DNA of 64,000 bases from NCBI GenBank assembly GCA_037134915.1, contig JBAXLJ010000002.1, positions 192,935-256,934 of the forward strand. Reading direction: 5' to 3'. Source of the DNA: Candidatus Falkowbacteria bacterium (GTDB lineage: Bacteria; Patescibacteriota; Patescibacteriia; Patescibacteriales; UBA12465). The notes beneath the pieces were generated by a model. It saw only the letters and a program-made list of their open reading frames with translations. It was not told where the DNA came from and made no database searches. The stretch's first letter is position 1, and every line of letters starts with the position of its first letter. The position numbers were made by a program, and so were the translations under genes. Positions 1-64,000 of the stretch are shown here, in pieces.

Positions 1-629
1 AATTACTTTTTGGTACGGCCAGTTTAGGCCTATTGCTTATCCTTTCGGCCTGCAGCACTGGCTCTAGTGCCCCTACTGCTTCTTCGGGGTCAAATTCTAA
101 TGGCGCCCCGGCGCCAGCTAAAGGTGGCCCGGGTCGTCAACCTGATTACGGTCAACCGGCCACACCTCCTGAAATTAGAGGTTTAGTTAAATCTATCGTG
201 GGTAACGAAGTAGATATTTTAAAAATTGATCAACCACAAAGAGCGACGAGTACGGACGCTAATAGCGCCGCCGCTTCTACTACCAGAACGCCTTCTTTAA
301 GTTTAGGGGGCGCAGGTAATACTGGCGGTCGTGGTCAAGGCGGTGGCGGTTTTGGTTTTGCCGGTGGCGGTCGTGGTCAGGGTGGTGCTAGTAGTACCAC
401 GGACCGAACAGCGATGTTGGCCCGGATTAAAGCGATGAGTACTGGCGAAGATCAGGTTGTTATTCCTGTCGGGATTAAAATGCTAAAGGCGGACCCAAAT
501 AGCACTGGACGCCAAAGAACCATGGTTGAAGCGACTTTGTCTGATATTACCGCTGACAAGATGATTACCATTTGGTTGGATAACTCCGTGACTGATAAAA
601 AAGTGGCGAGTTTTGTAATGATTAATTAA
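1..629 (+). CDS. Glycine-rich lipoprotein (5' end runs off the window)
   Basis: The frame is open from nt 3. The hydrophobic leader ..LLFGTASLGLLLILSAC ends in a lipobox (L-S-A-C). It has a low-complexity block GGRGQGGGGFGFAGGGRGQGG and is the first gene of the adaptor/ABC operon. Confidence 0.6.
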   Translation, partial: LLFGTASLGLLLILSACSTGSSAPTASSGSNSNGAPAPAKGGPGRQPDYGQPATPPEIRGLVKSIVGNEVDILKIDQPQRATSTDANSAAASTTRTPSLSLGGAGNTGGRGQGGGGFGFAGGGRGQGGASSTTDRTAMLARIKAMSTGEDQVVIPVGIKMLKADPNSTGRQRTMVEATLSDITADKMITIWLDNSVTDKKVASFVMIN

Positions 630-652
630 TTTTGAATAAAGCATAAAAAAGT

Positions 653-2524
653 ATGGCCAAGTCATCAATTATTGAAGAAAGTAAAAGAGCTAAAGGTAGT
701 GGATTTATAAAAACCATTTTTAGTAAAAAGATTTTAATTATTCTGATTATTGTTATCGCTTTAGGCGGCGGTGCTTATTATTTTTTCGGCAAAAAGACTA
801 CTACTGTTGCAGCCGTAGTCAAGCAAACAACATCCGTTAAAAAGGAGGACTTACAAATTGCCGTTCAGTCTGACGGTAAAGTGGTAGCTAAGGATGGCGT
901 TGTCCTTTCTTTTTCCAATAGCGGTTCGACTGCCGAAGTAAGTAATGTTTATGTCAAAGAAGGGGCGACCGTAAAAAAAGGTGATAAGATTGCCTCGATT
1001 AAAACCGACTCTTTAGAATTTGATTTACGCAACGCTTATTCAAGTTACCAATCAGCCTTGGCCAATTTACAACTTAAGGAAGCCGGGGCCACGGCTAATG
1101 ATCGGGCGAAAGCTCAAAATGCTATTGATCAGGCCAAATTAAGTTTGGATCAAGCGAAAATTAGTTTAGCGCAAACTCAAAGTAGTTCTAATCAAAGCGT
1201 GAGCAATGCGGAAAATTCAGTGCAAGTAGCTGAAAACAATTTAAAACTTAATTCTGATGAAAAAAGCAGCGCGATTGTAAATGATGCTTATGATAATCTG
1301 ACTAATTCCTTAAAATCAATAAATATTTCTTTGGCTAAGAGTTTGCAAGACGCTGATAGTATTTTAGGGGTTGATAATACCGGAATTAATGATTCTTTTG
1401 AAAGTTTGCTGGGAGTTAAAAATGCCGGTATTTATAATTTAGCCAAAAATAGTTATGCCACGGCTAAAAGTGATAATAGTAATTTTAGTTCCGCTTTTTC
1501 TTATTTAAATAGTAGCAGTAGTCAATCAGATATCGATTCAGTGGCACAAAAAGCGGCGACTGCGATAAATTCCATGGAAAAAGTCTTGGCGGATACCAAG
1601 GGCACTTTAGACGCAACCATTATTTCCTCAGGATTCTCTCAGAGTCAATTAGATTCTCTGAGTTCTAAAATTGATAGCTCAAGGTCAAACATGACCAGCG
1701 CTGATTCTAATTTAACCAGTAACTTACAAGCAATTGCTAATGCTAAAAGAAGTTTGGCCAGCTTTCAGTTATCTTATCAGAAATCCTTAGATGATTTAGC
1801 TGCTGCTAAGACGACCGCTGCTCAAAACGTGGCTAATGCTAATAATAATGTAGCTAATCGGGCTTCTGCTTTGCAAAGTGCGCAAATTAGTTACAACGCT
1901 TTAGTGGCCCCAGCTTCGGCTGCTGACTTAGCCGGTGCCAGGTCGCAACTGACTTCAGCTTCAGTTAGTGTTGATAAGGCTAAATATAATATTGATCAAG
2001 CAACTTTAGTTTCGCCAATAGATGGCGTAGTTTCACAACTTAATTATAAACAAGGTGATATTGTCACGGATAATACTAAATCAATGGCCACTATTATTAA
2101 TAATAATACTTTATACATTGAAGCTAATATTGAAGAATCGGATGTTAGTAAGATTAAAGTAGGTCAAAAAGCCCGAGCGACTTTTGATGCGGTTGATGGT
2201 TTAACTTTAGACGGAGAAGTGAGTTTTATTTCTATGACCTCGGTAACCAGTTCTAATGGCATTGTGACTTACTTAGTTCGAGTTATTTTCACGGCACCTA
2301 AAGATAGTCCCATCCGTGAAGGCATGACCGCTTCGGTTAATTTTATTACCGCTGAAGCCTTAAATGTCTTAACCGTACCAGTTGATGCCGTGCGTAATGT
2401 AAGTGGTAAATCATCAGTGGAGACCGCTGACAACGTCTTTACACCGGTAACAACTGGTTTTACCGACGGTAAACGAGTGGAGATAATTAGCGGTTTAAGT
2501 TTGGGTGATAAAGTTATCTATTAA
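653..2524 (+). CDS. HlyD/MacA-family periplasmic adaptor (membrane fusion protein) with an unusually long coiled-coil region
   Basis: N-terminal TM (ILIILIIVIALGGGAYYFF). Lipoyl/beta-barrel motifs are present (VKEGATVKKGDKIASI; LVSPIDGVVSQLNYKQGD; IEANIEESDVSKIKVGQKA). It lies directly upstream of the ABC ATPase and FtsX-type permease. Confidence 0.85.
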   Translation: MAKSSIIEESKRAKGSGFIKTIFSKKILIILIIVIALGGGAYYFFGKKTTTVAAVVKQTTSVKKEDLQIAVQSDGKVVAKDGVVLSFSNSGSTAEVSNVYVKEGATVKKGDKIASIKTDSLEFDLRNAYSSYQSALANLQLKEAGATANDRAKAQNAIDQAKLSLDQAKISLAQTQSSSNQSVSNAENSVQVAENNLKLNSDEKSSAIVNDAYDNLTNSLKSINISLAKSLQDADSILGVDNTGINDSFESLLGVKNAGIYNLAKNSYATAKSDNSNFSSAFSYLNSSSSQSDIDSVAQKAATAINSMEKVLADTKGTLDATIISSGFSQSQLDSLSSKIDSSRSNMTSADSNLTSNLQAIANAKRSLASFQLSYQKSLDDLAAAKTTAAQNVANANNNVANRASALQSAQISYNALVAPASAADLAGARSQLTSASVSVDKAKYNIDQATLVSPIDGVVSQLNYKQGDIVTDNTKSMATIINNNTLYIEANIEESDVSKIKVGQKARATFDAVDGLTLDGEVSFISMTSVTSSNGIVTYLVRVIFTAPKDSPIREGMTASVNFITAEALNVLTVPVDAVRNVSGKSSVETADNVFTPVTTGFTDGKRVEIISGLSLGDKVIY

Positions 2525-2527
2525 TCT

Positions 2528-3238
2528 ATGAATGAACAGATTGAAATTGAATTAGATGATGTCCATAAATCTTATTATCTAGCGGGCGGTGAAGAAATTC
2601 CTGTGCTACGCGGTGTTGATCTTAAAATAAATAAGGGAGAGTTTGTGGCCATCATGGGCGAGTCCGGTTGTGGTAAAACGACTTTGCTTAATATTTTGGG
2701 TTGCTTGCACCCAATAGATAGTGGTAAGTATTTACTGGCCGGCGAAGATTTGGGCGGCGTTAAAGATGATTTTACCTTGGCTTATATCCGTAATAAAAAG
2801 ATGGGCTTTATTTTTCAACAGTTTAATTTATTTGCGAGATTGTCCGCTATTAAGAATGTGGCTTTACCGGCGCTTTACGCCGGTGTGCCACGTCACGAGC
2901 GTGAAGAAAAAGCCAGAGAATTACTAGAGTCTGTCGGCATGGGTGAGCGAACTAAACATAAGCCCAGTGAGCTCTCTGGTGGGCAACAGCAAAGAATTGC
3001 CATCTGTCGCGCTCTAATTAACGACCCAGAAATAATTTTAGCTGATGAGCCAACTGGCGCCTTAGATTCGAAGGCTGGTTTAGAGTTAATGAGAATTTTT
3101 AAAGGTTTTAAAGAACGCGGCAAAACTCTAATTATGGTCACACACACCACTGAGGTGGCTAAATATGCGGATCGTATAATTTATATGAAAGACGGCCAAG
3201 TGGTTGACTCTGATTATAAACTAAAAACTTCTTTTTAA
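2528..3238 (+). CDS. ABC transporter ATP-binding protein, MacB/LolD-type
   Basis: Walker [10 protein letters not shown], signature LSGGQQQR, Walker [10 protein letters not shown]-loop MVTH. Confidence 0.95.
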
Positions 3239-3242
3239 AATT

Positions 3243-4442
3243 ATGATTTTAGAAATTATTAAAATGGCGTTTGAGTCTTTGTTTGCTAGTAAGACTAGAA
3301 GTTTTTTGTCGATGTTAGGAATTATCATCGGGGTGTCGACGGTTATTGCCGTGTTCGCCATTGGCCAAGGTGCTAAAGATGCGGTCAGCGCTCAATTTCA
3401 AAATTTAAGCGCTAATTCTATTTTGGTGATGTCTAATCAGGGGCGAGGCGCTGTGGCAACTTCAAAATTTAAGGCCTCGGATGCTCAGTTAATTGCCAGC
3501 CAAGTACCCAATGTTTCGGCTGTAACCGGAGCAATTGAAGGCAACTCCTCGGTTTCTTATGGATCGGTTAGCAAGAGTTATGGTGTAACCGGAGTCGATT
3601 TAAATTATTTTTCCGTGTCTAACCTTAAGTTACAAAGTGGGCGGGCAATTACTCAGGAAGATTTAGATTCCAAGGCGATGGTGGCCGTTTTAGGCAGCAC
3701 AGCTGTCACGGATTTGTTTCCTGATGGCCAAAATATTTTAGGTAGTACTATTACCGTTAGTGGTAAAAAACTAGAAGTTATTGGCGTGTTAAATAAAACC
3801 GGTTCCAGAATGGGGCCAATGTCAGTTGATGAATCAGTCATTGTGCCACTTTCGACCGCTGAGAAAAATTTATTAGGTTCTAAGGGGCAGATAATGATTA
3901 ATGTTCAGGCTGATAGCGTTGATAATGTTGCGACCGTGAGCGCCAATATTACTACGGCGCTGCGTACCGAGCATAAACTAAAAACTGGGGCGGCTGACGA
4001 TTTTAGATTAATGGATGCTGGCAGTATGGTGGCCTCAGCCCAAGCTTCGGCCAGCTTAATGTCTATTTTACTGACTGTTATCGCGGCAATTACGCTAGTA
4101 GTTTCCGGTATTGGCATTATGAATGTGATGTTAGTGACAGTAGCGGAGCGAACCAAGGAAATCGGTATCGCTAAAGCCATCGGTGGCAAGCAATCTAATA
4201 TCTTAAGCCAATTTATTTTAGAATCAATTATTTTATCGACTTTAGGCGGCTTAATTGGTATAATTGTGGGACAAATAGCGATTCCGATTATCTCTTATTT
4301 TAAGATTATGACGCTAGCCTCTTCGGTTACCGGGCCGCTGATTGGTTTTTCTTTCTCTTTTTTTGTTGGCGTTTTCTTCGGTTTTTATCCGGCTTACAAG
4401 GCTAGTCGCTTAGATCCGGTGGATGCTTTAAGAAGTGAATAA
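3243..4442 (+). CDS. ABC transporter permease, MacB/FtsX family
   Basis: N-terminal TM, a large extracytoplasmic domain and a C-terminal FtsX-type TM bundle. The family-typical end is FYPAYKASRLDPVDALRSE. Confidence 0.9.
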   Translation: MILEIIKMAFESLFASKTRSFLSMLGIIIGVSTVIAVFAIGQGAKDAVSAQFQNLSANSILVMSNQGRGAVATSKFKASDAQLIASQVPNVSAVTGAIEGNSSVSYGSVSKSYGVTGVDLNYFSVSNLKLQSGRAITQEDLDSKAMVAVLGSTAVTDLFPDGQNILGSTITVSGKKLEVIGVLNKTGSRMGPMSVDESVIVPLSTAEKNLLGSKGQIMINVQADSVDNVATVSANITTALRTEHKLKTGAADDFRLMDAGSMVASAQASASLMSILLTVIAAITLVVSGIGIMNVMLVTVAERTKEIGIAKAIGGKQSNILSQFILESIILSTLGGLIGIIVGQIAIPIISYFKIMTLASSVTGPLIGFSFSFFVGVFFGFYPAYKASRLDPVDALRSE

Positions 4443-4520
4443 TTAGAGTTTTGAAGATTTTGCAAGTTTTTGCGTATTACTGTAGTTGTCGCTAATATAT
4501 TAAATTAATTTTTAAATTTT

Positions 4521-5033
4521 ATGGAAGATGAAAAAAAGGAAATAGATGTTGCCGGTGAAAAATCAGAAAAAAGAGATTCTGGCTTTTGCGGCCATCATCA
4601 CTGTGCTTGCAGCGGCCATTTTATGTTGCGAGCTTTTATTAAAATAATCATAATTTTAGCTATTTTTTCGATTGGTGTCTCCGTGGGTTCTCATTTAAAT
4701 CGAGAAAACTATGGTCATTTCAATAATTATCGTTCTTTTAGATATGGTAATTTTGAACCAGGCAACTTTGAAGGCGGCGCAATGCGCGGTGGCCGGACTA
4801 TGATGCAGGGTCGTGGCGAGTTTCAATCAGAAACTTTTGCCTCACCAATGCAGGGTAATGTTACTTATACCAGTGCTCAAGCGGTACCAGCTTGTGGATT
4901 TCAAGGAGTAGAGCTAATTCAAGGTAGCGGCTTTCAAATGATGAACCAAGGTGCGATTCAAGCTGGAGTGTCAGTTCCGACGAGAATGATGCCCACTGTG
5001 GTTTCACCAACGACGACCATTAAAGTTAAATAA
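4521..5033 (+). CDS. Hypothetical membrane protein with a His/Cys cluster and Met-rich tail
   Basis: Contains CGHHHCACSGH before a single TM (IIIILAIFSIGVSVG). The exported part holds repeated Met motifs (RTMMQGRG, FQMMNQG, RMMPT). A terminator follows. Confidence 0.5.
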   Translation: MEDEKKEIDVAGEKSEKRDSGFCGHHHCACSGHFMLRAFIKIIIILAIFSIGVSVGSHLNRENYGHFNNYRSFRYGNFEPGNFEGGAMRGGRTMMQGRGEFQSETFASPMQGNVTYTSAQAVPACGFQGVELIQGSGFQMMNQGAIQAGVSVPTRMMPTVVSPTTTIKVK

Positions 5034-5047
5034 ACTTCTGATAAAAA

Positions 5048-5078
5048 ATCACCTCATTAAAACTGAGGTGATTTTTTT
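5048..5078 (+). terminator. Rho-independent terminator
   Basis: ATCACCTCA-ttaaaac-TGAGGTGAT followed by TTTTTT. Confidence 0.7.
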
Positions 5079-5088
5079 GTAGTTCTTG

Positions 5089-5097
5089 TGTTATAAT
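5089..5097 (+). promoter_or_regulatory. Extended -10 promoter element TGTTATAAT
   Basis: TGT+TATAAT lies 21 nt upstream of the ATG at 5119. Confidence 0.45.
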
Positions 5098-5118
5098 GTT
5101 GGCATAATTATAATTTAA

Positions 5119-5622
5119 ATGTTTTTTTTCTTAACTTTTCCCGGAGTCATGGTCCATGAATGGGCCCATAAAATATTTTGTAAATTATCGGGGTTACACG
5201 TTGTTAAAACAGTTTATTTTCGTTTTGGTAATCCCAGTGGTTACGTGATTCATGAAGCGCCGCATAACTATTTGCAATCTTTTTTTGTTTCCACCGGTCC
5301 GATTATTTTTAATTCTTTACTGAGTTTTGTTTTAGCTTACGCCATTTCTTTTTTGGACCACGGTTCTAACTTAAGAATCTTATTTTTGTGGTTAGCTTTT
5401 TCGGCCGCAGCGCATGCCTTTCCTAGTGAGGAAGATTTAAAGGGGGCCTCTTTAGACGGTTTATCTAACTTAAAACGAGGCAGCAGCCTGTGGCCTCTTA
5501 TCGGTTTTCCTTTAATCGGCTTAATGTGGCTCGCGGGTCGTTTTGGCTTAATCTTCCGGATTGCCTTTGCTTTTATAATAGTAATTTTGGGGTTAGTCAG
5601 TGCGGGCCAATTAGTGCTATAA
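5119..5622 (+). CDS. Integral membrane protein with HEXXH motif (putative zincin-like metalloprotease)
   Basis: HEWAH lies at the N-terminus (GVMVHEWAHKIF). Four or more predicted TM segments. Confidence 0.5.
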   Translation: MFFFLTFPGVMVHEWAHKIFCKLSGLHVVKTVYFRFGNPSGYVIHEAPHNYLQSFFVSTGPIIFNSLLSFVLAYAISFLDHGSNLRILFLWLAFSAAAHAFPSEEDLKGASLDGLSNLKRGSSLWPLIGFPLIGLMWLAGRFGLIFRIAFAFIIVILGLVSAGQLVL

Positions 5623-5652
5623 TAAAAAGATAAAAAATAATTTGCTATATCT

Positions 5653-6162
5653 ATGAAAAAAACCTGGCTTTTAATTTTACCGCTTATTTTTTTAGTTTCG
5701 GGTTGTTCGTCTGTTTCTAAAACAGAACCAGCCGCGCCCGATACTACAGGTTTAAGCAATGCGGCGACCGCTTGTGTGATCCCGGCGACCACTACCGAGG
5801 ATATTTCAGCCAGCACTACTAAAAGCATTTTGCCGCCTGTTAGCCAAGAAGAAGTTAAAAAAACTTTTACTTATGAAGACGAGGATATGGGCGTGAAGTT
5901 AAAATATCCCGGCTCCTGCTATTTTAATAAAGGTGTCTTCCAGTGTTCGGATTTTACTTTAAGTGTTTGGGTTCTAGATAGCATTGCTAAACCTAGCTCG
6001 ACTCCAGAGAAAACTTTTAAAGATGGGCAAACCCAGATAAAGTATGTCTTTATTCACGGTAATAAAATTTATGCTTTGATGGCCTGGTATGATGGTCAAA
6101 ATCGCAGCGATTTAGAAAAGGTGATTGATAAAATTGCTAAGAGTTTAAAATTTACTAGATAG
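5653..6162 (+). CDS. Lipoprotein, unknown function
   Basis: The signal peptide ends in lipobox LVSGC (LILPLIFLVSGCSS). Confidence 0.6.
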   Translation: MKKTWLLILPLIFLVSGCSSVSKTEPAAPDTTGLSNAATACVIPATTTEDISASTTKSILPPVSQEEVKKTFTYEDEDMGVKLKYPGSCYFNKGVFQCSDFTLSVWVLDSIAKPSSTPEKTFKDGQTQIKYVFIHGNKIYALMAWYDGQNRSDLEKVIDKIAKSLKFTR

Positions 6163-6170
6163 TCAGTTAT

Positions 6171-6203
6171 AAAAGAGCCTTCTAACTTAGAAGGCTCTTT
6201 TTT
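6171..6203. terminator. Bidirectional terminator between convergent genes
   Basis: AAAAGAGCCTTC-taactta-GAAGGCTCTTTTTT, with an A-tract on one side and a T-tract on the other. Confidence 0.75.
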
Positions 6204-6212
6204 GGTGGTTTT

Positions 6213-6632
6213 TTATTTTTTTAACAAATCCCTGATTTCACTGAGCAGTTTCTGATCTTTAGTGAGTTCTGGTTCAGGGGCAATCTTAGCTTCTTCATCT
6301 TTGTGGCGCTGCAACTGGTCCTTTAAGCGAGCCAGTAATTTAATCATAAGGAAAATGGCGCCGGTGATAATTAGAAAATCAACAATATTCTGGATAAAAG
6401 TGCCGATGTTGAGCGTTAGCGGCGGCAGGTTGCCGGCCGATTCGCGAAGAATAACCTTCCAGCTGGTAAAAGACTCACCTTTAGTCAGTAGTCCCGCTAA
6501 GGGCATGATAATATCAGTGACTAAGGAGGTCACTATTTTGCCAAAGGCGCCGCCGATGATAACCGCGGTGGCCAGTTCAATGGCGTTGCCTTTAACGGCA
6601 AACTCTTTAAATTCTTGAATAATTTTTTTCAT
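6213..6632 (-). CDS. mscL: Large-conductance mechanosensitive channel
   Basis: MKKIIQEFKEFAVKGNAIELATAVIIGGAFGKIVTSLVTDIIMP is the canonical MscL N-terminus/TM1. Length is 139 aa. Confidence 0.95.
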   Translation of the reverse strand: MKKIIQEFKEFAVKGNAIELATAVIIGGAFGKIVTSLVTDIIMPLAGLLTKGESFTSWKVILRESAGNLPPLTLNIGTFIQNIVDFLIITGAIFLMIKLLARLKDQLQRHKDEEAKIAPEPELTKDQKLLSEIRDLLKK

Positions 6633-6690
6633 AATTATATTATAGTATTTTTTTATTTTTTTATCAAAATTAGGACCTTATTTAATTTTT

Positions 6691-6699
6691 TGTTAAAAT
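6691..6699 (+). promoter_or_regulatory. Extended -10 element TGTTAAAAT (leaderless geometry)
   Basis: The -10 ends 6 nt before the rlmH ATG (6706). Confidence 0.45.
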
Positions 6700-6705
6700 T
6701 AGAAT

Positions 6706-7164
6706 ATGTTAAATATTACATTAGTTACGGTGGGAAAAATTAAAGAAGCTTACTTAAGTGAGGCCGCCACTTCTTATATTAAAAGAATTAAGCCTTACGG
6801 GCGCTTAAATATTTTAGAGGTTAAAGCGGAATCTTTTTCGACGGCCACTAAAGATAAAGCTAAAAATAATGAAGCGCTAAAAATCCAAGCTATTTTAGAT
6901 AATAAAAGGGAAGCGCAAATCTATTTGATGTCGGAGCATGGCACTTTATTTAATTCTTTAGAATTCGCTACTAAAATAGAAAATCCTCAAGAAATTGTTT
7001 TAGTCATTGCTGGGAGTCTCGGTTTTGCTAAGGAGCTGGAGGCTAAATACCCGAAAATATCACTCTCGCCCTTAACTTTTCCGCATGAGCTGGCGCGCGT
7101 TATTTTGCTGGAACAAATTTATCGAGCGGCTACGATTATAAATCATAAAGAATATCACTATTAA
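6706..7164 (+). CDS. rlmH: 23S rRNA (pseudouridine1915-N3)-methyltransferase
   Basis: 152-aa SPOUT protein. MLNITLVTVGKIKEAYL at the N-terminus and LSLSPLTFPHELARVILLEQIYRA at the C-terminus match RlmH. Confidence 0.9.
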   Translation: MLNITLVTVGKIKEAYLSEAATSYIKRIKPYGRLNILEVKAESFSTATKDKAKNNEALKIQAILDNKREAQIYLMSEHGTLFNSLEFATKIENPQEIVLVIAGSLGFAKELEAKYPKISLSPLTFPHELARVILLEQIYRAATIINHKEYHY

Positions 7165-7259
7165 GAAAAAAGGCTTTCGGTTGAAGGAAAGCTTTTTAGT
7201 GTTTTTAGAAGGTAGTGGGAACTTGATTGACAACATCAATAAACTAATATTGTTACACT

Positions 7260-7985
7260 ATGTCTAGTTTAACTAAGTTAATTCGCCAAGCTAAGAGCCT
7301 TTATTCGGTTGAAAGGGCGGAGCACTCCAAATATTTCTTTAAGACCGGCCCGGGGCAATATGGCGCGGGTGATATCTTTTGGGGCTTAAGTGTTCCGGAG
7401 ATGAGAGTTCTGGCTAAAGAATTTTCTAATTTGAGTTTAATTGAGGTTAGTAGTTTGCTTGCCGAATCGGTTCATGAATTGCGCCTGATCGGTTTAACTA
7501 TTTTAGTTAATCAGTATCAAGCGGCTAAGACCGATTTAGAGCGCCAAAAGGTTTATAAGTTTTATTTAAAGCATCGAGCGGCGGCTAATAATTGGGATTT
7601 AGTAGATCTATCAGTTTATAAGATAATGGGCGATTATTTAGTGAGACATCCGCAAGAGCGGACAATTCTTTACCGCCTCGTTAAATCAAAAAATCTTTGG
7701 GAGCGTCGTCTTGCTATGGTGTCAACTATGGCTTTTATTCGCAACCAAGAAAGTGCCGATGTTCTTAAATTAGCAGGCCTGCTTTTAAATGACTCCGAAG
7801 ATTTACTCCATAAAGCCAGTGGCTGGATGCTAAGAGAGCTCGGCAAAAGGAATGAAAAATTACTCTGCGATTTTTTAGATGACAATGCTTCACGGATGCC
7901 ACGCACCATGCTTAGATACGCCATTGAACGCTTAGCGGAGCCCAAACGTTTAAAATATTTAAAAATAAAGAGGGAGATGTTATAA
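7260..7985 (+). CDS. DNA alkylation repair protein (AlkD/AlkC-like HEAT-repeat glycosylase family)
   Basis: YFFKTGPGQYGAGDIFWGLSVPEMRVLAKEF and NLWERRLAMVSTMAF are typical of the DNA_alkylation family. Confidence 0.8.
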   Translation: MSSLTKLIRQAKSLYSVERAEHSKYFFKTGPGQYGAGDIFWGLSVPEMRVLAKEFSNLSLIEVSSLLAESVHELRLIGLTILVNQYQAAKTDLERQKVYKFYLKHRAAANNWDLVDLSVYKIMGDYLVRHPQERTILYRLVKSKNLWERRLAMVSTMAFIRNQESADVLKLAGLLLNDSEDLLHKASGWMLRELGKRNEKLLCDFLDDNASRMPRTMLRYAIERLAEPKRLKYLKIKREML

Positions 7986-7986
7986 T
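7978..7986 (+). promoter_or_regulatory. Extended -10 element TGTTATAAT
   Basis: Overlaps the end of the preceding gene, 27 nt upstream of the ATG at 8014. Confidence 0.4.
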
Positions 7987-8013
7987 AAAATCATAATAAA
8001 TTAAATTAGTTAT

Positions 8014-8781
8014 ATGGAAAAAGAAACTTTAACTTGGCGCAGCCCTAAAACAATTCTCCTGCTGTTAATTATTCTAGGAATTACGGCCACGATTGTCATC
8101 TCAATTTTAAGGGATCGAATTACTAATCAACAATTTAGGCAGGTGACTGTTACTGGGCAAGGTAAGATTTCTTATGAACCAGATTTAGCGATTGTGACTC
8201 TGGGTGTCCAAATTGATAAAGCGAAGACAGCGGATTTAGCTTTAAAACAATTAAACGATAAGATGGCTAAAATTATGGCCGCTGTTTATGCTAATAAAAT
8301 TCCGGAGGCGGATATTTCTACTTCAGTTTATTCCTTGTCACCGCAATATGATTACAAAGATAATGTTTCGGTTGTTTCCGGTTATAATGCTAATGAACAG
8401 TTGATTATTAAAGTTCGTAACTATGATAAGGATCAAAATAATTTAAACAAGATAATTTCGGTGGCCACCTTAGCCGGCGCCAATCAAGTTAGCGGTTTAG
8501 CTTTTGACGTCTCTAATGTTAATGATTTAAAACAAGCGGCCAGAATCAAAGCGATTGGCGATGCTAAGGCTAAAGCTCAAGTTTTGGCCACCGCGGCCGG
8601 AGTAAAACTCAAAGATATTTCCAGTTGGTATGAAAATGTTTTACAAGTGCCATCGCCAGTTTACGCCGCTGGTATCGGGGGCGGAGCTAGTGGTATGGGT
8701 GGCGGCGGTGGATTACCGCAAACGCCAAGCGGACTTAAGGAAATAATTATTGAAATGAACCTAACTTATAATTTAAAATAG
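8014..8781 (+). CDS. SIMPL (DUF541) domain protein
   Basis: N-terminal TM, then VTVTGQGKISYEPDLAIVTLGV and ARIKAIGDAKAKAQVLA. Gly-rich segment near the C-terminus. Confidence 0.8.
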   Translation: MEKETLTWRSPKTILLLLIILGITATIVISILRDRITNQQFRQVTVTGQGKISYEPDLAIVTLGVQIDKAKTADLALKQLNDKMAKIMAAVYANKIPEADISTSVYSLSPQYDYKDNVSVVSGYNANEQLIIKVRNYDKDQNNLNKIISVATLAGANQVSGLAFDVSNVNDLKQAARIKAIGDAKAKAQVLATAAGVKLKDISSWYENVLQVPSPVYAAGIGGGASGMGGGGGLPQTPSGLKEIIIEMNLTYNLK

Positions 8782-8789
8782 AAAGATAT

Positions 8790-8824
8790 AAAAAAGACCG
8801 AAATTACTCTCGGTCTCTTTTTTT
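8790..8824. terminator. Bidirectional terminator
   Basis: AAAAAAGACCG-aaattactct-CGGTCTCTTTTTTT between convergent genes. Confidence 0.75.
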
Positions 8825-9158
8825 ATTCGATAATTTTTTGTAAATCACTAAGGCTAATTGGTTTAGTGTGAAAATCGTCGCAGCCGACATTTAAGGCTCT
8901 TTTTCGGTCATCATGGTAAGCCGCTATCATAAAAATTTTGACGATTTCATTAAGAGCTCTTATTTCTTCAACTACTTTAAAACCGTCAATATTGTTTAAA
9001 TGAGAATTAATAATCACAAAGTCCGGTTGATGTTCAAAAAACATTTCTAAAGCGTCTTTGCCATCAGTGGTTGTAAAAAGATGATGGTTCATAAAAACTC
9101 TTTCATAATAACTCAGGGACACCGGGTCGCAATCAGCAATCAAAATTTTCTTTTTCAT
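8823..9158 (-). CDS. Stand-alone receiver (CheY-like) domain lacking the phospho-acceptor Asp
   Basis: KKILIADCD..., DFVIINSHLNNIDG and FHTKPIS align to CheY D12/13, D57 and K109. The D57 position is Asn and the T87 position is Ala. Confidence 0.8.
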   Translation of the reverse strand: MKKKILIADCDPVSLSYYERVFMNHHLFTTTDGKDALEMFFEHQPDFVIINSHLNNIDGFKVVEEIRALNEIVKIFMIAAYHDDRKRALNVGCDDFHTKPISLSDLQKIIE

Positions 9159-9268
9159 TTTTTAGGATTTTTAAGTTACGTTAAAGTGAATTATAATGAT
9201 TTTTTACCTTTTGTAAAGGCTCTGCCTACGGCTCATAATTAACAATTAACTAGCTCGGCCCCTGTTTA

Positions 9269-9297
9269 TTGGCAAATATTTTTACGTGTGATATAAT
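9269..9297 (+). promoter_or_regulatory. Sigma-70-type promoter of hup
   Basis: TTGGCA, a 17-nt spacer, then TGaTATAAT. This implies a ~125-nt 5' UTR containing a 12-bp hairpin (TTGAAAGTTTGT..ACAAATTTTCAA). Confidence 0.55.
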
Positions 9298-9427
9298 ACT
9301 CTTGTAAATAAAGGTTAATTGAAAGTTTGTATTTTAAAAACAAATTTTCAATTTAATAATTTAGGCAGAAGTGATTTTAATTATTTTTTTTAAAGAATAA
9401 TTATTTATTACAAAGCCCCATGCAACT

Positions 9428-9709
9428 ATGTCTAAAATGACAAAGGCTCAAATGGTAGCCAACTTAGCTGAAGCCACTGGCTATGCTAAGAAAGAAGTAG
9501 CAATGTTTTTAGAAACTATTGCTGAACTAACTTATAAAGAAGTTAAGAAGAATGGTGAATGCATCGTTCCTGGCTTCGGTAAATTAGTTAAAGCAAAAAG
9601 AAAAGCTCGTGAAGGCCGCAATCCAGCTACTGGCGAAACTATCAAAATCCCAGCTAAAACTGTGGTTAAGTTCCGTCTAGCTAAAGCGGTTAAAGATGCT
9701 GTTCTATAA
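9428..9709 (+). CDS. hup: DNA-binding protein HU
   Basis: 93 aa. GFGKLVKAKRKAREGRNPATGETIKIPAKTVVKFRLAKAVKD is the HU/IHF arm. Codon usage is biased in the way expected of a highly expressed gene. Confidence 0.95.
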   Translation: MSKMTKAQMVANLAEATGYAKKEVAMFLETIAELTYKEVKKNGECIVPGFGKLVKAKRKAREGRNPATGETIKIPAKTVVKFRLAKAVKDAVL

Positions 9710-9733
9710 TTTGTAAACAGCGAACTCGTATAT

Positions 9734-9768
9734 AAAAAAATCACCTTCGGAATCGGGTGATTTTTTTT
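9734..9768 (+). terminator. Rho-independent terminator of hup
   Basis: AAAAAAATCACC-ttcggaatcg-GGTGATTTTTTTT. Confidence 0.8.
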
Positions 9769-9849
9769 ATTCTCGGGAATTTTTTATTTTTAGAGAATCT
9801 CGGTTCTAAAAGAACCATCCTTCTTTATTTTGATAACGCCGCTAAATAA

Positions 9850-9960
9850 ATTTACGATTCGGTTGGCCTGGTCGTTGAAGTTGGCAAAAATATATTAGTT
9901 GTTGACTTTGATCCTCTCGTCCATCGCTTTAAGCAAAACAATATTGTTAGCATCTGGTAA
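9850..9960 (+). pseudogene. Possible relic of a ParA/MinD-like ATPase gene
   Basis: Two adjacent frames read ..FTIRLAWSLKLAK and ..VGKNILVVDFDP. The ParA pattern is ..TAxNLAxxLAxxGKKVLLVDLDPQ. There is no Walker A, the frames are broken and the ORF is 37 codons. Confidence 0.3.
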
Positions 9961-9981
9961 ATTAATTTAAGAGAGTCATAA

Positions 9982-10221
9982 TTACTCAAGATATTGGCCT
10001 AAACCATTTTTATTTAACTTATTTTTGAGTTTTATATTTCGATTTAAAAAAGATAAGAGAGAACCCAGTTCGATCTTATAGCGGTCCTTAACTATTTTGT
10101 ATTTTAGATTCGGGTCATTCTTTAGAGCCCGGCGAATAGTTTTAGGATCGACGCCACCTAGTTTGGCTGAAGAAGAAACAGAAAACCACAGCGGGGAAGC
10201 GATTTCTTTGTCTGGATTCAT
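9982..10221 (-). CDS. Small HTH protein, excisionase/MerR-like DNA-binding domain
   Basis: WFSVSSSAKLGGVDPKTIRRALKN..YKI....LLSFL matches the excisionase-family HTH pattern. 79 aa. Confidence 0.5.
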   Translation of the reverse strand: MNPDKEIASPLWFSVSSSAKLGGVDPKTIRRALKNDPNLKYKIVKDRYKIELGSLLSFLNRNIKLKNKLNKNGLGQYLE

Positions 10222-10663
10222 AAAATAATAGCTAAGTCCATTATAGCTTGGACTAAAGTATTATTATTGTCGGTCTTTTTAATTTAAAAGTCAAGATAAA
10301 CTATTTTATATTATCTTATATTTTAATCTTCTTTCGAAAAATGAAGGATTTCTGCTCCAAGGCGTATAAATAAAAGGAGGGGTTAGAAAAAGAGATTAAT
10401 CTTGCTCTTTTTTGTCACTTATGCTAATATTGTGGCAACTAATAAGAGGCAAAAGTTGCAGGGAAATGAATAATTCCCTTATTTTTTATTAAAATACCAA
10501 ACATCTGAAACTACCACTGGCTAAAAAATTTAAAGATAAACAAACCTTAAGTCGTCTTAAAAATAAGGACAAAGAAGTCTTTATTAAGGTTTATGACGAT
10601 TTTGCGGGCGATATCTACCGCTTTGTCTATTTTAAGGTCGGCCATGTCGAGGAGGCCAAAGAT

Positions 10664-11080
10664 TTGACTTCCATGATTTTTCTTAAAACTTGGAATCATA
10701 TCCAAAATAATAGTTTAACAAGTAGTGGCACGCTGCGGGCCCTTCTATATAAGATCGCCCGAACCTCAATTGTTGATTATTATCGGGAGACCGGTAATAA
10801 ACTAGAGGTATCTTTAAATGACGAGGAGCATCCGATTGATTTGCCAGATGAAAACATTGATTTGGAGGCTAATTTAGACCGAAATACCGATTTAGCCAGA
10901 ATTAATAGCAAATTGCCACTTCTTAAGGAGGAATATCGGGAAGTAATTGTCTTAAAATTCGTTAATGACTTAGATATTGAAGAGATTAGTGAGGTGACTG
11001 GTAAAACTAAGGGTAATATCCGCGTTTTGCTACATCGCTCACTGGCAGCTCTTAAAGAATTATTAGAAGACGATAAATAG
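10664..11080 (+). CDS. Sigma-70 family (ECF-type) RNA polymerase sigma factor; true N-terminus lies upstream of the ORF-track start
   Basis: Region 4 HTH: EYREVIVLKFVNDLDIEEISEVTGKTKGNIRVLLHRSLAALKE. Region 2 (DIYRFVYFKVGHVEEAKDLTSMIFLKTW) continues in frame upstream to 10493 with no ATG/GTG/TTG (see findings). Confidence 0.85.
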   Translation: MTSMIFLKTWNHIQNNSLTSSGTLRALLYKIARTSIVDYYRETGNKLEVSLNDEEHPIDLPDENIDLEANLDRNTDLARINSKLPLLKEEYREVIVLKFVNDLDIEEISEVTGKTKGNIRVLLHRSLAALKELLEDDK

Positions 11081-11160
11081 TAGGAGAAAATCCGAGAAAA
11101 ACGTCATAGTTTTTGCAACTGTAACGTTTTTTCTTTTTTTACGTATATTAGGACGTAATA

Positions 11161-11922
11161 ATGTGTAATTTTATGACTGACCGCGATCTTATCAAAAAAT
11201 TAGGTAATCTTAAAGAAATTAAACCCGATGCTAGCTGGTTAAAAGCTAATCGGGATTCTTTGTATACCCAAATTTCTAACTCAGGGGCGACTAATTTGAC
11301 AGTTTGGTCGTCTTTTGTGATTAACTTCAGAAGTGCCTTAATGGCGGTTTCCACTCCGGCGGCGGCCTTAGCTTCAATTATGTTAGTTGTCATCGCTTCC
11401 AGCGCTTACGCTCACTTATTACTCGTTAACACTAAGCCTAACCAATCATTATATATTGCCCGTGAGATTTCCGAGAAAGCAAAACTGACCACGATTTTAA
11501 ACACTGATGCTAGAGAGAAAATGGCTGGACAGTTTGCCGCTAATAACGCTCAAGATATTACCACGGTTTTATCTGATCCAACTTTCAATAACGAACAAGA
11601 AATTGCTAAATTAAATGTTAAGTTTGATGAAGAGATTAAAACAGTTCAAAAGAGCGTGGCTAAGTTAGACAAACAAAGCGTGGCTAAAGAGGCAACCCCA
11701 AAATTACTCGCCACTGGTAGTGATGAGGTTTTTAGTGCCACCGTTGGCAAAGATAAGGTTGGGGTTTCGCTAGTGGGCACAACGACTTCGGCCGCGGATA
11801 ATGTTTTAAATACCACTTCCACCACCACCAAGATTTTAGAAGAAGCTAAAAGTTTATTTGATAATAAAAATTACACAGAAGCACTTAACAAATTAAAAGA
11901 AGTAAATAACCTAATTAAGTAA
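11161..11922 (+). CDS. Single-pass membrane protein, putative anti-sigma factor
   Basis: Immediately follows the sigma gene. It has a cytoplasmic N-terminus (probable start ATG 11173), one TM (ALMAVSTPAAALASIMLVVIASSAYA) and an extracytoplasmic C-terminus. The call rests on position and topology only. Confidence 0.45.
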   Translation: MCNFMTDRDLIKKLGNLKEIKPDASWLKANRDSLYTQISNSGATNLTVWSSFVINFRSALMAVSTPAAALASIMLVVIASSAYAHLLLVNTKPNQSLYIAREISEKAKLTTILNTDAREKMAGQFAANNAQDITTVLSDPTFNNEQEIAKLNVKFDEEIKTVQKSVAKLDKQSVAKEATPKLLATGSDEVFSATVGKDKVGVSLVGTTTSAADNVLNTTSTTTKILEEAKSLFDNKNYTEALNKLKEVNNLIK

Positions 11923-12339
11923 GGCGTAAGTAGCGCTGAGCTGTTAGTTTATCTCTTTTCTGAAACATTCCTTTTCGGAAGATTCTTACATCATCTGATT
12001 TGGCTGGGCGGTTTGAGATAAATTAACAGGTCTGCGTTTAGTTCGCTAAGACAGATCAGTGAAACCCCGTAAAGGGTCGGGTCCCGCAAGGGATTGGTTT
12101 CGCTCTATTAAAAATCAAAAAAATTCGGGGATAAGCTAAAATCGCGAGATACCCAAGTGTACATCGATTTAGCTTTTCACTAGTCCGCAATTCTAGCGCG
12201 ATTAGGGAAGCGGGATTCCGATTGATGTACCCAATGGTGTACACCTCGTAATGGCAGCTTTAACCGAATAAATCTCGGAAGGGAATTGTTCTTACTAATG
12301 TTGTAGGGACGCTCAACTTCCGAATCCTTAATTACAAAT
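11923..12339 (+). promoter_or_regulatory. Structured ~0.4-kb non-coding leader upstream of the S-layer candidate
   Basis: 15-bp helix 11941-11955/12015-12029. Three-way junction 12061-12101 with a GCAA (GNRA) tetraloop hairpin and a GUAAA-loop hairpin. Competing pairings exist (AATCGCG 12139-12145 with CGCGATT 12197-12203; AAGCTAAAATCG with CGATTTAGCTT). Direct repeat TACCCAA(G/TG)GTGTACA at 12150 and 12228. Confidence 0.5.
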
Positions 12340-15300
12340 ATGAAAAATTTACGCAAGTTCTTAACTATCGGCGTAATGACATTAACTATCTTAGGAATGA
12401 CTGGCATTAACGTTAATGCTGCTGCTCCTCAAGCTGGTGACCTCATCAAGATGGACGGTCTTTCAACTGTTTATTTCTTGGGCAACGATGGTAAGAGATA
12501 TGTTTACCCAACTTCTTCTGTATATTTCTCTTGGCACAAGGATTTTAGTGGCGTAGTAACTGTTTCTGCTTCAGAATTACAGAGCTACCCATTAGGTTCC
12601 AACATTACCGTGAGACCTGGTACAAAATTAGTTAAAATCACAACTGATCCTTCCGTATATGCTGTTGAAGCTAATGGCACATTAAGAAAGATCGCTAGCG
12701 AAGCTGATGCTATCGCTATCTATGGTGCAAACTGGGCAAAGAGAGTTATTGATGTTCCTGATGCTTTCTTCACCAACTACACTATTGGTACAGCTTTGAC
12801 TTCTGGTCAAATCCCTGCTGGCACTTTAGTAAAGAATGCTAATTCCGGTGCTATCTATTTATATGATGGTACTAACTATCGTTCTATTGCTACTGAAGCT
12901 GCTTTCAATGCAAATAGATATGATTTCGCTAATGTAATCACTATTTCCAACGCTATTACAGCTGGTGGAACTGCTATTACAGGTGCTGAATCTTTAAACT
13001 ATGATGCACAAAACAGCACCAACAACAATAATGTTGTAACAACTTCTGGTGTTACAGTTAGTGTTTCTGCAAATACTGCAGCTGCATCTTCTGTTATCGG
13101 AGGACAAGCTTTAGCTGACTTAGCTTCTTTCAACTTCACCGCTTCTAACGACGGTCAAGCTGTTATCAAGACTATTAAGTTAAAGAGAATTGGTATTTCT
13201 TCTGACTCTTCTTTAGATAACGTTTATCTTTACGATGGTGTTACAAGATTAACTGACGGTGCTACTTTCTCTAATGGTTATGTTTCTTTCTCCAATGGTA
13301 CTGGTATTATTTCCATCCCAGCTGGTCAAACAAAAACATTAACTGTTAAAGGTGATGTCGCTGTTGGCGCTACTGGTAATATCGGTGTAGCTATTAACGC
13401 TGCTTCTGATATTATTTCTTCAGCTGCTGCAATCACTGGCTCTTTCCCAATTTCTGGTAATTTAATGAGCCCAACTGCTGCTTCTGATCTTTCCAAGGTT
13501 GCTTTAACTCTTAACCCAGTTGCTGCAACTGCTAAGGCTGGTAATACTAATACTATTATCTGGTCTAACACTGCTAACGTTACTAGCAAAGCTGTTGATT
13601 TCAAGTACATTGCTTTCAAGCAAATTGGATCAATTAATGCTAGTGATTTAGCAAATTTAAGCTTATACGTTGATGGTACTAAAGTTGGCACTGCTACTTT
13701 AAACAACAACGATTTAGCTTTCAACTTAGCTACTCCAGTTAGATTGAATACCGGAACTCACACTATTGAGTTAAAGGCTGATATCATCACTGGTTCAAGC
13801 CGCACTTTCAGCTTCTCTTTACAGACAGCTGCTAATGCTGTGTTCACTGACACTAACTACAATGTTAATGTAGCTCCTACTTCTTCCTTAGGTTTCGGTG
13901 GTACAACTGTTACAATCAGCCAAGGTACTTTAAGTATCTCTGCTGACTCCACTTTCAATGATACTCAAATCGTTAAGACTGCAACTAATGCAACTTTAAG
14001 CCGATTTAAGATCAAAGCTTTTGGTGAAGATGTTAAAGTAAATACTTTTGGCATCAGCGTTGTAACTAACGGTACAACTTCTGCAACTACAACTGAAAAA
14101 ATTAATGACTTAGCAATTGTCGTTAATGGAAGTCAAGTTGGTTCTTCCAAATCCATCGCTGTAGTTACTGGTACTCCAGCAACTACTGCTGCATCTTTTG
14201 GTACAACCAATTTATTCACTATCCCAGCTGGTACTGAAGTTGTTGTTGAAATCAAGGGTTCTTTAAGTCTTGATACCAACACAGCTATGAAAGATATTAA
14301 GGTTAATATCTCTGGCATCACTGCCCAAGGTGTTACTTCTTATGGATCTATCTCAGGTGCAGCTACTACTGCAAACAATACTTTAAGCATCGTTTCTGGC
14401 AGCATGACTGTTGCTAAGAATACCAACACTCAAGATCAATATGTTTCCAAGAATGTCCAAAAGGTCAAGATTGGTTCATACATCTTATCTGCTGGTTCTG
14501 CTGAAGGCGTAAACATCTCTAATGTTAGAGTTAACTTTACTTCTACTTCAACAGCTGACTTAAACAATGTTAGCAACCTATATATCAGTGAAAACACCAC
14601 TCCAGTTAACCCTCAAACTAATAACGATTTCAATACTAATTTGACAATCGATAAGAGCCAGAGCAAGACTATTGATGTTTATGCTGACTTAGGTGACTTA
14701 GCAAATGGTATTAAAGTTCAAACTTCTTTAGTCGTTACTTATAAGACTACTGTAACTCAGACCTTTGGTACTTCTGCAGAAACTTTAGGTCAGGTTATGA
14801 CTTTAGCTACTGCAACTTTAGACAGCGTTTCCAATGTATCTGATACTCCAGCTTCTGGCTTTGTATTAGGTGGAAATACTGCTACTGCTGCTAAATTGAA
14901 GTTCGTTGCCACTAACGGCGCTGCTACTATCAATGAGTTATACTTCACAGTTAACTCTTCCATAGATGCAATTAGCCAAATTACTGTTGACGGTGTTACT
15001 GCTCCAGTAATCGGTGGTAAGGTTGTTATGACTGGTTTAAACACTGTTATTGCTGCTGGTCTTCAAGGTGTTAACGTTGAAGTTAAGGCTGCTTATAACA
15101 ATGTAACTTCCGCAGGTCAAGGTGGTGTTGCTACAGGTAATACTGTCAACTTAACCTTAACTGGTATGAAGTATACTGTTAATGGTGCTCAATCCACTTC
15201 TGGTACTTTAGCTGTAAATACTAATTCCATGAAGTTGGTATCCGCTCTTCCTACTGTTGTTGACGCTTCTTCCTATGGATCAAACGCTAACTTAGTACCT

Positions 15301-15714
15301 AGCGGAAAATCTGAAGTAATGAGATTCTCTGTAACTGCTACTGGTAATAATCCTATTAACATGAAGCAGATCAGCTTAACTCCTTACTTTGATTACACCA
15401 TCCCTGCTGCAACCAGCTCCATCAAGATTTATGACGCTTCTGATTTATCAAACGTCTTATCTACTTCAACTGCTGTCTTTACAACATCTGGTACTCGCTC
15501 TAACGTAGCCTTTACTAATGATGTAACTGTTTCCGCTGGAACAACCCGTACTTTCGTTGTCTACGCTGACAACACTGGTACTGCTTCCACAACAGGTAAC
15601 TACTTCAGAATGGATATGGTTAACCCAGGTTGGTTATGGAACGATTCCACAATCACTGGTACTATCGATGGTACTTATGTGAAGGAATTCACTGGTACTA
15701 CCTTCAAGAAATAA
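12340..15714 (+). CDS. Major secreted surface protein, S-layer candidate (1124 aa)
   Basis: Signal peptide MKNLRKFLTIGVMTLTILGMTGINVNA. Thr/Ser/Ala/Asn/Gly-rich beta-type sequence without Cys. Strong codon bias (GCT/ACT/GGT/TCT, TTC/TAC/AAC/ATC, few NCG codons) is shared with hup. Strong terminator. Confidence 0.7.
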   Translation: MKNLRKFLTIGVMTLTILGMTGINVNAAAPQAGDLIKMDGLSTVYFLGNDGKRYVYPTSSVYFSWHKDFSGVVTVSASELQSYPLGSNITVRPGTKLVKITTDPSVYAVEANGTLRKIASEADAIAIYGANWAKRVIDVPDAFFTNYTIGTALTSGQIPAGTLVKNANSGAIYLYDGTNYRSIATEAAFNANRYDFANVITISNAITAGGTAITGAESLNYDAQNSTNNNNVVTTSGVTVSVSANTAAASSVIGGQALADLASFNFTASNDGQAVIKTIKLKRIGISSDSSLDNVYLYDGVTRLTDGATFSNGYVSFSNGTGIISIPAGQTKTLTVKGDVAVGATGNIGVAINAASDIISSAAAITGSFPISGNLMSPTAASDLSKVALTLNPVAATAKAGNTNTIIWSNTANVTSKAVDFKYIAFKQIGSINASDLANLSLYVDGTKVGTATLNNNDLAFNLATPVRLNTGTHTIELKADIITGSSRTFSFSLQTAANAVFTDTNYNVNVAPTSSLGFGGTTVTISQGTLSISADSTFNDTQIVKTATNATLSRFKIKAFGEDVKVNTFGISVVTNGTTSATTTEKINDLAIVVNGSQVGSSKSIAVVTGTPATTAASFGTTNLFTIPAGTEVVVEIKGSLSLDTNTAMKDIKVNISGITAQGVTSYGSISGAATTANNTLSIVSGSMTVAKNTNTQDQYVSKNVQKVKIGSYILSAGSAEGVNISNVRVNFTSTSTADLNNVSNLYISENTTPVNPQTNNDFNTNLTIDKSQSKTIDVYADLGDLANGIKVQTSLVVTYKTTVTQTFGTSAETLGQVMTLATATLDSVSNVSDTPASGFVLGGNTATAAKLKFVATNGAATINELYFTVNSSIDAISQITVDGVTAPVIGGKVVMTGLNTVIAAGLQGVNVEVKAAYNNVTSAGQGGVATGNTVNLTLTGMKYTVNGAQSTSGTLAVNTNSMKLVSALPTVVDASSYGSNANLVPSGKSEVMRFSVTATGNNPINMKQISLTPYFDYTIPAATSSIKIYDASDLSNVLSTSTAVFTTSGTRSNVAFTNDVTVSAGTTRTFVVYADNTGTASTTGNYFRMDMVNPGWLWNDSTITGTIDGTYVKEFTGTTFKK

Positions 15715-15743
15715 TCTTAGATTAATTCTTTGATAGTAATAAA

Positions 15744-15768
15744 AGAGCCCCTTCGGGGGCTCTTTTTG
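15744..15768 (+). terminator. Rho-independent terminator
   Basis: AGAGCCCC-ttcg-GGGGCTCT followed by TTTTGTTT. Confidence 0.85.
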
Positions 15769-15792
15769 TTTAGTTACGAATAATTAATTTTA

Positions 15793-15801
15793 TGTTATAA
15801 T
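15793..15801 (+). promoter_or_regulatory. Extended -10 element TGTTATAAT
   Basis: 29 nt upstream of the ATG at 15831. Confidence 0.45.
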
Positions 15802-15830
15802 ATATTTATATTTTTATAATTAAAATTAAT

Positions 15831-18320
15831 ATGAAAAAATTAATCACTTTATTTTTATTCGCCGTCGCTCTTTTTGGTTTGCAAATATCTATTGCTAGCG
15901 CCGCTTCGACCACTTTATCTCTTTCTAGTACTGGAGAAGGAGATAATGTTCAGATCTCAGTTTCGGGCGATCCTAGCTCAGGCGTTTTATTGCTTTTTCA
16001 GAAGACTAGTGGTACCTCTTTTATTAAATATTTAGGATCTAGCAACGCTAGTGGTTATTACTCGGCTACCTTTAGTACGGCTGATTTAGATGTGGCCCCG
16101 GGGTCATCAGTCCAAGTTAAGATTAATAACCAATTATCGGCTTCTGTAAATTGGCCTTATAATTCTGTAACTAATAGTGGTGCGATAACTTTAAGCAAAA
16201 CCGGTTTAATTTTAAGCGTCGGTGGAAATAATACGATAAATATAAATAATTTAGGTTCCAATAAAGTTTATCTATTAAACAATACTAATCCGCAAGTCGC
16301 TAATATTAATTTAAGCGGTTCTCAGGCGACAGTTTATGCTAATGCCTATGGTCAAACCGTTGCTACAATTTGTGTGTTAGGCACAACTTCTAACTGTGCC
16401 AGCGCCTATATTACGGTCCAAAATTCTGGCGCCCAGCCTTTAACTTTGAGTCAAAGTAATCTGACTATCGCTTATGGTCAAAGTTCTCAGGTTTCTATTT
16501 TAAATAGCACCGGAAATTACACAATTTTAAATAATTCCAACCCTAATGTTATTACCGCCAGTTTAAATGCCCAAACTATTACTTTAAATGCCAGTAACAA
16601 TGGTGGTTCGGCGGCTATTACAATTTGCACCACGGATATGAGTGCCTGTGGCATTATTAATGCCACGGTTGGTTCACTTAGTTCTTCGGCTTTAACTTTT
16701 AATCAAACGGCACCAACTCTAGCGGTTGGGCAAACTTTAATAGTGACAATTTCTGGTAGCGATGGCCCTTATAATATTTCCTCTAATTCTAATTCTAGTA
16801 TTGTAAATGCTTTTATTTCAGGCAACACTTTAAATTTAGTTGGTAATGGTGTTGGCTCTTCGGTGGTCACAGTTTGTTCTTCACAAGGGAACTGTAATTC
16901 TTTAACGGCTACAGTGAGCTACGCCTCAAACGGCGGCGCCTTGTCTTTAAGCCAAACTAATTTATGGTTACAGGTTGGCCAAGCGGCTAGTGTGGTCGTT
17001 TCTGGTGGCACAGCTCCTTATAGCTTTTTAAATGATGCTAGTTCAGCTACTTATTTCCAGACCAGTTTAAATAATAATATTTTAACCTTGACCGGTATTA
17101 GTGCTGGTTCAGCCAATATTAATGTCTGCTCCGCTGGTGGAGCCTGCAAACAATTGTCAGTTCTAGTAAATGGTGTTAGTTCTAACACTCAATTAACTTT
17201 TGGTAATAATAATTTAAATTTACGGGTCGGCGCCACTTCGGACGTTACTTTATATGGTTCGGGCGGCTACTATATTTCTAACAGTGTTAATCAAAATGTT
17301 GCCACGATTGTGGTAAATGGTAATAAGGCCACTGTCACTGCCGTTGGGGCGGGGAGCGCTAACGCTACTGTTTGCCAGACCGGTGGTCAATGTGGTGTGA
17401 TCTATGTTTCTGTGACCGCTACTAATTCGCTAATACCAATTGCTTTTAATGCCAGTAATCCGACTCTTTCCGTGGGACAAAATTTTAGTGTTTCCATTTC
17501 TGGTGGTTCTAGCAACGTCTATTACATCTCTTCAAATTCTAATCCCGCCATTGTGCAAGCTAATATCAGCGGTAGTATTTTATCGTTAACCGGTAATGTC
17601 AGTGGTTCTTCAGTAATTAATATTTGTTCAGCGACTAATAACTGTAATTCTTTGTCAGTCACCGTTAATAATGTGGTTACTCCAGTTATTGTCGCTCCGA
17701 CACCCACCACCACTCCAACTAGCACACCTACCCCCGTAGTTAATACCGATGAAGCTTTGTTAATTTTTAACGGCAATGTTGAAACTATCGCTAGTAAAGT
17801 CGGAGCTAAACGTAACACCGCTACCGAAAAAAACTATTTAACTCGTTACACTAAACCACTGCTTGTCGGATTAAAATTAAGCACCGCGGCGATAAATAAC
17901 CTTAATTATTTTATCGTTTATGGCACCCCGAGCACGGTCAAATTAGGCGCCGGCGAACGGGCTGGAGTTTTGGGTTCATACCTTAGTGCTTATAAAAAAT
18001 TACCGACAGCTTTAACTGATTGGTCTGATTTAATTAGAATTAGTACTGGTAATCAACCGGTGGGATTAAGTGTGGCTGCTGAAAATCAAGCTAAACTAGA
18101 ATTTAAAAAAGTTTATAACCGGGCACCCGCCATGGCCACCAGTAACACTGATTTAAGTGCCGTTAAAATTATTGCTTATGGCCTTCGTTTCCCAATTCGT
18201 AATGCTAGTGCCGAAAAAGCAGCCGTTAAAGCCTTTACTAAAGTTTACGCCCACGCTCCGATTAGCCCCTTAGCCTGGAATATCGTTCGAGCAATCACTT
18301 ATAGTGGCGTTATTAAATAA
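15831..18320 (+). CDS. Secreted protein with six tandem Cys-paired Ig-like (Big_2-like) repeats, PT linker and conserved C-terminal domain
   Basis: Signal peptide ..LQISIASA. Six repeats of ~83 aa. Linker APTPTTTPTSTPTP. The ~190-aa C-terminal domain (..GERAGVLGSYLSAYKKLP..DWSDL..) has unknown function. Confidence 0.8.
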   Translation: MKKLITLFLFAVALFGLQISIASAASTTLSLSSTGEGDNVQISVSGDPSSGVLLLFQKTSGTSFIKYLGSSNASGYYSATFSTADLDVAPGSSVQVKINNQLSASVNWPYNSVTNSGAITLSKTGLILSVGGNNTININNLGSNKVYLLNNTNPQVANINLSGSQATVYANAYGQTVATICVLGTTSNCASAYITVQNSGAQPLTLSQSNLTIAYGQSSQVSILNSTGNYTILNNSNPNVITASLNAQTITLNASNNGGSAAITICTTDMSACGIINATVGSLSSSALTFNQTAPTLAVGQTLIVTISGSDGPYNISSNSNSSIVNAFISGNTLNLVGNGVGSSVVTVCSSQGNCNSLTATVSYASNGGALSLSQTNLWLQVGQAASVVVSGGTAPYSFLNDASSATYFQTSLNNNILTLTGISAGSANINVCSAGGACKQLSVLVNGVSSNTQLTFGNNNLNLRVGATSDVTLYGSGGYYISNSVNQNVATIVVNGNKATVTAVGAGSANATVCQTGGQCGVIYVSVTATNSLIPIAFNASNPTLSVGQNFSVSISGGSSNVYYISSNSNPAIVQANISGSILSLTGNVSGSSVINICSATNNCNSLSVTVNNVVTPVIVAPTPTTTPTSTPTPVVNTDEALLIFNGNVETIASKVGAKRNTATEKNYLTRYTKPLLVGLKLSTAAINNLNYFIVYGTPSTVKLGAGERAGVLGSYLSAYKKLPTALTDWSDLIRISTGNQPVGLSVAAENQAKLEFKKVYNRAPAMATSNTDLSAVKIIAYGLRFPIRNASAEKAAVKAFTKVYAHAPISPLAWNIVRAITYSGVIK
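16179..17672 (+). repeat. Six tandem ~250-nt coding repeats (protein-level ~83-aa units)
   Basis: Each unit has the form L(T/S)(L/F)..S/N..L.L.VGQ....V..SG....Y.I.SNSN..(I)V.A.(I)SGN.L.L.G...GS..(I/V).(I/V)C(5-7 aa)C....V.V. Examples: VTVCSSQGNCNSLTATV, INVCSAGGACKQLSVLV, ATVCQTGGQCGVIYVSV, INICSATNNCNSLSVTV. Confidence 0.8.
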
Positions 18321-18432
18321 AAAAATGAAATATATAAAGGCCTCTCTTTGTCGGGAGGCTTTTTGCTTTTTTAGCAACTAATGCTAAAATATACTAGGTA
18401 TTAATTATTATTGACTATTAATTTCTTTTATT

Positions 18433-20589
18433 ATGACTTCAAAATTTTATCTGCGTGTTTTGCAGTTTGGCGCCATTGCTTCACTGGTTACTGTTTTTCT
18501 GGTTTTTTCGGATTTGTTATTTCCTTATATTACTTCTAAGCAGTTAACCTTCAACATTTTAACCGAGTTCTTATTGCTTATTTGGGCCGTTTTTATTTGG
18601 AAATTTCCAACCTACAGACCCAAAAAATCTTTAATTACCTGGGGCATTATCGCTTTTTTAGGGGCGATTTTACTGTCTTGTTTTGTGAGTGTTGATTTTA
18701 ATACCAGTTTTTGGGGGGACGCTGAGAGAATGTTGGGCGTTTTTCATATTATTCATTTCTTCTTCTTATATTTAGTCTTAATTACGGTTTTTAAGTCTTA
18801 TAAAGACTGGCAAGTTCTGCTCGCTTCTTCAGTGGCGATTGCGACTATTGTCAGTATTATGGGGCTCGCGGGTAATGCTTATAGTACAATCGGTAATACG
18901 GCTTATGTTAGCGGTTATCTTATTTTTAATTTATATTTTTGTGCTTTGTTGTTCTTTAGGGCTAAAAAACAGAGCTGGCGCTGGTTTCTGCTGATTCCGG
19001 TGCTGATTATGTTGTTTGAATTTGCCAAGACTCATACTTCTGGGGCGATTATCGGGCTAGGTATCAGCGTACTTTTTATCGTTTTCTTAATTGGCGTTTT
19101 ACATCAGAACAAGAAAATTAAGATTGCCGCCTGGAGTTCTCTAATTATGGCTATTTTAATTTTGGTGTTAATTTTTTCGCAACAAAATGCTGCCTGGTTT
19201 GAAAATTCCTTTCTTAAAAATTTAACCGCTCAAAAAGCCACCTTTCAAACCCGTTTAATTTCTTGGGAAGCGGCCGCTAAGGATTTTCACAATCATCCTT
19301 TACTCGGCGTAGGCTTTGGTAATTATTCGGTGATTTTTGATCGTTATTTCCAGGCTAAATTTTATGACTACTCCAGAGGTGATACCTATTTTGACCGGGC
19401 TCATAATAATTTAATTGATATTGCCTCAACCTCAGGAATTATTGGTTTACTCGCTTATCTAAGTATTTTTGTAGCGGTCATTATTTATTTACTTCAACTG
19501 ATTAAAAAAGATCGTCATAATTTTGAACCTATTATTTTAATTGGTTTGTTTACGGCTTACTTTATTCAGAATTTGGCGGTTTTTGATTCGCTTGTGACTT
19601 ATATTGGACTGATGATTTCCTTGGCTTATATTTATTATTTAATTAATCCGGAAACAGCCAAGGAAACCGAAAAACCAGTGGCCGAATTTACGGCGCTCAC
19701 GATTGGTTTTATCATTGTCTTAATCCTAACTAATTATTTCAATATCAGACCGTGGCAAGCCTTTCAGGGGGTAATTAAGGGCTATACCGCCTTGGTTCAG
19801 GGTGAGGTAAATTATGGCCTGGAAGTTTACAAAGACGCCTTTTCCAGTAACACGCCTTTAGACCGCGATGGCAAAACAGCGCTTATTAATTCCGTGATTA
19901 CTTCGCCGCAAGTTATTTTCCAATTACCACCGGCTGAAGGTAAGGCGGCGATGGATTATGTAATCTCTTTAGCCAGAGAAAATCTAGAAAATAATTATGA
20001 AGATAGCTTGATGCAGCTACAGCTGGCTCAAGTAAATAGTTTGGCTTTTGGTTTAAAAATAAACAACCCTCAGGCTTTAAATACCTATTATGATGACGCT
20101 TTAAAGGCAGTCGATGCTTCTATTGGGGCTAGCCCACAAAGAATTCCGGTTTACTTTATGAAAGCTAATATTCTGCTGGCTAAAGGGAACTACGACGGGG
20201 CCATTTCGGTAATTAACCAATCAATTGAGTTTAATCCTAAGTTTCCTGATACTTATTGTCAGCTCTACCGCATTTACTCCCTTAAGAAAGATCTTAAAAA
20301 TGCCTATGCCTATGGTGACAAATGTGTCGATTTAAAAGGCGGTGACACTCTGGGTATGAGTAAAGAATTTTTAGCTTTAATTGATCATTATTATCAAGCT
20401 AAAGACTGGGATAGATCAATTGCCCTAATTAAACAATTAGTGATTTATCAGCCTAATAATGAACAAGCCTGGCGTTTTCTGGCTGAAGTTTATCAGCAGT
20501 CGGGTGATATTATGGATGCTAATGAAGCTTTAAGCCATGTTAGCGCTAAGACTGGTAATCCGGCGACTACTTCCAGTTCGCTTGAATAA
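18433..20589 (+). CDS. O-antigen ligase/polymerase-like (Wzy_C) polytopic membrane protein fused to C-terminal TPR repeats
   Basis: About 12 TM segments. The loop HNHPLLGVGFGNYSVIF is typical of Wzy_C/WaaL/PglL-type proteins. The C-terminal ~250 aa carry TPR-like repeats (AISVINQSIEFNPKFPDTYCQLYRIY; AKDWDRSIALIKQLVIYQPNNEQAWRFLAEVYQQSGD). Confidence 0.8.
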   Translation: MTSKFYLRVLQFGAIASLVTVFLVFSDLLFPYITSKQLTFNILTEFLLLIWAVFIWKFPTYRPKKSLITWGIIAFLGAILLSCFVSVDFNTSFWGDAERMLGVFHIIHFFFLYLVLITVFKSYKDWQVLLASSVAIATIVSIMGLAGNAYSTIGNTAYVSGYLIFNLYFCALLFFRAKKQSWRWFLLIPVLIMLFEFAKTHTSGAIIGLGISVLFIVFLIGVLHQNKKIKIAAWSSLIMAILILVLIFSQQNAAWFENSFLKNLTAQKATFQTRLISWEAAAKDFHNHPLLGVGFGNYSVIFDRYFQAKFYDYSRGDTYFDRAHNNLIDIASTSGIIGLLAYLSIFVAVIIYLLQLIKKDRHNFEPIILIGLFTAYFIQNLAVFDSLVTYIGLMISLAYIYYLINPETAKETEKPVAEFTALTIGFIIVLILTNYFNIRPWQAFQGVIKGYTALVQGEVNYGLEVYKDAFSSNTPLDRDGKTALINSVITSPQVIFQLPPAEGKAAMDYVISLARENLENNYEDSLMQLQLAQVNSLAFGLKINNPQALNTYYDDALKAVDASIGASPQRIPVYFMKANILLAKGNYDGAISVINQSIEFNPKFPDTYCQLYRIYSLKKDLKNAYAYGDKCVDLKGGDTLGMSKEFLALIDHYYQAKDWDRSIALIKQLVIYQPNNEQAWRFLAEVYQQSGDIMDANEALSHVSAKTGNPATTSSSLE

Positions 20590-20810
20590 TAAAAATTTTT
20601 AGGAAAATAAAAAAATCGATTTATCGCTTGGTAGGTCGATTTTTTAATTATGTCAAATAATAATATTTATTTTAAAAATAATAATAAATTGGTTTTAGTA
20701 TTTTTTGAGGTTTTGTTAAGGCAGCCTTAATTAGCTTTTTGTTATGATATTTTCATATTAATTGCTTAGCTTAATTTAAATCTTTTTATTTTAAGCGGCA
20801 CTTCAAAAAT

Positions 20811-21761
20811 ATGGATAAAATAAAAATCATTTGGCAAAAAACAAGAGATTTTATTAAAAAACATTGGTTAATTTGCGCTGGTTCTTTTGGATTCATCTTA
20901 CTTATTATGATGTTTTTGCCAGTCTTTCGTTCGAGCTGGCTCTATTATCCAGATTCTCTGCGTGGCCGGATTGCGCTTAAAAAATTGGCAGCGGCTTCAG
21001 AAACCGGAATTTATTGTCACGAAGATTGCAGCGCCAAGAGTCTCTTATACAAAAATATAATCAGTTCAGCTTTAGCTAAGGAAAAGGAAAAATTATTACC
21101 TGATTTAGAAGCAGCTATTTTAGATTTTAAAGTTTTACCAGAAAATAGAAAAATGTTAATTGATCTCTGGCAAGTCAGTGGGCAAGAGCCGAGCGCTAAG
21201 CTTAAAGAATTTTATAACAACCCTAATAATCCTTTGGTTTTAAGAGCGGCGCTAGTTAAAGCTTGGCCACAGCTAGACAGTGGTTCTGGGGTAGCGGAGA
21301 TGGTTGGTAGTTTTAAAGCTGCAACTAGTGAGGCGCAAAAGATTGAGATTCTTAATTTACTAACTGGTAAAAGTGAGGCAGTAGTCCTTAAATTAATTTG
21401 GGATTTAATTTTAGGTGATTACTCGGATAATTTAAAAAATAAAGCTTGGTTTTTACTGGCCAACATTGATAATAAACAAATTGCTTATCAAGCGATTGAT
21501 CTAGATAATTTACGATTAGTTTTAGAATCTGGGACTTATCCGTCGCGCTTAAAAGATCAGGCTATTTTAGTTCTAAATGATTATTATCTTTACTATCCGG
21601 AGCTTAGCCAGTCTTTACTAGTTGATGTGGTTAATCGAACCAAATATTTTGACGACTATCAAAGAAGTTTCGCGATTGATATCCTAAATCGCTACCGAAC
21701 AGATAAAATCATGATGCCCGAATTATCCTTAGATGACTGGAATGCTTATTTTAAAAATTAA
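20811..21761 (+). CDS. Hypothetical N-terminally anchored alpha-helical protein
   Basis: One TM (WLICAGSFGFILLIMMFLPVF), with the remainder helical-repeat-like. No motif recognised. Confidence 0.5.
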   Translation: MDKIKIIWQKTRDFIKKHWLICAGSFGFILLIMMFLPVFRSSWLYYPDSLRGRIALKKLAAASETGIYCHEDCSAKSLLYKNIISSALAKEKEKLLPDLEAAILDFKVLPENRKMLIDLWQVSGQEPSAKLKEFYNNPNNPLVLRAALVKAWPQLDSGSGVAEMVGSFKAATSEAQKIEILNLLTGKSEAVVLKLIWDLILGDYSDNLKNKAWFLLANIDNKQIAYQAIDLDNLRLVLESGTYPSRLKDQAILVLNDYYLYYPELSQSLLVDVVNRTKYFDDYQRSFAIDILNRYRTDKIMMPELSLDDWNAYFKN

Positions 21762-21803
21762 TAAATAATAAAAAAGCGGCGCCCCCTTAGCTAGCTTAAA
21801 GTT

Positions 21804-24800
21804 ATGATGAAGAAGATTATTTCTTTGGGGCTACTTGTGATTCCGACGCTGTTTTTACCTTTAAAACCAGCCGCGGCGCTACCCCTTGGAACGCTGCTGT
21901 ATCGAACTTCGGGTGGTGACAAAATGTACGGTTATAATACCACTGATTTAATTGTGGCCGAAAAAGGGAAGCTAGCTCACATTTATTCTGGGCACACCGC
22001 GATTTACGTCGGTCAGGAAAACGGGGTTGATTATATTGTGGAAATGCAGCCCAAGGGGGCAATAAAAGTTCCGGCTAAATATTTTATTAATGAATCGCTG
22101 GGCGAAAAATTAGTCGGAGCGAAATTACCAAGTCAGGCTTCGCCACTGCAAATAGCTAAAGCGGTCGCTATTGCTAAGAATTTAGCTAATAATAATTTGG
22201 CCTATGATTTTGATTTTAAATATCAAAAAGGACCGCAAGCTGGCCAGTGGATTTGTTCAGGTTTAACTGAAAAAGTTTATGAAAGCGCTAATATCAGTAA
22301 TCCGACTAATTTAAATTCTTTGGAATATGATCCAAACTATTACGCCGTCGATATAACGCCCGATGGTTATGACAATGAAGGCATTTATAATTCGGCTGGC
22401 GATTGTTTTTCAGAAAATCGAGAATATTCCAAAATTACACGTAAGACTGATATGTTAATTCCGGCACCAGAGCTAATTGGCTATGATGTGGGCTTAGAAT
22501 TTAATGGTGACCGCTATATTTTTTTGCCATACACTCAATATCTGCAAAGTAGCCTTAAAGATGTACCGATAGATATTACCTTGGCCTCGTCTTTTTCGGA
22601 ACCGGAGGTTCGTGGCAACTCCCCCATCCTCGGTTTAATTTTAAAGTGGAGTTTAATTAATAATCCAATCTCCACTGTTAAAAATCTAGCGAGCAAAGTC
22701 AGTGATGGTTTAATAGCGATTAAGAATAAGGTTTTCCCTGATAACAGCGTGGCTCTGGCTGATAATTCAAGTGCTTATGATTTTGGAGCGGCTTCTACGG
22801 CTACTAAAACGGCTACTTCAAAAGTTACCGCCACTAAGGCCACTAGTTCTAAAACTAGTAGCACTAAGGTGGCCACCACTAAAACAGCCACTACTAAAGC
22901 GAGCGGCACCAAAATTGTGGCCGTTAAAACTCCGGTGATTAAAGCCACAACTACCACCAGCTCTAAAACTACCACGCCTAAGGCTTCAGTCACTCCAGCT
23001 ACTAGCACCGCTTCGGTCGTAAACACAACGACTAAGAAAACTGCGGTGGCAGTGGTTAGAACTACGGCCAAACCAACAGTGACTAGTGCCACTAAAGCTA
23101 CGACCACTGTCTCGCATACCACTTCGACTCCGGTTGTTACGGCCAGTACTACGCCCGCGGCCACGAGTACGGTTGAAGAATCAGAAGTAATTCCGGACTC
23201 CGTCGAATCATCGACTCCCGTAGCTTTGATTGCCAAAATATATAGCAATGATGGCGATGACTGGTTAGAAATTGTTAATACCTCCGATCAGGACTTTGAT
23301 TTAGCCGCTGCTGGTTATCGTTTAGAGAAAGCTAAAACGGCCGCCGACCCCACGCTAATTATGCGTTTTGGTGATGAGGCTGATGGAGTTTATCCAGGGG
23401 GAACAATTATTAGCGCTTATGGTTCGTATTTAGTAGCTAGTAGTAAGGCTTCTGAAGAAACCAAAGCGAGAGCGGACGCCATTTCTACTAAAGATACTTT
23501 TTCTTGGACGGATGATGCTTACACTATATATTTAGGGACGGCTGCTATTTCTTCAGATGATGATTCGGATATTGTTGATAAGCTTGGTTATGGCACGGCT
23601 TTATATTTTGAGGGGAGAGCTCCGGCACCGGCTTTAAAACCGGGTTATGCCTTGGAGCGTCGTGCTAGTGCTACTTCCACGGTGGAACTGCTCGCTACAG
23701 GCGGTTTGCAAGAATTTTGGCCGCGACTCTTTAATAGTCACGATAATAGCGCGGATTTTTTATTAATACCTTATGATTTAGCGGTGATTGAATCGGAAAA
23801 CTCCACCACTGACAAGGAATCAACTAGTTCGGATTTATTTGTTAATCCGCCGGGCCTTAACTCCGAAGATTTAAGTCAGTTATGGCACTTTGATGAATGT
23901 TATGGCACGACGGCCGCTAATGAATTACAGCTAAGCGGTCAAAATCCAATGGATCTCAATCGTTTTGATCGCTGGTTACCTGGAAAATGGGGTTGTGCAG
24001 CTGGTTTAAGCTATACCGACACCAGCACTACTAAAGGAATTTTTAGTGGCCCATTGGACCCTAATCAATTTTCTTTAAATTTCTATTATAAAAATGATAG
24101 CGGTAACTTTAATCTGTTTCTAAATTTTTCAAATCCAGCTAGTTCTGGCCAACAAGCTTATTTAGAGTTTTCGCCTTATTACACTTCAATTTCCGGCTTT
24201 CCGGGTCCAGAAGGCCGCTTAAATACTCTAGTTTGGCCCAGTGATGGCGCCTGGCACCAAATAACTTTAGTGGTTAATCGCAGCGGTAATTATTGGTCGC
24301 TTTATCTCGATGGCCAAGAAGTCTACCGTTATGAATACAGCGGTATTATGCCCACCTTTGCTTATTTTGAAATGGGCAATAAACAGAACGAAGCAATTGC
24401 CGTTGACGAGCTTTCTATGTGGAGTCGGTCGCTACCGGAAACCGAAATTCGGACAATTAATTTATTAAATCAACCTTTTAATCCTTATGCCTGGCCCACC
24501 CCTCAGAAAGTAGCTAAATTAGAGCATTACTGGAGTTTTAATGAAAATGCCGGCACCTTAACTAAAGATTTAGTCTCTAGTAATGATATGCCGCTAAAAC
24601 TCGAACAATGGGATATGGAGGGTAAAAGTAGTAGTTCTTTAATGATTGGGTCAACAATAAATTTACCTTTGGCTAATTTGTCCGTGACTGATTTATCCTT
24701 GTCTTTTTGGTGGCGTAACACCAGTAGTCCCAATGAGGGTCGTTTACAACTCAGATTACTAAAAGATAACACCAGGACAATTATGTCACTTAAACCAACT

Positions 24801-25106
24801 ATCTATAACGCTACTTTTGGTTTTAATGATTATGGTGAATATTTCGTGCCTTATGGTCAAAGTTTTTTTCCAACGGATAATAAATGGCATCATTTAGCTT
24901 TAACTTATGATTCTTACCGCTACCAACTTAAATTTTACTTAGACGGTGAACTCAAACTGGAAAGGCAATTGGTTAAATTAAGGACTGGGGAAGAGATCAA
25001 CAATTTAGAGATTGTTCAAGAAAATTGGCTTTCATCACTTGACGAACTTAAGATTTGGTCCGGAACCTTAAGCGCTGCCCAAGTTTTGGCGGAATATAAT
25101 AATTAA
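21804..25106 (+). CDS. Secreted multidomain protein: permuted papain-like (YiiX/NlpC-P60-like) domain, Thr/Lys-rich linker, lamin-tail domain, two LamG/ConA-like lectin domains
   Basis: Signal peptide. GHTAIYVGQENGVDYIVEM and QWICSGLTEKVYESA are His and Cys motifs of permuted papain-fold amidases. Low-complexity T/K/S/A region at nt 22790-23170. The LTD motif is IYSNDGDDWLEIVNTSDQDFDLAAAGYRLEK. LamG_3-type ends are VDELSMWSRSLPETEI and LDELKIWSGTLSAAQV. Confidence 0.75.
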   Translation: MMKKIISLGLLVIPTLFLPLKPAAALPLGTLLYRTSGGDKMYGYNTTDLIVAEKGKLAHIYSGHTAIYVGQENGVDYIVEMQPKGAIKVPAKYFINESLGEKLVGAKLPSQASPLQIAKAVAIAKNLANNNLAYDFDFKYQKGPQAGQWICSGLTEKVYESANISNPTNLNSLEYDPNYYAVDITPDGYDNEGIYNSAGDCFSENREYSKITRKTDMLIPAPELIGYDVGLEFNGDRYIFLPYTQYLQSSLKDVPIDITLASSFSEPEVRGNSPILGLILKWSLINNPISTVKNLASKVSDGLIAIKNKVFPDNSVALADNSSAYDFGAASTATKTATSKVTATKATSSKTSSTKVATTKTATTKASGTKIVAVKTPVIKATTTTSSKTTTPKASVTPATSTASVVNTTTKKTAVAVVRTTAKPTVTSATKATTTVSHTTSTPVVTASTTPAATSTVEESEVIPDSVESSTPVALIAKIYSNDGDDWLEIVNTSDQDFDLAAAGYRLEKAKTAADPTLIMRFGDEADGVYPGGTIISAYGSYLVASSKASEETKARADAISTKDTFSWTDDAYTIYLGTAAISSDDDSDIVDKLGYGTALYFEGRAPAPALKPGYALERRASATSTVELLATGGLQEFWPRLFNSHDNSADFLLIPYDLAVIESENSTTDKESTSSDLFVNPPGLNSEDLSQLWHFDECYGTTAANELQLSGQNPMDLNRFDRWLPGKWGCAAGLSYTDTSTTKGIFSGPLDPNQFSLNFYYKNDSGNFNLFLNFSNPASSGQQAYLEFSPYYTSISGFPGPEGRLNTLVWPSDGAWHQITLVVNRSGNYWSLYLDGQEVYRYEYSGIMPTFAYFEMGNKQNEAIAVDELSMWSRSLPETEIRTINLLNQPFNPYAWPTPQKVAKLEHYWSFNENAGTLTKDLVSSNDMPLKLEQWDMEGKSSSSLMIGSTINLPLANLSVTDLSLSFWWRNTSSPNEGRLQLRLLKDNTRTIMSLKPTIYNATFGFNDYGEYFVPYGQSFFPTDNKWHHLALTYDSYRYQLKFYLDGELKLERQLVKLRTGEEINNLEIVQENWLSSLDELKIWSGTLSAAQVLAEYNN

Positions 25107-25280
25107 AATGATTATAGGGCTGATTTGCAAGCGGCCATATAAATAATAGCTTGCCTGAGCCTAGTCGAGAGACGGTGAGGGAAAAAAGAGCCGTTTTTAT
25201 GGCTCTTTTGGCTTGTCTAAAATAAAATTATATTTTTGTCAATAACTTGATTTTTTCCTTATTTTCTTGTAGTATATAAT

Positions 25281-25658
25281 CGTTATTCGGGTAAGCGGAC
25301 GATCGCTTCGTGTTAAAACGGAGAGGAAAGTCCGGACTCCATTTAAAGGGCAGTGGATAACGTCCACCAGGGGTAACCCTAGGGAAAGTGCCACAGAGAC
25401 AATACTAATTTTAGCTTGCTAAGATGAAAGGTGAAAAGAAAGAAGGTGTCAACTTGTTTGGCTACTTTTTTCGACTAGCGGTGACGCTAGATTCGCGGTA
25501 AACCCTGCCTGGAGCAAGGACAAATTCCAATTCAAGTGAGCTGGAAAAAAAGTGGTCCGCCAGATCTTATTGGCAACAATAAGACTAGATAAATGATCGT
25601 CCTGTTTAGATTTTTATTTAAGCAGACAGAATCCGGCTTATAGCTTGCCCTGATAACA
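25281..25658 (+). ncRNA. rnpB: RNase P RNA, bacterial type A
   Basis: Conserved blocks GAGAGGAAAGTCCGGACTCC, GGGTAACCCTAGGGAAAGTGCCACAGAGA and ACAGAATCCGGCTTA. P1 pairs 25282-25296 with 25643-25657. P2 pairs GGACGATC (25297-25304) with GATCGTCC (25595-25602). Confidence 0.9.
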
Positions 25659-25711
25659 AAAAATATTTGCGCCAATTTTAAGCGCCTAGATCTGATTAAA
25701 TTTTATAATTT

Positions 25712-27133
25712 ATGAAATTAAAAAAAGTTGAATTATTTTTTACCACCATTTTGGTACCGATTGATTTTTTAACCATTTTTTTAGCCGGACTGAGTGCTTA
25801 CTATCTTCGTTTTTCAGACTATTACCGTGGTATTCGGCCGGTAATTTTTAATTTGCCGATTAATAGCTATCTTTTTTCTTTAGCGCTGATTTCCTTGGCG
25901 ATGGTGCCGATTTTTTTCTTTTCCGGTTTGTATCGAACCAAAAAAAATATCCCCCTGGCGAAAGAATTAGTGCGAATCGTTTTAGGCTGCTCTATGGGCC
26001 TGGCTTTAATCGCCATTATGATTTTTTTCCGCCGCGAACTATTTGATTCAAGATTTATCGTTTTAGTTGGTTGGTTGCTAGCGATAATTTATTTAGTAAT
26101 TGTCCATTCTTTTTTAAATTGGTTGCAAAGAAAATTGTATATCTATGGCGTTGGTGTTCATAAAGTAATTTTGGTGGGAAATAGTAAAACAGCGGATAAT
26201 TTAATTGCGGAGTTTTCTTCTAATAAATACTCCGGTTTTGAAGTGGTGCGCCGTATTCGCGATTTTTCTTTGGAAACTTCTCAGGAACTGGCTGAATATA
26301 TTAAAGACCGCGAGGTTGATGAAATCATCCAAAGCGATCCCAATTTAAGTAAAGTCGAAACTTTGCGTCTTTATGATTTTGCTACGGAGAATCAATTAAC
26401 TTTTAAATACGTGGCCGACTTGTTAGAGATCAAAGTTTTACGTCATGAAGTGGCGGAAATAATTGGAATTCCAGTAGTTGAAGTTAAGCGTACCACCTTG
26501 GAAGGTTGGGGACGGGTGGCTAAACGCAGTATGGACTTAATCGTTTCCGGTATTTTAATCATTCTTTTATCGCCAATTTTTTTAATTACCGCCATTGCCA
26601 TTAAACTAGGTTCGCGTGGCCCAATTTTCTTTGCTAGTCGTGATGACGGCACACCGGTGACTCGAGTGGGTGAAAAAGGCGTGCCTTTTCATTATTTTAA
26701 GTTCCGTTCCATGATCGATAAAGTCGATAATATGCGGTATAATGAACTAGCAGACCGAAACATCAGAAGTGATGGTCCGATGGTAAAAATTAAAGACGAT
26801 CCACGGGTGACTCGAGTCGGTAAATTTATCCGTCGCTTTTCCATTGATGAGCTGCCAGAATTATTCTTAGTTTTTGCTGGTCGTATGAGCTTAGTTGGCC
26901 CTCGTCCGCATTTACCGGAAGAGGTGGCTAAATATGAACATCATCACAAAAAAACTTTAACCATTAAGCCGGGAATTACCGGTTTGGCTCAAGTTTCCGG
27001 ACGCAGTGATTTGCTTTTTGAAGAAGAAGTGAAATTAGATGTTTATTATATCGAAAATTGGTCACTGTTATTAGATTTTTCAATTCTACTTAAAACTCCG
27101 ATGGCGGTTTTAAAACATCGTCAAGCGGAATAA
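25712..27133 (+). CDS. Polyprenyl-phosphate sugar-phosphotransferase (WbaP/bacterial sugar transferase family), priming enzyme
   Basis: N-terminal TM bundle. The C-terminal domain reads KRSMDLIVSGILIILLSPIFL..GPIFF..FKFRSM..DPRVTRVGKFIRRFSIDELPELFLVFAGRMSLVGPRP. Confidence 0.9.
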   Translation: MKLKKVELFFTTILVPIDFLTIFLAGLSAYYLRFSDYYRGIRPVIFNLPINSYLFSLALISLAMVPIFFFSGLYRTKKNIPLAKELVRIVLGCSMGLALIAIMIFFRRELFDSRFIVLVGWLLAIIYLVIVHSFLNWLQRKLYIYGVGVHKVILVGNSKTADNLIAEFSSNKYSGFEVVRRIRDFSLETSQELAEYIKDREVDEIIQSDPNLSKVETLRLYDFATENQLTFKYVADLLEIKVLRHEVAEIIGIPVVEVKRTTLEGWGRVAKRSMDLIVSGILIILLSPIFLITAIAIKLGSRGPIFFASRDDGTPVTRVGEKGVPFHYFKFRSMIDKVDNMRYNELADRNIRSDGPMVKIKDDPRVTRVGKFIRRFSIDELPELFLVFAGRMSLVGPRPHLPEEVAKYEHHHKKTLTIKPGITGLAQVSGRSDLLFEEEVKLDVYYIENWSLLLDFSILLKTPMAVLKHRQAE

Positions 27134-27142
27134 AATAAACAC

Positions 27143-28261
27143 ATGAAAGTTGCTTTAATTCACGATCATTTAGCTCAAGACGGCGGTGCCGAGAAAGTCC
27201 TTAAGGTTTTAGCCGAAATGTTTCCCGAGGCGGTCATTTATGCCTTGCTGGCTGATAAAGTTAAGACGGATAAATATTTAAAGGGGCGCCGTATTGATAC
27301 ATCAATTATTCAAAGACTGCCGGGCGGAGTGCGCCATTATAAATGGTTTTTGCCTTTTATGCCGATGGCGGTGGAATTCTTTGATTTACGTGAATATGAT
27401 TTGGTAATTTCCGATACTAGTTCTTTTGCTAAGGGAGTGATCACTTTACCGGAGGTACCCCATATTTGTTATTGCCATACGCCGACTCGTTATTTGTGGA
27501 GCGATGCCCATCAATACTTAAATGAACTTAAATATAATAAGTGGATTAAAAAAGTAATTTCTTTAATGCTAACCAATCTGAGAATCTGGGATTTTTTAGC
27601 CGCGGCCCGAGTAGATTATTTTATTGCTAATTCGAAAACGGTTCAAAAAAGAATTCAAAAATACTATCGTCGGGAATCAGAAGTGATTTATCCGCCCGTA
27701 GAAACAGAGCATTTTTTCATTAGCGATTTAAAGAATCAGGACCCGGAAGAGAAATATTTTTTAATCGGTTGCCGCTTAGTACCTTATAAGCGCGTGGATA
27801 TTGTTGTTGAAGCTTTCAAAAAACTGGGAACCGATTATAAATTAAAAGTCTTTGGTGACGGCTTGGACTTAAAGAGACTTAAAGTTATCGCTGGAGAGGC
27901 GTCTAATATTGAATTTTTGGGCCGAGTAAGCGATGATGAAAAAGCGGTTTTATATAGTCGTTCTCAGGCCTTTATTAACCCTCAGGAGGAGGATTTTGGC
28001 ATCACGCCCGTTGAATCAATGGCTTCGGGGCGCCCTGTTATTGCTTATCAAAAAGGCGGTGTGACTGAAACAGTGATTGAGGGGAAAACCGGGTTATTTT
28101 TTAAAGAGCAGACCGCCGACTCTTTGGCTGAAGCGGTTAGGAAATTTAAGGGTGATGATTTTGATTCCAGCTATATCCGCGCTCATGCAGAAAAATTTTC
28201 AGTTGGTCACTTTAAAGAGGAAATTACTAGCTTTATAAATGAAGTAAAAAATAAACAATAA
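27143..28261 (+). CDS. Glycosyltransferase family 4 (GT-B)
   Basis: KVALIHDHLAQDGGAEKV and the C-terminal EDFGITPVESMASGRPVIAYQKGGVTETV (EX7E-type motif). Confidence 0.85.
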   Translation: MKVALIHDHLAQDGGAEKVLKVLAEMFPEAVIYALLADKVKTDKYLKGRRIDTSIIQRLPGGVRHYKWFLPFMPMAVEFFDLREYDLVISDTSSFAKGVITLPEVPHICYCHTPTRYLWSDAHQYLNELKYNKWIKKVISLMLTNLRIWDFLAAARVDYFIANSKTVQKRIQKYYRRESEVIYPPVETEHFFISDLKNQDPEEKYFLIGCRLVPYKRVDIVVEAFKKLGTDYKLKVFGDGLDLKRLKVIAGEASNIEFLGRVSDDEKAVLYSRSQAFINPQEEDFGITPVESMASGRPVIAYQKGGVTETVIEGKTGLFFKEQTADSLAEAVRKFKGDDFDSSYIRAHAEKFSVGHFKEEITSFINEVKNKQ

Positions 28262-28263
28262 AC

Positions 28264-29406
28264 ATGAAAATTGGCGTTGACATCCGTGTTTTAATGGATA
28301 AACAATACAGTGGTATTTCGGAGTATGCTTATTATTTACTTAAAGAGCTTTTAGCGCGCGAGGATGATAATGAATACGTTTTTTATTACAATTCATTTAA
28401 GAAGTTAGATGAGCACTTTTTAGATTGGGATAGCCCTAAAATCACTTTTAAAAATACAAGTTGGCCGAACAAAATCTTTAATTATATTTTGCAAAAGTTT
28501 TTAGATTGGCCCAAACTCGATTCGGTCACGGGTCCGGTTGATGTTTTTTGGTCACCACATCTTAACTTTTCTTGTTTTGGGCAGCAAGCCGGTAAGAAAA
28601 TCTTAACGGTGCATGATTTATCATTTCTGCGTTATCCAGAATTTTTTAGTAATCGTAAAAATTTGTGGCACAAAGGACTTAATGTTAAAAAGCTGGTTAG
28701 AAAATACGACACTATTGTTGCTATTTCTGAAAATACCAAAGTTGATTTAATGGAACTATTGCATGTTCCCGAAGAAAAAATTATCGTTATTTACTCCGGT
28801 TTAAATCAGGAACTAAATGATTTAAGTCCAGCTAGTATCAATTCTTTTAAAAGCCGTCATGAAATAAATTCGCGTTTCATCCTTTATTTAGGGGCGATTG
28901 AGCCGCGAAAGAATGTGGCCGGTTTAATTGAGGCATACAACTTAATGAGAGACCGGCATTTTCCTTTAACCGAGTATCAGTTACTTCTAGCCGGAGCTAG
29001 TGGTTGGAAAAATAAACATATCTATAAGAAGGCTGAGGATTCTCTATACCGTGATGATATTCGTTTCTTGGGCTATGTTAGTCGTCAGGAGCGTGATTGG
29101 CTCTATACTAACGCTTCTTTGTTTGTCTATCCTTCTTATTACGAAGGCTTTGGCTTTCCGCCGCTTGAAGCTATGTCTCGTGGTTTAGCAACCATCACTT
29201 CAGATATTTCTTCGTTACCGGAAGTAACCGGCGACGCCGCTTTACTAATTAATCCTTATTCGGCTTTAGATTTAGCTAGAGGCATGGAAACTATGCTTTT
29301 AGACTCGGACCTAAGAAAAAGATATTCCGAGAAAGGCTTAGAAAGATCTAAATTATTTAGCTGGTCAAAAACCGCTGATAATTATTTAAAATTATTTAAA
29401 AAATAA
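28264..29406 (+). CDS. Glycosyltransferase family 4 (GT-B)
   Basis: EGFGFPPLEAMSRGLATITSDISSLPEVTGDAALLINP. Confidence 0.85.
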   Translation: MKIGVDIRVLMDKQYSGISEYAYYLLKELLAREDDNEYVFYYNSFKKLDEHFLDWDSPKITFKNTSWPNKIFNYILQKFLDWPKLDSVTGPVDVFWSPHLNFSCFGQQAGKKILTVHDLSFLRYPEFFSNRKNLWHKGLNVKKLVRKYDTIVAISENTKVDLMELLHVPEEKIIVIYSGLNQELNDLSPASINSFKSRHEINSRFILYLGAIEPRKNVAGLIEAYNLMRDRHFPLTEYQLLLAGASGWKNKHIYKKAEDSLYRDDIRFLGYVSRQERDWLYTNASLFVYPSYYEGFGFPPLEAMSRGLATITSDISSLPEVTGDAALLINPYSALDLARGMETMLLDSDLRKRYSEKGLERSKLFSWSKTADNYLKLFKK

Positions 29407-29407
29407 T

Positions 29408-29845
29408 ATGCGCGCTGTCATCCAAGTAGTTAGATCCGCCAGTGTTAGCTGTGACGATAAAATAGTTGGAGAAGTGGCTCAAGGCTATTTAATATTGCTG
29501 GCCATTTGCCACAATGACACGGAAGATAAGATTCTTAAAATGGCTGATAAAATAGCTAATTTGAGAATTTTTATGGATCAAGAAGAGAAGATGAATTTGA
29601 GCCTCAAAGATGTTGGGGGAGAAATTCTATTAGTTTCACAATTTACTTTATATGGCGATACCAAAAAAGGTAATCGTCCGAGTTTTATTGACTCCGCTCG
29701 ACCAGACAAAGCTGAACCCTACTATGAAAAGATTATTTCTTTACTTAGAGACAAAGGTTTTAAGGTGGCGACCGGTATTTTTGGGGCCAAAATGTCCATT
29801 TCTTTAGTTAATGAAGGCCCGACAACTATAATTATTGATTTATAA
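29408..29845 (+). CDS. dtd: D-aminoacyl-tRNA deacylase
   Basis: MRAVIQVV.. and SQFTLYGDTKKGNRPSF with the C-terminal NEGPTTIIID match Dtd. 145 aa. Confidence 0.9.
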   Translation: MRAVIQVVRSASVSCDDKIVGEVAQGYLILLAICHNDTEDKILKMADKIANLRIFMDQEEKMNLSLKDVGGEILLVSQFTLYGDTKKGNRPSFIDSARPDKAEPYYEKIISLLRDKGFKVATGIFGAKMSISLVNEGPTTIIIDL

Positions 29846-29846
29846 A

Positions 29847-30929
29847 ATGACCACTAAAAAAATAAAAATATTAATGGCGATGTCCGGCGGGGTTGACTCC
29901 TCGGTGGCAGCGCAACTCTTAAAAAACCAAGGCTATGACGTCACTGGTATTTTTTTACATTTCTGGAAGGACGAAAAATTAGGGGCTAAGGCGGAAAATA
30001 AATGTTGCTCTCTCGAATCATTGCTTGACGCTAAGGCGGTGGCTAATAAAATCGGCATCCCGTTACATACTTTTAATTTTGCTAAAGAATTTAAGGCGAC
30101 GGTAGTAGATAATTTTTTAGATGAGTACGCAGCTGGTCGGACACCTAATCCTTGTGTTTTATGCAATAAAAAAATTAAAATTGGTTTGTTGCTAGAGTAT
30201 GCAAAAAATTTAGGTTTTGATTATGTGGCTACGGGGCACTACTTAAAAATTAAAGATTTTGCCGGCGAGCGGAGATTATATAAAGCGAAAGATACAAAAA
30301 AAGATCAGTCATATTTTTTATATACTTTTAATCAAAAACAGCTTAAGCATTTAATGTTTCCTTTGGGCGGCTATGATAAGCCCAAGGTTCGTAAATTGGC
30401 CGAAAAATACGGTTTAATTACCGCCGCCAAACCGGAAAGCCAAGACATCTGTTTTCTGTCTGGTCCGCATAATGATTTTTTAAAAAGGTATTTAAAACTG
30501 AAACCGGGGCCGATAAAATTACTTGATAGTGGGGAAGAGATTGCCACACATCAAGGCCTACCGTTATACACTATAGGACAGCGAAGAGGAATTGAAATTG
30601 GCGGTAATGGCCCTTATTATGTGGCTAAAATGGATTATGAGACAAACACGCTTTATGTTGTCAGACAGTGGAATGAAGAGATTCTTTTTGCTTCCGGCTT
30701 AAACTGCCAGGGCAGCAATTGGTTATCAGGTAAGGCACCTAAACTCCCTCTAAGCTGCCAAGCCGTTATTCGTTACGGGCACGCTTCCGTTCCTTGTGTG
30801 GTTAGTCGCGGTAAAATAAAAGATGAACTGGTGGTTAAATTTAAAGCGCCGCAGCGAGCCGTCACTCCCGGCCAAAGTGTGGTTTTTTATGACAAAAATC
30901 GCGTTTTAGGCGGGGGAATTATAAAGTAA
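29847..30929 (+). CDS. mnmA: tRNA 2-thiouridine(34) synthase
   Basis: PP-loop AMSGGVDSSVAA. NPCVLCNKKIK and ATGHY motifs. The ATG at 29847 is preferred over the ORF-track start at 29835. Confidence 0.95.
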   Translation: MTTKKIKILMAMSGGVDSSVAAQLLKNQGYDVTGIFLHFWKDEKLGAKAENKCCSLESLLDAKAVANKIGIPLHTFNFAKEFKATVVDNFLDEYAAGRTPNPCVLCNKKIKIGLLLEYAKNLGFDYVATGHYLKIKDFAGERRLYKAKDTKKDQSYFLYTFNQKQLKHLMFPLGGYDKPKVRKLAEKYGLITAAKPESQDICFLSGPHNDFLKRYLKLKPGPIKLLDSGEEIATHQGLPLYTIGQRRGIEIGGNGPYYVAKMDYETNTLYVVRQWNEEILFASGLNCQGSNWLSGKAPKLPLSCQAVIRYGHASVPCVVSRGKIKDELVVKFKAPQRAVTPGQSVVFYDKNRVLGGGIIK

Positions 30930-30947
30930 AGATTTTTTTATTTTTTA

Positions 30948-30956
30948 TGTTATAAT
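30948..30956 (+). promoter_or_regulatory. Extended -10 element TGTTATAAT
   Basis: 36 nt upstream of the ATG at 30993. Confidence 0.4.
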
Positions 30957-30992
30957 AAAATTTGTAATTAAAAAATAAATTTAAAATATTCT

Positions 30993-31346
30993 ATGTCACA
31001 AAATCTTCAAGAAGTTTTTAAAAGGATTCAGGAAAAGAAAAAAGAGCAGAGTGAGCTTAAAAAAATGTATCGCGATGCTTTATCAGTTAACGGTGGTTAC
31101 CAAGAACTTTTAGAAGAGCTGGAAGCTTTAAAACTTAAGAAAAAGAAATTAGAAGCGGGTGTGCAATCGGATTTTAAAGAAGAATTTGATAAAATTGAAG
31201 GGCTAAAATTAAATATTGCCGGTGACGCGCAAATATTATCTGACTTAGCTCTAACGCAACTAACTAGCGGTCAAGAAGTAAAAATTGTTGATGAAAATAA
31301 GGTGGAATACGAACCGATATTTACTGTCCGATTTAAAAAGAGCTAA
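30993..31346 (+). CDS. Hypothetical coiled-coil protein
   Basis: 117 aa, heptad-rich (ELLEELEALKLKKKKLEAG). A terminator follows. Confidence 0.5.
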   Translation: MSQNLQEVFKRIQEKKKEQSELKKMYRDALSVNGGYQELLEELEALKLKKKKLEAGVQSDFKEEFDKIEGLKLNIAGDAQILSDLALTQLTSGQEVKIVDENKVEYEPIFTVRFKKS

Positions 31347-31355
31347 ATCAAATTT

Positions 31356-31386
31356 AAAAGGCCTGGGATTGTCCAGGCCTTTTTTG
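31356..31386. terminator. Bidirectional terminator
   Basis: AAAAGGCCTGG-gattgt-CCAGGCCTTTTTT between convergent genes. Confidence 0.8.
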
Positions 31387-31401
31387 TTATGAGCAGTATT
31401 T

Positions 31402-32463
31402 TTAGATGACCATTTTGAATAAGTCATCTTTGTAATAACCATTAAGAGAATCTTTAATTTTATCTCTTAACTTGATGAATAAAATTCCTTCTTCGTAGGT
31501 ATCCATTTCTTCAGAGAAATTATCCAAACAGAAGATAAAAGAAGATTTAGTTTCAATAGCAGGCATGATATTGCTGCTTAGGATATTAATCATAATTTCC
31601 AGGTGCCCGAGATCGTTATAGGAAACTCGGAATTCATCGACTATTTGTTCATCATAACACCAGAGCCAAACTATTTTGCCATTTATCTTTGCGGCAATAT
31701 CTATCGTTTTATTCAAAATAGATTTATAGTTATCGTAAAAAAGTGAATTTGATAAATCAATTTTAACAGTAGTGTGCGTATAATCATCTTGTTTACTTCC
31801 TAGTCCGGAACAAATCGATTTAGATAATACCCCTGAAGGGTTATTAACAAAATAACCTAGCCATTTATCTATGGCAAGTTTGTGCCATTTACCATTTAGA
31901 TTATCAAGCCAGATCATTAGCGGTAGCGAAATTATTCCGATAAAGTAATAAGGACTAAATATAAAACCAAATAGTATTGCCGCTGCAAAAACCAGCAAAA
32001 GCAATGAGGTCCAGGTTGGTACATCGCTGGGCTTAGATCTAAAAAATCCTTTATTAACCTTAAGATAGGTTTCGCCTTCATCATTAAGTGGTCGGAAAAC
32101 AAAAAAACCTTTTTGCAACTCCAAAGAATTGAGTAAGAAGTTTTTTTCAATCACTACTTTTCCCGAATCTCCTTTGAAGCGTCTTTGATCGGAAAAGTGA
32201 TTTTTGATGTTTTTTCTAATTTCTTGCCAGTCTTCGAAGTCGATTCCTTCGGCAACGCGAATAATTGTACCGGAAACTTTGCCCAAAGATGATTCCTCGG
32301 CCCTAGATTTTAAATTTCCCAGGCATTCATCTTGAGTAGCCTGAAGTTTTCTTAGAAAATTTTTCATTGTTAAATAACTTTTTTTGTTTCCTACTCCTAT
32401 ATTTAAAGTCCCGTTCGGTTTTGGACTTGAGAAGAATCTAACATAATAATTGCTAAAAGTCAA
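31402..32463 (-). CDS. Hypothetical protein with central TM hairpin
   Basis: Long ORF with TM segments WTSLLLLVFAAAILFGFIF/YYFIGIISLPLMIWL. The ORF-track start overlaps the tRNA-Leu terminator, so the ATG at 32367 (MKNFLRKLQ..) is more likely. Confidence 0.55.
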   Translation of the reverse strand: MTFSNYYVRFFSSPKPNGTLNIGVGNKKSYLTMKNFLRKLQATQDECLGNLKSRAEESSLGKVSGTIIRVAEGIDFEDWQEIRKNIKNHFSDQRRFKGDSGKVVIEKNFLLNSLELQKGFFVFRPLNDEGETYLKVNKGFFRSKPSDVPTWTSLLLLVFAAAILFGFIFSPYYFIGIISLPLMIWLDNLNGKWHKLAIDKWLGYFVNNPSGVLSKSICSGLGSKQDDYTHTTVKIDLSNSLFYDNYKSILNKTIDIAAKINGKIVWLWCYDEQIVDEFRVSYNDLGHLEIMINILSSNIMPAIETKSSFIFCLDNFSEEMDTYEEGILFIKLRDKIKDSLNGYYKDDLFKMVI

Positions 32464-32499
32464 AAAACAGGCTTTTTAGAAGAAGCCTGCTTTTATCTG

Positions 32500-32583
32500 T
32501 GCCGCGGGAGGGAATCGAACCCTCATGATATCGCTACCACACGAGTTTGAGTCGTGCGCGTCTACCAATTCCGCCACCGCGGC
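32500..32583 (-). tRNA. tRNA-Leu (anticodon CAA), class II with long variable arm; CCA not encoded
   Basis: Reverse complement GCCGCGG-TG-GCGG-AATTGGTAGA-CGCG-CACGA-CTCAAAC-TCGTG-TGGTAGCGATATCAT-GAGGG-TTCGATT-CCCTC-CCGCGGC-A. A hairpin plus T-run follows at 32492-32462. Confidence 0.93.
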
Positions 32584-32686
32584 GTTAAATTCCTTCTTAT
32601 TATAATATAAAAACTTGGATTGTCAAATTTATTGGAATATTTAATTAAAATATCAATGGAAATATTGGTCTTATTTTGTTATAATA

Positions 32687-32695
32687 AAAATAATT
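32687..32695 (+). promoter_or_regulatory. Extended -10 element TGTTATAAT
   Basis: 20 nt upstream of the ATG at 32716. Confidence 0.4.
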
Positions 32696-32715
32696 AATTA
32701 AGTAATTTTATTTAT

Positions 32716-33347
32716 ATGGGGAGTCTTAATTTAAATAAATCAATTGCTATTTTTGAGAACGACCCAGTTCGTCGCCTTTGGTTGGAAAAAGAAGAAAAGT
32801 GGGTATTTAGTGTGGTGGATGTTGTAAGGGTTTTGACTGGAAGTCTTAACGCCCGTGATTATTGGAAAGTTTTAAAATTTCGTTTGATTGAAGAGGGCTC
32901 AAATCAAACGGTTACAAATTGTAACCAGTTGAAATTATTGGCTAATGATGGAAAAATGAGATTAACCGATACAGCTGATGTCGAAACAATATTCCGTCTC
33001 ATAAAGTTTCTCAACAAGAAGAGTTTGCAGTGTTAACAAATATTATTCATCAAGAATGGACCGGACTTACGGTTATTCAACATAAAAAACTAAAAAGCTT
33101 AAAAGGTCATAATTTAAGAGATAATATGACTGAAGCAGAATTACCTTTTACTTCTTTAGCCGAATTATCTACTAGACAAATTGCCGAGAAAGATACAGCT
33201 ATTGGTTTTAGGAATAATGCTATTTCTGCTAAAAAAGGTGGTGGCGTTGCGTCGAGAGCCAAAAAAGATTTTGAAAAATTAACCGGGAATAAAGTAGTGT
33301 CAAAAAATAATTTTTTAGCACCTAGAAAAAGAACAAAACTAATATGA
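32716..33347 (+). pseudogene. Disrupted Bro-N/antirepressor-like gene (internal deletion plus frameshift)
   Basis: ORF 32716-33036 carries the N-terminal part (..EEKWVFSVVDVVRVLTGSLNARDYWKVLKFRL..LKLLANDGKMRLTDTADVETIFRLI). ORF 33030-33347, in another frame, carries the C-terminal part (EEFAVLTNIIH..LRDNMTEAEL..GGGVASRAKKDFEKLTGNKVVSKNNFL) of what I recall as one family. The central ~70-80 aa are missing. Confidence 0.6.
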
Positions 33348-33958
33348 ATCAAGAAACAAAAACTACTGACGCTTATAATAAAATCGCGGCTGAATACAGT
33401 GAACGCAACTATAATCTTATTTGGGTTAATGAATATAATTATTATAAAACCCTGTTAAGCGGTAACAAGATTATTGATTTAGGCTGTGGCGCCGGTCGCG
33501 ACGGCGAACATTTTGTTAAAGATGGATACGACTACTTAGGAATCGATTCGTCTTCGGAAATGATTAAAATTGCCAAAAATAGAGTTAAAAATGGGGAATT
33601 TAAGATAATGGATTTACGTAATATGACTCTACCATTAGAATCTTTTGATGGTTTTTGGGCTTCGGCCAGCTTATTACATTTTCCTAAAACGGAAGCTTTT
33701 AGCATCTTAAAATCATTTTTTAAATTATTAAAAAGAGATGGTGTCGGTTTTGTTTCAGTTAAAGAAAAAACTAAGATGGATGAGGGGTTTATTAAAGAAG
33801 ATAAGGGCGGCGGCATCGAACGTTATTTTTCTTTTTATATGGAAGGGGAAATGATCAATTTGTTAGAAACCGCTGGTTTTGAAATATTAAATATTACCCA
33901 CCTTCTTGAAGACGATAAATTTCAGACCAAATGGCTGTGTTTCTTTGTAAAAAAGTAA
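33344..33958 (+). CDS. Class I SAM-dependent methyltransferase
   Basis: Motif I IIDLGCGAGRDGEHF. Its start overlaps the preceding stop (ATGA). Confidence 0.8.
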   Translation: MNQETKTTDAYNKIAAEYSERNYNLIWVNEYNYYKTLLSGNKIIDLGCGAGRDGEHFVKDGYDYLGIDSSSEMIKIAKNRVKNGEFKIMDLRNMTLPLESFDGFWASASLLHFPKTEAFSILKSFFKLLKRDGVGFVSVKEKTKMDEGFIKEDKGGGIERYFSFYMEGEMINLLETAGFEILNITHLLEDDKFQTKWLCFFVKK

Positions 33959-34018
33959 TCTCTATTGTTACGGCTTCTTTTTTCCGTTATAATCAAGGCA
34001 GTTATAGATAAAGTATTT

Positions 34019-34789
34019 ATGGGTAAAATTATTGCCGTCGTGAATCAAAAAGGGGGAGTCGGTAAAACGACCACCTCTGTTAATTTAGGTGCCTATTTGG
34101 CCGGTTTAGGAAAACAGGTGCTTTTGGTTGATTTAGACCCTCAAGCTAATGCCACCTCTGGCTTAGGCATTGAACACAGCAAACTAGAGGCCGGAATTTA
34201 TGAAGCTTTAATTGGTGAGAAACGAATTTTTGATATTATTAAGCGAACTTTACAAAAAGGCTATTCAATTGCTCCGGCTACAGTTTCTTTGGCTGGCGCT
34301 GGAATTGAACTGGTTTCGATGGAAAATCGAGAGTTTCGCTTATCTCAAATTCTGGAAAGTATTCGCGGTGAATATGATTATATAATCGTTGATGGTCCAC
34401 CATCTCTAGGACTTTTAACTATAAATAGTTTGGTGGCGGCTGATGAAATTTTAATTCCCACCCAAAGTGAATATTATGCTTTAGAGGGTTTGGGTCAATT
34501 ACTGCAAACTATTGGTTTGATTCAGGAAAATTTAAAACCAGAACTTAAAATAATGGGGACGGTGGTCACAATGTTTGACCGCCGCAATAAATTATCGGGC
34601 TCGGTAATGGAAGAACTGAAAAAGCATTTTCCGGGAAAAGTTTTTGAGGCAGTGATTCCGCGCAGTGTGCGTTTAGCGGAAGCGCCGAGTTATGGCCGCA
34701 GTATTTTTCAATATGATAATAAATCGACCGGCGGCCGAGCTTATGAAGCCTTGGCTTTAGAAGTTATTTCCTTAGAAGAAATTAAATAA
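34019..34789 (+). CDS. parA: Chromosome partitioning ATPase ParA/Soj
   Basis: MGKIIAVVNQKGGVGKTTTSVNLGAYLA (deviant Walker A) and VLLVDLDPQANATSGLG. The ATG at 34019 is preferred over the ORF-track start at 33965. Confidence 0.93.
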   Translation: MGKIIAVVNQKGGVGKTTTSVNLGAYLAGLGKQVLLVDLDPQANATSGLGIEHSKLEAGIYEALIGEKRIFDIIKRTLQKGYSIAPATVSLAGAGIELVSMENREFRLSQILESIRGEYDYIIVDGPPSLGLLTINSLVAADEILIPTQSEYYALEGLGQLLQTIGLIQENLKPELKIMGTVVTMFDRRNKLSGSVMEELKKHFPGKVFEAVIPRSVRLAEAPSYGRSIFQYDNKSTGGRAYEALALEVISLEEIK

Positions 34790-34800
34790 ATTTATATATT

Positions 34801-35676
34801 ATGCCAAACGGTTTAGGTCGCGGGCTTGATTCACTCATCCCTAAAAAAATAATTACCACGATGCCAGCTGAGGCCTTGTCAGAGGTTGGTTCGGCTTTGC
34901 TGCTTAACGATTTAGATAGAATTGTTAAGGTTGCTCCGGAAAAAATTGCAATTAATCCTTGGCAACCGCGCCAGCATTTTGCGGATGCGGCCTTGCATGA
35001 ACTAGTAGAATCAATTAGAGAACACGGCATTATTCAGCCTTTAATTGTTACTAAAACTAATGGCAACTATGAACTAATTGCCGGTGAACGCCGCCTGCGT
35101 AGCGCTAAGGTTTTAGGTTTAAAAGAAGTACCGGTCATTGTGCGTGAAGCCAGTGAACAAAAGAAATTAGAATTTGCCATTATTGAAAACTTGCAGCGTG
35201 AGAATTTAAATCCACTCGAAACTGCCTGGGCTTATCAAAAATTAATTGATGAATTTAATATTTCCCAAGAGGATGCCGCGAAACGGGTCGGGAAAGCTCG
35301 TTCGACTGTGGCTAATTGTTTGCGTTTGCTGCTTTTGCCAGACGAGATTAAAACGGCTTTAGCAGAGAAAAAGATTAGCGAGGCTCATGCTAAATATCTA
35401 TTAGGTTTAGATAGTGAAGCCAAGCAGATTAATGTTTTTCGTAAGATTGTTCGAAATAATATGACCGTGGCGGAAACCGATCGAGAAATTAAGCGTTTAG
35501 GTGGTACTAAAGAGGCTCGGGTCAAAGATTTTGCCGATGAAGACAAGGAAAAACGTTTGGCTCAAGCGCTAAACACTAAAATAAATATTAAAAGACAGGG
35601 AAAAGGCGGTAAAATTGTGATTGATTTTTACAGTGAGGGTGAGCTAGGCGATATTATTGACAAAATTACAAATTGA
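34801..35676 (+). CDS. parB: Chromosome partitioning protein ParB/Spo0J
   Basis: GLGRGLDSLIP, IQPLIV, ELIAGERRLRSAK and the HTH QEDAAKRVGKARSTVANCLRLL. Ends at TGA. Confidence 0.93.
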   Translation: MPNGLGRGLDSLIPKKIITTMPAEALSEVGSALLLNDLDRIVKVAPEKIAINPWQPRQHFADAALHELVESIREHGIIQPLIVTKTNGNYELIAGERRLRSAKVLGLKEVPVIVREASEQKKLEFAIIENLQRENLNPLETAWAYQKLIDEFNISQEDAAKRVGKARSTVANCLRLLLLPDEIKTALAEKKISEAHAKYLLGLDSEAKQINVFRKIVRNNMTVAETDREIKRLGGTKEARVKDFADEDKEKRLAQALNTKINIKRQGKGGKIVIDFYSEGELGDIIDKITN

Positions 35677-35738
35677 TTGTATAATAATTAGTTATTTAGT
35701 TCTTATATTTAAAAACTTAATTAGAGGAGGAAAGAATC

Positions 35739-35957
35739 ATGAATAAAGAGGCTCAAGAAAAAGCTTTCTGTCTGATTTGGTATCTTGGTTTGTTGGTTGG
35801 TTTTTTAACGATGATTATTTCTCTGGTTGCAGACGGTTTATCTTTAATGAGCCTCAAGCAAGCAATGTTGATCGGTGGAATAACGTCGATCTCTTCTGTT
35901 TTTTTAATGTTTGCGGCTTTTACACAAAAAGATGGGTCGCTACACATTAAGCTGTAA
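35739..35957 (+). CDS. Small two-TM membrane protein
   Basis: 72 aa. It is the only start I checked with a canonical SD (GAGGAGG 8 nt upstream). A hairpin with T-run follows at ~35978-36000. Confidence 0.5.
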   Translation: MNKEAQEKAFCLIWYLGLLVGFLTMIISLVADGLSLMSLKQAMLIGGITSISSVFLMFAAFTQKDGSLHIKL

Positions 35958-36009
35958 ATTTTTAAAAAAAGTGTTTCGCAAGGGACACTTTTTTTCTTTT
36001 CAGGCAACG

Positions 36010-36038
36010 TTGATTAGCCAGTCTAAACTTGTTATAGT
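36010..36038 (+). promoter_or_regulatory. Sigma-70-type promoter of dnaE
   Basis: TTGATT, a 17-nt spacer, then TGtTATAGT. Confidence 0.5.
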
Positions 36039-36074
36039 TAACTTAAGATTAACTTAAGAAAAGCTCAATTTTCT

Positions 36075-39000
36075 ATGTCTTTTGTTCACCTCCATAATCA
36101 TACCCATTATTCCTTGCTTGACGGCTTAACTCAGCTCGATGAGCTGATTAATCGTGCTAAAAGCGAAGGTTCACCAGCAGTTGCTATCACTGATCATGGC
36201 ACCATGTATGGCGTGATTGAATTTTATCAAAAATGTAAAAAAGCTGGTATTAAGCCGATTATCGGGGTGGAAACTTACCTAGCGCCAAAGAGCCGCTTTG
36301 ATAAATTAAATCGCTTAGACGCTAAAAATTATCACCTGCTGCTACTAGCTAAAAATGATACTGGTTATAAGAATTTAATTAAACTAATCTCTGCGGCTCA
36401 TCTGGAAGGTTTTTATTATAAGCCACGAATCGACTGGGAACTTCTAGAGAAATATCATGAAGGCATTATTGCTTCTACTGCTTGTTTAGGTGGCGAAATT
36501 TCCCAATATATTTTAGCCGGTGACTTAGTGGGGGCCAAAAAAAGGATTCTCGAATATAATGATTTATTTGGTCAGGATAATTTCTATTTAGAAATTATGG
36601 ATCACCCGGAACTTGAGGGCCAAGCTCGAGTTAATAAAGCGTTAATCGATTTTTCTAAGGAATTAAATATTCCGCTCGTGGCCACTAACGACGTCCATTA
36701 TTTAAAAAAGGAAGATGCTGAAGCTCAGGATATTCTTTTGTGTCTACAAAATAAAAAGAAAATTCAAGACACGGACCGGATGTCAATGATTGGTCATGGC
36801 GATTATTCGATGCGCTCTAACGCCGAAATGATTGAAGCCTTTAAGGATACCCCCGAGGCAGTGGCCAATACTTTGAAAATTGCCGAAATGTGCAATTTGG
36901 AAATTGAACTAGGTAAGATTCAGCTGCCATATTTTGACGTACCAGCCGGTTATGATGGTAATTCTTATTTAAAATATCAATGTGAATTAGGTTTAAAATT
37001 ACGTTACCCAGATTTAATCTCTGGCAGCGATGAAGAAAAGACGATTTTAGATCGTATGAATTTCGAACTTTCAGTGGTACTTAAAATGGGTTGGCCAGAT
37101 TATTTCTTAATTGTGGCTGATTTTGTTAATTGGGCTAAAGATAATGGTGTGGTTGTTGGTCCGGGTCGCGGTAGTGCCGCCGGATCTTTGGTTTGTTATC
37201 TAACGGGGATTACTAATCTCGATCCCCTGAAGTACGATTTATTGTTTGAGCGTTTTTTAAATCCGGAACGCATCTCCATGCCCGATATTGATATGGATTT
37301 TTCTGATATCCGTCGTAATGATGTTTTAGAATATGTGGCTAAAAAATATGGTGTCGACCACGTCTCGCAGATTATTACCTTTGGAACGATGGCGGCGCGT
37401 GCGGCCGTGCGTGATGTGGGCCGAGTTTTAGATTATCCTTATGATTTTTGTGACAGTTTAGCTAAGGATATTCCAATGTTTACTAAGTTGGCCGAAGCTA
37501 TTAAAACGGTTCCGGAGCTCAAAGAGAAATACGCCAACAATGCTGATGCTAAAAGAGTTTTAGATTACGCTTTACGTTTAGAAGGGGTGGCGCGTCACAG
37601 CTCGACTCATGCTTGCGGTGTTTTAATTACTAAAAACCCTTTAACCGATTACACTCCGATTCAATATGCCTCTTCGGCTGATAAAACTTTAGTTTCTCAG
37701 TATTCCGCCCATCCAATTGAAGATTTAGGTTTACTTAAAATGGACTTTTTAGGTCTTAAAAATCTAACAATTATTGAGGCTGCGCTTAAGATTATTAAAA
37801 ATACCCGGGGATTAAAAATTAACATTAATGATATCCCGATGGATGATAAGGCGGCTTACGAATTATTCCAGCGCGGAGAAACAACCGGGGTTTTTCAATT
37901 TGAATCATCAGGAATGAAGCGTTATCTACGTGATTTAAAGCCAACCGAATTTGAAGATATTATCGCGATGGTAGCTCTTTATCGTCCGGGTCCAATGGAA
38001 TGGATTCCTGATTATATTAGCGGTAAGCACGGTGATAAAAAAGTAGTTTATTTACACGCCAAACTTGAACCGATTTTAGCTAAGACCTATGGTGTGGCTA
38101 TTTATCAGGAACAAGTCATGCAAATCGCTCGCGATTTAGCGGGTTTTTCAATGGGGCAGGCAGATGTGTTGCGTAAGGCGATGGGTAAAAAAATTGTCAG
38201 TTTGCTCGCTGAACAGAAAGAAAAATTTGTTGATGGCTGTGTCAAAAATGGTATCTACAAAGAATTGGCGGAGAAAGTTTTTTCTTTCATCGAACCTTTT
38301 GCTGGCTATGGCTTTAATCGGTCACACGCGGCTTGCTACGCTTTAATTGGTTATCAAACCGCTTATCTGAAGGCTCATTGGCCGGTGGAGTTTATGGCGG
38401 CGCTACTGACGGCTGATCAGCAAGATACTGACCGAGTCGCTATTGAAATCGAAGAGTGCCGCAACATGGGCATTAAAATTATGGCCCCTGATGTTAACGA
38501 ATCATTTGGTTCTTTTACGGTGGTTACGGCTGGAACTTCGGAAGACCGGGTAATTTCAGAAAATGAAAAAGTGGATACAATTCGTTTTGGTTTAAACGCG
38601 GTCAAAAATATCGGCGAACATATTGTGGGTGTAATTATTCATGAACGCAAAGAGAACGGACCCTATACGGATTTATTTAATTTTTTAGAAAGGATTACTG
38701 ATAAAGATTTGAACAAGAAGTCAATGGAAAGTCTTATCAAGTGTGGCGCTTTAGAAAGTTGGGGTGAACGCGGCAGTTTGTTAGCTAATTGCGAACGGCT
38801 TCTGATGTTAAACAAGGAAATTGTTAAAAATAAAGAGAGTCGCCAGAGCAGTTTATTTTCTGGAGTAACTGAAGTATCTTATCAACCTAAACTGACCCTA
38901 GATGAAGTCGAGCCCACACCGCAGGCTGAAAAATTAGCCTGGGAAAAAGAACTACTCGGTTTATATATCAGTGAACATCCTTTTAATATCTATAAAAAAT

Positions 39001-39707
39001 ATCTAAGCGCCTACGCGGTGCCACTAATTGAGCTTCCTCGGCATAAAGGTTCTGATTCAGTAGTAACAGCTGGTATTATCGGTTCAATAAAAAAAATTAT
39101 TACCAAGAAAAATGAGTCTATGCTATTTGTGAAGATTGAAGACGCGGTCGCTTCGGTCGAACTTTTAATTTTTCCTAAACTCCTCAAAGAAACTTTAAAT
39201 ATCTGGCAGCCCGGAAAGGCAATTATTTGTGAAGGTAGTGTTTCCGAAAAAGACCAGGATGTAAAATTGCTGATTAATCAGGTTATGATAATGGATTCAG
39301 TTAGTCCTCAAAACTCGGTTGATGATTTTAAAAAAATCATGATGGCTTATCGTGAAAAAAATGGACCAGCCAGTTCTTGGCAGAAAAAATACCGTAATAA
39401 TGACAATCGTAATAATTCCGGAGCTTATAGTAGTAACGCCAATAAAATTGTTGCCGCCGTAAAAGCCGAAACTATTTCGCCTGAAAATCCACCGCTTAAG
39501 ATTATTTTTGAAAGTGAACTCTCAAATGATGCTCTGCAAAAACTTCGCGAACTCTTAATTGCCCACCCAGGTGACAGTGATACTTATTTTAAAATTAAAC
39601 AAACCGACAAAGATACAATTATGAAAACTGGTTTTAAGGTTAATAATTCTCCAGCCTTAACCGATCTTCTCCGTGATAATTTTTCTGGTACTTTAAAAAT
39701 TGTTTAG
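36075..39707 (+). CDS. dnaE: DNA polymerase III alpha subunit
   Basis: PHP domain MSFVHLHNHTHYSLLDG. Also GPGRGSAAGSLVCYLTGIT, PDIDMDF and the polymerase core through the OB fold. 1210 aa. Confidence 0.97.
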   Translation: MSFVHLHNHTHYSLLDGLTQLDELINRAKSEGSPAVAITDHGTMYGVIEFYQKCKKAGIKPIIGVETYLAPKSRFDKLNRLDAKNYHLLLLAKNDTGYKNLIKLISAAHLEGFYYKPRIDWELLEKYHEGIIASTACLGGEISQYILAGDLVGAKKRILEYNDLFGQDNFYLEIMDHPELEGQARVNKALIDFSKELNIPLVATNDVHYLKKEDAEAQDILLCLQNKKKIQDTDRMSMIGHGDYSMRSNAEMIEAFKDTPEAVANTLKIAEMCNLEIELGKIQLPYFDVPAGYDGNSYLKYQCELGLKLRYPDLISGSDEEKTILDRMNFELSVVLKMGWPDYFLIVADFVNWAKDNGVVVGPGRGSAAGSLVCYLTGITNLDPLKYDLLFERFLNPERISMPDIDMDFSDIRRNDVLEYVAKKYGVDHVSQIITFGTMAARAAVRDVGRVLDYPYDFCDSLAKDIPMFTKLAEAIKTVPELKEKYANNADAKRVLDYALRLEGVARHSSTHACGVLITKNPLTDYTPIQYASSADKTLVSQYSAHPIEDLGLLKMDFLGLKNLTIIEAALKIIKNTRGLKININDIPMDDKAAYELFQRGETTGVFQFESSGMKRYLRDLKPTEFEDIIAMVALYRPGPMEWIPDYISGKHGDKKVVYLHAKLEPILAKTYGVAIYQEQVMQIARDLAGFSMGQADVLRKAMGKKIVSLLAEQKEKFVDGCVKNGIYKELAEKVFSFIEPFAGYGFNRSHAACYALIGYQTAYLKAHWPVEFMAALLTADQQDTDRVAIEIEECRNMGIKIMAPDVNESFGSFTVVTAGTSEDRVISENEKVDTIRFGLNAVKNIGEHIVGVIIHERKENGPYTDLFNFLERITDKDLNKKSMESLIKCGALESWGERGSLLANCERLLMLNKEIVKNKESRQSSLFSGVTEVSYQPKLTLDEVEPTPQAEKLAWEKELLGLYISEHPFNIYKKYLSAYAVPLIELPRHKGSDSVVTAGIIGSIKKIITKKNESMLFVKIEDAVASVELLIFPKLLKETLNIWQPGKAIICEGSVSEKDQDVKLLINQVMIMDSVSPQNSVDDFKKIMMAYREKNGPASSWQKKYRNNDNRNNSGAYSSNANKIVAAVKAETISPENPPLKIIFESELSNDALQKLRELLIAHPGDSDTYFKIKQTDKDTIMKTGFKVNNSPALTDLLRDNFSGTLKIV

Positions 39708-39802
39708 AATTAATATTTTTGGTATAATTAATTTAAATTAAAATCAAAGAAATAAAAAATTTCTTTTCTCGCATTTAATTGCGAAAAAACAAGAAAAATC
39801 TT

Positions 39803-41377
39803 ATGCCAAAAATAAGTAAAGCGCCAAAAGTTAAAAACACGGCACCTAAAAAAAATAAAATTGTTAAAAAAACTAAAACTGCACCAGTGAAGAAAAAGGT
39901 TGTTAAGAAAGTTGTTAAGAAAATTACCCCACCAAAAACTAACCGAATTGTAGTTGACGTTATTTCTGATGAAGAAATTTTTGGTACCGATAACACTAAT
40001 GAAACTTTGCCGGTTTTTTCTTCTTGGCCAGATTTTAATAAAACGGCTAGCTTGGAGAGTCAGGTAGAAGTTGAGACTGATTATAAAATTTCTGAGGAAG
40101 AGGTTTTGCCGAGTGATGATGAAAATTATGATAAGCAGAAAAAGTTCTTTTCTGATTGGGCGTCTCAGATTAAGTCGGTTGAAGGACAGGAGAAGCCTAT
40201 GCTGGCCCCTAAAAAATCTGTTGGTTTATACCGTAAACAAGCTTTATTTTATCTCGGAGCCACCGCCATTTTACTATTTGCGGTCTTTTACCTATTTTTT
40301 TCCAAATTAACGATTATGATTTCACCTCAAGGTGAAACAGTTAATGACTCTTTGACTTTTAATATTTCTGGAAGCAGTGCTGGTGCTAGTTCTGACACCT
40401 CTACCGATGATTCCGAACTCAAATATAATAAGAATATTGACGGCGAGGTGAGCGTGGTGGAAGTTGACGCTGAAAAAACTTATCAAACTAGCGGGGAAGA
40501 AGTTTTAGGTGGCGAAGATGTCTCTGGCACGGTTATAATTACCAATAAATCAGCCAAAGCTCAACCACTAGTAGCTAAAACTAGATTACTTTCACCGGAT
40601 GGAAAATTATTCCGTTTGAAAGATTCTGTTAGTGTTCCAGCTGGTGGGGTAGTAACTGCCAATATTTACGCCGATAAGCCTAGCACTGAGATGGCCATTA
40701 CCACTCCGACTCGTTTTACCATCCCTGGTTTATGGGCCGGTTTGCAGGATCGAATTTACGCAGAAAATTCTGGAGATTTTGTTTACCAGACGCAAGTTAA
40801 AAAATATTTAAAACAGGCCGATATTGATAACGCTAAAAAAGATATTAATGAAGTTTTGAATTTAAAAGCTAAGAATGATTTAAAGAGTTCTGACTCTAGC
40901 AAAGTAGTAGTTTATGGCGATAGTAGTAGTGACGGCGCAACTACTGAATTTGATGCTAAATTAGGCGATGAAAAGACTAACTTTACTGTTAAAGCTAAAA
41001 AGCAAGTGGTGGTAGTTGTTTTCTCTAAAGAAAAAGCCGCCTCTTTAGCTGAGGCTCGCTTATCTTTACTGGTGCCTGATGACAAACAATTGGCGAATTT
41101 TAATAAAGACCAAATCACTTACTCCTTAGAAAATTTTGATCCGGCCACCAAGCTAGCTGTTGTTAAAGCTTATTTTAGTGGTTCAATTTTCTTAAAATCA
41201 GATTCTACTTTCCTGGATCGAAAAAAATTAGTGGGCTTAAATAGTAGTCAGATTTCTCAGTACCTTAATAGTTTCCCGGAAATTAAGGATTATGACTTAA
41301 AGTTTTCGCCACCATTTATAAAAACGGCCCCTACTTTGCCAGATAGAATAAATATCGAAATCAAAAACGCTCAGTAA
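39803..41377 (+). CDS. Hypothetical membrane-anchored protein with Lys-rich N-terminal tail
   Basis: Tail MPKISKAPKVKNTAPKKNKIVKKTKTAPVKKKVVKKVVKK. One TM (ALFYLGATAILLFAVFYLFF) and a ~350-aa external domain. The ORF-track start at 39779 is a TTG, so the ATG at 39803 is preferred. Confidence 0.55.
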   Translation: MPKISKAPKVKNTAPKKNKIVKKTKTAPVKKKVVKKVVKKITPPKTNRIVVDVISDEEIFGTDNTNETLPVFSSWPDFNKTASLESQVEVETDYKISEEEVLPSDDENYDKQKKFFSDWASQIKSVEGQEKPMLAPKKSVGLYRKQALFYLGATAILLFAVFYLFFSKLTIMISPQGETVNDSLTFNISGSSAGASSDTSTDDSELKYNKNIDGEVSVVEVDAEKTYQTSGEEVLGGEDVSGTVIITNKSAKAQPLVAKTRLLSPDGKLFRLKDSVSVPAGGVVTANIYADKPSTEMAITTPTRFTIPGLWAGLQDRIYAENSGDFVYQTQVKKYLKQADIDNAKKDINEVLNLKAKNDLKSSDSSKVVVYGDSSSDGATTEFDAKLGDEKTNFTVKAKKQVVVVVFSKEKAASLAEARLSLLVPDDKQLANFNKDQITYSLENFDPATKLAVVKAYFSGSIFLKSDSTFLDRKKLVGLNSSQISQYLNSFPEIKDYDLKFSPPFIKTAPTLPDRINIEIKNAQ

Positions 41378-41379
41378 AT

Positions 41380-41413
41380 AAAAAACTAGACTTTAAAAAG
41401 TCTAGTTTTTTTT
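41380..41413. terminator. Bidirectional terminator
   Basis: AAAAAACTAGACT-ttaaaa-AGTCTAGTTTTTTTT. Confidence 0.8.
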
Positions 41414-41436
41414 ATTGAAGTTAAGCGGGATAATCT

Positions 41437-42387
41437 TTAAAATATTCCTAAGAAATCTGATTTGTGATGATGATCAATTTTCTTTTTCCCAGAATAGACA
41501 TCTAGAGCGTCTTCTAAGGTGGCGCCGTGGTTAATAATTAAAGCTAAAGCGGTGGCTAATTTAATGGCCTCGGGCAAAGTTCTCTGATGAAGATTGCGAC
41601 CCAAAGCCAGACCTTCACAACCGGCAATATTTTTCTGATTCCAGGCGTGGGCAATTAACTCTTCAGCTTTTTGTTTACTGCCGCCAACACAAATAACTCG
41701 AGTTCGGCCAGCGGCCTTAGTGACCTCCTGAAAACTTTCAGCGGTCGCTTTTATCTTGCCGGCATAAGGATATTTAACTTTAACAAAATCAGCACCCAAA
41801 GCCGCGGCTACGCCAGCACCACCGCTGATTGTGTGAACATCTTCCTCATTGACGTTTTCACCGCGAGGATACATCCAAATAATGACTATTAAACCATTCT
41901 TATGAGCCTCACGGATAATTCCGGCGGCTTCTTTTAACATTTTACTTTCCTTGGCGCCGCCAAGATAGACCGTATATCCTACGCCTAAAATATTCAAATT
42001 ACTTTGTTTTTTAAAATCCATGACATCTTCAACACTAAACCAAGCCTTGCTCATTAAAGCCTCATCATTTTTATATAGATTAGTGCGACCATTTAACTTA
42101 ACTAAATATGGTATTTTAGGGTAGTTAGCGCCATAACGAGCAATTAAGCCCAGATGAGTGGCAAAGACACCAATTGGCGAGGCAGCGGCGATTTGAAATA
42201 AGTGTTCCGGATTGGCATTTTCCGGAGCAATATCAGGACCAAAAAAATCGTCGTTTAGATGTTCGACTTTTTGATCGCCAGCAAATAGCAACAAAGAGCC
42301 GCTACCGGCAGTTGCCCAGCTCAAATTTTTACGATAGTCTCGATGTTTGGCAGCGGGGACAGTTAAGGGGATTTTTATTTCCATCAT
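41437..42387 (-). CDS. fba: Class I fructose-bisphosphate aldolase, archaeal/DhnA type (DeoC/LacD superfamily)
   Basis: LLLFAGDQKVEH, IIWMYPRG and GADFVKVKYP (Schiff-base Lys context). 316 aa. Confidence 0.8.
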   Translation of the reverse strand: MMEIKIPLTVPAAKHRDYRKNLSWATAGSGSLLLFAGDQKVEHLNDDFFGPDIAPENANPEHLFQIAAASPIGVFATHLGLIARYGANYPKIPYLVKLNGRTNLYKNDEALMSKAWFSVEDVMDFKKQSNLNILGVGYTVYLGGAKESKMLKEAAGIIREAHKNGLIVIIWMYPRGENVNEEDVHTISGGAGVAAALGADFVKVKYPYAGKIKATAESFQEVTKAAGRTRVICVGGSKQKAEELIAHAWNQKNIAGCEGLALGRNLHQRTLPEAIKLATALALIINHGATLEDALDVYSGKKKIDHHHKSDFLGIF

Positions 42388-42462
42388 AAAGTTAAAAAGT
42401 TTATAAAATTACTAAAATATGATATTATAAAGATATTAAAAACAATTTTATTATATCATTTT

Positions 42463-43350
42463 ATGAGTGAGGATAAAAGACCAAAAAGTACTATTGATTT
42501 AAAAAAATATGAAGACCCCACCGGACTGGCTGCTAAAAATTTAGATTTTGGTTTATGGATGGCCAATAATAGACAGCGTCTTCATAAAATATTAATTATC
42601 TCTTTATCAATCTTGGCCGGCAGTTTAATCCTTTATTCTATTTATGGAGTGGTTTATTATTTTACTTACGGAAAAAATCAGGATCAAATTTTAGCGCAAG
42701 ATAATTCGGGTATTGATTTGGCGGCTTATCGAGCTCAGAGCAAGCCAATAGATATGATTCTAATAAGCGCTAAAGCAATTAGTAGTAATATCGGGTCCGA
42801 TTTTGTGGCCACTTTAAAAAATCCTAATCCGAAGCAAGCAGCTGTTTTCGATTTTTGTTTTGGATCGGGTGATACCAAGGCTTGCGGTTCAAGTTTTATC
42901 CTGCCCAGCGAAGAAAAAAACGTTTTACTTTTAAATAGCTTAGTTAAACTACCAACGGGGCCAGTAAATATGGAAATAAGCAATGTTAGGTGGCAAAAAA
43001 TAAATGCGGGAAAAATTCCCGATTGGAATCTTTTTAGAACGGAACATATTAAATTTAACACTGGTGATCCTAAATTTATTTCTTATGACAAGGGTATTAA
43101 TTACTTAGAATTTACTGTTAGCAATGATTCTGCCTATGGCTACTTTGAGGTTCCTTTAGATATCACAATATTACAGGGTAATGAAATTGTGGCAATTAAC
43201 CGTTATGTAGTTAAAGATTTTGCTAGTCGAACCCAGAAATCAGTTCGCTTGTCCTGGCCCGAGGCGGCTAATATTATTGGAGTGATAAAAATAATTCCTG
43301 ATTTAAATATTGTCAACGATAGTATTTATAAGCCTTACAGTAGTAACTAA
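42463..43350 (+). CDS. Hypothetical single-pass membrane protein
   Basis: TM ILIISLSILAGSLILYSIYGVVYYF with an external beta-rich domain. Upstream of the SEDS gene. Confidence 0.5.
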   Translation: MSEDKRPKSTIDLKKYEDPTGLAAKNLDFGLWMANNRQRLHKILIISLSILAGSLILYSIYGVVYYFTYGKNQDQILAQDNSGIDLAAYRAQSKPIDMILISAKAISSNIGSDFVATLKNPNPKQAAVFDFCFGSGDTKACGSSFILPSEEKNVLLLNSLVKLPTGPVNMEISNVRWQKINAGKIPDWNLFRTEHIKFNTGDPKFISYDKGINYLEFTVSNDSAYGYFEVPLDITILQGNEIVAINRYVVKDFASRTQKSVRLSWPEAANIIGVIKIIPDLNIVNDSIYKPYSSN

Positions 43351-43352
43351 TT

Positions 43353-44462
43353 ATGTATTATCAGATTAAACTATATTTAAAGAATTTTGATTGGATTATT
43401 TTTTCCGCTGTTTTACTTTTGTCAGTTTTTGGTTTAATGGAGGTCTATAGTGTAGCCCTAGGTTTGGGCAGTCACGATTTAGTTAATTTTTATAAGCAAG
43501 CTTTTTTTGTAGGTTTGGGAATAATTTTAATGTTTATTTTTACCTTCATTGATTACCGTTTTTTAAAAAGTTTAAGCCGTTATCTTTATTGGTTTGGGGC
43601 TTTTATTTTGATTTCGGTGTTAGTTTTTGGCCAGACTATTAACGGCACCAAAGGCTGGTTTAATGTCTTTGGTTTCGGGATTCAGCCGGTGGAATTTATA
43701 AAAATAATTTTGATTATATTTTTAGCCAGTTATTTTTCTAATCTAGCGACCAAAGTCAAAACTTTACGCCATTTTATTTTTTCAGCCTTAAGCACAATTC
43801 TCTTAGCGGCGTTAATTATCTTACAACCAGACTTTGGTTCCGCTTTGGTTTTGTTAGCCGTTTGGTTCGTAATGATCATTATGGCGGGATTTAATAAACG
43901 TTATTTTATTGCCATTTTTTTAATCGCAATAGTTTTATCAGGCACTGCCTGGCTAACCTTTAAAGATTATCAAAAGCAAAGAATCACCACTTTTTTGAAT
44001 CCTTCGCTAGAATCGTGTTCCCAAAAAGAGTGCTATAATAGCTTTCAGGCGATTATTGCGGTCGGCTCCGGCGGGGTCACCGGTAAGGGGGTGGGCTTTG
44101 GTTCGCAGTCACAGCTAAAGTTTTTACCAGAGGCCCAGACTGATTTTATTTTTTCCGTCGTTTCTGAAGAATTGGGTTTTCTAGGCGTGGGACTTATCTT
44201 AAGCTTTTTCGGAATCTTCTATTTCCGTTCACTGTCCGCTTTAAAAAAGATCAATAATGATTTTGGGATTTATTTTATTTTGGGTTTGCTAGGCTTAATT
44301 TTAACCCATATGTTTGTTAATATCGGTATGAATATTGGACTGCTGCCGATTGTTGGTTTACCTTTGCCCTTTATTAGCTATGGTGGCAGCGCAACCCTAT
44401 CTTTATTTATGGCAGTCGGAATTATGGAAAATATTATTATTAAATCAAAGATTAATTATTAA
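43353..44462 (+). CDS. SEDS-family peptidoglycan glycosyltransferase (FtsW/RodA)
   Basis: QPVEFIKI, LQPDFGSAL, PEAQTDFIFSVVSEELGF and GLPLPFISYGGSA. Confidence 0.9.
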   Translation: MYYQIKLYLKNFDWIIFSAVLLLSVFGLMEVYSVALGLGSHDLVNFYKQAFFVGLGIILMFIFTFIDYRFLKSLSRYLYWFGAFILISVLVFGQTINGTKGWFNVFGFGIQPVEFIKIILIIFLASYFSNLATKVKTLRHFIFSALSTILLAALIILQPDFGSALVLLAVWFVMIIMAGFNKRYFIAIFLIAIVLSGTAWLTFKDYQKQRITTFLNPSLESCSQKECYNSFQAIIAVGSGGVTGKGVGFGSQSQLKFLPEAQTDFIFSVVSEELGFLGVGLILSFFGIFYFRSLSALKKINNDFGIYFILGLLGLILTHMFVNIGMNIGLLPIVGLPLPFISYGGSATLSLFMAVGIMENIIIKSKINY

Positions 44463-44508
44463 AGCCGAAAAAACCCATTTAAAATTGGTATAAATAGGCT
44501 ATAAATGT

Positions 44509-45117
44509 ATGGATATTATTTTAAAATCTCAAGCTCGTGAGCCCAAAGAAAGACTAAGTGTCGATTTTGTGCCAGCCATTCTCTACGGCCGCGGCGTGGC
44601 CAGTGTTAGTTTAAAGGTAAGACGTGGTGATTTAGACAAAGTCGTTGGTTTAGCTGGCGAGTCCAACCTAATTCTTCTAGAACACGAGGGCGGCAAAGTT
44701 AAGGTCCTAATTAAAGAAATTCAAAGAAGTGGTTTAAATGGCAGTTTATTGCATGTTGATTTTTTTCAAGTAAACATGACTAGTAAAATCAATACTGAAA
44801 TTCCTTTGCACTTTGTGGGCGAATCTAAAGCAATTAAAGAAATGTCTGGCTCCTTAATCAAAGATATCGATTCTTTGGAAGTCGAATGTTTACCCGGAGA
44901 TTTGGTTGATCATATCGATGTTGATATTTCCGTGCTTAAAGAATTTCATGATGAAATTTCGACCAGTGATTTAATTTTACCAAAGGGAATTGAACTCGCT
45001 AGTGATGTAAATCGTATTATTGCCAGTGTTATTCCACCTCGAGTTCAAGAAGCTGTCGTTGAGGCAGCTCCAGTTACGGCCACCAAAGAAGAACCTAAAA
45101 CTGAGGATAAAAAATAA
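44509..45117 (+). CDS. rplY: 50S ribosomal protein L25/Ctc
   Basis: VPAILYGRG.., LHVDFFQV and the two-domain Ctc form with an acidic/Lys tail. Confidence 0.9.
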   Translation: MDIILKSQAREPKERLSVDFVPAILYGRGVASVSLKVRRGDLDKVVGLAGESNLILLEHEGGKVKVLIKEIQRSGLNGSLLHVDFFQVNMTSKINTEIPLHFVGESKAIKEMSGSLIKDIDSLEVECLPGDLVDHIDVDISVLKEFHDEISTSDLILPKGIELASDVNRIIASVIPPRVQEAVVEAAPVTATKEEPKTEDKK

Positions 45118-45128
45118 ACAACAAGTTC

Positions 45129-46211
45129 ATGTCTTCTAAAAATAATAATGAATTATCACCAAAACTATTATACGCCACTAAATTAGCTGTAGTAGTTTTG
45201 GTGTTGTCGAGCACTGGTTTATTCATTTATTTTTTTCAACCTAGTTGGTTTAAATTTAATCTTAAAAAATCTGAAACTTCCCAGCCCGTTTCGGTTACAG
45301 CCACTTCTTCAGCGCCGCTTACTTGTACGGATTGCGTGCGCCGCTTGTTAGACGGTGAAATGGTGGCACCTGAACTAGCCAAATTAAGACCTTACGCCGT
45401 GATGATTGATAATTTTCCCGCTGCTCGCCCCGAATCAGGCCTAAGTGCCGCTTCCTTGGTTTATGAAGCTCCAGTTGAAGGTGGTATTACTCGCTATTTA
45501 GCTTTTTTTACTCCAGACAAAGCACCTTCAGAGATTGGACCAATTCGAAGTGCGCGGTCTTATTTTTTAAACTGGGCTAAAGAGGCGAGCGCCACTTACG
45601 TTCATGTGGGTGGTAGCGCCCAAGCCTTAGACTTAGCTAAAAATTTAGGAACTAGTAACTTGGATGAATTTTTTAAAGGGTCATATTTTTGGCGTAGTGA
45701 CTCTCGGATGACCCCTCACAATGTTTTAAGTTCAGCTGATAATCTAAATAAATATCGAATTAGCAGTGGCGAATCGGGTCCAGACCTTATTCCTTGGCAA
45801 TTTAAAGATGCTCTGGCCTCTGGCACACCGATAATTTCTCAAATTAAAATTAAATATCCCACGGGTTACGCCATTTATTGGCAGTATCAAGAAAATACTA
45901 ACGACTATGTTCGTTATCAAGACAACGCCCTTTACTTAGATGCTAATTCTCAAAAGGTGATTGCTAAAAATATTATTGTTCACTTAGCTTCATTTAAAGT
46001 GGTTGATGATAAACTACGTTTAGAAATGGCCAATGATTTATCGGGGCAGGCTTTACTGTGCCAAGATGGCAATTGTAAACTTGGAGTTTGGAAAAAAAAT
46101 AGCTCGACGAGTCGAGCTAAATACTATGATAAAAAGGGGCTAGAGTTTACTTTTAATGCCGGCAATACTTGGATTGAGGTGATTGATAATTTAAATATTT
46201 TAGAATATTAA
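45129..46211 (+). CDS. DUF3048 domain protein (YerB-like)
   Basis: N-terminal TM. RPYAVMIDNFPAARPESGLSAASLVYEAPVEGGITRYLAFF is the DUF3048 signature as I recall it. Confidence 0.75.
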   Translation: MSSKNNNELSPKLLYATKLAVVVLVLSSTGLFIYFFQPSWFKFNLKKSETSQPVSVTATSSAPLTCTDCVRRLLDGEMVAPELAKLRPYAVMIDNFPAARPESGLSAASLVYEAPVEGGITRYLAFFTPDKAPSEIGPIRSARSYFLNWAKEASATYVHVGGSAQALDLAKNLGTSNLDEFFKGSYFWRSDSRMTPHNVLSSADNLNKYRISSGESGPDLIPWQFKDALASGTPIISQIKIKYPTGYAIYWQYQENTNDYVRYQDNALYLDANSQKVIAKNIIVHLASFKVVDDKLRLEMANDLSGQALLCQDGNCKLGVWKKNSSTSRAKYYDKKGLEFTFNAGNTWIEVIDNLNILEY

Positions 46212-47095
46212 ATACTTAAAATAAAAAATCTGATTTGTCCGCTATAGTCAGATTTGAAATAAGTTTCACTTTCGGGAAAACTGGTTTGAGCCAGTTTTTC
46301 TATTTTTAGAGCTTGATCAGGATTAATTTCACAAACCAAAAATAGCTTGGTCAATTTAGCTTGTTTAATTTGTAAGAACAAACGCTGATAATGCCACAAG
46401 CCATCAGCGTCTGAGAGCAGGGCAGCTCTTGGTTCTCTTATAATACTTGGTTCTTCAAGCTCACTTGGTTTTAGGTAAGGAAGGTTGGCAGCGATAATGA
46501 CTTCGTTATTTATTTCATTTTTTAAAATCGGTAAATAAGGTCTTAGTAAATCACCTTTTAAGAAGTTTATTTTAGCTTGATGATTTTGGGTGTTAACTCT
46601 AGCAATTTTTAGAGCTTTAGCGGATTTATCAGAAGCATAAAAAAGATGCTGGCTGTTTTTTAAATTTTTAAACAAGGCGTTAATAATTGCTCCAGATCCC
46701 GTACCGATGTCCATTATCAAAGCCCGGGGACTAGCTTTGGCGCGCTGGGTGATTATATCAACCAGGATTTCAGTTTCCGGGCGGGGAACTAAAACGTTTT
46801 GGTCAACTTTAAATTCTAGGCCATAGAATTCTTTAACACCAAGTAAAACGGCACTAGACCAACCAGATAGCCGAGATTTAACTAACTTATTAAATTGTCT
46901 GACTTCTAAATTGCTGATTAAATATTCAGGGTGAGCAATTACAAAAAGACGATCCTGCTTAAGAACGTGGGCTAATAGCAACTGGGCCTCTAATTCCGGA
47001 GAGGTAAATTTTTGTTGCTTAAAAAGATAAACAGCCTCTTTTAAGAGGCCGGTTAACTTATTTTCCTTGATTTTTTTGTTCTTCTTTGGCAGCAT
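46208..47095 (-). CDS. prmC: Release-factor glutamine N5-methyltransferase
   Basis: LVPRPETE, motif I IMDIGTGSGAI and the catalytic tetrapeptide position reading NLPY. Adjacent to and overlapping prfA. Confidence 0.85.
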   Translation of the reverse strand: MLPKKNKKIKENKLTGLLKEAVYLFKQQKFTSPELEAQLLLAHVLKQDRLFVIAHPEYLISNLEVRQFNKLVKSRLSGWSSAVLLGVKEFYGLEFKVDQNVLVPRPETEILVDIITQRAKASPRALIMDIGTGSGAIINALFKNLKNSQHLFYASDKSAKALKIARVNTQNHQAKINFLKGDLLRPYLPILKNEINNEVIIAANLPYLKPSELEEPSIIREPRAALLSDADGLWHYQRLFLQIKQAKLTKLFLVCEINPDQALKIEKLAQTSFPESETYFKSDYSGQIRFFILSI

Positions 47096-48116
47096 TTTTA
47101 AGGGCAGTAATTATTTGATCTAAATTTCCTTCCATAATCAGATTGATACTGTGCCATGATTGGTTGATACGATGATCTGTAATCCGATCTTGTGGGAAGT
47201 TATAGGTTCTAATCTTTTCACTGCGATCACCGACACCAATTTGAGTCTTACGAGCACTTGATTCTTGAGCGATTCTTTCTTCTTCTTGTTTGGCTAGTAG
47301 ACGGGAACGTAAAACTTGTAAAGCTTTTTCTTTATTTTGATGTTGTGATTTTTGATCTTGGCAGCTAACAGTGATGCCAGTGGGAATATGAACGATTCTA
47401 ATAGCTGAATAGGTGGTATTAACGCACTGTCCGCCTGGTCCGCTGGAACAAAAAGTATCAATACGTAAATCACTCATTTTAAGCTCGATATCAACCTCCT
47501 CAGCTTCTGGTAAAACTACCACTGTGGCGGTGGAAGTGTGGACTCGGCCTTGTTTTTCAGTTTCAGGAACACGCTGCACCCGGTGGGTTCCGGCTTCATA
47601 TTTCATTACACCAAAGGCTCCTTGGCCAATAACCGAGAAAACAACCTCTTTGTAGCCACCGATACCAATCATACTGGAATCCAAGACTTCAATTTTTAGA
47701 CCTCTTTTTTCACAAAACTTGATATACATTCTAAATAAATCACCAGCAAACAAAGCCGCTTCGTCACCGCCAGCGCCGCCTCTTATTTCGATAATGGCAT
47801 TTTTCTTGTCATTAGGATTATCAGGGTGTAGTTCTTCTTCGATTTTTTCGTATAGTTTGGCTTGATTTATTTCTAAGTCAGAGAGCTCAGCGGCGGCCAT
47901 TTCCTTTAATTCAGGGTCATTTTCAGTTTCTAGAATCTCTTTATTTTCCTTAATACTGGTGGAAATTCTTTCATAAGCATTAATTTGCGCCACGACATCG
48001 CGTAAATTGGCATGTTCTTGGGAAACTTTAACCATTTCCTTTTGATCGTTCATTAAAACCGGGTCGCTTAAGCGACTTTCAAGTTCAGAAAATTTTTGTT
48101 TGATATCTTCGTACAT
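47058..48116 (-). CDS. prfA: Peptide chain release factor 1
   Basis: RVQRVPETEKQGRVHTS (PxT anticodon-like motif) and SGPGGQCVNTT (GGQ). Confidence 0.95.
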   Translation of the reverse strand: MYEDIKQKFSELESRLSDPVLMNDQKEMVKVSQEHANLRDVVAQINAYERISTSIKENKEILETENDPELKEMAAAELSDLEINQAKLYEKIEEELHPDNPNDKKNAIIEIRGGAGGDEAALFAGDLFRMYIKFCEKRGLKIEVLDSSMIGIGGYKEVVFSVIGQGAFGVMKYEAGTHRVQRVPETEKQGRVHTSTATVVVLPEAEEVDIELKMSDLRIDTFCSSGPGGQCVNTTYSAIRIVHIPTGITVSCQDQKSQHQNKEKALQVLRSRLLAKQEEERIAQESSARKTQIGVGDRSEKIRTYNFPQDRITDHRINQSWHSINLIMEGNLDQIITALKNAAKEEQKNQGK

Positions 48117-48141
48117 AGGTTTGGTCTAAGAGGTTTAGCTC

Positions 48142-48169
48142 TTGACATTATCTAGAATTGTGTTATAAT
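48142..48169 (+). promoter_or_regulatory. Near-consensus sigma-70 promoter facing away from both flanking genes
   Basis: TTGACA (48142-48147), a 16-nt spacer, then TGtTATAAT (48161-48169). Confidence 0.6.
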
Positions 48170-48175
48170 TAGCTA

Positions 48176-48290
48176 ACTATACAAAATGTATATTAAAGCC
48201 TTATAGCCATTAAGAACTACTAAAGTTGAACGTCCCGGGAACCCCTCCTTCTGGTGCCACGTCAATCAAGTACCTTAATGGCTTTTTTAT
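48176..48290 (+). ncRNA. Candidate ~115-nt sRNA, antisense to the rpmE-prfA intergenic transcript
   Basis: Bounded by the promoter above and by the closing stem GCCATTAAG (48206-48214)/CTTAATGGC (48274-48282) plus TTTTTTATTT. Inner helix TTGAACGT/ACGTCAA. The apical region carries CCCCTCCTTCT (48242-48252). No family identified. Confidence 0.45.
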
Positions 48291-48374
48291 TTAAAAAAAT
48301 AATCAGCCATTTTCTTCTTAGATTAAAGTTAAAACTAAAATCAAAAGACTGGCTGATTATTTTTATTGATGAAG

Positions 48375-48710
48375 CTATTTTTTTCCTAGAGTAACTTGAG
48401 CAATTTTTTTAATATCTTTAGTCTTAATGACTACTTCTTTTTTAGAACGAGCTTCAGCTCGGGCCGCTGTCTTAACTTTTTTACCCTTACGGACAGCCGA
48501 AACCTTAGCCGTAGTAGCGGCTTTAGCGCTGAATTTCTCAACACGACGCGCCGTGTCGACTAATTTTTGTTTACCAGTATAGAAAGGATGGCAAGCTGAA
48601 CAAAGTTCAACTTTAATTTCTGGTTCAGTGGAGCCAGTTAAAAAAGTATTGCCGCAAACACAGCTTACTTTGCAGTCAGTATAATACTTTGGGTGGATTT
48701 CATTTTTCAT
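48375..48710 (-). CDS. rpmE: 50S ribosomal protein L31 with Lys-rich C-terminal extension
   Basis: [42 protein letters not shown], then a ~40-aa K/A-rich tail. The ATG at 48710 is preferred over the TTG at 48716. Confidence 0.9.
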
Positions 48711-48782
48711 ACTCAATTTTTATCGTTATTTATTTATATTTATGCCCTAATGCTATCATAACTTCAAAAATTAATCAAGAGC

Positions 48783-48791
48783 TGTTATAAT
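48783..48791 (+). promoter_or_regulatory. Extended -10 element TGTTATAAT (leaderless geometry)
   Basis: The -10 ends 7 nt before the ATG at 48799. Confidence 0.5.
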
Positions 48792-48798
48792 TAAGACC

Positions 48799-50229
48799 AT
48801 GACTAAAATACACAATATCGCCAGAAATACATCTTATCTAACTTTGGCTTTGATTCTCCAAAAAATCATTTCCTTTACTTACTTCATCATTTTAACCAGG
48901 GCCCTGGGGATTGAAATGATGGGACAATATTACGCCGCCCTATCATTTACCACTATTTTCGCTATTTTTATCGATTTAGGCTTTGCCAACACGCTCACTC
49001 GAGAAGTGGCCAAGCATCAAGACCAAGCTGAGGCCTGGTTAGGCAACGTGATTTCTCTTAAAATTCCATTAGCGGCTTTAACTTTATTTTTAGCTTTAGG
49101 AACAGCAATTATTTTTGGCTATTCTAGCTTAAGTTTTGAGTTGATTATGATTTCTTCGGTTTGCATGATTCTTGATTCATTTACGACCACCTTTTTCTCA
49201 GCTGTGCGCGGTTTTCATAATCTAAAGTTTGAAAGCATCTCTTCGGTTATTTATCAATTAATTGTTTTAGTTCTGGGATATCTGGCTCTATATTATGGTT
49301 TAGGAGTAAGAACGGCTATGGCGGTACTGGCCATCGCTAGTGTCTATAACTTTATTTATAGTTTTATCGTCGTTCGTTATAAATTAAATCTGAAATGGAA
49401 ATTACTTTATCAAAAAGAATTTATTCGAAATATTTTTGTAATCAGTTGGCCCTTCGCTCTATTTGCGATTTTTCAAAGACTTTATCTTTATTTAGATTCC
49501 GTAATGATCGGCGCCCTGGCTAATTATCATCAGGTTGGTGTTTACCAGATTGCCTTTAAAATAATTTTTGCTTTACAATTTTTACCAATGGCTTTTACCG
49601 CCTCACTTTATCCGGCGATGAGTTCTTATTGGTTAAATAATCGGCCGCAATTAGTAGCCTCCTTTGAAAGGGCGATTAATTATTTAATAATTATTTCTTT
49701 GCCTATTATTGGTGGCGTTATTGCTTTAGATGATAAGATTGTAGATTTGTTTAAAGCTGGAAATGAAGCTCTGTGGCCGCTGAGAATTTCGATTTTGGCA
49801 CTATTTTTTATCTTTGTAAATTTTCCTATTGGTTCACTGCTTAATGCTTGTGATAGACAGCGTCGGAATTTATCATTTATGGTCGCCGTAACTATTATCA
49901 GTGTTTCCGCTAATTTTTTATTGATTCCTAAATACGGCGCAATTGGCGCTAGTTTAACCGTGCTAGTGACTAACGCTATTATGTTTATTTTAGGGATTAT
50001 TGAAGCTAGAAGCATAATCTCTTATAACCCCCGTAAAAATTTAGTGACCCTGGGTAAATCTTTGTGGGCGGCGGCCGTCATGGGCACGATTGTTTATTAC
50101 GGCAAAAATTATCTGCCAATTATTGTAGCCACCACTCTCGGCGGCTTGCTTTACTTTATTTTTCTTTATTTAGTGGGTGGCTTTAAAAAGCAAGATATTA
50201 TTAGTGTTTATTCATCTTTTAAGAGATAG
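48799..50229 (+). CDS. Oligosaccharide flippase, Wzx/MOP superfamily
   Basis: 476 aa with ~14 TM segments. N-terminal pattern ..NTSYLTLALILQKIISFTYFIILTRALG..G.Y. Confidence 0.85.
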   Translation: MTKIHNIARNTSYLTLALILQKIISFTYFIILTRALGIEMMGQYYAALSFTTIFAIFIDLGFANTLTREVAKHQDQAEAWLGNVISLKIPLAALTLFLALGTAIIFGYSSLSFELIMISSVCMILDSFTTTFFSAVRGFHNLKFESISSVIYQLIVLVLGYLALYYGLGVRTAMAVLAIASVYNFIYSFIVVRYKLNLKWKLLYQKEFIRNIFVISWPFALFAIFQRLYLYLDSVMIGALANYHQVGVYQIAFKIIFALQFLPMAFTASLYPAMSSYWLNNRPQLVASFERAINYLIIISLPIIGGVIALDDKIVDLFKAGNEALWPLRISILALFFIFVNFPIGSLLNACDRQRRNLSFMVAVTIISVSANFLLIPKYGAIGASLTVLVTNAIMFILGIIEARSIISYNPRKNLVTLGKSLWAAAVMGTIVYYGKNYLPIIVATTLGGLLYFIFLYLVGGFKKQDIISVYSSFKR

Positions 50230-50232
50230 ATT

Positions 50233-51282
50233 ATGAAAAGCATTCTCCTAACTTTAGAATACCCGCCATTTAAAGGCGGAGTAGCTAACTATTATGGACA
50301 TTTAGTTCATAACTGGCCGGATAAAGAGGGAATCGAAGTCCTGCAGCATACTAAGGGGCATTGGCTTTTAGCCTTCTGGGGTTTACGTCGAGCCCTGCTT
50401 AAAAACTCACAAGCCTTTGTTTTAGTTGGTCAGGTTTTGCCACTAGGCACAGTGGCTTACCTACAATATTTAATCAGACCTTACGAATATGGGGTTTTTT
50501 TACATGGCATGGATTTTACTTTTGCCCTGAAAAAATCTAGAAAAAGCTGGTTGATGGGCAAAATCCTTAAGCGGGCCAAAAAGATTATTTGTGCTAATTC
50601 CTATGTGGCTAACCTAGTTAGAGAGTGGCGGCCAGAACTTGCCCACAAGATTATTATCATTAATCCGGGGGTTGATATTGCTTCTTTTAACCGCCTAGAG
50701 AATACCACTTTGTTATTACAAGAAAAATATCAAACTAAAAATAAAATTACTTTACTTAGTTTAGGCCGTTTAGTTAAACGTAAAGGAGTGGACTCGGTTA
50801 TTAAGGCCCTGGCTACTCTAGATGAGAGCACTAAGAATAAAATTTGTTATATTGTAGCTGGAACTGGAGAAGCCGATTATTATTTAAAAAGTTTAGCGGT
50901 TACAGAGAAGGTTCCGGTAATTTTTACCGGTGAAGTCAGTGAGCTCGAGAAATGGTCGTTTTTAGATTTATGTGATATATTCGTAATGCCGGCGCGAGCG
51001 GTTAATGGTGATTTTGAGGGCTTTGGGATAGTTTATTTAGAGGCCAATCTTTACGGAAAACCAGTCATTGCTGGACGCTCCGGTGGTGTCAGTGACGCCG
51101 TAATTGACCGAAAAACTGGTCTTTTAGTTAATCCTGAAAGTATCAGTGAAATTGCCGCCGCCATAAAATATTTAGTTGATAACTCCGCCGATAGATTAGC
51201 GTTCGGACAATTCGGACGAGAGCGAGTTATTTCCGATTTTCCGTGGGCCAGTCAAATTAAAAAATTATATAATAATTTATGA
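50233..51282 (+). CDS. Glycosyltransferase family 4
   Basis: EGFGIVYLEANLYGKPVIAGRSGGVSDAV. Ends at a TGA overlapping the next ATG. Confidence 0.85.
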   Translation: MKSILLTLEYPPFKGGVANYYGHLVHNWPDKEGIEVLQHTKGHWLLAFWGLRRALLKNSQAFVLVGQVLPLGTVAYLQYLIRPYEYGVFLHGMDFTFALKKSRKSWLMGKILKRAKKIICANSYVANLVREWRPELAHKIIIINPGVDIASFNRLENTTLLLQEKYQTKNKITLLSLGRLVKRKGVDSVIKALATLDESTKNKICYIVAGTGEADYYLKSLAVTEKVPVIFTGEVSELEKWSFLDLCDIFVMPARAVNGDFEGFGIVYLEANLYGKPVIAGRSGGVSDAVIDRKTGLLVNPESISEIAAAIKYLVDNSADRLAFGQFGRERVISDFPWASQIKKLYNNL

Positions 51283-51977
51283 TTTCTGTTATTATTCCTG
51301 TTTATAACCAAGCGGAAAAACTCAAACAAACCCTTATTAGTCTTAACGATCAAACTTACCGTGATTTTGAAATAATTATTGTTAACGATGGCTCGAGTGA
51401 TAATCCCGAAAAAACTTTTACCGATTTTTTAATCAATAATAAAACCGAACTCAACTTATATTTTTTTAACCAAAAAAATCTCGGAGCTCCAGCTGCTCGT
51501 AATCACGGGGCCAGGGAAGCTAAAGGTGATTATTTTTTCTTCTGCGATGCTGACGCCATGTTAAAACCTCAGGCTTTAGAAACACTGCTTAAAACTTTAG
51601 ATAATAATCCTCAGGCCAGTTACGCTTACCCCTCTTTTGTTTGGGGAAAAAAATTATTCAAAGGGCGCCCCTTTGACCCTCAGGAATTAAGAAAAAAACC
51701 TTATATTCACACTATGGCCTTAATTCGCCGCGGTGATTTTCCAGAAAATGGTTGGGATGAAAAGATAAAGAAATTTCAAGATTGGGATTTATGGCTGACT
51801 ATGCTAAGTAATAATAAAATCGGTATCTTTGTCGATGCGGTTTTGTTTACAGTCACTCCCGGCGGCACCATTTCTTCTTGGTTGCCTTCATTTGCTTATA
51901 AATTATTACCATTTTTACCTTTAGTTAAAAAATATAAAAAAGCGATGGCCGTTATCTACGCTAAACATCAATTATAA
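51279..51977 (+). CDS. Glycosyltransferase family 2
   Basis: ISVIIPVYNQAEKLKQTLISLNDQTYRDFEIIIVNDGSSD and the DxD motif (FCDADA). Confidence 0.9.
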   Translation: MISVIIPVYNQAEKLKQTLISLNDQTYRDFEIIIVNDGSSDNPEKTFTDFLINNKTELNLYFFNQKNLGAPAARNHGAREAKGDYFFFCDADAMLKPQALETLLKTLDNNPQASYAYPSFVWGKKLFKGRPFDPQELRKKPYIHTMALIRRGDFPENGWDEKIKKFQDWDLWLTMLSNNKIGIFVDAVLFTVTPGGTISSWLPSFAYKLLPFLPLVKKYKKAMAVIYAKHQL

Positions 51978-53443
51978 TGTCACTTATTACCAAAAAAACC
52001 GTATTTATATTGGGTGTAATTACTATTTTAGAACTCATCTCTTTGGCTGCTTATTTTTTTCCGACTCTAAAAATAATTAGCACCATTGTTATTTTTGCCA
52101 TCATTTTAATTCTAACACTTAAAAACTTAGAAAATGGCCTACTGATTATCTTTGCGGAATTAATTATCGGTTCCAAAGGTCATTTATTTGAATTAGGGCC
52201 AGTTTCGCTCCGAATGCTTATTTTTGCGGCCATTCTCCTGGCTTATTTAATTTCTCTCTTCAAGAAGGAGGAACGGCTTAAGATTTGGACTTTTTTAAAG
52301 GAGTCTCAATGTGGAAAATATTTTGGGGCGCTTGCCATCTTCGTTATACTAGCACTTGCCACCGCTCTAATTTATGGTAATAGTTTAAATAATATCTTGG
52401 CCGATTTTAATGCCTGGTTATTTTTCTTACTTTTATTTCCCATCTTATCGGTTTATTTTAAAGCCTCAGCCGCCACTTATCAAAGACTGATACCGGTAGT
52501 TATTGCGGCTTTTCTTTGGTTGGGTCTTGAAACCTTAAGCATTCTCTATATCTTTACTCACAATATTGCCATCTCCTCGGATTTATATTTTTGGCTTAGA
52601 AAAACTGGGGAAGCGGAGATTACTTCAACTTTAGGAGCGTGGCCGCGAATTTTTTTGCAATCACAAATTTACGCCGCGATTGCTCTGGTAATAATGCCTT
52701 TTAGTTTGAAGTTGAAAAAAATCAGCACCTGGGCGCTGATGACACTAGCTTGGAGCGTTTTAATTTTATCGATGTCACGTAGTTTTTGGTTAGCCACAGC
52801 GGCCGTTTTAGTCATCGGTTTACTTTGGCAAATTATTTTTTGCCCCTGGCGCAAAATATGGTCGGAAATTATCCTAATCAGTGCCACGGCCATAGGTTCA
52901 GTTATTTTGATTTTAATCATTGTTTTATTTCCAATTCCTAAACCAGGAACATTTTCGACCGATTCCTTTATTAGTCGTCTGAGTTTAAATTCTAATGAAG
53001 CCGCCGTGGCCTCTCGTTGGTCGCTGCTACCAGTTATGTGGCAAGAAATTAAGCGAGCCCCGCTACTTGGTTTTGGTTACGGTAAAACGATTACTTATAA
53101 AAGCAGTGACCCGAGAATCTTACAAAACAACCCTGATGGAACATATTCAACCTATGCTTTTGAGTGGGGCTATTTATCTCTCTGGTTAAAATTTGGTCTT
53201 TTTGGGCTACTGACTTATCTAACCTTATTCTTGATGGCTATTTATAAGGGCTTGTTAAAATGGAGACAAGGCGATAATTTAGCCGGAGTTTTAGCTTTAG
53301 GGTTATTAGTTTTAATAGCCGTTAATTTTTTCACCCCCTATCTGGATCATCCTCTAGGAATCGGCTATTTATTATTAGCTGTTAGCTTGATTTCTTTGGC
53401 AAAAATACAAAAAAATACCACCTTGCCAAAAACTTGCAAATGA
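51977..53443 (+). CDS. O-antigen ligase/polymerase-like (Wzy_C) membrane protein
   Basis: Polytopic. The external loop followed by RAPLLGFGYG is typical of Wzy_C. Last gene of the flippase/GT cluster. Confidence 0.75.
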   Translation: MSLITKKTVFILGVITILELISLAAYFFPTLKIISTIVIFAIILILTLKNLENGLLIIFAELIIGSKGHLFELGPVSLRMLIFAAILLAYLISLFKKEERLKIWTFLKESQCGKYFGALAIFVILALATALIYGNSLNNILADFNAWLFFLLLFPILSVYFKASAATYQRLIPVVIAAFLWLGLETLSILYIFTHNIAISSDLYFWLRKTGEAEITSTLGAWPRIFLQSQIYAAIALVIMPFSLKLKKISTWALMTLAWSVLILSMSRSFWLATAAVLVIGLLWQIIFCPWRKIWSEIILISATAIGSVILILIIVLFPIPKPGTFSTDSFISRLSLNSNEAAVASRWSLLPVMWQEIKRAPLLGFGYGKTITYKSSDPRILQNNPDGTYSTYAFEWGYLSLWLKFGLFGLLTYLTLFLMAIYKGLLKWRQGDNLAGVLALGLLVLIAVNFFTPYLDHPLGIGYLLLAVSLISLAKIQKNTTLPKTCK

Positions 53444-53533
53444 AGTATATTAAATTGCATAAAATCATATTTATTCGCTTATTAAATAGGAAAATTAATT
53501 AAGATTTACTATTTGGTATTTAAACTATTTTGT

Positions 53534-53992
53534 ATGCCAGAACAAATCATCACCCAAGACGGGTACAACAAATTAAAAGAGGAACACGATTTTCTCTCAA
53601 CGGTTAGACGTAAGGAAATCGCAGAACGAATTGAGCGCGCTAAGGAGTTGGGCGACTTATCAGAAAACGCCGAATATAGCGAAGCCAAAGATGCTCAAGC
53701 CTTAAACGAAGGGCGCATTATTGAACTTTCAGCCATTTTAAAAAATGTCACTATTGTTGATAAAATTTCTGACAGTGATCACATTGTAATGGGATCAACA
53801 GTCACCGCCAAAGTTGACGGCAAAGAAAAAGAGTATACTATTGTCAGCTTTAATGAAGCTGATCCTCTAAATGGCTTAATTTCTAACGAATCACCTTTAG
53901 GCGTAGCTTTTATTGGCAAGAGAAAAGGCGAGAGTGTTGATGTTGAAACTCCACGAGGAGTCATGCATTATAAGATCGTTAAAGTGGTCTAA
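53534..53992 (+). CDS. greA: Transcription elongation factor GreA
   Basis: MPEQIITQDGYNKLKEEHDFL..RAKELGDLSENAEYSEAKD. The ATG at 53534 is preferred. Confidence 0.93.
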   Translation: MPEQIITQDGYNKLKEEHDFLSTVRRKEIAERIERAKELGDLSENAEYSEAKDAQALNEGRIIELSAILKNVTIVDKISDSDHIVMGSTVTAKVDGKEKEYTIVSFNEADPLNGLISNESPLGVAFIGKRKGESVDVETPRGVMHYKIVKVV

Positions 53993-54011
53993 TTATAACT
54001 TAAGAAAAAAT

Positions 54012-55490
54012 ATGGAAAATGCTAATCAATTAGAGAGCACCGGTAGCGAGCGAGATGATCGCTTACTTAAATTAGCCGAGCTTAAAAATTTAGGAATTGC
54101 TGCTTATCCAGCTAAAGTGAAGCGGGATAAGATGGTGTCTGAGGTTTTAGCTGACTTTGATTCTTTAGCAGAAAATAAACAAGAGTTTTATGTGGCTGGA
54201 CGTTTGCGCGCTAAAAGGGAACATGGCAATTTGGCCTTCGCTAATTTAGAAGATGCTTCCGGCAATCTTCAATTAGCTTTTTCCAAAAAAGATTTAGGCG
54301 CTGATAGCTATAAAACATTTATTAAATTGATTGATACGGCTGATTTTATTCAAGCTAAAGGTTATTCTTTTCTAACTCATAAGGGTGAAAAAAGTCTTTT
54401 TGTAACCGAATGGCAATTACTGACTAAGGCCTTACGACCCATTCCTGATGCTTGGTATGGCTTAAAAGATGAAGAAGATCGACTCAGAAAACGTTATTTA
54501 GATATTCTGCTTAATCCGGAACTTCGAGAAATGTTTTATAAGAAAGCCCTATTTTGGGAAGTAACCCGTGATTTTATGAAACGCCATGGTTTTTTTGAGG
54601 TGGAGACACCGACCATTGAAGTTAGTACCGGTGGCGCTGAAGCTAACCCCTTTAAAACTCATCATGATGATTTTGATATTGATGTCTTTATGAGAATTTC
54701 AGTTGGTGAATTATGGCAAAAAAGATTAATGGCGGCTGGCTACGAAAGAGTTTTTGAAGTTGGACGAGTATATCGAAATGAAGGTTCCAGTGCTGACCAT
54801 TTACAGGAATTTACTAATATGGAATTCTATTGGGCTTACGCTGACTACGAAATGGGTATGAAATTAGCTCAAGAATTATATCAAGAAATCGCCCTCAAAG
54901 TTTTTGGTCGCACTAATTTTACAACTAAAGGTTTTGCCTATGATTTAGCTGGCGATTGGCCTAAAATTGATTATCGCGACACCGTGCTGGCAAATACCGG
55001 CATCGATGTTTTGAGTGCCACTGAAGACCAAATGAGAGCTAAATTAGAAGAGCTGCAAGTTAAATATGAAGGAGCTAACCGAGAAAGATTAATGGATACG
55101 CTCTGGAAATATTGTCGCAAAACTATTGCTGGCCCAGCCTTTTTAATTAATCATCCAAAACTGGTTTCACCGCTGTCTAAGGCTAAAACTGATAATCCAG
55201 AATTAACCGAAAGGTTTCAAATTATTATTGCCGGCTCGGAAGTTGGCAATGGTTTCTCCGAACTCAACGATCCAATTGATCAAAGAGAGCGTTTTGAATT
55301 ACAAGAAAAACTAATTGACCGGGGTGATAAAGAGGCGATGATGCCTGACTGGGAATTTGTCGAAATGCTAGAACACGGAATGCCACCGACTTGTGGCTTC
55401 GGCTTTGGTGAAAGATTATTTGCTTTCTTAGTTGATAAGCCAGTTCGAGAAACCACTTTATTTCCTCTAATGAAACCAAAAGCGGAATAA
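54012..55490 (+). CDS. lysS: Lysine--tRNA ligase, class II
   Basis: RLRKRYLDIL, FFEVETP, FRNEG-type motif 2 (VYRNEGSSADHLQEFT) and motif 3 (GFGFGERL). The ATG at 54012 is preferred over 53913. Confidence 0.95.
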   Translation: MENANQLESTGSERDDRLLKLAELKNLGIAAYPAKVKRDKMVSEVLADFDSLAENKQEFYVAGRLRAKREHGNLAFANLEDASGNLQLAFSKKDLGADSYKTFIKLIDTADFIQAKGYSFLTHKGEKSLFVTEWQLLTKALRPIPDAWYGLKDEEDRLRKRYLDILLNPELREMFYKKALFWEVTRDFMKRHGFFEVETPTIEVSTGGAEANPFKTHHDDFDIDVFMRISVGELWQKRLMAAGYERVFEVGRVYRNEGSSADHLQEFTNMEFYWAYADYEMGMKLAQELYQEIALKVFGRTNFTTKGFAYDLAGDWPKIDYRDTVLANTGIDVLSATEDQMRAKLEELQVKYEGANRERLMDTLWKYCRKTIAGPAFLINHPKLVSPLSKAKTDNPELTERFQIIIAGSEVGNGFSELNDPIDQRERFELQEKLIDRGDKEAMMPDWEFVEMLEHGMPPTCGFGFGERLFAFLVDKPVRETTLFPLMKPKAE

Positions 55491-55511
55491 AATTATAATG
55501 ACCATAATAGT

Positions 55512-56273
55512 ATGATTAAAAAATTCTTACAGGATATTGGTTTAAATGAAAAAGAAGTCAGCATCTATTTGGAATTGCTCCGAGTTGATAATAACTCAGT
55601 TTTAGATTTGGCCAAGAAGACTGGTATTTTGCGAACTTCGATTTATTCCATTATTGAATCATTAAAAGAGAAGGGCTTGGTTTCCGAAATTGAAGTTGGC
55701 AAGAAAATTAATTTCCAAGCAGAACCGCCAGAAAGAATTGCGGCCTTTATTGAATCACAGCGATTAAAAGTTGAAGAACAGTCTCAACTGGCTAATGAAT
55801 TTATTCCGCAGCTTCGAAGTTTGTCCCGTCAAACTGGAGAAAAACCAGTGGTTAAAGTTTATGAAGGGCGCGAAGGTATCTTCAAGGCTAACGAAGAATC
55901 ATTCGGATACGGAAAATCAAACCAAAATGACACTGCTTACTTTATCTACCCTTACGATTTAATTGAAAATCTATTTTCTGGACAGGAAATAAAAAAATCC
56001 AGTACACAGCGAATTAATCGCCGCATTAAATCACGAGCTATTTATACTTATTCTAAGGGCGACCGACCTAAAAGCGAAGACTCTATCAGATTAAAAATAG
56101 ACGGCCAAAAATATCCGATTAAGTGCGATATCAGCATCTTTAAAGATATGATTCGCATCCACACCTTAGGCAAATCTCTTTCGTCTTTAGTGATAAAAAG
56201 TCAAGATATCGCTGACACTCTTAAGTCTTTATTTGAAGCTGTCTTTGATAGTCAAAAAAAGCTTGAAAAATAA
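55512..56273 (+). CDS. TrmB-like HTH transcriptional regulator
   Basis: N-terminal wHTH LGLNEKEVSIYLELLRVDNNSVLDLAKKTGILRTSIYSIIESLKEKGLV. Confidence 0.7.
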   Translation: MIKKFLQDIGLNEKEVSIYLELLRVDNNSVLDLAKKTGILRTSIYSIIESLKEKGLVSEIEVGKKINFQAEPPERIAAFIESQRLKVEEQSQLANEFIPQLRSLSRQTGEKPVVKVYEGREGIFKANEESFGYGKSNQNDTAYFIYPYDLIENLFSGQEIKKSSTQRINRRIKSRAIYTYSKGDRPKSEDSIRLKIDGQKYPIKCDISIFKDMIRIHTLGKSLSSLVIKSQDIADTLKSLFEAVFDSQKKLEK

Positions 56274-56532
56274 AAAAAGGGTCGCCTGCTTGTGCAAACG
56301 ACCCCATTACCAAAATTAAAACTTTTTTCGATTAGCCCCTCTAAGGAGCTTCATTAAAATTTTCCAGAAAACAAATTTTTTTAATCACCCACTTTCGGCC
56401 TCCTTTCTTAAAAATTAAATTTACAAATCACTATAAGAGACATAAGACCCACTTAGGGCGAAGGTGGCGCTGATGCAGCACCAACCTTCGTTAAGTTTTA
56501 GTCTTGCATGGCTCCTCCTTTTTTAAGTTGTT
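56272..56532 (-). ncRNA. Candidate ~260-nt non-coding transcript (promoter-to-terminator unit without ORF)
   Basis: Minus-strand promoter at 56567-56539. Minus-strand terminator GGGTCG-n14-CGACCC plus TTTTTTT (56304-56272). Internal hairpin CGAAGGTTGG..CCACCTTCG. Two strong AGGAGG motifs, each followed by a 3-codon mini-ORF. The longest ORF is ~14 codons. Confidence 0.4.
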
Positions 56533-56538
56533 GCTAAG

Positions 56539-56567
56539 AATCTAACATATAAAAAAATTATTGTCAA
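56539..56567 (-). promoter_or_regulatory. Sigma-70-type promoter (minus strand)
   Basis: TTGACA (56567-56562), a 17-nt spacer, then TAGATT (56544-56539). Confidence 0.45.
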
Positions 56568-56803
56568 TATTATTATTAAAACGTTTTATTTTAAATACAG
56601 AAAATATTTTAATATTAAACAAAAAAACTAGTAAAGCGGTTACTACGTCAAAAGTTTTCCACAGATATAGCGATAGTTTCTAATATTTTTTAATTTTTTG
56701 GTTATTTTTATAAAAGAGTTTATAATTTAAAACATTTTATTTTATACAAAGTCCTATTAATTAGGCCTTTTTTATTATCTATAATTAAAAGTGACAAATA
56801 CTA

Positions 56804-56832
56804 TTGACAAATATTTAGATATAATCTAGACT
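56804..56832 (+). promoter_or_regulatory. Promoter-like element upstream of the structured leader
   Basis: TTGACA (56804-56809), a 17-nt spacer, then TAGACT (56827-56832). A TATAAT at 56820-56825 has the wrong spacing. Ambiguous in AT-rich DNA. Confidence 0.35.
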
Positions 56833-56861
56833 CTCTTTACGAGTTATTTTGGTTCTTTTTA

Positions 56862-57133
56862 AAAGGCTTAATGCAGTTGCTAATACAAACGGAGTATTAG
56901 CATAGCCTTTCGAGCACGTGATTATTAGCTATCTTAAGCAAAAGCATATCCGTCTTGCCGAGCTCGCCGAGCTACAAGTATGATAATGCGACGGGATACC
57001 CCCAATTTAAGGGGGTGCAGGGAAAAGCCCTGCTAGTTCGAAAAATCGACATAAAAGTCGAAAACTGTTTGGGGCAATTTTTCGAAATTGCCCCTCAACT
57101 CTAGTTTCTAAATACTTGGAAACTGAAGTTGAG
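56862..57133 (+). promoter_or_regulatory. Highly structured non-coding leader (seven consecutive hairpins) upstream of the 57160 operon
   Basis: Hairpins at 56862-56910, 56947-56998, 56999-57015 (CCCCC/GGGGG), 57017-57033 (GCAGGG/CCCTGC), 57046-57061, 57071-57094 (10 bp + UUCG loop) and 57095-57133. None is followed by a U-tract. Confidence 0.5.
56928..56973 (+). repeat. Tentative diverged copy of the 28-nt tRNA-end-like element
   Basis: ..CTATCTTA[agcaaaagca]TATCCGTCTTGCCGAGCT compared with copy C CAATCTTATCCCTGTCTCCGAGCA. CCGAGCT is duplicated (56958-56964 and 56967-56973). Confidence 0.25.
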
Positions 57134-57159
57134 TTTGAACCTTTAAAATTAAATATAAG

Positions 57160-57774
57160 ATGAAAAAGAAAGTTAAACGCCCGGAACTGAAAGATTTATT
57201 TTGCGATCAAATAAATCAGTTGCTAAAGCTCGGCTATCCATCTGAGATTATCAGCCGTTTTAAATCTAAAGAAACTGATTTACTAGATGTTTGCGAGAAC
57301 TTAGATTTTTTAGAAGAACAAACACCCTTTATGCCGGTGGTGCCTGAAAAAGTTTTAGCTTATCGCGATCAAGCGAGTCTTGTCTCTAAAATGCCTTATC
57401 TTAAAAACACTTTAGATGTTCGAGGCTGGCGCCATCATTTACTGGAGAAACTTCAAAATACCTATATTCCAAATTTTTCCAGCCAACCCTATTACCTTGT
57501 TGGAGTAGTTATAGCCGAGGAACCCGAATTAAACGGTCTTTTAAAAATAAATCATGAGGAAGGATTTGCAATCACCGCTTTAAAACCAGAGCTGTTAAAA
57601 CATCAACGAATGCTAGCCGCTACGGCCTGCGATTGGGAAGGTGACGAAACAGCCGTGATTCATTTAACGGTCTTAGAAGCGGGCTTTAACGAATATTATA
57701 TTGCCGCTGATTGGCGCACCGCCAAAAGATGTCAGAACCTCTCTTATGGTTTTTGCCAAAGTAGATTAATCTAA
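57160..57774 (+). CDS. Hypothetical protein (204 aa), no recognised domain
   Basis: Long ORF following the structured leader. First of three co-oriented genes. Confidence 0.55.
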   Translation: MKKKVKRPELKDLFCDQINQLLKLGYPSEIISRFKSKETDLLDVCENLDFLEEQTPFMPVVPEKVLAYRDQASLVSKMPYLKNTLDVRGWRHHLLEKLQNTYIPNFSSQPYYLVGVVIAEEPELNGLLKINHEEGFAITALKPELLKHQRMLAATACDWEGDETAVIHLTVLEAGFNEYYIAADWRTAKRCQNLSYGFCQSRLI

Positions 57775-57801
57775 AAAATCAAACCACTAAAACACTACCA
57801 G

Positions 57802-58302
57802 ATGAAAGCATTATTTATTTTGATTATTAGTCTTATGTCCTTCTTTTCGCTAAATTCTTTAGCTGATGATAACAAGGCTTTCTTAGAAAGTTTTGTTAAG
57901 ACCGTTAAATTAAATGAGCACCGGTTTCAGGACATCAATTTAGTTTATCCGGGGGACACGGTCATGGTTGTTGGCAAGGGGATTACTCCAATTGCAATCT
58001 TGCCAAGAGATAGCTTACCTGGTTATCATGATTGCGTTTGGTACGCGGTCAAGCGCTCTCTAAGACAAAGCAACGGGGTTCCAAAGTTAAAACCGCTTAT
58101 AAATAAAATTGATGAAAAAATTAATTTTAATTTATCAGATTTTATTAAAGATAACCCGGCTTTAATAATTACCTCTTTACTGGCAGGGATTTTTCTATTG
58201 CTACTTTTATTAATAATACTGATGGCCGTAAGAAGGCCGATAATTATTAATAATAATTTATCCTGTCATCATCCGCCAACCGTACCACCGACCACGGTTT
58301 AA
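57802..58302 (+). CDS. Hypothetical exported, C-terminally anchored protein
   Basis: Signal peptide MKALFILIISLMSFFSLNSLA. C-terminal TM ALIITSLLAGIFLLLLLLIILMAV and a Pro-rich tail. A 10-bp hairpin without a U-tract follows (58310-58334). Confidence 0.55.
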   Translation: MKALFILIISLMSFFSLNSLADDNKAFLESFVKTVKLNEHRFQDINLVYPGDTVMVVGKGITPIAILPRDSLPGYHDCVWYAVKRSLRQSNGVPKLKPLINKIDEKINFNLSDFIKDNPALIITSLLAGIFLLLLLLIILMAVRRPIIINNNLSCHHPPTVPPTTV

Positions 58303-58368
58303 GATAAATCCGGGACTCACAAACTGAGTCCCGGTAAATTATTCATTTTCATCTAAACAATAGTAATA

Positions 58369-59166
58369 ATGGAAAAATTCAGAATTTTAGTAATCGATGA
58401 TAAAATAGCTAATTTAGAAGCGGCCGAAAAACAGTTTGCCGAAAAAAACGTTGAATTAATTGTGATGGGGACCTATGCCGGAGCTGTCTACTTTATTAAC
58501 AATGAACATTTCGATATCGTCCTGTCAGATTTAATGTTGCCAGGAGATGACGAGGGTATAAGTTGTAACAACCCGGAAATTGGTCAAGATGTGCCTTATG
58601 GTTTATTGCTAGCCATCCTCGCCAAAAATAGAGGCGTGGAAAAAGTGGCCATTTTAACCGATATCAGTCATCATGCGGGACCAATTGCCTGGTCAATGGA
58701 CAAACTTATGGGTATTAATCCTTTTGTTAGCTGCTTTAGTCATAAAAATTGGTTAGAAGTGGCTTCAAAATTTGTTGAGATAGGATCTGTTTCCGCTGAA
58801 ACTGAGGTACCATTTCACACGCCAACCGTTTTATTAGCCGGCCACGGTGATGATTTTAAAAGAAGTATTCAAAAAGAGATTTCAAGTAAATTTAAAGTAA
58901 TTTTTATTGAAGAGGAGTCTAATTTTGCCAGAACTTTTAATCGATTCATTGGTTATAAGCCGAATTTTACTATAATTGTTGGCGAGATAACCAAGGAACT
59001 GAAGGAAAGCAGCTTGAATATCGGGCGTATTTTTAAAGATTTGCAAGGTGTAAAAACTTCGGAACAGAAAGTTTTTGCTCTAGGTTTTTTGCCTCATAAT
59101 CATCCCGATTATGTCCAGCTGCCGCTTAGTATTAGCGAGATTCTAACACGAACCGGTTTAGTATAA
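58369..59166 (+). CDS. Receiver-domain protein with uncharacterised C-terminal half
   Basis: FRILVIDDK.. and FDIVLSDLMLPG show an intact acidic pocket and phospho-acceptor Asp. The C-terminal ~130 aa (TVLLAGHGDD..KVIFIEEE..FTIIVGE) may be a second degenerate flavodoxin-like domain. No output domain recognised. Confidence 0.7.
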   Translation: MEKFRILVIDDKIANLEAAEKQFAEKNVELIVMGTYAGAVYFINNEHFDIVLSDLMLPGDDEGISCNNPEIGQDVPYGLLLAILAKNRGVEKVAILTDISHHAGPIAWSMDKLMGINPFVSCFSHKNWLEVASKFVEIGSVSAETEVPFHTPTVLLAGHGDDFKRSIQKEISSKFKVIFIEEESNFARTFNRFIGYKPNFTIIVGEITKELKESSLNIGRIFKDLQGVKTSEQKVFALGFLPHNHPDYVQLPLSISEILTRTGLV

Positions 59167-59177
59167 ATTTTAAAGTA

Positions 59178-59206
59178 AGCGCCAGCAAAAAGTTGGTGCT
59201 TTTTTT
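59178..59206 (+). terminator. Rho-independent terminator
   Basis: AGCGCCAGC-aaaaa-GTTGGTGCT (two G-U pairs) plus TTTTTT. Confidence 0.7.
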
Positions 59207-59218
59207 ATAAGCGGCAGC

Positions 59219-59247
59219 TTGAATAATCTTTTTTTAAATGCTATAAA
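59219..59247 (+). promoter_or_regulatory. Promoter of tRNA-Gln
   Basis: TTGAAT, a 17-nt spacer, then TGcTATAAA. It lies ~20 nt upstream of the tRNA 5' end. Confidence 0.5.
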
Positions 59248-59266
59248 TAAAAGCGTATTAAATCAT

Positions 59267-59337
59267 TCGGGGATCGTCTAATGGTAGGACTCAAGCCTCT
59301 GAAGTTTGCTATCTTGGTTCGAATCCAAGTCCCCGAG
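59267..59337 (+). tRNA. tRNA-Gln (anticodon CUG); CCA not encoded
   Basis: Acceptor TCGGGGA/TCCCCGA with U1-A72 and discriminator G, as in bacterial tRNA-Gln. Anticodon stem CAAGC/GTTTG with loop CTCTGAA. T arm CTTGG-TTCGAAT-CCAAG. Confidence 0.9.
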
Positions 59338-59350
59338 CAAAACACAAAAT

Positions 59351-59375
59351 CAGGCTTTAAAAGCCTGTTTTTGTT
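59351..59375 (+). terminator. Terminator of tRNA-Gln
   Basis: CAGGCTT-taa-AAGCCTG plus TTTTTGTTT. Confidence 0.75.
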
Positions 59376-59473
59376 TGAATATTAGATATATTTTAAGTTC
59401 AAACGTGGTTCGAACATTTTTTGGATATTTATGTCATTTTATAGAAAACCCCCGATTTTATTGGCCTATATTA

Positions 59474-59489
59474 GTTCGAATCCCGTTCC
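59474..59489 (+). repeat. Degenerate T-loop-like fragment (GTTCGAATCCCGTTCC)
   Basis: Matches the tRNA T-loop region but lacks the CCGAGCA end. A second fragment, GGTTCGAAC, lies at 59407-59415. Confidence 0.35.
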
Positions 59490-59510
59490 TATTATTTTGA
59501 AATTAAATCA

Positions 59511-59519
59511 TGCTATAAT
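59511..59519 (+). promoter_or_regulatory. Extended -10 element TGCTATAAT (leaderless geometry)
   Basis: The -10 ends 8 nt before the ATG at 59528. Confidence 0.45.
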
Positions 59520-59527
59520 ACTAAAAT

Positions 59528-60259
59528 ATGAGTAAAAGAGAACTAAAAAATGTAACATTATTAGGCATTGACTGTGTCGATGTTGAGAGACTTAGATTGG
59601 CAGTGAGTATTTGTCAAAACAATTTTGAGTTTGCAGAAGTTAAAATTCTAACTTCTTTAGATGTGGCTTATAAAGAAAATGTTGTTAAAATAAAAGCTAT
59701 AAACTCGACTGAAGAATATTCCAATTTTATAATTAATGATCTTTGGGGATATATCAACACGTCTCATGTCCTACTAGTTCAATATGATGGTTTTATACTC
59801 AACCCTGAAGCCTGGACTGATGAATATTTAGATTACGATTATATTGGCGCACCTTGGTTAGTAGCTGACTGGTCAGTTACTAATTTTTCCTTCCCTCAAG
59901 AACTAGTTGGAAAATTTGTAGTTGGCAATGGTGGCTTTAGTTTAAGAAGTAAAAAGATTTTAGCACTAACATCGCAATTATCTAAAACTGGAAAAATCGC
60001 TAAGTTACACCCAGAAGATGTTTCTATTTGTGTTTGGTATCGGCAACTTTTTGAGGATGAGGGGATAAAATTTGCACCCCTTACCTTAGCAAAAAAATTT
60101 AGTTTTGAATCAGAGGATAAAGATAATTATTTTTGGGATGGACAATTTGGTTTTCACGGTCTTAAATGGACCGATATATCAAAATGGGCCAAAATACACC
60201 CTGAATATAAAATAGATAATCCGGCGATTGCGAAGAGTGAAAGATTAAAATGGCTATAA
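59528..60259 (+). CDS. DUF5672-like protein (putative glycosyltransferase-like fold)
   Basis: LLVQYDGFILNPEAW..YDYIGAPW..VGNGGFSLRSKKI resembles the DUF5672 pattern as I recall it. Needs an HMM check. Confidence 0.55.
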   Translation: MSKRELKNVTLLGIDCVDVERLRLAVSICQNNFEFAEVKILTSLDVAYKENVVKIKAINSTEEYSNFIINDLWGYINTSHVLLVQYDGFILNPEAWTDEYLDYDYIGAPWLVADWSVTNFSFPQELVGKFVVGNGGFSLRSKKILALTSQLSKTGKIAKLHPEDVSICVWYRQLFEDEGIKFAPLTLAKKFSFESEDKDNYFWDGQFGFHGLKWTDISKWAKIHPEYKIDNPAIAKSERLKWL

Positions 60260-60768
60260 AAAGTATGAAAATAAAATTAGACGAGAAAGTAATGTCCGGA
60301 CTCCGCTGGATAGTCACTATTCTGGATAGAAATAAAATACCCTATAAGATTGGTGGCGGTTTTGCTGCTAAAGTTTATGGTTCGCCCAGAGAAGTGAACG
60401 ACATCGACATATCTCTCTCTGGTGAATATTTTGATATGATTGTTTCTGAAGTTTCTGATTATATCACGGCTGGGCCAAAGCATTATCTAAATGAAAAATG
60501 GGATTGCAATACTTTATCGGTGAATTATCAAGGGCAAGATATTGACATGACAGACGTTGATACTTTAAAAATGACTAATTTAGAAAAGACTGAATGGTTT
60601 AATGTTAAAGAAAAGAGGTTATATGATGGCATTATTACGGATATTAATGGGGTTGCCGTTTCCATAATGGATCCTCGTGATCTTATTTCATATAAAAAAT
60701 TACTAGGAGGAGAGCACCAACAAATTGATGTTGATGCTATTCAGATCTATTTAGATAAAAATGTTTAG
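60250..60768 (+). CDS. Minimal nucleotidyltransferase-fold protein (Lnu/ANT(2'')-like family)
   Basis: IPYKIGGGFAAKVYGSPREVNDIDISL carries the G-[GS]-x(9-13)-D-x-D pattern of Pol-beta-type NTases. Overlaps the upstream gene by 10 nt (ATGGCTATAA). Confidence 0.6.
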   Translation: MAIKSMKIKLDEKVMSGLRWIVTILDRNKIPYKIGGGFAAKVYGSPREVNDIDISLSGEYFDMIVSEVSDYITAGPKHYLNEKWDCNTLSVNYQGQDIDMTDVDTLKMTNLEKTEWFNVKEKRLYDGIITDINGVAVSIMDPRDLISYKKLLGGEHQQIDVDAIQIYLDKNV

Positions 60769-60856
60769 TATTATTAAGAATTACCAGGATTAAGGAGAAG
60801 TGCTTTTTAAATCAGTGGATTGAGCCCCTAATTCTCATCTAATCTTAGCCACACTA

Positions 60857-60884
60857 GTTCGAACTTCGTCCACGACCCCGAGCA
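60857..60884 (+). repeat. 28-nt tRNA-3'-end-like element, copy B
   Basis: GTTCGAACTTCGTCCACGACCCCGAGCA, followed by the hairpin AATAGCAC-gttta-GTGCTATT plus TTTGTT (60894-60919). Confidence 0.7.
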
Positions 60885-60916
60885 CGTTGACAAAATAGCA
60901 CGTTTAGTGCTATTTT

Positions 60917-60925
60917 TGTTATAAT
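60917..60925 (+). promoter_or_regulatory. Extended -10 element TGTTATAAT
   Basis: Directly after the copy-B hairpin, 26 nt upstream of the ATG at 60952. Confidence 0.5.
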
Positions 60926-60951
60926 AAAAAGAAAATTAACAATTTAAATAT

Positions 60952-61281
60952 ATGACTATGAAAATTTTTAATAAGTTAGTAAGGGATAAAATTCCTGAAA
61001 TAATAGAGGCAGAAAATAAAATTCCTAAAATAAAAATTTTGAGTAACGATGAATATAAATTAGAACTACTCAAAAAATTAGTCGAAGAATCTAAAGAAGT
61101 CTTGGAAGCTAAAGATGATAAAGAAGATTTGATTAAAGAACTAGGAGATTTATTGGAGGTAATAGACTCCACTGTTAAAACTTTTAGTCTTAATTTAGAA
61201 GACATCTTAGTTTTAAAGGATAAAAGAAAACAAGAGAGAGGCGGATTCGATAAACAAATTTTCTTAGAAAGCGTTGAATAA
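60952..61281 (+). CDS. MazG-like/PRA-PH-like nucleoside triphosphate pyrophosphohydrolase
   Basis: KLVRDKIPEIIE.., ELGDLLEVI and ERGGFDKQIFL match the all-alpha NTP-PPase family. 109 aa. Confidence 0.75.
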   Translation: MTMKIFNKLVRDKIPEIIEAENKIPKIKILSNDEYKLELLKKLVEESKEVLEAKDDKEDLIKELGDLLEVIDSTVKTFSLNLEDILVLKDKRKQERGGFDKQIFLESVE

Positions 61282-61319
61282 TAACTAGGGGCATATATTT
61301 GCCTCTTTTTCATAAAAAA

Positions 61320-61347
61320 GTTCCAATCTTATCCCTGTCTCCGAGCA
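61320..61347 (+). repeat. 28-nt tRNA-3'-end-like element, copy C
   Basis: GTTCCAATCTTATCCCTGTCTCCGAGCA, followed by the hairpin ATAAGCT-attact-AGCTTAT plus TTTTTGTT (61357-61384). Confidence 0.8.
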
Positions 61348-61479
61348 CTAATAAAAATAAGCTATTACTAGCTTATTTTTTGTTGGATAGAGTAATCAAA
61401 ATATTTCTAAATGGTGATATATTTTAGCTAATATTCATATAAATAGTAGCTGTTCCAAAGTAAGATATGTATCTATATA

Positions 61480-61508
61480 TTGACATATATTATAAAATAT
61501 GATATTAT
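61480..61508 (+). promoter_or_regulatory. Sigma-70-type promoter of module 3
   Basis: TTGACA, a 17-nt spacer, then TGaTATTAT. Homologous to the promoter at 62218. Confidence 0.5.
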
Positions 61509-61625
61509 TTAATCATTAAAATAGAACACTAACAAACAAGATTAGATTTGATTAATCACCGAATTCATCTAAAAAGGTGTGTTTAGTAATTAATCAAATA
61601 TATTAATCTTTAAAATAAAAGAAAA

Positions 61626-62075
61626 ATGGAAGCACTCAGTTGTAATTTTTCAGACGTAGTTATTAATAGCTACAAAAATAATGTTCATAAAATGCAGAAC
61701 ATTCCTGATACTGGCTTTAATGAAGCTACTCAAGGAAGTTTTAATTTTATTGGCATTATTGCTCATAGCGGTATCGTTGGTGATAGTGATGATTTATTAT
61801 TACTTGACCCAGAGATTAGTCAAAAGTTAAATGATTTTGACGTCTGCGTTGAGATTCTGTATCAACTCGGAAAACTCACAGGAAAAAATTTCTCTAGTTG
61901 GCAAGAAGCTCTGATTGATTCTGATTATTATCAGAAAGGTCAGTTGATGATTTTGCAAAGACATTTTTCTCCAGTGGTTTGGACAGGCAAAACAATCCTT
62001 TGCTCTCCAAACGATAAATTAATTCAATACGCAATTCAACGCGTAAATGAAGTAAGGGAAAGAAGAAATAGATGA
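61626..62075 (+). CDS. Hypothetical protein (149 aa)
   Basis: ORF with its own promoter and a long 5'-UTR hairpin (61546-61599). No motif recognised. Confidence 0.5.
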   Translation: MEALSCNFSDVVINSYKNNVHKMQNIPDTGFNEATQGSFNFIGIIAHSGIVGDSDDLLLLDPEISQKLNDFDVCVEILYQLGKLTGKNFSSWQEALIDSDYYQKGQLMILQRHFSPVVWTGKTILCSPNDKLIQYAIQRVNEVRERRNR

Positions 62076-62145
62076 GAATAAACATTCTTCATCAAGAAGC
62101 CTCATAGCTATATTAGTTATCGGGGTTTTTTATTGTCCAAAAACC

Positions 62146-62173
62146 GTTCCAATCTTATCCCAGTCTCCGAGCA
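62146..62173 (+). repeat. 28-nt tRNA-3'-end-like element, copy D
   Basis: GTTCCAATCTTATCCCAGTCTCCGAGCA (27/28 identical to copy C), followed by ATAGACT-aatttt-AGTCTAT plus TTTTTGTTTT (62184-62213). Confidence 0.8.
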
Positions 62174-62217
62174 TAAACATTAAATAGACTAATTTTAGTC
62201 TATTTTTTGTTTTAGTA

Positions 62218-62246
62218 TTGACATATTTATATATTTATGATATAAT
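62218..62246 (+). promoter_or_regulatory. Consensus sigma-70 promoter of module 4
   Basis: TTGACA, a 17-nt spacer, then TGaTATAAT. Confidence 0.6.
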
Positions 62247-62287
62247 TATCCTGTTATTAATTAGTACATTAACTAAAAAAATAAAAA

Positions 62288-62566
62288 ATGAAAGTTGAAG
62301 TCATAATTTCAGTCCCAGAATTAAAGATGTCTTTTTCAAGGGAAATGGATCTATCTTTAGTATTTGTTGGTCACATTATTGCTTTATCTGGACTCGGTTG
62401 TCTGGTTATTAATGAAACCATGGAATCCAATTTTGATGGGGAAGGTAAGAGTGGCCAATTAATAGCTTTTGTTTCAATGGAAAAAGAAATAAAAGAGGCA
62501 TATTTAGCTGGAGGAGCAAAAAAAGCAATAAATATGTTTGCTAATTTTAAATTCGTCGCTAATTGA
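62288..62566 (+). CDS. Hypothetical small protein (92 aa)
   Basis: ORF between a consensus promoter and a terminator (AGAGTA..TACTCT plus T-run, 62585-62615). Confidence 0.45.
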   Translation: MKVEVIISVPELKMSFSREMDLSLVFVGHIIALSGLGCLVINETMESNFDGEGKSGQLIAFVSMEKEIKEAYLAGGAKKAINMFANFKFVAN

Positions 62567-62631
62567 ATTCACTTATTGTTAAAAAGAGTAAATCTGAATA
62601 ATCAGGTATACTCTTTTTTATTTTTAAAATA

Positions 62632-62666
62632 GTTCCAATTTATTGACTTAAAGAAGTTCTGAGACC
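62632..62666 (+). repeat. Degenerate copy E of the tRNA-end-like element
   Basis: GTTCCAATTTATTGACTTAAAGAAGTTCTGAGAC shares the GTTCCAAT start and a TCTGAGAC end, compared with TCTCCGAGCA in copy C. Confidence 0.35.
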
Positions 62667-62711
62667 TTTATCTGTTTTTAAAATATTAGTTATCATATAT
62701 AATAAATTCAT

Positions 62712-63923
62712 ATGACTAATTTATACAGACAAACAGAAGAATTTGTTGATAAAGTTACTGGTGGAAGTCCGCATTTAGAAAGAACTACTTTTTGGCTACA
62801 AAAATTAAAACCAGATGCTAGCGAGGCCCTGTTAATTGCTGCTAGAAGCCATGATATTGAGCGAGCTTTTCGCGATGGTAATTATGATAAAATAACCAAC
62901 TCAGATAAGGGTTATCAAAGTGAGGAACATTTATCTTATCATCAAGCCAAAGGAGCCGAAATTATGTCTAAATTTTTAAAAGAGAAAGGGGCTGATAGGG
63001 TATTAATTCATAAAGTATCAGAACTTATAGCTAATCATGAAGTTGGCGGAGACGATGATCAAAATTTAATAAAAGATGCTGATAGTTTAAGTTTCTTTGA
63101 AAATAATGTAGAACTATTTTTAAAAGAGCAGATTAAAAAGACTAATAAAGAAAAAGTAAGAGATAAGTTTAATTGGATGTTTAATAGAATTACTAGTAAG
63201 CGAGCTAAAGATTTAGCTCGTCCATTTTTTGAAGACGCTATTAAAAAGTTAGACTCTACAAAGAAACGCATAGCAATATTCTCACATGGATTTGGAGTTC
63301 GAAAAGACGATTTAGGCTTACTTAGCAGTATTGCCGAAGCGATGCCTGAGGTAGAATCAATATTATTTGATTATTTTGAAATAAATGAGAAGGAAAATAT
63401 AATGTCTATTTGCCCTCTCAGCTCTCAAGTTGAGAGGTTAAACACGGTTATCAGCAAGGCTAAAATAGCTAATCCTGGAGCTGTCATTGATTTAATCTGC
63501 CATTCCCAAGGAACAATTGTGGCGGCTATGGCAAAGCCAGTAGGAATTAGAAAAACAATACTTCTTGCCCCTGTATTTGATATGAGCCTGGAGAGAACAC
63601 TGGCACGATATCGTTCAAAATCTGATGCCATAATAAATCTTGAAGGAATATCAAAAATTCCATCTTCGAGTGGTTTGACCAGAATTATACCAAAAGAATA
63701 TTGGCAGGAACGTTTAGCTGTAAAACCTTTTATTGAATATAATGCATTCGCGAAGAAAACAGAAATAATTGCTATTGAGGCTAATCAAGATCAATTATTA
63801 TCTAAAGTTGATTTAAAAGAACTAGATTCAGAAATACAAATGTTATCAATTGATGGTGATCATAATTTTAATGATTTGGCGCGAGAACCTTTAATTAAAG
63901 TTATAAAAGATTTGTTAAGATAA
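62712..63923 (+). CDS. Fusion protein: N-terminal HD-domain phosphohydrolase plus C-terminal alpha/beta-hydrolase (serine hydrolase)
   Basis: HD part: SPHLERT, ARSHDIERAF, ANHEVGG, KDADSLSF. Hydrolase part: IAIFSHGFG (oxyanion), LICHSQGT (nucleophile elbow), IDGDHNF (His). The TATAAT at 62698-62703 ends 8 nt before the ATG. Confidence 0.7.
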   Translation: MTNLYRQTEEFVDKVTGGSPHLERTTFWLQKLKPDASEALLIAARSHDIERAFRDGNYDKITNSDKGYQSEEHLSYHQAKGAEIMSKFLKEKGADRVLIHKVSELIANHEVGGDDDQNLIKDADSLSFFENNVELFLKEQIKKTNKEKVRDKFNWMFNRITSKRAKDLARPFFEDAIKKLDSTKKRIAIFSHGFGVRKDDLGLLSSIAEAMPEVESILFDYFEINEKENIMSICPLSSQVERLNTVISKAKIANPGAVIDLICHSQGTIVAAMAKPVGIRKTILLAPVFDMSLERTLARYRSKSDAIINLEGISKIPSSSGLTRIIPKEYWQERLAVKPFIEYNAFAKKTEIIAIEANQDQLLSKVDLKELDSEIQMLSIDGDHNFNDLAREPLIKVIKDLLR

Positions 63924-63927
63924 TATT

Positions 63928-64000
63928 ATGAATATTCCGATAAAAAAATTAAATAGTGGTTTTGAAATACCAGTTCTTGGTTTTGGTACTTGGCTTATGG
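63928..64000 (+). CDS. Aldo/keto reductase (N-terminal fragment, runs off the window)
   Basis: MNIPIKKLNSGFEIPVLGFGTW matches the AKR N-terminal signature. Confidence 0.6.
   Translation, partial: MNIPIKKLNSGFEIPVLGFGTWLM

What the first reader, a model, noticed from the sequence alone, without database searches (positions are those of the whole stretch)
59267..62700. tRNA-Gln-anchored array of self-contained gene modules separated by a recurring element resembling the tRNA 3' end plus its terminator
Seen in sequence. Five short plus-strand modules follow tRNA-Gln(CUG): 59528-60768, 60952-61281, 61626-62075, 62288-62566 and 62712-63923. The same composite element recurs at their junctions. 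It consists of a 28-mer resembling the tRNA T-loop/acceptor 3' end, about 10 nt, then a small hairpin plus TTTTTGTT that copies the layout of the tRNA's own terminator.
- tRNA: GTTCGAATCCAAGTCCCCGAGCA (59317-59339), then CAGGCTT-taa-AAGCCTG-TTTTTGTTT.
- Copy B (60857-60884): GTTCGAACTTCGTCCACGACCCCGAGCA, then AATAGCAC-gttta-GTGCTATT-TTTGTT.
- Copy C (61320-61347): GTTCCAATCTTATCCCTGTCTCCGAGCA, then ATAAGCT-attact-AGCTTAT-TTTTTGTT.
- Copy D (62146-62173): GTTCCAATCTTATCCCAGTCTCCGAGCA, then ATAGACT-aatttt-AGTCTAT-TTTTTGTT.
C and D differ at 1 of 28 positions, and B matches C at 19 of 28. All end in CCGAGCA like the tRNA. Degenerate copies lie at 59474-59489 and 62632-62666, and possibly at 56928-56973 upstream of the tRNA. 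The promoters after C and D are also homologous (TTGACATAT..TATGATAT[T/A]AT). Every module has its own promoter and terminator.
Established knowledge: tRNA 3' ends are classical att sites, and integrating elements carry a surrogate 3' end, so serial integration leaves displaced copies downstream.
Inference: these units are only 0.3-1.3 kb, no recombinase is present in the 4.7 kb after the tRNA, and the terminator is copied along with the att-like core. The locus therefore resembles a cassette array served by a trans-acting recombinase, integron-like in logic but with a tRNA-derived site and promoter-bearing cassettes. I am not aware of such an arrangement having been described.
Basis: partly seen in the sequence, partly recalled or inferred. 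Interest (0 to 1): 0.8.

Follow-up and report, generated by a model that had tools for sequence, protein, structure and literature searches.

The report
Serine-recombinase gene-cassette array behind tRNA-Gln
Behind a glutamine tRNA gene of a tiny-genome (Patescibacteria) bacterium lies a row of small self-contained gene cassettes, each ending in a recombination site used by a family of large serine recombinases, so this locus works as a gene-swapping hotspot.

Summary
The tRNA-Gln(CUG) gene and the three 28-mers are exactly where stated, and chance does not explain them. The same 28-mers occur in more than 80 contigs, mostly from Patescibacteria. They fall into two types, T1 and T2, and always lie downstream of and co-oriented with tRNA-Gln, or occasionally tRNA-Asn, in arrays of up to about 7 sites.

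Homology between genomes breaks exactly at the ...GAGCA end of the sites. One 1.8-kb cassette is 99.3-99.5% identical in two unrelated contexts. The window's own 149-aa cassette recurs elsewhere with other neighbours.

The recombinase is a large serine recombinase (LSR). In autonomous relatives, which also carry a rolling-circle Rep gene, the LSR is encoded antisense and its last codons run through the site. A syntenic relative of the window has an intact LSR overlapping tRNA-Gln.

The 28-mers have the T-loop-like motif exactly 5 bp further from the crossover than the tRNA does. This is the documented attP-versus-attB geometry of LSRs.

The locus is therefore an accretion array of LSR elements and their miniature, recombinase-less derivatives. 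The derivatives are probably mobilised in trans, which is inferred, not shown. It resembles SCC composite islands and tycheposon islands more than an integron. No LSR lies in the window, and no activity was demonstrated.

The parts
59267..59338 (+). tRNA-Gln(CUG), the anchor of the array. Its 3' end (59317-59339, GTTCGAATCCAAGTCCCCGAGCA) is the attB-type left half-site, with a 23-nt span from GTTCGAA to GAGCA.
   Evidence: ARAGORN; Rfam 58.1 bits. A 23-nt span is found in all 20 unique tRNA ends across loci.
59340..59505 (+). Alpha leader of cassette 1: terminator hairpin at 59351-59367 plus TTTTTGTTT, then T-arm-like remnants (GGTTCGAAC; AGTTCGAATCCCGTTCC at about 59473-59489). This conserved unit of about 175 nt follows tRNA-Gln, tRNA-Asn or the 28-mers in many genomes.
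   Evidence: Alignment A2; nhmmer E=6e-44; terminator scan.
59340..60884 (+). Cassette 1 (1545 bp): alpha leader, DUF5672 gene (59528-60259), nucleotidyltransferase-like gene (60250-60768), and a T1 site.
   Evidence: Pfam. A DUF5672 + T1 homologue is present in L021.
60812..60884 (+). T1 site, made of a conserved arm plus 28-mer B (60857-60884). This is the attP-type half-site. Its antisense reading is LGVVDEVRTSVAKIR*, a remnant of an LSR gene 3' end.
   Evidence: nhmmer E=2e-20; antisense translation; tblastn with LSR_L070 residues 490-511.
60885..61347 (+). Cassette 2 (463 bp): leader hairpin at 60894-60914 plus T-run, overlapping a promoter-like site at 60887-60916; MazG/PRA-PH-like gene (60952-61281); terminator at 61287-61306; T2 site C (61320-61347).
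   Evidence: The same leader precedes a different gene after tRNA-Asn in L009.
61348..62173 (+). Cassette 3 (826 bp): leader hairpin at 61357-61376, promoter at 61480-61508, 149-aa gene (61626-62075), T2 site D (62146-62173).
   Evidence: Found at 85-92% identity in L090-L093 with different neighbours; homology ends at the T2 3' end, 62172/62173.
62174..62666 (+). Cassette 4 (about 493 bp): leader hairpin at 62184-62203, promoter at 62218-62246, 92-aa gene (62288-62566), terminator, and decayed T2 site E (62632-62666).
   Evidence: Site E aligns with a decayed T2 in L068.
62667..64000 (+). Cassette 5 onwards: promoter, then a 403-aa DUF4202/HD plus hydrolase-like gene (62712-63923). It continues beyond the window.
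   Evidence: 91% identity to L068 starting at 62667; Pfam; downstream genes in L001.

Best explanation
The locus is a tandem accretion array of integrative elements that use a Patescibacteria family of large serine recombinases (LSRs). These LSRs target the extreme 3' end of tRNA-Gln.

The sites. The tRNA end GTTCGAA-N9-CCCCGAGCA is the attB-type left half-site. Each element carries an attP-type half-site, the 28-mer. It comes in two types, T1 and T2, and has the same T-loop-like motif placed 5 bp further from the crossover. The crossover lies inside the last 5 nt, GAGCA, so the tRNA is never damaged.

The autonomous elements. These are about 7 kb or more and carry the LSR plus a rolling-circle Rep gene. 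The LSR is encoded antisense, and its last 15-20 codons run through attP. This is why the 28-mer and the T1 arm read as an LSR C-terminus.

Integration. Integration puts the element's leader right after the tRNA. The leader is a hairpin plus T-run and supplies a new terminator. Integration leaves the 28-mer at the far end of the element.

The window. It contains only miniature, LSR-less derivatives of 0.46-1.5 kb. Each has a leader/terminator, its own promoter, one or two cargo genes and a terminal 28-mer.

Shown: the sites, their geometry, the exact breakpoints, and the LSR association.

Inferred: that the mini-cassettes are still moved by an LSR supplied in trans, that the hairpins act as terminators, and that arrays grow by re-use of the tRNA junction.
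For: Site distribution:
- The sites are non-random and confined to this array within the window.
- The same two site types occur in 25 genome loci and 58 metagenome loci.
- 37 of 37 T1/T2 sites in loci that hold a tRNA-Gln or tRNA-Asn are co-oriented with it and downstream of it. Inter-site distances are 415-9912 bp, median about 1 kb.

Exact breakpoints:
- L008 5643-7456 and L018 2794-981 align at 99.3-99.5% identity. The segment is bounded on the left by ...GCGAGCA| and on the right by ...CCCCGAGCA|, and the flanks are unrelated.
- L061 and L065 are 99.9% identical over 6.5 kb. The left break sits at CCCCGAGCA, a T1 site in one and the tRNA in the other. The right break comes exactly after a T1 site.
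- The cassette that follows tRNA-Asn in L009 is 99% identical to a cassette that follows a T1 site in L065.
- Window cassette 3 recurs with other neighbours, and its homology ends at the T2 3' end.

The recombinase:
- Pfam finds Resolvase + Recombinase + Zn_ribbon_recom in antisense ORFs that run through T1 sites in L066, L070 and L072, and partly in L051. A Rep gene lies adjacent.
- L068 holds a 190-aa LSR C-terminal remnant (64% identity, 1e-74) abutting tRNA-Gln.
- L086 is syntenic with the window (LysRS, GreA, Wzy, glycosyltransferases). Its intact LSR (507-2045) overlaps tRNA-Gln(CTG) (1985-2056) on the opposite strand. L087-L089 show the same arrangement.
- The family has more than 1500 homologues. 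In most of the 120 tails listed, the C-terminus carries the DSNP-type motif expected from antisense reading of a tRNA T-arm (...MLGDRDSNPD......RRGRDSNP...). The motif script itself labelled 9 as tRNA-Gln-like; the rest is my reading of the printed tails.

Geometry:
- The span from GTTC.AA to GAGCA is 28 nt in 93 unique non-tRNA sites and 23 nt in 20 tRNA ends.
- This matches the documented shift of the zinc-ribbon-domain (ZD) motif 5 bp toward the centre in attB relative to attP (PMC3783163).

Hairpins:
- 108 of 124 unique sites are followed by a hairpin plus T-run within 55 nt, against 336 of 2000 random windows.
Against: - No LSR is encoded in the 64-kb window or in the 10 kb downstream. 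The rest of the source genome could not be examined.
- No LSR was found whose native tail is clearly T2-type, yet C and D are T2 sites.
- Canonical LSRs recombine only attP with attB. Growth of an array at the tRNA needs the tRNA::leader junction, formally an attL, to be accepted as a target. This is not known for phage LSRs.
- The right half-sites (the leaders) show no shared sequence beyond the hairpin layout.
- Most comparative loci are metagenome contigs, where repeats can cause chimeric joins.
- No circular intermediates or empty sites were observed.
Confidence: 0.8

Rival explanations
1. This is classical serial integration by a tyrosine integrase. The 28-mers would then be displaced, decayed copies of the tRNA-Gln 3' end (ordinary attR direct repeats), and the integrase genes would simply have been lost.
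For: tRNA 3' ends are classical att sites (established knowledge). The last 9-16 nt of the 28-mers match the tRNA end.
Against: - The 5-nt longer spacing is invariant: 93 of 94 non-tRNA sites.
- The 28-mers fall into two discrete, highly conserved sequence types across distant genomes. Random decay would not give this.
- A phmmer screen with XerD and a catalytic-motif screen found no tyrosine recombinase in 651 ORFs from the related loci or in the window and L001 ORFs.
- LSR genes physically overlap the sites.
Confidence: 0.05
2. This is an integron-like platform in the strict sense. A dedicated resident recombinase would capture promoter-bearing cassettes at the tRNA end, acting as attI, through structured attC-like sites formed by the 28-mer plus hairpin.
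For: Arrays of co-oriented single-gene cassettes carry a conserved 3' site. No recombinase lies in most arrays. The hairpin after each site conserves structure but not sequence.
Against: - No IntI-like gene is present.
- The cassette boundary lies after GAGCA, not at G|TT of a GTTRRRY box.
- No R''/L''/L'/R' symmetry is visible.
- The recombinase that overlaps the sites is an LSR carried by mobile LSR-Rep elements, not a fixed chromosomal gene next to the array. In different genomes the gene upstream of the tRNA is LysRS or other housekeeping genes.
Confidence: 0.07
3. No site-specific mobility is operating now. The 28-mers and leaders would be fossil repeats, and cassettes would be exchanged between genomes by transformation and homologous recombination within these repeats. 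Alternatively, the apparent shuffling is chimeric metagenome assembly at repeats.
For: Repeats of 70-250 nt (T1 plus alpha) flank many cassettes. The same leader precedes different genes. The Logan assembly of the window's own sample breaks inside the array.
Against: - Breakpoints coincide with the last 5-9 nt of the site even where the two partners share only about 9 nt on one side, as with tRNA against T1 in L061/L065.
- They also coincide where the downstream leaders are unrelated, as in L008/L018.
- The pattern recurs in many independent assemblies and MAGs.
Confidence: 0.08

Closest known systems
Staphylococcal cassette chromosome (SCC) composite islands: SCCmec, pseudo-SCC and ACME at rlmH, moved by Ccr large serine recombinases
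   Same: - The recombinase is a large serine recombinase.
- Integration is at the extreme 3' end of one conserved housekeeping gene, which stays intact.
- Elements lie in tandem, each bounded by a short repeated site.
- Recombinase-less members sit beside recombinase-bearing ones and are thought to be mobilised in trans (10.1101/336396; the rest from my own knowledge).
   Different: - The target is a tRNA-Gln gene, not rlmH.
- The hosts are Patescibacteria.
- Cassettes are 10-100 times smaller (0.4-1.5 kb, often one gene).
- attP lies inside the recombinase's own C-terminal coding region.
- The autonomous form carries a rolling-circle Rep gene.
- Orthology to Ccr was not tested.
Tycheposons and tycheposon-derived genomic islands of Prochlorococcus (10.1101/2020.12.28.424599)
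   Same: - The elements target tRNA genes and carry integration and replication modules.
- Successive integrations push older elements further into the island.
- The islands hold degenerate elements, fragmented integrases and partial-tRNA sites.
- The host genomes are streamlined and have few other mobile elements.
   Different: - 910 of 937 of those elements use tyrosine recombinases; here all are LSRs.
- Their repeats are partial tRNAs; here the repeat is an attP-type mimic with a 5-bp shifted motif.
- Here single-gene cassettes with their own promoters dominate the arrays.
SSV-type ('suicidal') archaeal integrases with attP inside the int gene
   Same: The recombination site lies within the recombinase ORF, and the target is a tRNA gene, so integration changes the recombinase gene (PMC8371274).
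   Different: - Those are tyrosine recombinases. The review calls the arrangement exclusive to archaea.
- Their gene is split and inactivated. Here only the last 15-20 codons are exchanged for a similar tail read from the antisense tRNA, so the LSR probably stays functional.
Integrons and CALINs (attC clusters lacking an integrase)
   Same: Arrays of co-oriented small cassettes, each ending in a conserved recombination site. The recombinase is often absent from the array. Cargo is accessory or defence-type.
   Different: - The enzyme is a serine recombinase, not a tyrosine recombinase.
- The sites look like double-stranded att half-sites, not folded attC.
- Cassettes carry their own promoters and terminators.
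- The anchor is a tRNA gene, not attI with a Pc promoter.
CIMEs (cis-mobilisable elements) formed by accretion with ICEs in streptococci
   Same: These are att-bounded elements that lack their own integrase. They arise by decay and are mobilised with or by a related autonomous element (from my own knowledge).
   Different: Those systems use tyrosine integrases and conjugative elements, and the elements are much larger.

Membership tests
Large serine recombinase (serine integrase) att system | A recombinase with Resolvase catalytic domain + Recombinase domain + zinc-ribbon domain is associated with the sites. | tested here: met
   Pfam hits for L066, L070 and L072, partial for L051. Intact LSRs overlap tRNA-Gln in L086-L089. 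None is found inside the window itself.
Large serine recombinase (serine integrase) att system | The attP half-site is about 5 bp longer than the attB half-site, with the zinc-ribbon-domain (ZD) motif shifted 5 bp toward the centre in attB. | tested here: met
   The GTTC.AA-to-GAGCA span is 28 nt in 93 element sites and 23 nt in 20 tRNA ends. The rule is documented in PMC3783163.
Large serine recombinase (serine integrase) att system | The crossover occurs at a 2-bp central dinucleotide identical in both partners. | tested here: inconclusive
   Breakpoints map to the last 5-7 nt, GAGCA, which tRNA-Gln, tRNA-Asn, T1 and T2 all share. The dinucleotide itself could not be resolved.
Large serine recombinase (serine integrase) att system | Both half-sites of attP and attB are recognisable, with quasi-symmetry. 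| tested here: not met
   The leaders (right half-sites) share only an A-rich stretch, hairpin and T-run layout. I saw no inverted copy of the left half-site.
Large serine recombinase (serine integrase) att system | Recombination activity is demonstrated and a directionality factor is identified. | not testable with these tools
   This needs in vivo or in vitro assays.
Integron | An IntI tyrosine recombinase lies next to attI and a Pc promoter. | tested here: not met
   No tyrosine recombinase signal in 651 ORFs of the related loci or in the window and L001 ORFs. The genes upstream of the tRNA are housekeeping and vary between genomes.
Integron | attC sites have R''/L''-L'/R' symmetry, and the crossover is at G|TT of GTTRRRY. 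| tested here: not met
   The boundary lies after GAGCA, 21 nt or more downstream of GTTC, and GTTCGAA does not fit GTTRRRY.
Integron | Cassettes are mostly promoterless. | tested here: not met
   Sigma-70 promoter matches of 10-12 out of 12 follow B, C and D.
SCC elements | Integration is at the 3' end of rlmH (orfX) by CcrAB or CcrC. | tested here: not met
   The target here is tRNA-Gln or tRNA-Asn. Ccr orthology was not tested.
SCC elements | Tandem elements are each bounded by a repeated integration-site sequence, and some members lack a recombinase. | tested here: met
   Array maps. The LSR-Rep element in L070 sits among LSR-less cassettes.
SSV-type integrase with attP inside its own gene | attP lies within the recombinase ORF, and the target is a tRNA gene. 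| tested here: met
   LSR ORFs read through the T1 site or through the tRNA 3' end.
SSV-type integrase with attP inside its own gene | The enzyme is a tyrosine recombinase, and its gene is fragmented and inactivated on integration. | tested here: not met
   The enzyme is a serine recombinase. Integrated copies remain full length at about 500-512 aa, with only the tail exchanged.

The most novel reading that the evidence does not exclude
Patescibacteria possess a true cassette-exchange system built on a large serine recombinase. The tRNA::leader junction would stay competent as a target after every insertion, so only the left half-site distinguishes attB from attP. An LSR supplied in trans by LSR-Rep elements could then repeatedly insert and excise minimal promoter-bearing cassettes at the tRNA-Gln 3' end. 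This would be a functional analogue of the integron that evolved independently from a different recombinase superfamily. It would also relax the canonical rule that LSRs recombine only attP with attB.
Probability: 0.4. Interest if true: 0.8.

Novelty: new variant of a known kind. Interest (0 to 1): 0.65.

Why it matters
Patescibacteria (CPR) have tiny genomes, and little is known about how they exchange genes. This work identifies a widespread locus in them, a site and an enzyme family (more than 1500 homologues) that together explain a hypervariable region behind tRNA-Gln. Its cargo includes nucleotide-housekeeping genes and defence-type genes.

Mechanistically it offers three things:
- A natural data set of more than 100 sites that displays the 5-bp attP/attB zinc-ribbon-domain (ZD) motif shift of serine integrases.
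- A bacterial serine-recombinase counterpart to archaeal integrases that carry attP inside their own gene.
- Arrays that seem to need recombination at a formal attL, which is testable.

These LSRs and their short, well-defined sites could also be candidates for genome-engineering toolkits.

Tried and rejected
- **Known RNA family.** Rfam at gathering score on the whole window, and at E<=1 on 56200-62800, found nothing at the 28-mers, the leaders or the 56.3-57.2 kb spacer. I also looked by eye for tRNA-like or other pairing in the T1 arm and saw no covariation.
- **Phage origin.** The 28-mer pattern has 0 matches in viral contigs.
- **Tyrosine or Xer recombinase.** There were no tyrosine hits. 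The serine motif found the first two LSRs.
- **Batch Pfam scan of 116 locus ORFs**. It was of limited use because only the 25 commonest families are listed.
- **Integron attC features.** Rejected on boundary position and motif.
- **Alpha leader as a decayed LSR 3' end.** Only the first roughly 20-40 nt look similar. nhmmer with the alpha profile gave no hit in the LSR-bearing loci L066 and L072, although it did hit L070 outside the LSR gene. The origin of alpha therefore stays open. Other leaders are demonstrably LSR remnants: L068 with 190 codons, and L016 where a 52-aa match spans the T1 site and about 30 leader codons.
- **Upstream copy at 56928-56973.** No profile hit.
- **Literature.** Searches for a prior description of this system found none.

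Full report
**1.

ARAGORN and Rfam place tRNA-Gln(CTG) at 59267-59338.
- B, 60857-60884
- C, 61320-61347
- D, 62146-62173

A degenerate pattern covering B, C and D, with up to 3 mismatches allowed, finds only these three sites in 64 kb. Shuffles give 0.00 expected. The 16-mer TCCNNGNCYCCGAGCA hits only the tRNA 3' end and B, C and D, against 0.05 expected.

Each site is followed by an A-rich stretch, a perfect 7-8 bp hairpin and a T-run. Strong sigma-70-like promoters follow B, C and D. GC content drops after the tRNA.

When MAFFT aligns the tRNA end with the 28-mers, it places one 5-nt gap right after GTTCGAA.

**2. The sites are widespread and always arranged the same way**

One scan of the genome collection found 25 loci. 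One scan of the metagenome collection found 58 loci. Nearly all are Patescibacteria contigs.

There are two discrete site types:
- T1 is B-like, GTTCGAACTTCGTCCACGACCCCGAGCA, with about 45 nt of conserved upstream "arm".
- T2 is like C and D, GTTCCAATCTTATCCCAGTCTCCGAGCA, and is preceded by a terminator and an A-run.

Profile searches plus ARAGORN show arrays of up to about 7 co-oriented sites:
- L049: a tRNA followed by six T2 sites.
- L065, L061, L070 and L074: similar arrays.

All 37 T1/T2 sites that share a locus with a tRNA-Gln or tRNA-Asn lie downstream of it on the same strand. Distances between sites are 415-9912 bp, with a median of about 1 kb. In L009 and L019 the anchor is tRNA-Asn.

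**3. The sites are cassette boundaries**

Homology between loci breaks at the last bases of the sites.
- L008 and L018 share a DHH + NUDIX segment of about 1.8 kb at 99.3-99.5% identity. It starts right after ...GCGAGCA and ends exactly at ...CCCCGAGCA. Both flanks are unrelated.
- L061 and L065 are 99.9% identical over 6.5 kb. On the left this block follows a T1 site in L061 and the tRNA itself in L065, and identity starts at CCCCGAGCA. On the right the two diverge immediately after a T1 site.
- The cassette after tRNA-Asn in L009 is 99% identical to one after a T1 site in L065.
- The window's own cassette 3, the 149-aa gene, occurs at 85-92% identity in L090-L093 with other neighbours (Fic/RhuM, peroxiredoxin, DUF6671). 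Its homology ends at the T2 3' end.
- The window's 403-aa gene block is 91% identical to L068, starting at 62667, directly after the decayed site E.

Together these comparisons place the crossover within the final 5-7 nt. GAGCA is the only part shared by tRNA-Gln, tRNA-Asn, T1 and T2.

**4. The recombinase is a large serine recombinase**

Cargo genes in the arrays are accessory:
- Nucleotide-related: DUF5672, a nucleotidyltransferase, MazG-like, NUDIX, DHH, pyrophosphatase.
- Transport: a Na/Ca exchanger.
- Defence-type: Shedu, Fic, SMODS/SLATT and restriction-modification genes.

Screens found no tyrosine recombinase.

A serine-recombinase motif led to antisense ORFs that read straight through T1 sites. 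Pfam confirms Resolvase + Recombinase + Zn_ribbon_recom in L066, L070 and L072, and partly in L051. A rolling-circle Rep gene (REP_ORF2-G2P/RepSA) lies next door.

In L070 this 7.0-kb LSR-Rep element sits as one unit among small cassettes.

The antisense reading of T1 is LGVVDEVRTSVAKIR*. That of T2 is LGDWDKIGTFL*. The T1 and T1-variant tails match the C-terminal tails of these LSRs. This explains why the T1 arm is conserved.

L068 is a relative of the window. It keeps a 190-aa LSR C-terminal remnant (64% identity, 1e-74) abutting tRNA-Gln.

A database search found more than 1500 homologues, named only "recombinase family protein" and mostly from Patescibacteria. In most of the 120 tails listed I read the DSNP-type motif that antisense translation of a tRNA T-arm gives (...MLGDRDSNPD......RRGRDSNP...). 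The motif script itself labelled 9 as tRNA-Gln-like.

L086 has the same neighbourhood as the window: L31, polysaccharide genes, Wzy, GreA and LysRS. It carries an intact LSR whose 3' end overlaps tRNA-Gln(CTG) on the opposite strand. L087-L089 are the same, and L088 and L089 also carry the Rep gene.

**5. The geometry fits serine integrases**

Across unique contexts, the span from GTTC.AA to GAGCA is 28 nt in 93 non-tRNA sites and 23 nt in 20 tRNA ends. There is one exception, at 26 nt.

Rutherford et al. showed that the zinc-ribbon-domain (ZD) motif sits 5 bp closer to the central dinucleotide in attB than in attP, and that attB is about 10 bp shorter overall (PMC3783163).

The tRNA end therefore behaves as an attB-type half-site and the 28-mers as attP-type half-sites. 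This explains the 5-nt difference that first looked like an odd insertion.

**6. How it most likely works**

An LSR-Rep element recombines its attP with the tRNA 3' end at GAGCA. The attP consists of the 28-mer plus the leader, and it lies inside the LSR's own 3' coding end.
- The tRNA stays intact.
- The element's leader hairpin and T-run become the terminator behind the tRNA. 87% of sites have such a hairpin, against 17% of random windows.
- The 28-mer ends up at the distal end of the element.

Repeated events and internal deletions leave LSR-less mini-cassettes. Each has a terminator, a promoter, cargo and a 28-mer. Decay intermediates are visible in L068 and L016.

Near-identical cassettes in different arrays argue that the mini-cassettes still move, using an LSR supplied in trans. 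That step is inferred, not shown.

Open problems:
- Canonical LSRs do not use attL as a target, yet tRNA-proximal differences between arrays (L061 against L065) seem to need this.
- The right half-sites lack a common sequence.
- No LSR with a T2-type tail was found.
- The window's genome could not be searched for an LSR beyond about 74 kb.

**7. Comparison with known systems, and verdict**

The closest analogues are SCC composite islands, tycheposon islands and CIMEs.
- SCC composite islands share the LSR, a housekeeping-gene 3' end as target, and recombinase-less pseudo-elements in tandem.
- Tycheposon islands share the tRNA anchoring, successive integrations and remnants.

Having attP inside the recombinase gene recalls SSV-type archaeal integrases. 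A review calls that arrangement exclusively archaeal. Here, however, only the tail is swapped and the enzyme is a serine recombinase.

The integron features were tested and are not met: no IntI, no attC, and the cassettes are not promoterless.

I found no paper describing this system.

Verdict: the feature is real and widespread. The site's origin, the enzyme and the degree of novelty needed correction. I rate it a new variant of a known kind, with interest of about 0.65.

Noticed in passing
L019:1032-1328: The tRNA-Asn(GTT) gene is interrupted in its anticodon loop by a group I intron of about 227 nt (Rfam Intron_gpI, 109.7 bits, L019 1055-1281). ARAGORN missed this tRNA. It still anchors a cassette that ends in a T1 site.
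   Followed up: yes
window:56274-57160: This non-coding spacer of about 890 nt is unusually long for such a compact genome. It contains several strong nested hairpins, for example 56865-56912, CCCCCaatttaaGGGGG and GCAGGGaaaaGCCCTGC. Rfam finds nothing at E<=1. In relatives (L013, L018, L086) LysRS lies next to tRNA-Gln or one gene away. The 3.7 kb between LysRS and the tRNA in the window (TrmB-like gene, this spacer and three ORFs) may therefore be an insertion.
   Followed up: partly
window:59340-59505 (and alignment A2): The alpha leader contains what looks like a truncated tRNA-Gln 3' half with attB-type spacing (consensus TCAATATTGGTTCGAATCCACGTCCTGTTTTT), lacking CCGAGCA. It also holds a second GGTTCGAAC motif. 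The origin of this unit of about 175 nt is unexplained. It is repeated up to 3 times in one array (L008).
   Followed up: partly
window:61439-61466: The Logan assembly of SRR12676973 carries this locus on two contigs. They break within the leader of cassette 3, between site C and its promoter. This may reflect repeat-induced or strain-level cassette variation in the source sample.
   Followed up: no
L066:4300-5409; L094:549-2465; L090:151-1119 and 8288-9558; L092:3593-4570: Arrays and neighbouring regions in other genomes carry defence-type cargo: Shedu SduA_C, SMODS/AGS_C + SLATT (CBASS-like), Fic/RhuM, and N6_N4 methylase + ICEA. These loci may therefore double as defence islands.
   Followed up: no
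P0001-P0120 (LSR homologues): Sub-groups of the LSR family have different antisense-tRNA tails, for example ...RRGRDSNPGSTFTDDSFQDCSIRPLWHLS. This suggests that sister lineages target the 3' ends of other tRNAs, including long-arm tRNAs.
   Followed up: no
L088:4393-5259: A Y1_Tnp (IS200/IS605-type) transposase gene lies inside the LSR-Rep element of L088. The otherwise near-identical L089 has a shorter ORF without that Pfam hit at the same position.
   Followed up: no
window:25287-25656 and 32499-32583: A bacterial class A RNase P RNA scores 226.9 bits. A tRNA-Leu(CAA) gene has a downstream terminator with the same layout as the tRNA-Gln terminator (A-rich stretch, hairpin, T-run), giving a faint alpha-profile hit at 32416-32494.
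   Followed up: no
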